Of a stretch of 43,107 nucleotides of DNA, positions 1 through 43,107 are shown in pieces. Positions within the stretch are counted from its first letter, which is position 1; each line of letters opens with the position of its first letter. Under the pieces are notes generated by a model. The model saw nothing but the letters and a program-made list of their open reading frames with translations, was not told where the DNA came from and did not search any database. This DNA comes from Rozella allomycis CSF55. Its lineage: Eukaryota. A program made the position numbers and the translations under genes. The stretch covers positions 1 to 43,107 of the forward strand of contig KE560502.1 of assembly GCA_000442015.1 (NCBI GenBank), read 5' to 3'.

Positions 1-22813: not shown

Positions 22814-25800
22814 ATGCCCAACATAGATTTGCCATTAGATATCAGGGAGAAATTGCAAGATTTAGAGCTTGAATTAAGGGTCGGTGATATAACTTTGCAA
22901 GGGTATGAAAAGAAGAAGGCTAGTTTGATGGCAAGTTTGAGTAGTAGGGATGAAAATATTGGGCATGATAGAATGAACTATAAATCGCCTGAAAATAAAG
23001 AAAAATATTATACGAACGGAAAAGAACAAGAGGATGATTTTAAACAATTGAATGCTCTGGAAGAAAAGGAGGAAAATAATAACGAAACCTTAAAGTCTCA
23101 AGAATACAATACGTTTGTTGAAATAAAAGGAAATAAAAGAACTGATTCATATAAATACATGTCGTTATATTCAAATACGTGGCTTGATCGGTATGGTCCC
23201 AAAAAGGTGGTGGATGAAAATTGGGAAAATAAGTCTATAGATAACTTGACTGATGTGACCATACATAGCAACGTGTATGGAGGAAGTTTAAGGGACGAAT
23301 TATCCAATACATTGATGCAGAATTTTACGACCATAGCTGCCATGTTAAGATTTAGGGCTTATCAAATGGGGGACAAGGAGTGCGTAACAGTTTCAGGAAA
23401 ATCAATAGAGAGTATAACATATGGCAAATTAAACTCGAAAGCGGAAAGGATATCGCAAGCCATTAAAGACAAGCAAAAGTATAAAAAAGGAGATAAAGTT
23501 ATTTTGTTATTTGATGAGAGTGAAATGATTGAATATTTTGTTGGAATATTTTCGTGTTTGTATGCAGGACTTGTGATTGTTATATTAGCAAAGAATGAAC
23601 TTTTGCCAGATGTAATTGATAGAACAAGCTGTAAATTAATTGTAACTTGCGACTCTCAATATAAACTTGTTATGAAGGAAAAGAAAAATTTTCCATTCGA
23701 TGTAGAAATTTGTCGAATAAGTGATTTGGGGAATGTAAATTTGAAGCGTAATGGGTTAGAAAGTTTAATCACATGTGAAAGTAGCGATAATGCTATCATT
23801 GAGTGTTTTGAAATGAATAATGAGATTATTTCAACATGCGTGGATCATGATTGTATAATGAAACAATGTTATTCATTAAAAGAAATATTTGGAATTGAAC
23901 ACAGTGATGTTATCATTAATTGTTTGAATGGTTTTGATGGAATTGGATTATTGACTGGAATCTTTCTATCATTGTACAATGGATGTTTAGTTGTGTTTTC
24001 TAGTAAGAATCATGTAAAAGCCATACACAAATGCAAGGGTATAAAATGGTTTGTTATTTTCATCTGTAGGAACATTTTTATTAACAAATGAATATTTATT
24101 GAAGCAAACGTTAAATGAAGAGATTTTTAAATCACTCAATTTGTCTAATTTCAGGGGTATTTTACTTTGTCAAGGGAAGCATCAAGAATTGATTGAAGAG
24201 TCATGTAAATTTTTGAAAACACATGGCGCTATTTATGACGATCTTGTTTTTCCATTCTTTATTGTAAAAGAGATTGGAAATGTTCTATTGTCAGCGAGGC
24301 CATGTAGAAGCAAACTAGGAGTGAAGAGAGAAAATGACAGGTTTGGACAACCGCTAAATGTTAAAGAAATAATAAATTATTCAAATTGTTTTAGTGTAAT
24401 TCTTCCTTTGGGATTAATACCGCCAAATGGTAAATTTTGTTATCTAGTCAAATCCTAGTTGAAATTATTATTCTCAATTCTTTAAAAAAGTCATGCAAAC
24501 ATAATGAAATCGGTGAACTATACATTCTGTTAAATCAAAATGAAAATAGTTCTTCATTTGATGCCATCAAAGTCGAAAATAAGACTTTTGTGCAAACTTT
24601 TATTATTGGATACATCCATCAAGGAAATTTTTATTATATAGGAGATTTGTTTGATCAAATTCATCAAAACAAATGTACTTTTTACGGGAAACAAATTTCA
24701 GAATTCTTGAACCATGAAATTTCCAAAATAGAGAAATGGTAGGGATCTTGATTTATTCTTTGATTAGTGGTGCATTTAGTATTTTTATTAATAGTGAGGA
24801 GTATCCCATCGTAATATCTGAAGTTGATGAACGTCTAAAAGAAGAAGAATTAAAAGCAATATGTAACTCTATAATTTTGGTACTGAATGAAAAACTTTCT
24901 TTGCAAGTCTTCATGTCTATTTTGTGCCCAATTAATACATTGCCAGTTGGAAAATACGATGTTCTTGACATTTATCGAATAAAAGCAATGTTTGAATCTT
25001 CTAATCTAAACCCATTAATGATCACAACCAATAATAAAACTAAAACATTTAATAAAGTACAAGGCGAATTTTTCACGCGCCAAAGTGAAAGTAACAATCC
25101 CGCTTTGATTGCCATCCCCTGTGTTGTTAATGGGACGAATTTAGATTCAACCAACTTTATTGATTTATTAAAAAATAGAATGTCAAACAATAAGAACACT
25201 TTTTTATTCGAGTCGGCATTTAATAATCCTATTAAAGATGTAAAGAAGATTGATTATGAAACATTCTATTCCAAAATTTGTTCTGTTTGCTTCTATTTAG
25301 AAAAGAAAGGTTTAAAATCCGGTGATCAAATTTTAGTTTTATTGCCTCACAGTGTAGAATTTGTAGTTGCCATTTATTCAGGGCTGGGGACAATACTATT
25401 GTCAATATATTGTTGGGAGGAAGGAGTCAACAATCAATTAATGTGAGATTGACAATATAATGTACATTATATTGCATTATATTGTTGCACTATATTGCTT
25501 GACAATATTTGAGAAAAGTATAATATTGTGACAATCATTGAGGAAATTTCTATTTATTGATTTAATGATCGTCGTCTTCATCACTTGAATCCTTATTATT
25601 TTCATCATTTGCAGTATCATTTTCGTTATTCGCCAGTTTGAGAGCCTTCAAAGCGTCTACCACCGTGTGAACAGTCCAGTGACTTGTACATTTTCTCTCT
25701 GTTACAACAGTTACATTTGTAATGATGAGGTTTATCTTCAATCTCTTTAAAAAACACATAAAGACGATCTTTGTTCGTCGGATATTTTTCCATTTAACTG

Positions 25801-27689
25801 CCAGGTGAACAATATGTCCGTATTTTGACACAATATTCCGCAATATATTGTACAATATATTGTGTGAATATATTGCAATTAATGTACATTATATTGTTGG
25901 ACGTGACACCTCAACAATCATTAATTGTGAGACTACAATATTTACAATATTACAATACATTAATTGTTTCCCCAGCCCTGCATTTATTCATGCATTCTGT
26001 TTGGTTTAGTGGCTATTCCTTTTGAACCAATTCTTCAAAATAATCTAATGGAAGACATTTCGTGGATTTTATCAATTTTATCAAGGGTTGAATGCAAGGG
26101 TATACTAACAAATTCCTCTGGTGAATCAACATTGGCGAATAAAAATGTTCTGGTTATGGCTAAAGAGAAAAATATTTCAATACCCAAAACATTTAATTTG
26201 AAATCAATTTCAAATCATGCGAAAAGAGATGGGACGTTCAATGTTGATCCAGAGGCGACTGTAGTCATTCAAATCATACCAAAACAACAAGAATCAGAAA
26301 TTGATGATGCATCAAATGGGAATATTTATGATTTTGATTTCATACAATTGACTCATAGAGAATTAATATTTCAAACTTATTGCGTTATTAACAATATAAA
26401 CAATTCCGTAAACTCCTCGCATATTTTATCAACAATCTCTCCTCAAACTCTGTTTGGATTGATCCAATGTTGCTTTATTGGCCTTGTTTTAAACTGTTCG
26501 ACTATAATATATAATTTTTCAAACTTTGTACAAAATCCAGTCGGCTGGTTTCAATTAATTGATCATTATTCTGGTAATGTCTTATAACTTTTTCAATAGT
26601 TTCATATGTCTCTCTAAGTGATTTTATGGCTAACCACATTGTTAAAACTTTCCATGTTGACTACAGAAATTTTACCCTTTCAAAGCTCGAGAATTTTGAA
26701 ATTGTGTCAAAAGGCTCCATCAGCAATTTAATTATTAAAGACCTAATTTCTACACTCCTCCCGAATGGATTTAAAGAATCCAGCATATCCATATCAATTA
26801 GCACCGCAACAGCAGCCATTCTTATTTCAAGCAAGCTAACATTATTCGATCAATCAATCGTGAATCCTTCTTATCAAAACTTAAGAAACATCATTCCACT
26901 TCAAAGTTCATCCCTTCGAACAGTAAATCAATCATTCCAAATATGTTTTAGACCGCCACTTTCAAAATCGGCATTCTAAATCCAAATACAAACGTTATTT
27001 TAGCACATGACCAATTAGGATCTGTAATTATATCTGCTAATCGTTCGTTACCCAATGAAAATACAATTTTAATAGACAAAGAACAGTTTATTGATACTGG
27101 CCTTTTCGGATTTATAACNCATTCTAAATCCAAATACAAAAGTTATTTTTGTACATGACCAATTAGGATCTGTAATTATATCTGTTAATCGTTTGTTACC
27201 CAATGAAAATACAATCTTAATAGACAAAGAACAGTTTATTGATACTGGCCTTTTCGGATTTATAACCAAAGATTCTACCACAAATAACGATTCTCTTTTT
27301 ATATTTTCTACATCTGAAAACTTAATATTTGTTGGAAATTGTATCCACAGCCCTGAAATTATTGAATACTCATTGTTCAAGAACTCTGAATTCATTAAAG
27401 ACTGGTATACTATTAACAGCGTGCATTATCTAGTTACATTGTACAATATGAAAGTAAATTGTATTTGCTAATTGAAGTTGAGGATAAAAAATGTATAATA
27501 AATTGCATACAGAGCTGTTCAGTTCATATCCTTGGTGAATTTAAGTTCACTCCGGACTATTTTTACTTTGTTCAAAATGGAAGACTTCCAGTAGACAAGC
27601 AAGGTAATAAGTTAAGAAGTAAAGCCGTGAAACTCATTAAACAAAATATACTTCCCGTGATTTATTGTCATCAAGTAAACTTAAAATAA
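22814..27689 (+). CDS. DIP2: DIP2-like protein (DMAP1-binding domain + two FAAL/AMP-binding-like domains), interrupted by a transposon; possibly a pseudogenised allele
   Basis: LPLDIREKLQDLELELRVGDITLQGYEKKK is the DIP2 N-terminal motif. Two adenylation-like units follow (ITYGKLNSKAERI..GDKVILLF; GLKSGDQILVLLPHSVEFVVAIYSCIL; FIDTGLFGF). The frame is broken at 25379-25988. Confidence 0.85.
25379..25980. mobile_element. Non-autonomous hAT-type DNA transposon (602 bp)
   Basis: 12-bp TIRs CAGGGCTGGGGA / TCCCCAGCCCTG; 8-bp TSD CATTTATT at 25371-25378 and 25981-25988; subterminal CAATAT/ATATTG arrays. Removing the element restores VVAIYSCILFGLVAIP. Confidence 0.93.
26972..27266 (+). repeat. 147-bp direct duplication flanking an N (probable haplotype overlap at a contig join)
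   Basis: 26972-27118 and 27120-27266 are near-identical (6 differences) and separated by the N at 27119. Confidence 0.85.
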
Positions 27690-27728
27690 ATGGCAAAAAA
27701 TATTTCATATATGAGTTTTATTCAATGT

Positions 27729-30046
27729 TCAATTTTCATTTGGACTCGTTTCATTCATTTCTTCTCCTCCGTAATCAATCGACTGTTTTTGAACCTTTTC
27801 TCTCACTTTGTTCAAATCCTCTTTCAACTGTAATAGTTCATCTCCAGAGTATCTAATTTCAATCGATTGTTCGAGATATCTTAGTACATTTTGTTCTATT
27901 AAATCCAAGGGGCTGATTCCATTTGTGCCGAAAAACTTTTGCAGCTTTGCTAGCCTCTTTTGTCTAGAATTCTTGGTTTCTTCAATGTCTAAGGCAAACG
28001 TAGGCATAGCTTCACTGCCTATAAATGAAAGCAGTTCCACAATCTCGTCATCATTGTCTACTAAATACTTTAGCGAAAGCAAAGATTTCTGGACCGGATC
28101 AATATTACTTCCAGTAAGTATCAGCATATCTGAAGGAGGAATAATACCAAACACTTTTTCCAATTTATTAGATCTCTTCATATGAACCTTCTTTTCTTCA
28201 GGATTCAATGGTTCTCTAAACTTACCCTTTCTTTGCTCTTTTTCCAAAAGGCGTAAGTTAATACGTTCACCTAAAAATTCTTGGAGCTTTTCAATCTTCT
28301 TCTTTGGATCGTTATATATATTTGTTGTAAACGAACTATCTGTGGAACTTGTTCTTGATCGGAATTCTCCTGTTGTCGTATCAAATCTATTGTTGGACCT
28401 TTCCATGGATAGCATAATGTCTTTTGTTCTATTTATTTCTAGATACTCTGGTTCCACGATCGCCGGTATCAGTTTCTTGATTGGAGCGACTAGACTTTGC
28501 TGAACAACTCTTTCATCTAAATTCTCGCCGAAATATCCCAATAATTTCTTGTTTCTTTTTGTTAGAACCATTTTTTGTTCAGCGGTAATAGTATTCGTAG
28601 TTTTAATTTCTTCAATATTTTCATCACTGGTGGATTGGATACTAGAAACATAGTTTTCATACAAATTTTGTGATTTAAGGGCAGTTTTTTGTAATTGATC
28701 GCCAAAGAAGGTATTTAACTTGTCAACCTTTTTTAGCTTTAACATTTTGGAAGAAATTTCGTCGGATGCATTAGATAAAGTGAATTCTTTTTCATTACTA
28801 CTTTCGACATCTTCAACATTTATATTATCCAATTGGGATAGCATTACGTTCTCTGAAATTTTTTGACCAAAAAATTTGTTTAATCTTTTCTCCTTTAACT
28901 GTTTCCGTAGTCTTTGAGTTTTAGATAGAAATCTGGCTGCAGAAAAGTATCCTTGCAATAGACTAGAATCGACCGTAAAGTAACGTGATATGGCGTTTGA
29001 TAAAGCAGTATCTTGCTTTTCTTCAGTTAACTCAGTCTTTATGTTTGGCAAAATTATTAATAATTTGTCATATTTTGGAGAATACGCACTGGCAAAATCA
29101 TCAAAGTCATCAGCGCTTAGTTCTAAATTAAGACTTGAGACTGGTAATTACCATTCTTGCTGTTTTTGAGTTGTCGATATTTATCTGTATTTTCGAACTT
29201 TGAAAAGAGTCTCTTTTTCATTAATGCATAAACATGTTCTTGTGCGTCATCGAAAACTGAAACGCTACAATTAGATTCATTGAACCTTATATCTTTTCGA
29301 ATTTCATTTCCTAGATTGACTTTAAGAGGTGAATCATCTTTGATGAACGTATTGTATATGTATTTTATCAATAATTGTCGCTGCACCGGGTTTACCGATT
29401 GCAATGTTTCAACTTCAATCCAAAACAGCAAGTACTCAATGCATTTCTCTTTTATACAGAAATCTTTAAAAAGATCCAAATGTATTTTGTTGTGAAGAAC
29501 AGCTTGAAATTTGTCTTCCGTTGACAAAATAGAAACCGAGACAACGTTACTCTCTTTACTATCTTCCATTTTCAGCGGCTTCGAATTTCTAGAGTTAAAT
29601 ATCTCTGGATCCTCATGTATATTTTCTACATTTACAATTGAAAACATGTCAAGAACGTCACCTATGACACTTTCGAAGAGTAGCGGAACCATATCTTCAT
29701 CATATAGAGCACCGCAAACAAGTAGAGAACTTTCAGGATGATCAAACGCGTATTCGGCTTCGATTTGTCCAGTTAAATACTCGACTGTACTATTTTTTGA
29801 ACACGTGACATGAAACATCTCGCCATTTTTAAGGCGTACTCTAATTCGTATGAAGGAATTTACATGCTCGACAGTCCTATCATGCCTCTTGCTTAATGTC
29901 TTAATGGCTCTTTCTAGCCTATTCGAAGATAGGTAATCTACTTTCGAGGGATCTTCAGAATTGTCGATATCCATATCTGATTGAGATAGCCTATTTTCTA
30001 ACAATTCATTGAATTCAGCTTTTAAATTATTGAAGGCAACAGACAT
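27729..30046 (-). CDS. RGS-domain protein with C-terminal KLxxFFG repeats
   Basis: RGS: FQAVLHN..LFKDFCIKEKCIEYLLFWIEVE..IYNTFIKDDSPLKVNL..VFDDAQEHVYALM. One intron at about 29123-29151 joins the two ORFs. Confidence 0.8.
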
Positions 30047-30094
30047 AAGTTAAATTCCCGATCTGCCGATTGGTTACGCTTTCGGAAACTAAAA

Positions 30095-32791
30095 ATGACT
30101 TCAGTTAGTCCTGTGAATGAGTTTTTAATGCCAGAAGTTTCATTAGAAATTTCTGACATTCGATCTTTGGTGATTTGTTTAAGGTCACCTGAGATGTCGG
30201 TGCTGCAAAATGCGTGTGAGTCAATAATCAGCTTATCTGCTGATGAAAGTAGTATATTTGATGTATAATTTTACTGAGTTTACTGAAAAAATGATATCTT
30301 TGGGTACAATTGAAATACTTAAGGATGTGCTATTTTCCACCAAGCATAATGACGCTAACCTTAACATCTTAAGGGCATTTAATGCAATTTGTGAAGATAG
30401 CAAAGCTATTAGAAAAGTAAACTAAGGAATCAGCCATAAAAAAGATTGAATACTCTTACAAAATAATACAAGAACTTTTTGATTTATGTCGATCTGGAAG
30501 TTCTGAAATAATCCAAGAGTGTCTTGCAATTATTGACAAGCTTTTACATCAAAGTATTTAGTTTTAATTAATTTAAGAGATGCATTCATTCCGATCTTTC
30601 GGGAGAATAAGGGAATGACTGATTTAATGAAATTAATGTCATTAAATGACATAACTATAAAGAAGGCATGTTTAACAGTAATTTGTAGTGCATTTTCTGA
30701 TTGTAAATCAATGATTTTAAGATTATTAGACCAAATAAGAAGTGAATGGAGAATTTTAAAAGGAAATATGCTTCTTAGTGAAACCTTCGCCTCGTCAATC
30801 GACCATAACTTACCTGAAATCACGTTGCTTATTTTAAAAGCGATGTCTTTACTTTTATCTGACAGTAACTTAAGGCTGAAGTAACCAAAGGGAGCAATGT
30901 CTTGGAAATGAAAAACCTGAATGTTCCTAAAAAAGTTACTTCAATTTTAGACAATATGGACTCTCCGATAGAAGTCGCCGAACTATGCTTTGTTGTGTTA
31001 AACCTCTTTCTAGCAGACAGTATAACGCAAAAAATTGATAAAGGAAGGTGACGTATTAGAGTATTATACTGATTTGAATGCTCTAAACTCTTTACTCCAG
31101 TGGTTAAATAACGACGACCCACGCGTCCTCAAAAGTGTAATTTCATGTATTAGTACAATTTCATATTATGGTAATGAATGATATTATCAGTAATAAGGTC
31201 CCTTAACTGGTAATATTCGAGAAATTGAACCATGGATAATGATAATGGACCTTATTGGCGGATTAAACTCTTCCGATGACGAGCTTGTCGTTATTTCTTT
31301 GAAAGCAATTAAAATTTTCTGCAAGAAAGGTATTACTGTCCGATGAATTTGTTAGAACAGTTCTTAGCGGAAATATTAAAACACAACATATTTGAAATAA
31401 TAGTGAAATATTCTATAAGCAGTAATGAAAGTATAAAATCCGAAGCCATGGAGTTAATTTATGTTGTCTCCTTGAATAGTACGTCATAAAGCGAGAATTA
31501 AGTAGGCAAAGCTAGATATAAGATAAAGATGATGGATTTACACAAACAAATTATTCAAATATTGCAAAACCATGAAAAACAGATAAATGCAGTAATTTGC
31601 TCTTCCCTACTAGCCCTTTCATCACTGGTTGAAGACGGTATCTCAACATCTCGAGATTTAATTAAAGGAGCGATAAGAATTGAATTATCAAAAATAGGCA
31701 TTATGGATATATTTTTTAGAATTCTTAACGCTAAAAGAGATCGAATGGTTCAAATAAGTGTATTTGAAGTACTTTCGAAACTCCTGAGAGATGGTAAGAT
31801 GTATATACAAGTAAAAGTAAGATGAATATAGAGCTGGATTAAATAATATCAACAATTTTTTAGACCAAGTTATAAAATGTCTTGTTCCTTCAGACATAGA
31901 GTTAGCAACTGCTAGTTGTGCCGTGCTCTACTTTGCATCGCAATCAAGTATTACATTATGTAAAAAGTAACAAAAGATGCAATTGCACAAAATATATGCC
32001 TTCTTAACGGTCTTCCATATTTGATAGATTTGTCCCATCATAATGCACAATCTTTGGTTGGTATATCATCAAAGACGTTGGAAAGGGTCTTAAACAACAG
32101 TAAATAGACATTTATAGTTTTATAGACCTGCCGGCAAAATACTGGTACACAGGAAAGGTTTCGGATGCTTTGCCTGACGGATTTTATGATTTTGGTTCAT
32201 TTTCAAGATCCCAGTTAGTGCGTGAAGACATATCCGATCCAATCAAATTAGTCTTTCCTACCCTGGAAATCTTGAAGAACGGAAACATTGATCGTACAAG
32301 AGAGGTTGTTTTAGTGGATTCATACAGTGACCCATCACTTCAGTCCCTGTTGAAAAATAGCAAAGATTTATTGTTGAAACAAACAAATGCATCTTTAATT
32401 CAAAAACTTTCTCTAATATCTGGGATTGTGTCTGCAGCGGTACATCATATTTTTTTTGATAGACTAGATGGGGGGAGCCAATACAACAGATTCTATGTCG
32501 CATGTAATGCATATAAATGAATTGAAGGTTGCTTTGAATAGCAATATCATTCCCATAGGGACCATAAAACGAGGATATTATTACCATCGGGCCATCCTAT
32601 TCAAGGTTTTATGTGACAAAATTCTCGAAATTCGTAGTACTCTGTGCAGAGGAGAATATCATCGCGCGTGGAATGAAGTTACCATAAATGAGCCCAGTGA
32701 GAAGAAAGTAGTTATCGTAAACTTGATGAATATGCCGGGAAGAGTTATGGACATAAATTCAAGCGAGGCCCTGTCTTATAGAAATATATAG
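30095..32791 (+). CDS. ARMC3: Armadillo-repeat protein ARMC3-like (C-terminal EDR1-type domain)
   Basis: N-terminal LVICLRSPEMSVLQNACESI; C-terminal LPAKYWYTG..DGFYDFG and NIIPIGTIKRGYYYHRAILFKVLCD..LCRGEYHRAWNEV. About 13 micro-introns. Confidence 0.85.
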
Positions 32792-32900
32792 ATTCAATCA
32801 ACAACGAGAAATAAAATTACTTTACATGGCATACGCGACATATAAGTCGATTTTCATTACTAATTCCGTTATTTCGAAATTTCCAATATTCTATTGGACA

Positions 32901-32914
32901 ATGACCGTGGTAAC
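32901..32914 (+). promoter_or_regulatory. Degenerate X-box ATGACCGTGGTAAC
   Basis: 10/14 match to GTTGCCATGGTAAC, ending 9 bp upstream of the DNAAF5 ATG. Confidence 0.35.
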
Positions 32915-32923
32915 ATATAACGA

Positions 32924-35342
32924 ATGCTAAATATTCAGAACAATACTCATTTGTGGAATATTTTGTTAGACAATAAAAAGACACGTTTTGAGAAGCAAAA
33001 ATGCATGAAGGAAATTGCAAATTTGATGAAAGACGATATGCTTGAACAAATTACGGCAGATGAAGCAATATGTTTAGCAATAAATGTCGCTATACTGGAA
33101 GCCTCCGAGAGCATTCGTTTTCAAGCATTAGAAATCATCAAGTAACTCAAAATCCAATATTTTCTAAATAACAGGAAATGCTTGAAATTTGAAGATATTT
33201 GCGAGAAACACTGTGAATCTATTCTAGAGCTATTCAAAAAAAGGCTTTTTGATGCAGAGAGTAGGGAACCGTCCGAAGAACTTAGAGCGCAACTTCTAGA
33301 CTTGTTGGAAATGTTTATAAGAGGAATTAATTACGTTGCTACAGAAATAATAGATAAAATAGCATTAATACTAATAAAAAATTCCAAGGATTCATATCAT
33401 GAATGTACCAGGCGATGTCTTCAGATCATCTGCCTGGGATGCAAAAAATTTGATAAGAAAATAAAGAGTCATGCTAAAGCCATGATAGAAAGTGCTTCAA
33501 GTTGTCTTAATCACAGGCATAGTGTGGTTAGGGCTGCGGCAATAAAGGTAAATAGTTCGAATGCAAAGAAAAGGCATTGGGTGCATTGATATTTGTGGAC
33601 ATCGATAACTTGTTTTCCGTCATTGAATTGTTTAAAAAGGCTGTGTCAACTGATAGTCCCACTGTGAGAGGCAGCGTTTATGAAGTTGTTCGAAGTTGGT
33701 GTTTAGAGTTGCCTGAGAGGCTAAATATAATGTGGATGCCTCTACCATTTGTTTTCTTTGGTTTAAATGATGAAGTTATTAAATATAAAGATTATAATAG
33801 CGAAACCTTTAGATTAATAAATTTAATGGTTGAAGATGAATGTCGAGACTCGATGAAGGCTATTTTAGATTTTAGCAAGGAAGATAACTTAGGTATTCGG
33901 TAATGTATGCATAAATTCATAATTATTAAGCTTTATAGTGCGTGAAAACATATATAAAATGGTCAACCAAATGTTTTTCCCTGAATTTCAGTTTTGGGAA
34001 CATACCGGGCATGTTTTTGCTTTTAATTGCCTGAATGAGCTTATTCCATTTGTTGGTCCTTTTATATCTTCTTATTCATTTCAAATAATCCGCAATTGCT
34101 TTAAGTTGGCTAGTGACGCTGAATGCAAGGCGAAATCTTTGTTACTTTTCAAAACTTTGTGTGAACATTCCGATGCCGAAATATTAGTTAAACTCACGAG
34201 TGACGAAGTGGGATATTCAAATTCTTACAATTCGTTCAATCTATGGCTTGAGTTTGTTGAAATCCTCGCATTTACATGCAAAGACAAGGATTCAATTGTT
34301 CCAATGTTTAAGCTTATTGAAGACAATTTTTTCATATATCCCCATAATACCAATAAACAAAGGATACTACGAATTACAAAATTACTTGTGGACAAGTTAG
34401 ATGAAAGGGTTTCATTCGCAATGCTTCTTCATCTTGATCCTAACAGGGAAGAATTTGATGAATTTTGGTCATTCGTAGGAGAAAGAAAACAAAAGTGTGT
34501 CGATTATGTTTTAGAAAGAGTTTCCACTTCCCTTGAGGTAGACCCGATTAGAATTCAAACGTTGATGGCCAAGGCGCTTCAGACACTAATGTCAAAAGGA
34601 TCATTTGTATCAATCGATGACAGAATTATTGGCATCATTGAAAAGTGTTTGAAATCAGATTACGAATTAATCAAACAAGGACTTGAAATTTTGAATCTTT
34701 TAGACAAAGGCGCCAGTGAAATTTCCGCGGTTAGCATTTTGGAAAATCTTAAATGGAAGGCAGGCTCAAATTATGCCTTGATTAGGGAAAAGATTGTGAC
34801 TCTTCTTTCTTCCAAAAAGATATTTCAATCTTGCTTCATTAATGACATTGTGTCTTGTTTAGATGAAGATTTAATATCGTTGAAGCTCAAAAGTATTGAA
34901 TACTTTCGAGAGTATGCAGCAGTTGCTCCATTAACAGGTATAAATTTCTTTGTTAATACAATAAAGATGATGAATTTAAAAAATTGTATACGGAATTGTT
35001 AAAGCGTTTGGATGATGCACACGACTTAGTGAGAGTTAACGCATGCAACGTAAGATGCGTTTCATAAACACACAAAGGCAATAGTGGTTCTAGCTTTGAA
35101 TTTACCCAACCCTATTGATGATATCCATGTTAATTATATCGTTGAAACTCTATTTATTCATCTTGATGATGCTTCTATTTATGTTCAGGTATATTAATAG
35201 CCAAAATCTATTTTAGGAAACAATGGCTAACGCACTCTCTCAAATTTCTTTAATAAGAAAAAAGATCGTTATGGAGAATTACGACAAGGTTAAGAATAAA
35301 TTGACAAGAGCAAAAGAAGTTTCTCTTAAAATATTTGAATAA
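32924..35342 (+). CDS. DNAAF5: Dynein axonemal assembly factor 5 (HEATR2)
   Basis: EPSEELRAQLLDLL, LNHRHSVVRAAAI, GIRFIVREN, LKWKAG, YTELLKRLDDAHDLVR, LFIHLDD. Six micro-introns. Confidence 0.85.
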
Positions 35343-35346
35343 ACTT

Positions 35347-35404
35347 TCACGTGACTTAATTTCTTAGCCTTTAATGATCATATGTTTGTTGTGGCTTAGC
35401 AGAA
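35347..35404 (+). promoter_or_regulatory. E-box TCACGTGAC plus TGTGGCTTAGCAGAA motif
   Basis: Both motifs lie in the 68-bp gap between the DNAAF5 stop and the transporter ATG. Confidence 0.45.
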
Positions 35405-35410
35405 AAAAAT

Positions 35411-36824
35411 ATGAGTTCCAACCACGAACTAAAAGAAGTATCTCAAACTCAAATGTCTCACACTACAGACATTAAAAAGGTAAATACTAAAAATCTTCCG
35501 CATGATAGTCTTCCATAGTGGATCCCGAAAGTTCACAACAGCCCACAGGTAGCTCTGGAATGTCTGCAACCATTTTCAATATTGTCAACTCTGCAGTTGG
35601 AGCTGGCACCGTTGCTATTCCTTTAAGGTATTACCATTTTTTCCAACTAAGCAAAGAATGAAACAGTGCGGTCTTGTATTGGGAACTTTGCTCACTATTT
35701 TTGCCGCTATATCAACTGGAGCCGCACTACATTTTCTTGGAAGAGTTGGAAGCATTTCTAAAGCGAAAAAATATTCGGACCTTGGTTTTTACACTTATGG
35801 CCGCAAAGGTGAAATGATTACTGTAGCTGCTTTTCTATTATTAATCATGGCCCCATTGATCGCTTACCATAAAATTGTCGGAAATTATCTAAACGCAGAT
35901 TTGTCAAACGTCGAGTCATTACCATCACTGTTGACCTCGAGTGAGTTTACTTCTCTTGTAATTGCGATGGGGGTAATCTTGCCATTATCACTTCTCAAAA
36001 ATATTGGTCATTTGGCCAAGGCTAGCTTAGTATGTTTAGTGTTTATATTGTATGCTGTGATACTAGTTGTGTATCAATGCGTTGCTAACATATCGAAGAT
36101 TGATTTCAGCAAACTTGTATTGTTCGATTTGAAATTAAGTATTTTGTCTGATTTATCTGTTATGGTCATGGCTTTCGTAAGTCACACCACAATTATTGAT
36201 ATTTTTAATGATATGAAAGTCCCTACTGTGAAGAACAAACTTTTTGCTGTGAGCATCTCTAATTTCATAGCTACAATATTATATTTAATTGTTGGTATAT
36301 TTGGATATCTATCAATGGACGTGTATCTAAAAGACAAGACTCCATTTGCCACTGCTGACAACGTTTTGACTTGGAACCCTGAAATAGCCTTTTTAGTTGG
36401 AAGAATCGCTTTTGCTTTTATGATAGCCATGACCTATCCCTTGTTTCTATTTCCAACAAGACAACTTGCTGATTGGATCATTAGGGAAACTTGCTCTTCA
36501 AATACGAAATTTATCAAATCTTACAATTCAAAGCCTGATTTAGTCAGGATAATAATGACTTTTGTATTTATCTTTTTCCCATATGCTATTTCATGTATCC
36601 CTGGCCTTTCTTTAGACTTCGTCTTTTCCATTTTTGGCTTTACTGCCGGATCATTGTTGGTGTATATTTTGCCTTCATTGTTTTTCATGAAGATAAAGCA
36701 ACAAATTAAGCCAACTTTTGGTGAGAAGATGCTTGCATACATGAATCTCGGAGTGGGATTTATTCTTCTTGTCGTTGGCACCACATATTATTTGATCAAT
36801 GCATTTAACTCTCCTCAAGTTTAA
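35411..36824 (+). CDS. Amino acid transporter, AAAP family (AVT/SLC38-like)
   Basis: IFNIVNSAVGAGTVAIP, ILPLSLLKNIGHL, MAFVSHTTI, YLIVGIFGYL, YPLFLFPTR, about 11 hydrophobic segments. Two 5' micro-introns. Confidence 0.9.
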
Positions 36825-37387
36825 TAAGTGCAACTGTATTGTCTAATAAATATATATGCAATCCATAAGATGTTTATTTTATTGAATTGGCTAGAGCCTA
36901 TTTAAAAAATCCGAGTATAAATGGTGCAGAAACCGAAGCCACATATTAATAGCTTGCTATTTTCCCTCCATCTTCATTTTTTGACTGGAATTCTGTTAAG
37001 TGGCCTTTTCGAAAAATATTCAAGTTTTCTGCCATCCAAAGTTGAAGTTTCTAAAAGCGGAGTTGCCATGGTTGTCAACAATAGAATTGATCGCCTTATA
37101 TGAAGCTGAGTCGTTCAATTTGTTATAGCGAGCGTATGAGTTGTCGTATGAGCCAAAACTACTCTATAAGCGTTTCGGATGTAGGTAAAATGGAATGTGC
37201 ATTGTGCAAATAAACAATATTCTCTTTGTTAGTCTCCCCTTTGCTTCAACGCAATAGTCTATAAAAAGCATTTTTTTCAATATGAATTACGAGTGAAGGG
37301 AGCACAAACCCTAATCATGGACAAAATGGTGGGAACCCGGGGCCGTATGTGCTAACTAGCGCGCGACCCGGATATATGTAACTCTAT

Positions 37388-37551
37388 TAATGTGAGCGAA
37401 GCGATGACAACCGCTAGAAACAAAATGCTTTTCATAAAGCCCAAATATGCAGTATCTGTGTAGATGCCCATCAAATTGCAAAATCATACGACGATTAGTG
37501 AAAAATAACGAACATATGAAATTTTGTAATGCGAGCGAAGCGAGTACAACC
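37388..37551 (+). repeat. Two copies of the dispersed GCGAGCGAAGCGAG motif (Helitron-terminus-like)
   Basis: 37388-37417 TAATGTGAGCGAAGCGATGACAACCGCTAG and 37527-37551 TAATGCGAGCGAAGCGAGTACAACC; third copy at 40599-40628. Confidence 0.65.
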
Positions 37552-37708
37552 AAAAAAGGGTTCAAATTCAGTTCAAATTTCTTCCTAATGCCGATTTTTC
37601 CGAAACAAAGTTTTAGGTAAGAATCGGTTTCAAAATTACCTAGAAAATTTACGAAAAACCGGATGAACTGCNATTTTTCAAATTGATATTACCACTCTAA
37701 GAGAATTC

Positions 37709-37721
37709 GTAGCATAGCAAC
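37709..37721 (+). promoter_or_regulatory. X-box (RFX) motif GTAGCATAGCAAC
   Basis: Fits GTNRC-N-RGYAAC; 7 bp upstream of the FAM161 ATG. Confidence 0.55.
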
Positions 37722-37728
37722 AGTCAGA

Positions 37729-39371
37729 ATGGAAACGCACTCAAAGTTTTATGACCCATTGAAATATACTACGCATTCCGAGCAAAGTGTAATAGAAATC
37801 GAAGAAGATCCACTATTTCAATACATTCAACAGTTGAAACTGTTAAACATGAAGAATATGGAGAAAAACCAGCGAAAATACTCAAAGTATATATATGGTC
37901 TTGCTAATTCCGATCAAGCCTCCCAGTCCCAGCAAACACAAGTGAAACGAGATAAGGATGTTGTCCAAGAAATTTATGATTTCAAGCCAAGAATTGAAAC
38001 TAAAAAGCCTCAAAAGCAAATAAATAGTGAACCTGATGATTTGAATATACATTCAAGAAAATCACTCTTGCATCGTGCCTTATTTCATCCTTTAACTGAA
38101 ATTCAAGAGAAAGTTACTAACGAGCCAAAGAAACCACGGGAATTCCGAGCGTATATACCTAAGAAGCCAGAAAAAGAATATATATCAGCTAAGAAATTTC
38201 AAATCTACATGTTAGAAGTTCAACAAAGAGAAGAATTAGAATTAAAACGAAAGTTTAAAGCCAATCCGATTCCTTCATCATCGATTACGCCAAAGTAAAT
38301 CACAAACATGGCTATTCTAGATTTTATAGAATGAAAACGAAGCAACAGGCGATGAGTGCCAAGTCAATGAAGGAACGGCAAGATAAACTTCTAGGAGACA
38401 TAAAACCCTTCAATTTATCCCAGTATAAACATAAAAAAAGTGTACATAACAACTTTATGAAGTTATATAGCACTTTAAAATCGAAAATAATTCCAACTGC
38501 CAAGAATTTAAGGCTAATCCAGTCCCAAAGTTTAGTATGGAAGATGAGCAGAAAGCGCTTGAAAAAAGAAAAGTAAACTTATTTAAAACTATTCATTTAG
38601 AAAAAAATTAAAGAAAGAGCTGTTAATTTATTGAAACAAAGTACCCTACCTCCACGAATGGCAATGGCAAAAACTTGCCAAGGTACCTAACATATTCTCA
38701 AAACAAAGATCAATCGAAAGAATCATTGACTCAATCATGTTATACTTTTAAACCTGAGATTAAAAAAATAGTACCACCATTCAAGAGATTGCAATCGTCG
38801 TTTGAAAGAAGGTTACACGAGAGGAGGGCGAAAAGAAGATTGAATAAGAAGTAAAAATGTTAATTAAAATATAAAATGCATCCAATTTAAACCTTTCAGA
38901 TTTCATAAATCCATCACAAAAGAGCAATCTTTGAAGAAAGTCCAAAAAGATATTGAATTAGATGAAAGGAAGATGCCAGAGTCTCGCTGGCCATTTTTGT
39001 CTTCAAGATGTAAGACGAAAAGTTTATCTTCGCCAAAATTTGATGAAAACCAGAGTGAAGTAAAAACCACAAATGCCTTTGACCTCTTTATCCAAAAGCA
39101 AATTCAAAAAGAGGAGAATAAACAACTAGAAAAAAGAAAAAAGGAAAAAGAACAGTTTTTATACACAAGAAAATTCCCTCAAGTCAAGATAGCTCTAAAA
39201 AAATTACTTGGACCGATACTCGAAAAAGAAAAAGTAGAAGAAAACAAGCGAAAGAAAGAATTGAAACTTAAAGACAAGGAGAACACTCTAAAATATACTC
39301 TAGATTTAAAGATTATAAATGAACGTCTAAACTCGAAACCTTTATTATTAGAGACATTTAGCTGGAAATAA
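37729..39371 (+). CDS. FAM161: FAM161 family (UPF0564) centriole/basal-body protein
   Basis: KFKANPIP, KPFNL, FKANPVPK, LPPRM, FKPEI..VPPFKRLQ, KPFRFH, DIELDERKMPESRWPFLSSR, KPLLLE. Five micro-introns. Confidence 0.85.
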
Positions 39372-39383
39372 ATCACATTTCTT

Positions 39384-40501
39384 TTAGGGCATTATAAATA
39401 TACCGACATAGAGCATGCAAATAATGCACCAACTCAAAATAAGATACCATCGTTTCTTTTTCCATGCTGATTCCACCATGACGCCGTCAAATCCCCCATG
39501 GCGATAAAATTTATTCATTTGCTTGTCTTTCTCTCTAAATCGTTCAAAGAGCCAATCTGAAAATTCACTTTTGTCAGAAGGTATATCGCTGGCTAGGTAG
39601 TACTTAATTTTAACATGTATCGCTAGAAAATCAGTTAATTCAGAATATTACCTTTTGGTGGCTTCCCTTCAAACAATAAAGATCTCAGTGCAAACTTTTT
39701 TGGATCCTCATACGCTTTAAGCCCCTCTATTATTAAACCGATAAACATATGATACCAACACCAATAGTTATATCTATAATTGCATCCCAGTGCGCCAAGG
39801 TCAGACAGTTGAATAACCCAGTCACTCGGGGAAGCAGAACGTGTTTGGTTAAAGGCAAATCGTGTTTCTTTGCGTAGGCATCAGAAGAAGCTTTGGTTTG
39901 ATCGGAATAAGTGGTTCCTTCAGGAAATATAAGAAAGGCGGCGTTGTTCCATTTATCGATTGATTTAAGCTTCTTTTCGATATTAGTAGAGTCATATCGC
40001 CATTCTCGCTTAACAAATACAAATTCAAACATATCCATTGCCTAATTAAATAATCAAAAAGGTTTATACCCATCCGATAACTGGTATTTTTCTAAGTGAA
40101 TCTTTTAGCATGATCACAATATCAGATCCATGAGAAACGCAATCAATGATCCACCAATAATATAGCCAATCAGCATAGAGTTGGTGATTCCCCATGAAAA
40201 TAACCTTATTTGACGGAACACTGCTCTTCATAGAGAATAACTTGGAACAATATGCTGCGGATAAGGAATCATTTTCATCGAACCAGATAATAAATTTTGT
40301 TGGAGCTAAAATATGAAATATGAAAAACATTGAATGTGACCACGCCTCTTTAACAAAGCTTCGGGCCTTGTCGCCTAAAGAGAATCCAGCTATTCGTAAT
40401 GGGTGTGAAAGAGCTAAAATAAGGAAAAGTGGAATTGTAGTAATTATTAGATACCAAGTGTAGATAACCGCTCTGATTACGTATAAAAGTTTGTAAATCA
40501 T
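39384..40501 (-). CDS. Lysophospholipid acyltransferase (LCLAT1/AGPAT5/CST26 family)
   Basis: NHQLYADW, LKDSLRKIPVIGW, FVFVKREW, LIFPEGT, HVLLPRVTG, FSDWLFERFREKD. Three micro-introns. Confidence 0.9.
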
Positions 40502-40598
40502 GTGTCTTTTGATTTGGAAATTTGGAAATACCCGATTTTCAAAAATCTGTTTGTCAATTAACAAGTATTAACTTTTAATGTTATCTACGTCCATTATT

Positions 40599-40628
40599 TA
40601 ATGCGAGCGAAGCGAGTACAACCGCTAG
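40599..40628 (+). repeat. Helitron 3'-terminus-like motif ending CTAG|T
   Basis: TAATGCGAGCGAAGCGAGTACAACCGCTAG followed by T; its first 25 nt are identical to 37527-37551. Confidence 0.6.
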
Positions 40629-41209
40629 TCATTAATTATGGTTGACTGTTGGAATAGGTTGCTATGAAAAAGGAGCTACACAGGATTCAAAATCCTGAAT
40701 CATGGACTTATCCAACTACTAGTAACAATCCCCTGTACGTAACCTCAAATTGTATATACGGACAACGCCCGAGTATGAATGAAATGCCGAAAAAATTTAA
40801 TGGAAGATCTCAAGCATATACCAAAGTAATGTCTTGATAATAGCATCTAGTGCGATGGGAAACTAACATCAATCAGAAATATTATCGCCATTGTCGGAGA
40901 ATCAGGTCATTGACTTGATCTGCTCATAATATCTAATTAATCAATAAAAAAGGTTGATATAAAAAAAGAAACAAGTTGATAAGACTCAAAACAAACCGTA
41001 TTTTATAATACTACATTCCATTATATAATGGCCAATGAAATTCAATGATCTTACGTGAATAATAATTAATAAATAACTTGGTGTTTAAATAATTAACTGT
41101 ATATACGATGTTATGATTAAGTTTTAGGAATCAGAGAGTGGATTTCTTGATAGACCCTAGTTTAACCCTTGTTGAATAATTTTTTCAATTTTGTAAATAT
41201 CAGAATTGG

Positions 41210-42835
41210 ATGTTTTCGACTGAAGTTCTTGAAAATATTCCCCAAACTGTTGTTGTAGGTGGAATAATTTTATTATTTGGTTACAGTTACTACTATTTTT
41301 TGTCTGGTGAAAAGAAAGCAACTGAGTCAGTTCCTGTTGACTTGCCCAAGGCCACCAAGAAGAAAAAGAAAAATTCCAAGAAATCTTGTGTAACTGGAAA
41401 GAGCGATACGGATACTGATGAGATTCATGGGGTGAAAATCAAGGAGCCCACTGAAAGTTCGGTGAAGAAGAGGAAAGAAAAATCCAGATCTCAATCTGTT
41501 TCAACTTTGTCAGCCCCATCCAGTGAAAACTTGGGACAACTTAGGAAAAGCGTTTCATTTAACTCTGAAATTATTCAAGTGAATTCTGCATTGACACCCG
41601 AGAAGAAACTTGTTGATGTTTTCGCATCTGATTTTGGGCTAGAAAAGCTTCCTGATGAAGTTTCACATAAATTGATGAGACAATTGAAAGAGATATTGAG
41701 CCAAGAACAAGAAGGAGAATGGATGTCAAAGACGAAGGGTGGCAATGTGTCAATCAAATCTCTCTTGGAGAAAAATGAATCTTTAAACAAAGAAATTTCT
41801 GCTTTGAACTCAACTTTGATGACTGAGAGAGCTGAAGTGAAGCTAATGACCAACAAGTTTGCCATTGAAGAAAAAAAGCATAAAGAAAATGCCACGTATT
41901 GGAAAAGTCTTTTTGAGCAGCTAAAGAATGAAAATAATTTATTAAAGAATAAATTGAGAGAGATGGATATGATTGTAAAGAATGCTCAAGAACAAGTTGG
42001 AAATGAAGAAGCATTGCATACCAAAATTTCGCAACTTGAAAATCATTGTGAGGAATTGAAAAGAAAAAATAGTATTTTGGATCATCAAAGTAAATCTCAT
42101 ACCGTGGCAATGTCTCAATTGAAAGCTGAAGTGGAATCCCTAAAGAGCAAAGAGAAAAGCATACTTGACAAAAGCAAACAGTTTGAAGATGCACATCAAG
42201 AACAATCATTGATCGTTGAAAAACTTCAAAAATCTTTTAATCTTCAAGAGAATGAAATAGAATCTCTTAAACGTTCGCTCACCGAGAAAGATGTTCTAGT
42301 CAATGATTTGAATGTTACCGTGGAAAATTTGAAAAGTGTTTTATTGCTAAAGGAAAAAGAAAATTCGTCATTGAGCTCTCAAATTGAAGAATTGAATTCC
42401 TTCACTGTAGAACACCAAGATGTTTTAACTCAACTTAAGCATGATAAGAGAGAATTAGAAGCTGAAAATGCTAAACTTGTAGAAGACTCAGCTAGTCTAA
42501 AGAATCACTTTGAGAGTGAAATTTCAAAGTTGCATGAAAATCAAAAGATTGAAAGGCAAAATGTTATTGATCTCACCAATAGGATTGAAGAACTACAATC
42601 TATCATTAAAGAAAAAGATGAAATTATCCAGAATAAGACAATGGAGAATGACACTGATGAATCAGCCGCGGCGGACATATCAACCACCGACAAATTAGAC
42701 TCTTTGAAACAATTAAACATGGACCTCATCCGTAAACTTTCAGAGAGTGAAAAGAAGCATAAGTCTTATGTTGCTGAGAGCATTGAAAAAATTAACAACA
42801 TGCAAAAGGAAATCGACTTATTGAAAGGGCAATAA
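41210..42835 (+). CDS. N-terminally membrane-anchored long coiled-coil protein (541 aa)
   Basis: TM VVVGGIILLFGYSYYYFL, Lys-rich KATKKKKKNSKK, then about 350 aa of heptad-rich sequence. Intronless. Confidence 0.75.
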   Translation: MFSTEVLENIPQTVVVGGIILLFGYSYYYFLSGEKKATESVPVDLPKATKKKKKNSKKSCVTGKSDTDTDEIHGVKIKEPTESSVKKRKEKSRSQSVSTLSAPSSENLGQLRKSVSFNSEIIQVNSALTPEKKLVDVFASDFGLEKLPDEVSHKLMRQLKEILSQEQEGEWMSKTKGGNVSIKSLLEKNESLNKEISALNSTLMTERAEVKLMTNKFAIEEKKHKENATYWKSLFEQLKNENNLLKNKLREMDMIVKNAQEQVGNEEALHTKISQLENHCEELKRKNSILDHQSKSHTVAMSQLKAEVESLKSKEKSILDKSKQFEDAHQEQSLIVEKLQKSFNLQENEIESLKRSLTEKDVLVNDLNVTVENLKSVLLLKEKENSSLSSQIEELNSFTVEHQDVLTQLKHDKRELEAENAKLVEDSASLKNHFESEISKLHENQKIERQNVIDLTNRIEELQSIIKEKDEIIQNKTMENDTDESAAADISTTDKLDSLKQLNMDLIRKLSESEKKHKSYVAESIEKINNMQKEIDLLKGQ

Positions 42836-43107
42836 ATCAATAAATATTTTCATTGTCGTTTAATAATAGTAGTGTTTTCATTTTATAGAATTATGGAAAA
42901 TTTCATCAGCAAAAGAAATTGAGATCTGTGTTTAATATGCGTTATCTTAGATAGTCGACTGTCTTATTTTGATACCAATCGTAAATTACTAATTATATAT
43001 ATCGCGAAATTCAAAGTCAATTTATTTTTTTAATAAGTTAAAGAAATTATTTAATGATTAAATTATCTATTAAAAAATGCAAAGTGTCTAAAAGTCAAAA
43101 GTTGGAG

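What the first reader, a model, noticed from the sequence alone, without database searches (positions are those of the whole stretch)
38851..38878. Non-canonical GT-TG micro-intron in FAM161, the strongest of four GT-TG candidates
Seen: after the donor AA|GTAAAA (38851) there is no AG for 47 nt. Splicing at TG (38877-38878) gives a 28-nt intron, the modal size here, and reads RLNKNIQFKPFRFH. The first AG (38899) gives 49 nt, far outside the 25-33 nt of the other introns, and deletes KPF. Knowledge: a KPF motif is conserved at this position in FAM161 proteins, and constitutive TG acceptors are very rare in eukaryotes. Inference: with similar cases in ARMC3, FPGS and the RhoGAP, a few percent of introns here may be GT-TG, implying a spliceosome that picks the 3' site by distance and tolerates TG.
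Basis: partly seen in the sequence, partly recalled or inferred. Interest (0 to 1): 0.82.

Follow-up and report, generated by a model that had tools for sequence, protein, structure and literature searches.

The report
Possible GT-TG micro-intron in Rozella FAM161
A tiny intron in a cilium-protein gene of the fungal parasite Rozella seems to end in TG rather than the near-universal AG, which would be a rare splicing exception, but no RNA data could be found to prove it.

Summary
The sequence is as described. GT is at 38851-52, TG at 38877-78, and the only AG before 38900 is at 38898-99. A second DNA data set (X2) matches with no difference.

The window is a Rozella allomycis CSF55 contig. Both deposited FAM161 proteins use the 49-nt GT-AG junction.

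Evidence for the 28-nt GT-TG reading:
- All 69 other introns I could define are 26-33 nt, and 63 are 26-29 nt. In all 69 the acceptor is the first AG at least 26 nt from the donor.
- A profile of 68 non-Rozella FAM161 proteins favours keeping the 21 nt after the TG as coding by 11.7 bits.
- Only 1 of 1000 open random 21-mers scores as well.

Evidence against:
- There is no RNA evidence.
- Homology cannot separate TG (28 nt) from AA or AT.
- The 49-nt AG is in frame.
- Two ordinary introns skip a TG at 27 nt for a nearby AG.

Verdict: a real anomaly. GT-TG is the best reading (about 0.5) but is unproven.

The parts
37729..39371 (+). FAM161-family gene (deposited as O9G_003783, protein P0002, 491 aa), six exons
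   Evidence: The exon set that reproduces P0002 exactly was found. Pfam FAM161A_B scores 46.7 bits against a cut-off of 29.9.
38709..38850 (+). Exon 5. It ends in codon phase 2 (AA|) just before the donor.
   Evidence: This exon alone hits FAM161A_B profile positions 176-223.
38851..38878 (+). Candidate 28-nt intron: GTAAAA donor, TG as the last two bases, in-frame TAA at 38852-54
   Evidence: X2 contig record 8 is identical here.
38877..38878 (+). TG, the proposed non-canonical 3' splice dinucleotide
   Evidence: It is the only in-frame G-ending position between 19 and 46 nt from the donor.
38879..38899 (+). The disputed 21 nt. They are coding under the 28-nt reading (38880-38897 reads IQFKPF) and intronic under the deposited 49-nt reading.
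   Evidence: The profile of 68 homologs gives 210.6 bits with them and 198.9 without. One of 1000 open random 21-mers scores as well.
38898..38899 (+). First AG after the donor. This is the acceptor of the deposited 49-nt intron, 21 nt downstream of the TG and in frame.
38900..39371 (+). Remainder of the last exon, up to stop TAA 39369-71
38295..38320 (+). Intron 1, 26 nt GT-AG by the local rule. The deposited model uses 38295-38329 (35 nt).
   Evidence: The 26-nt version scores 219.5 bits against 210.6 for the 35-nt version.
38442..38470 (+). Intron 2, 29 nt GT-AG
38573..38600 (+). Intron 3, 28 nt GT-AG
38683..38708 (+). Intron 4, 26 nt GT-AG
20156..20182 (-). Second candidate, in FPGS: a 27-nt GT..TG. 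The first AG (32 nt, ending 20151) breaks the frame. The deposited model uses the second AG (39 nt, ending 20144).
   Evidence: Homology cannot choose (474.4-475.7 bits). X2 shows no gaps here.
17518..17545 (+). Ambiguous third candidate, in the RhoGAP gene: a 28-nt GT..TG. In-frame alternatives are AG at 22 nt, TG at 31 nt, the deposited 85-nt intron 17455-17539, or a 49-nt intron with a GTT donor at 17466-17514.
   Evidence: Pfam gives no hit on the flanking reading frames.

Best explanation
The functional FAM161 mRNA is made by removing the 28 nt 38851-38878, a U2-type micro-intron with a normal GTA donor whose last two bases are TG instead of AG.

Proposed mechanism (inferred): in this organism the 3' site must lie in a narrow window, 26-29 nt and at most 33 nt from the 5' splice site. 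Here the window holds no AG. The spliceosome therefore ligates at the one position in the window that keeps the last-base G. The AG 21 nt further on may be used as well, giving an in-frame isoform 7 residues shorter.

Shown: the DNA sequence; the local length rule; and that the 21 nt after the TG encode a conserved FAM161 motif.

Inferred: that the TG is the junction actually used.
For: (1) Length rule. The 69 introns defined by frame or homology in this window are 26-33 nt long: 26:19, 27:11, 28:14, 29:19, 30:1, 31:3, 32:1, 33:1. All have GTA donors. In 69 of 69 the in-frame acceptor is the first AG ending at least 26 nt from the donor. For GTA sites in general only 24% have that AG at 26-29 nt and 44% have it at 40 nt or more. 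The narrow spread is therefore a constraint, and 49 nt lies well outside it.

(2) Homology. I built an HMM from the 68 of 91 non-Rozella homologs that span the junction, aligned without any Rozella sequence. It scores the 28-nt isoform 210.6 bits and the deposited 49-nt isoform 198.9 bits. In pairwise phmmer the 28-nt isoform scores higher against 72 of 91 homologs and lower against 17. The retained residues align to columns with T in 61 of 67, P in 48 of 65 and F in 59 of 67 homologs.

(3) Chance control. Only 47% of random 21-mers of intron composition are open in this frame. Of 1000 open ones, 1 reaches the observed score.

(4) The TG is real DNA. An X2 contig is identical over 37966-38970.

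(5) Pattern across exceptions. All three junctions that break the first-AG rule (FAM161, FPGS, RhoGAP) carry TG at the single in-frame position within 26-29 nt. TG occurs at such a position after 6-8% of GTA sites. The product, about 3 in 10,000, is my own arithmetic, made after the fact, and RhoGAP is ambiguous.

(6) Deposited models are not independent evidence. For intron 1 of the same gene, the rule-based 26-nt intron beats the deposited 35-nt one by 8.9 bits.

(7) No RNA fold brings the distant AG closer. The minimum free energy is -0.6 kcal/mol, z = 0.40.
Against: - There is no RNA evidence of any kind.
- The AG at 49 nt is in frame, and it is exactly what the local rule (first AG at 26 nt or more) predicts.
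- Both deposited proteins use it.
- Homology does not single out TG. Lengths 25 (AA, 211.5 bits), 31 (AT, 209.8), 34 and 37 score about the same as 28.
- In two ordinary introns a TG ending at 27 nt is passed over for an AG at 29 or 31 nt, out of frame with the TG (donors 27454 and 2553). TG therefore loses to a nearby AG. That makes the FPGS and RhoGAP cases, where an out-of-frame AG lies 5 nt after the TG, hard to explain by one simple rule.
- In humans, TG 3' sites were found only as alternatives next to an AG, and AG>TG mutations activated neighbouring AGs rather than the TG (PMC2374985, abstract and the section on structural characteristics read).
- The TG context here has A at -3 and C at +1. 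That is not the pyrimidine at -3 and purine at +1 reported there for TG sites.
Confidence: 0.5

Rival explanations
1. The intron really is the 49-nt GT-AG of the deposited models. An A-to-T change at 38877 destroyed an older AG acceptor. Splicing moved to the next AG, which happens to be in frame, and the protein lost 7 residues including the P-F motif. The 21 nt still look coding because the change is recent.
For: AG at 49 is the first AG at 26 nt or more, which is the acceptor rule met by 69 of 69 other introns. It keeps the frame. Both deposited proteins, P0001 and P0002, read RRLNKKFHKS. Human AG>TG mutants behave this way (PMC2374985, section read). TG at 27 is skipped in two ordinary introns.
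Against: A 49-nt intron would be 16 nt longer than the longest of 69. The protein would lack columns conserved in 48 of 65 and 59 of 67 homologs. The same kind of explanation would have to be repeated for FPGS, where the next AG breaks the frame. In all three exceptions the in-frame dinucleotide is TG, rather than any of the other five single-base changes of AG. No fold shortens the effective distance.
Confidence: 0.3
2. A non-AG acceptor other than TG is used from the same donor, such as AT at 31 nt or AA at 25 nt, still keeping the P-F motif.
For: The profile scores are indistinguishable: 25 nt gives 211.5, 28 nt 210.6 and 31 nt 209.8 bits.
Against: No intron of 69 is shorter than 26 nt, and AGs at 20-25 nt are skipped 17 times. 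That argues against 25 nt. All 69 acceptors end in G, and 31 nt would end in T. From general knowledge (recalled), the last G of an intron pairs with the first G in the second catalytic step.
Confidence: 0.07
3. The copy in this assembly is a defective allele or carries an undetected error, and a functional copy elsewhere, or in the other genotype, has AG at 38877-78.
For: A second genotype exists. P0001 is 96-97% identical to P0002. X5 contigs differ from the window at about 1% of bases, for example 33 in 3363. The window itself differs from both X2 and X5 at 20165 and 20170.
Against: X2 reads TG at full depth (256) on an unbroken 1005-nt contig. The rest of the gene is intact.
Confidence: 0.08

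Closest known systems
TG-AG tandem alternative 3' splice sites of human U2-type introns (Szafranski et al. 2007, PMC2374985; GNAS and TSPYL2 examples in Parada et al. 2014, PMC4176328)
   Same: The donor is an ordinary GT donor. TG serves as the last two intron bases. An AG lies within 28 nt of the TG: 21 nt here, and 5 nt in the FPGS and RhoGAP candidates.
   Different: In humans TG sites are about 36 among all introns. They are always the alternative and never the sole or productive site. Here TG would give the conserved, presumably functional product, and candidates make up 1 to 3 of 72 introns in one 43-kb window. The context differs too: A at -3 and C at +1. Usage is unproven here.
Ordinary Rozella allomycis micro-introns (about 30 nt; noted in passing for the S23 gene by Whelan et al. 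2018, PMC6349667, passage read)
   Same: GTA donor, AT-rich body with an in-frame stop, and a 28-nt length within the 26-29 nt core.
   Different: All 69 others end in AG. This one has no AG in the allowed window.
3' splice site choice by scanning from the branch point to the first AG, as described for budding yeast (recalled, no paper read here)
   Same: The first AG beyond a minimum distance is used in 69 of 69 introns, and closer AGs are ignored.
   Different: Here the distance can be stated from the 5' splice site (26 nt or more). The upper bound is very tight. I saw no branch-site consensus in position counts from the 3' end.
U12-type (minor spliceosome) introns with non-canonical ends
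   Same: They are a known home of non-AG termini.
   Different: The donor here is GTAAAA, like the other 68 GTA donors. It is not the extended conserved U12 donor motif (recalled). The intron is also only 28 nt.

Membership tests
U2-type GT-AG spliceosomal intron | GT (here GTA) at the 5' end with the local donor pattern | tested here: met
   GTAAAA at 38851-56. All 69 local introns start with GTA, and A is the commonest base at positions 4 and 5.
U2-type GT-AG spliceosomal intron | AG as the last two bases | tested here: not met
   This applies to the 28-nt reading, whose last two bases are TG. The feature is met only by the 49-nt reading ending at 38899.
U2-type GT-AG spliceosomal intron | Length within the organism's distribution | tested here: met
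   28 nt falls within 26-33, and 14 of 69 introns are exactly 28 nt. The 49-nt reading does not meet this.
U2-type GT-AG spliceosomal intron | Removal seen in RNA | not testable with these tools
   No run is on record as RNA among the holders. The one RNA run laid (X9) gave only 24-44 nt scraps.
TG-AG tandem alternative 3' splice site (Szafranski 2007) | A canonical AG within 28 nt of the TG | tested here: met
   TG ends at 38878 and AG at 38899, a distance of 21 nt. The limit of 28 nt is from PMC2374985 (section read).
TG-AG tandem alternative 3' splice site (Szafranski 2007) | TG used only alongside the AG (alternative, not constitutive) | not testable with these tools
   This needs RNA data.
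TG-AG tandem alternative 3' splice site (Szafranski 2007) | Pyrimidine at -3 and purine at +1 | tested here: not met
   The context is A-T-G|C: A at -3 and C at +1. Locally, ordinary acceptors have T 39, A 21, G 5 and C 2 at -3 (of 67), so A at -3 is common in this organism.
FAM161A/B protein family (Pfam PF10595) | Score above Pfam's gathering cut-off | tested here: met
   P0002 scores 46.7 bits against 29.9, covering profile positions 17-339 of 364.
FAM161A/B protein family (Pfam PF10595) | Conserved T-x-x-x-P-F block after the K/R-rich stretch | tested here: met
   It is present only if 38879-38899 is coding. P and F match columns conserved in 48 of 65 and 59 of 67 homologs. The T column (61 of 67) is I in Rozella.
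U12-type intron | Extended conserved U12 donor motif (motif recalled) | tested here: not met
   The donor reads GTAAAAAT.

The most novel reading that the evidence does not exclude
Rozella allomycis splices its micro-introns with a molecular ruler. The 3' site must lie 26-29 nt (at most 33 nt) from the 5' site. Within that window it accepts TG as a constitutive, productive acceptor in a few percent of introns (1-3 of 72 here). That would be the first organism in which U2-type GT-TG introns are a regular class rather than rare alternative events, and many 'long' introns in its annotation would be mis-called.
Probability: 0.35. Interest if true: 0.8.

Novelty: new variant of a known kind. Interest (0 to 1): 0.6.

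Why it matters
If confirmed, it would show that the AG requirement at the 3' splice site can be relaxed when intron length itself positions the site. That bears on how the second catalytic step chooses its substrate, and on how spliceosomes change on the way to the reduced splicing machinery of microsporidia.

There is also a practical consequence that already holds. Gene models for this genome that allow only GT-AG and ignore the 26-33 nt length rule mis-place junctions. In this window, four junctions are likely wrong in three deposited proteins: introns 1 and 5 of FAM161, and one junction each in FPGS and RhoGAP. Each removes or adds residues. The rule 'first AG at least 26 nt from a GTA donor' is a simple, testable predictor that could improve annotation.

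Tried and rejected
RNA evidence:
- No RNA holder was listed by the look-up of sequencing runs.
- The one RNA run (X9, a metatranscriptome) laid only 24-44 nt scraps at 85% likeness. No joint was relevant to any intron.

Second genotype:
- X5 and X7 have some depth in 38543-39199.

Whole genome:
- None is held for this window, so no genome-wide census and no search for splicing factors was possible.

Relatives in metagenomes:
- The search for related loci with the last exon found none.
- The DNA search with a gapped pattern across the intron found none.

Earlier findings of this scan:
- Nothing by place, words or sequence.

Literature:
- Searches for Rozella with intron, RNA-seq/splice, spliceosome, and single-cell/gene models turned up no report of non-canonical splicing or of an intron-length rule in Rozella in the listings and passages I read.
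- The genome paper was not held. Supplements are closed and may hold intron statistics.

My own errors, corrected:
- I first read the RhoGAP junction at 18670 as frame-breaking. It is an ordinary 28-nt GT-AG; I had taken the wrong frame by eye (corrected).
- I first took 3111 and 3261 for junctions. They are a gene end and a gene start.
- My chain heuristic chose a false 23-nt intron at 2499. Reading the sequence around it, with the arginase active-site motifs as I recall them, points to 2494 (28 nt) plus 2553 (31 nt).
- The supposed GTC-donor intron at 30044 is not needed. The gene probably starts at the ATG at 30047.

Biased or failed computations:
- The HMM built from a query-anchored alignment favours the 28-nt isoform by construction and was discarded.
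- timed out and was repeated in a smaller form.

FPGS:
- Homology does not separate the four in-frame acceptors.

Full report
WHAT THE WINDOW IS

A protein search with the last FAM161 reading frame returned one cluster of two 491-residue proteins. Their sources name them as hypothetical proteins of Rozella allomycis CSF55. One of them (P0002) sits on a contig of 43,107 bases, which is the length of this window. The genome uses the standard code, with long open frames under table 11. GC content is about 33%. No whole genome is held for the window.

THE OBSERVATION

Searches confirm every coordinate:
- GT is at 38851-52, in the context AAGAA|GTAAAA.
- TG is at 38877-78 and AG at 38898-99.
- No other AG lies in between.
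- The only G residues in the 49 nt are at 38851, 38859, 38878 and 38899.

The upstream frame ends at TAA 38852-54, and the downstream frame opens at 38868. An intron of length 1 mod 3 is therefore needed. From this donor the in-frame lengths and their last dinucleotides are 19 AA, 22 AT, 25 AA, 28 TG, 31 AT, 34 CA, 37 TT, 40 AA, 43 CC, 46 TT and 49 AG. No other GT could pair with the AG at 38899 at a normal distance; the only other GT, at 38859, lies behind the stop.

Both deposited proteins read RRLNKKFHKS, which is the 49-nt GT-AG junction. I reproduced P0002 exactly with introns of 35, 29, 28, 26 and 49 nt.

IS THE TG REAL DNA?

I laid four coded runs on 19200-39199. Contig record 8 of X2 (1005 nt, depth 256) covers 37966-38970 with no difference and no gap. 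X2 is not simply the assembly's own data, because it differs from the window at 20165 and 20170. X5 and X7 have low depth in this bin, but their rows were not printed. The second genotype's base at 38877 therefore remains unknown. That genotype is visible as about 1% differences in X5 contigs and as P0001 being 96-97% identical to P0002.

THE LOCAL SPLICING RULE

I defined 69 other introns in the window by reading frame, and in two cases by the sequence around a conserved enzyme motif.
- All 69 begin with GTA.
- Their lengths are 26:19, 27:11, 28:14, 29:19, 30:1, 31:3, 32:1 and 33:1.
- In 69 of 69 the in-frame acceptor is the first AG that ends at least 26 nt from the donor.
- Sixty AGs closer than 26 nt are skipped, 17 of them at 20-25 nt (on the 67 introns then in the set).

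For all 1012 GTA sites in the window, that first AG falls at 26-29 nt in only 24% and at 40 nt or more in 44%. The narrow spread in real introns is therefore a constraint and not a matter of composition. I saw no branch-site consensus in position counts from the 3' end.

A check on the rule comes from the same gene. It predicts a 26-nt intron 1 (38295-38320) where the deposited model has 35 nt, and the homolog profile prefers the 26-nt version by 8.9 bits. Deposited models are thus not reliable at this scale.

DOES THE 21-NT STRETCH CODE?

A full-library search with P0002 gave 92 hits at E of 0.001 or better, one of them the Rozella protein P0001. I aligned the 68 of 91 non-Rozella hits that span the junction, with no Rozella sequence included, and built an HMM. 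Isoforms differing only in the acceptor score as follows:

| Intron length (nt) | Score (bits) |
|---|---|
| 25 | 211.5 |
| 28 | 210.6 |
| 34 | 209.9 |
| 31 | 209.8 |
| 37 | 209.5 |
| 22 | 208.9 |
| 19 | 207.4 |
| 40 | 204.7 |
| 43 | 204.3 |
| 49 (deposited) | 198.9 |
| 46 | 196.4 |

Keeping the P-F block is therefore worth about 10-12 bits. The profile cannot say which of the shorter lengths is right.

Further checks:
- Pairwise, the 28-nt isoform beats the 49-nt one against 72 of 91 homologs and loses against 17.
- The window's IQFKPF aligns to columns with T in 61 of 67, P in 48 of 65 and F in 59 of 67 homologs. P and F match, while Rozella has I at the T column.
- As a control, 47% of random 21-mers of intron composition are open in this frame. 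Of 1000 open ones, 1 reaches the observed score.

The 21 nt are, or very recently were, coding sequence.

WHY TG RATHER THAN ANOTHER NON-AG SITE

Within the allowed window of 26-33 nt the in-frame options are 28 (TG) and 31 (AT). All 69 ordinary acceptors end in G, and 25 nt is below the floor. This step rests on the local rule plus general knowledge of the role of the last G (recalled). It does not rest on direct evidence.

EVIDENCE AGAINST THE GT-TG READING

- The AG at 49 nt is in frame, and it is what the first-AG rule predicts.
- In two ordinary introns (donors 2553 and 27454) a TG ending at 27 nt is out of frame with the productive AG at 31 or 29 nt. It is therefore skipped.
- In humans, TG sites were found only as alternatives to an AG within 28 nt. 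AG>TG mutants activated neighbouring AGs (PMC2374985, abstract and one section read). The GNAS and TSPYL2 examples are in PMC4176328 (passages read).
- No RNA fold brings the far AG closer, which speaks a little against the 49-nt reading.

THE OTHER THREE CASES

FPGS, minus strand, donor 20182:
- The flanking exons are fixed by homology.
- The first AG (32 nt) breaks the frame.
- In-frame options are TG 27, CA 30, GG 33 and AG 39. The deposited protein uses 39.
- A profile of 74 of 81 homologs cannot choose (474.4-475.7 bits).
- X2 shows no gap here.

RhoGAP, donor 17518:
- AG at 22 nt is in frame but below the floor.
- AGs at 33 and 35 nt are out of frame. TG at 28 and 31 nt are in frame.
- The deposited protein instead removes 85 nt (17455-17539).
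- A 49-nt intron with a GTT donor (17466-17514) is also in frame.
- Pfam gives no hit on the flanking frames, so this case is open.

ARMC3:
- The only GT..TG candidate I could find (donor 32504, 28 nt) is not needed.
- An ordinary 28-nt GT-AG intron at 32440-32467 joins the exons.
- The Pfam EDR1/ARMC3 alignment covers residues 10-93 of the frame that opens at 32468, and so starts upstream of that candidate.

Overall, one to three of 72 introns are candidates. All three rule-breakers have TG at the single in-frame position within 26-29 nt. The background for that is 6-8% per site. The product is my own after-the-fact arithmetic and should be read with care.

VERDICT

- The anomaly is real.
- The coding nature of the 21 nt is well supported.
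- TG as the junction actually used is the best single reading, at about 0.5.
- The main rival is a 49-nt GT-AG intron formed after recent loss of an AG, at about 0.3.
- Without RNA the question stays open. RT-PCR or RNA-seq would settle it directly.

Noticed in passing
whole window (69 introns, e.g. 359-385, 14028-14054, 21246-21273): All 69 ordinary introns start with GTA and are 26-33 nt long. All 69 use the first AG ending at least 26 nt from the donor. AGs at 20-25 nt are skipped 17 times. This is a simple ruler-like rule that I did not find described in the papers I searched.
   Followed up: yes
38295-38329: The deposited FAM161 model uses a 35-nt first intron. The 26-nt intron 38295-38320 predicted by the rule adds F-Y-R and scores 8.9 bits higher against the family profile.
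   Followed up: yes
20144-20182 (- strand): In the FPGS intron the first AG (32 nt) breaks the frame. TG at 27 nt and AG at 39 nt are in frame. The window also differs from both X2 and X5 at 20165 (C>T) and 20170 (A>C), inside this intron.
   Followed up: partly
17455-17545: The RhoGAP junction has no rule-conforming solution. The deposited protein removes 85 nt, including 63 nt (21 codons) that are open in the upstream frame. A 28-nt GT..TG from 17518 would keep them.
   Followed up: partly
37050-37673: This is a multi-copy element just upstream of FAM161. X2 depth is 834-4442 here against about 300 elsewhere. X2 and X5 contigs join 37050 to 37673, skipping 622 nt, and there are many internal rearranged joints. 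An N sits at 37672.
   Followed up: no
25370-25981: X2 and X5 contigs skip 610 nt here, and depth rises to 1360 in 25203-25869. This looks like a repeated insertion present in the window copy, inside a large gene whose reading frames break in this stretch.
   Followed up: no
26971-27120: An X5 contig skips 148 nt ending at the N at 27119. The reading-frame chain also breaks at 27118-27156. This is probably an assembly gap.
   Followed up: no
32862: X2 and X7 contigs carry 8 extra letters (ATTCCGTT) behind 32862, between the ARMC3-like gene and the next gene.
   Followed up: no
23971-36444 (X5 contigs), and P0001 vs P0002: A second genotype differs from the window by about 1% in DNA (for example 33 differences in 3363 nt) and 3-4% in the FAM161 protein. 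Some of the same variants appear in X2 at partial depth (for example 106 of 287 at 33646), which suggests heterozygosity or a mixed culture.
   Followed up: partly
2494-2521 and 2553-2583: An arginase-like gene has two introns (28 and 31 nt) flanking a 31-nt micro-exon. The second holds a TG ending at 27 nt that is out of frame with the AG at 31 nt. This is a natural control showing TG being passed over.
   Followed up: yes
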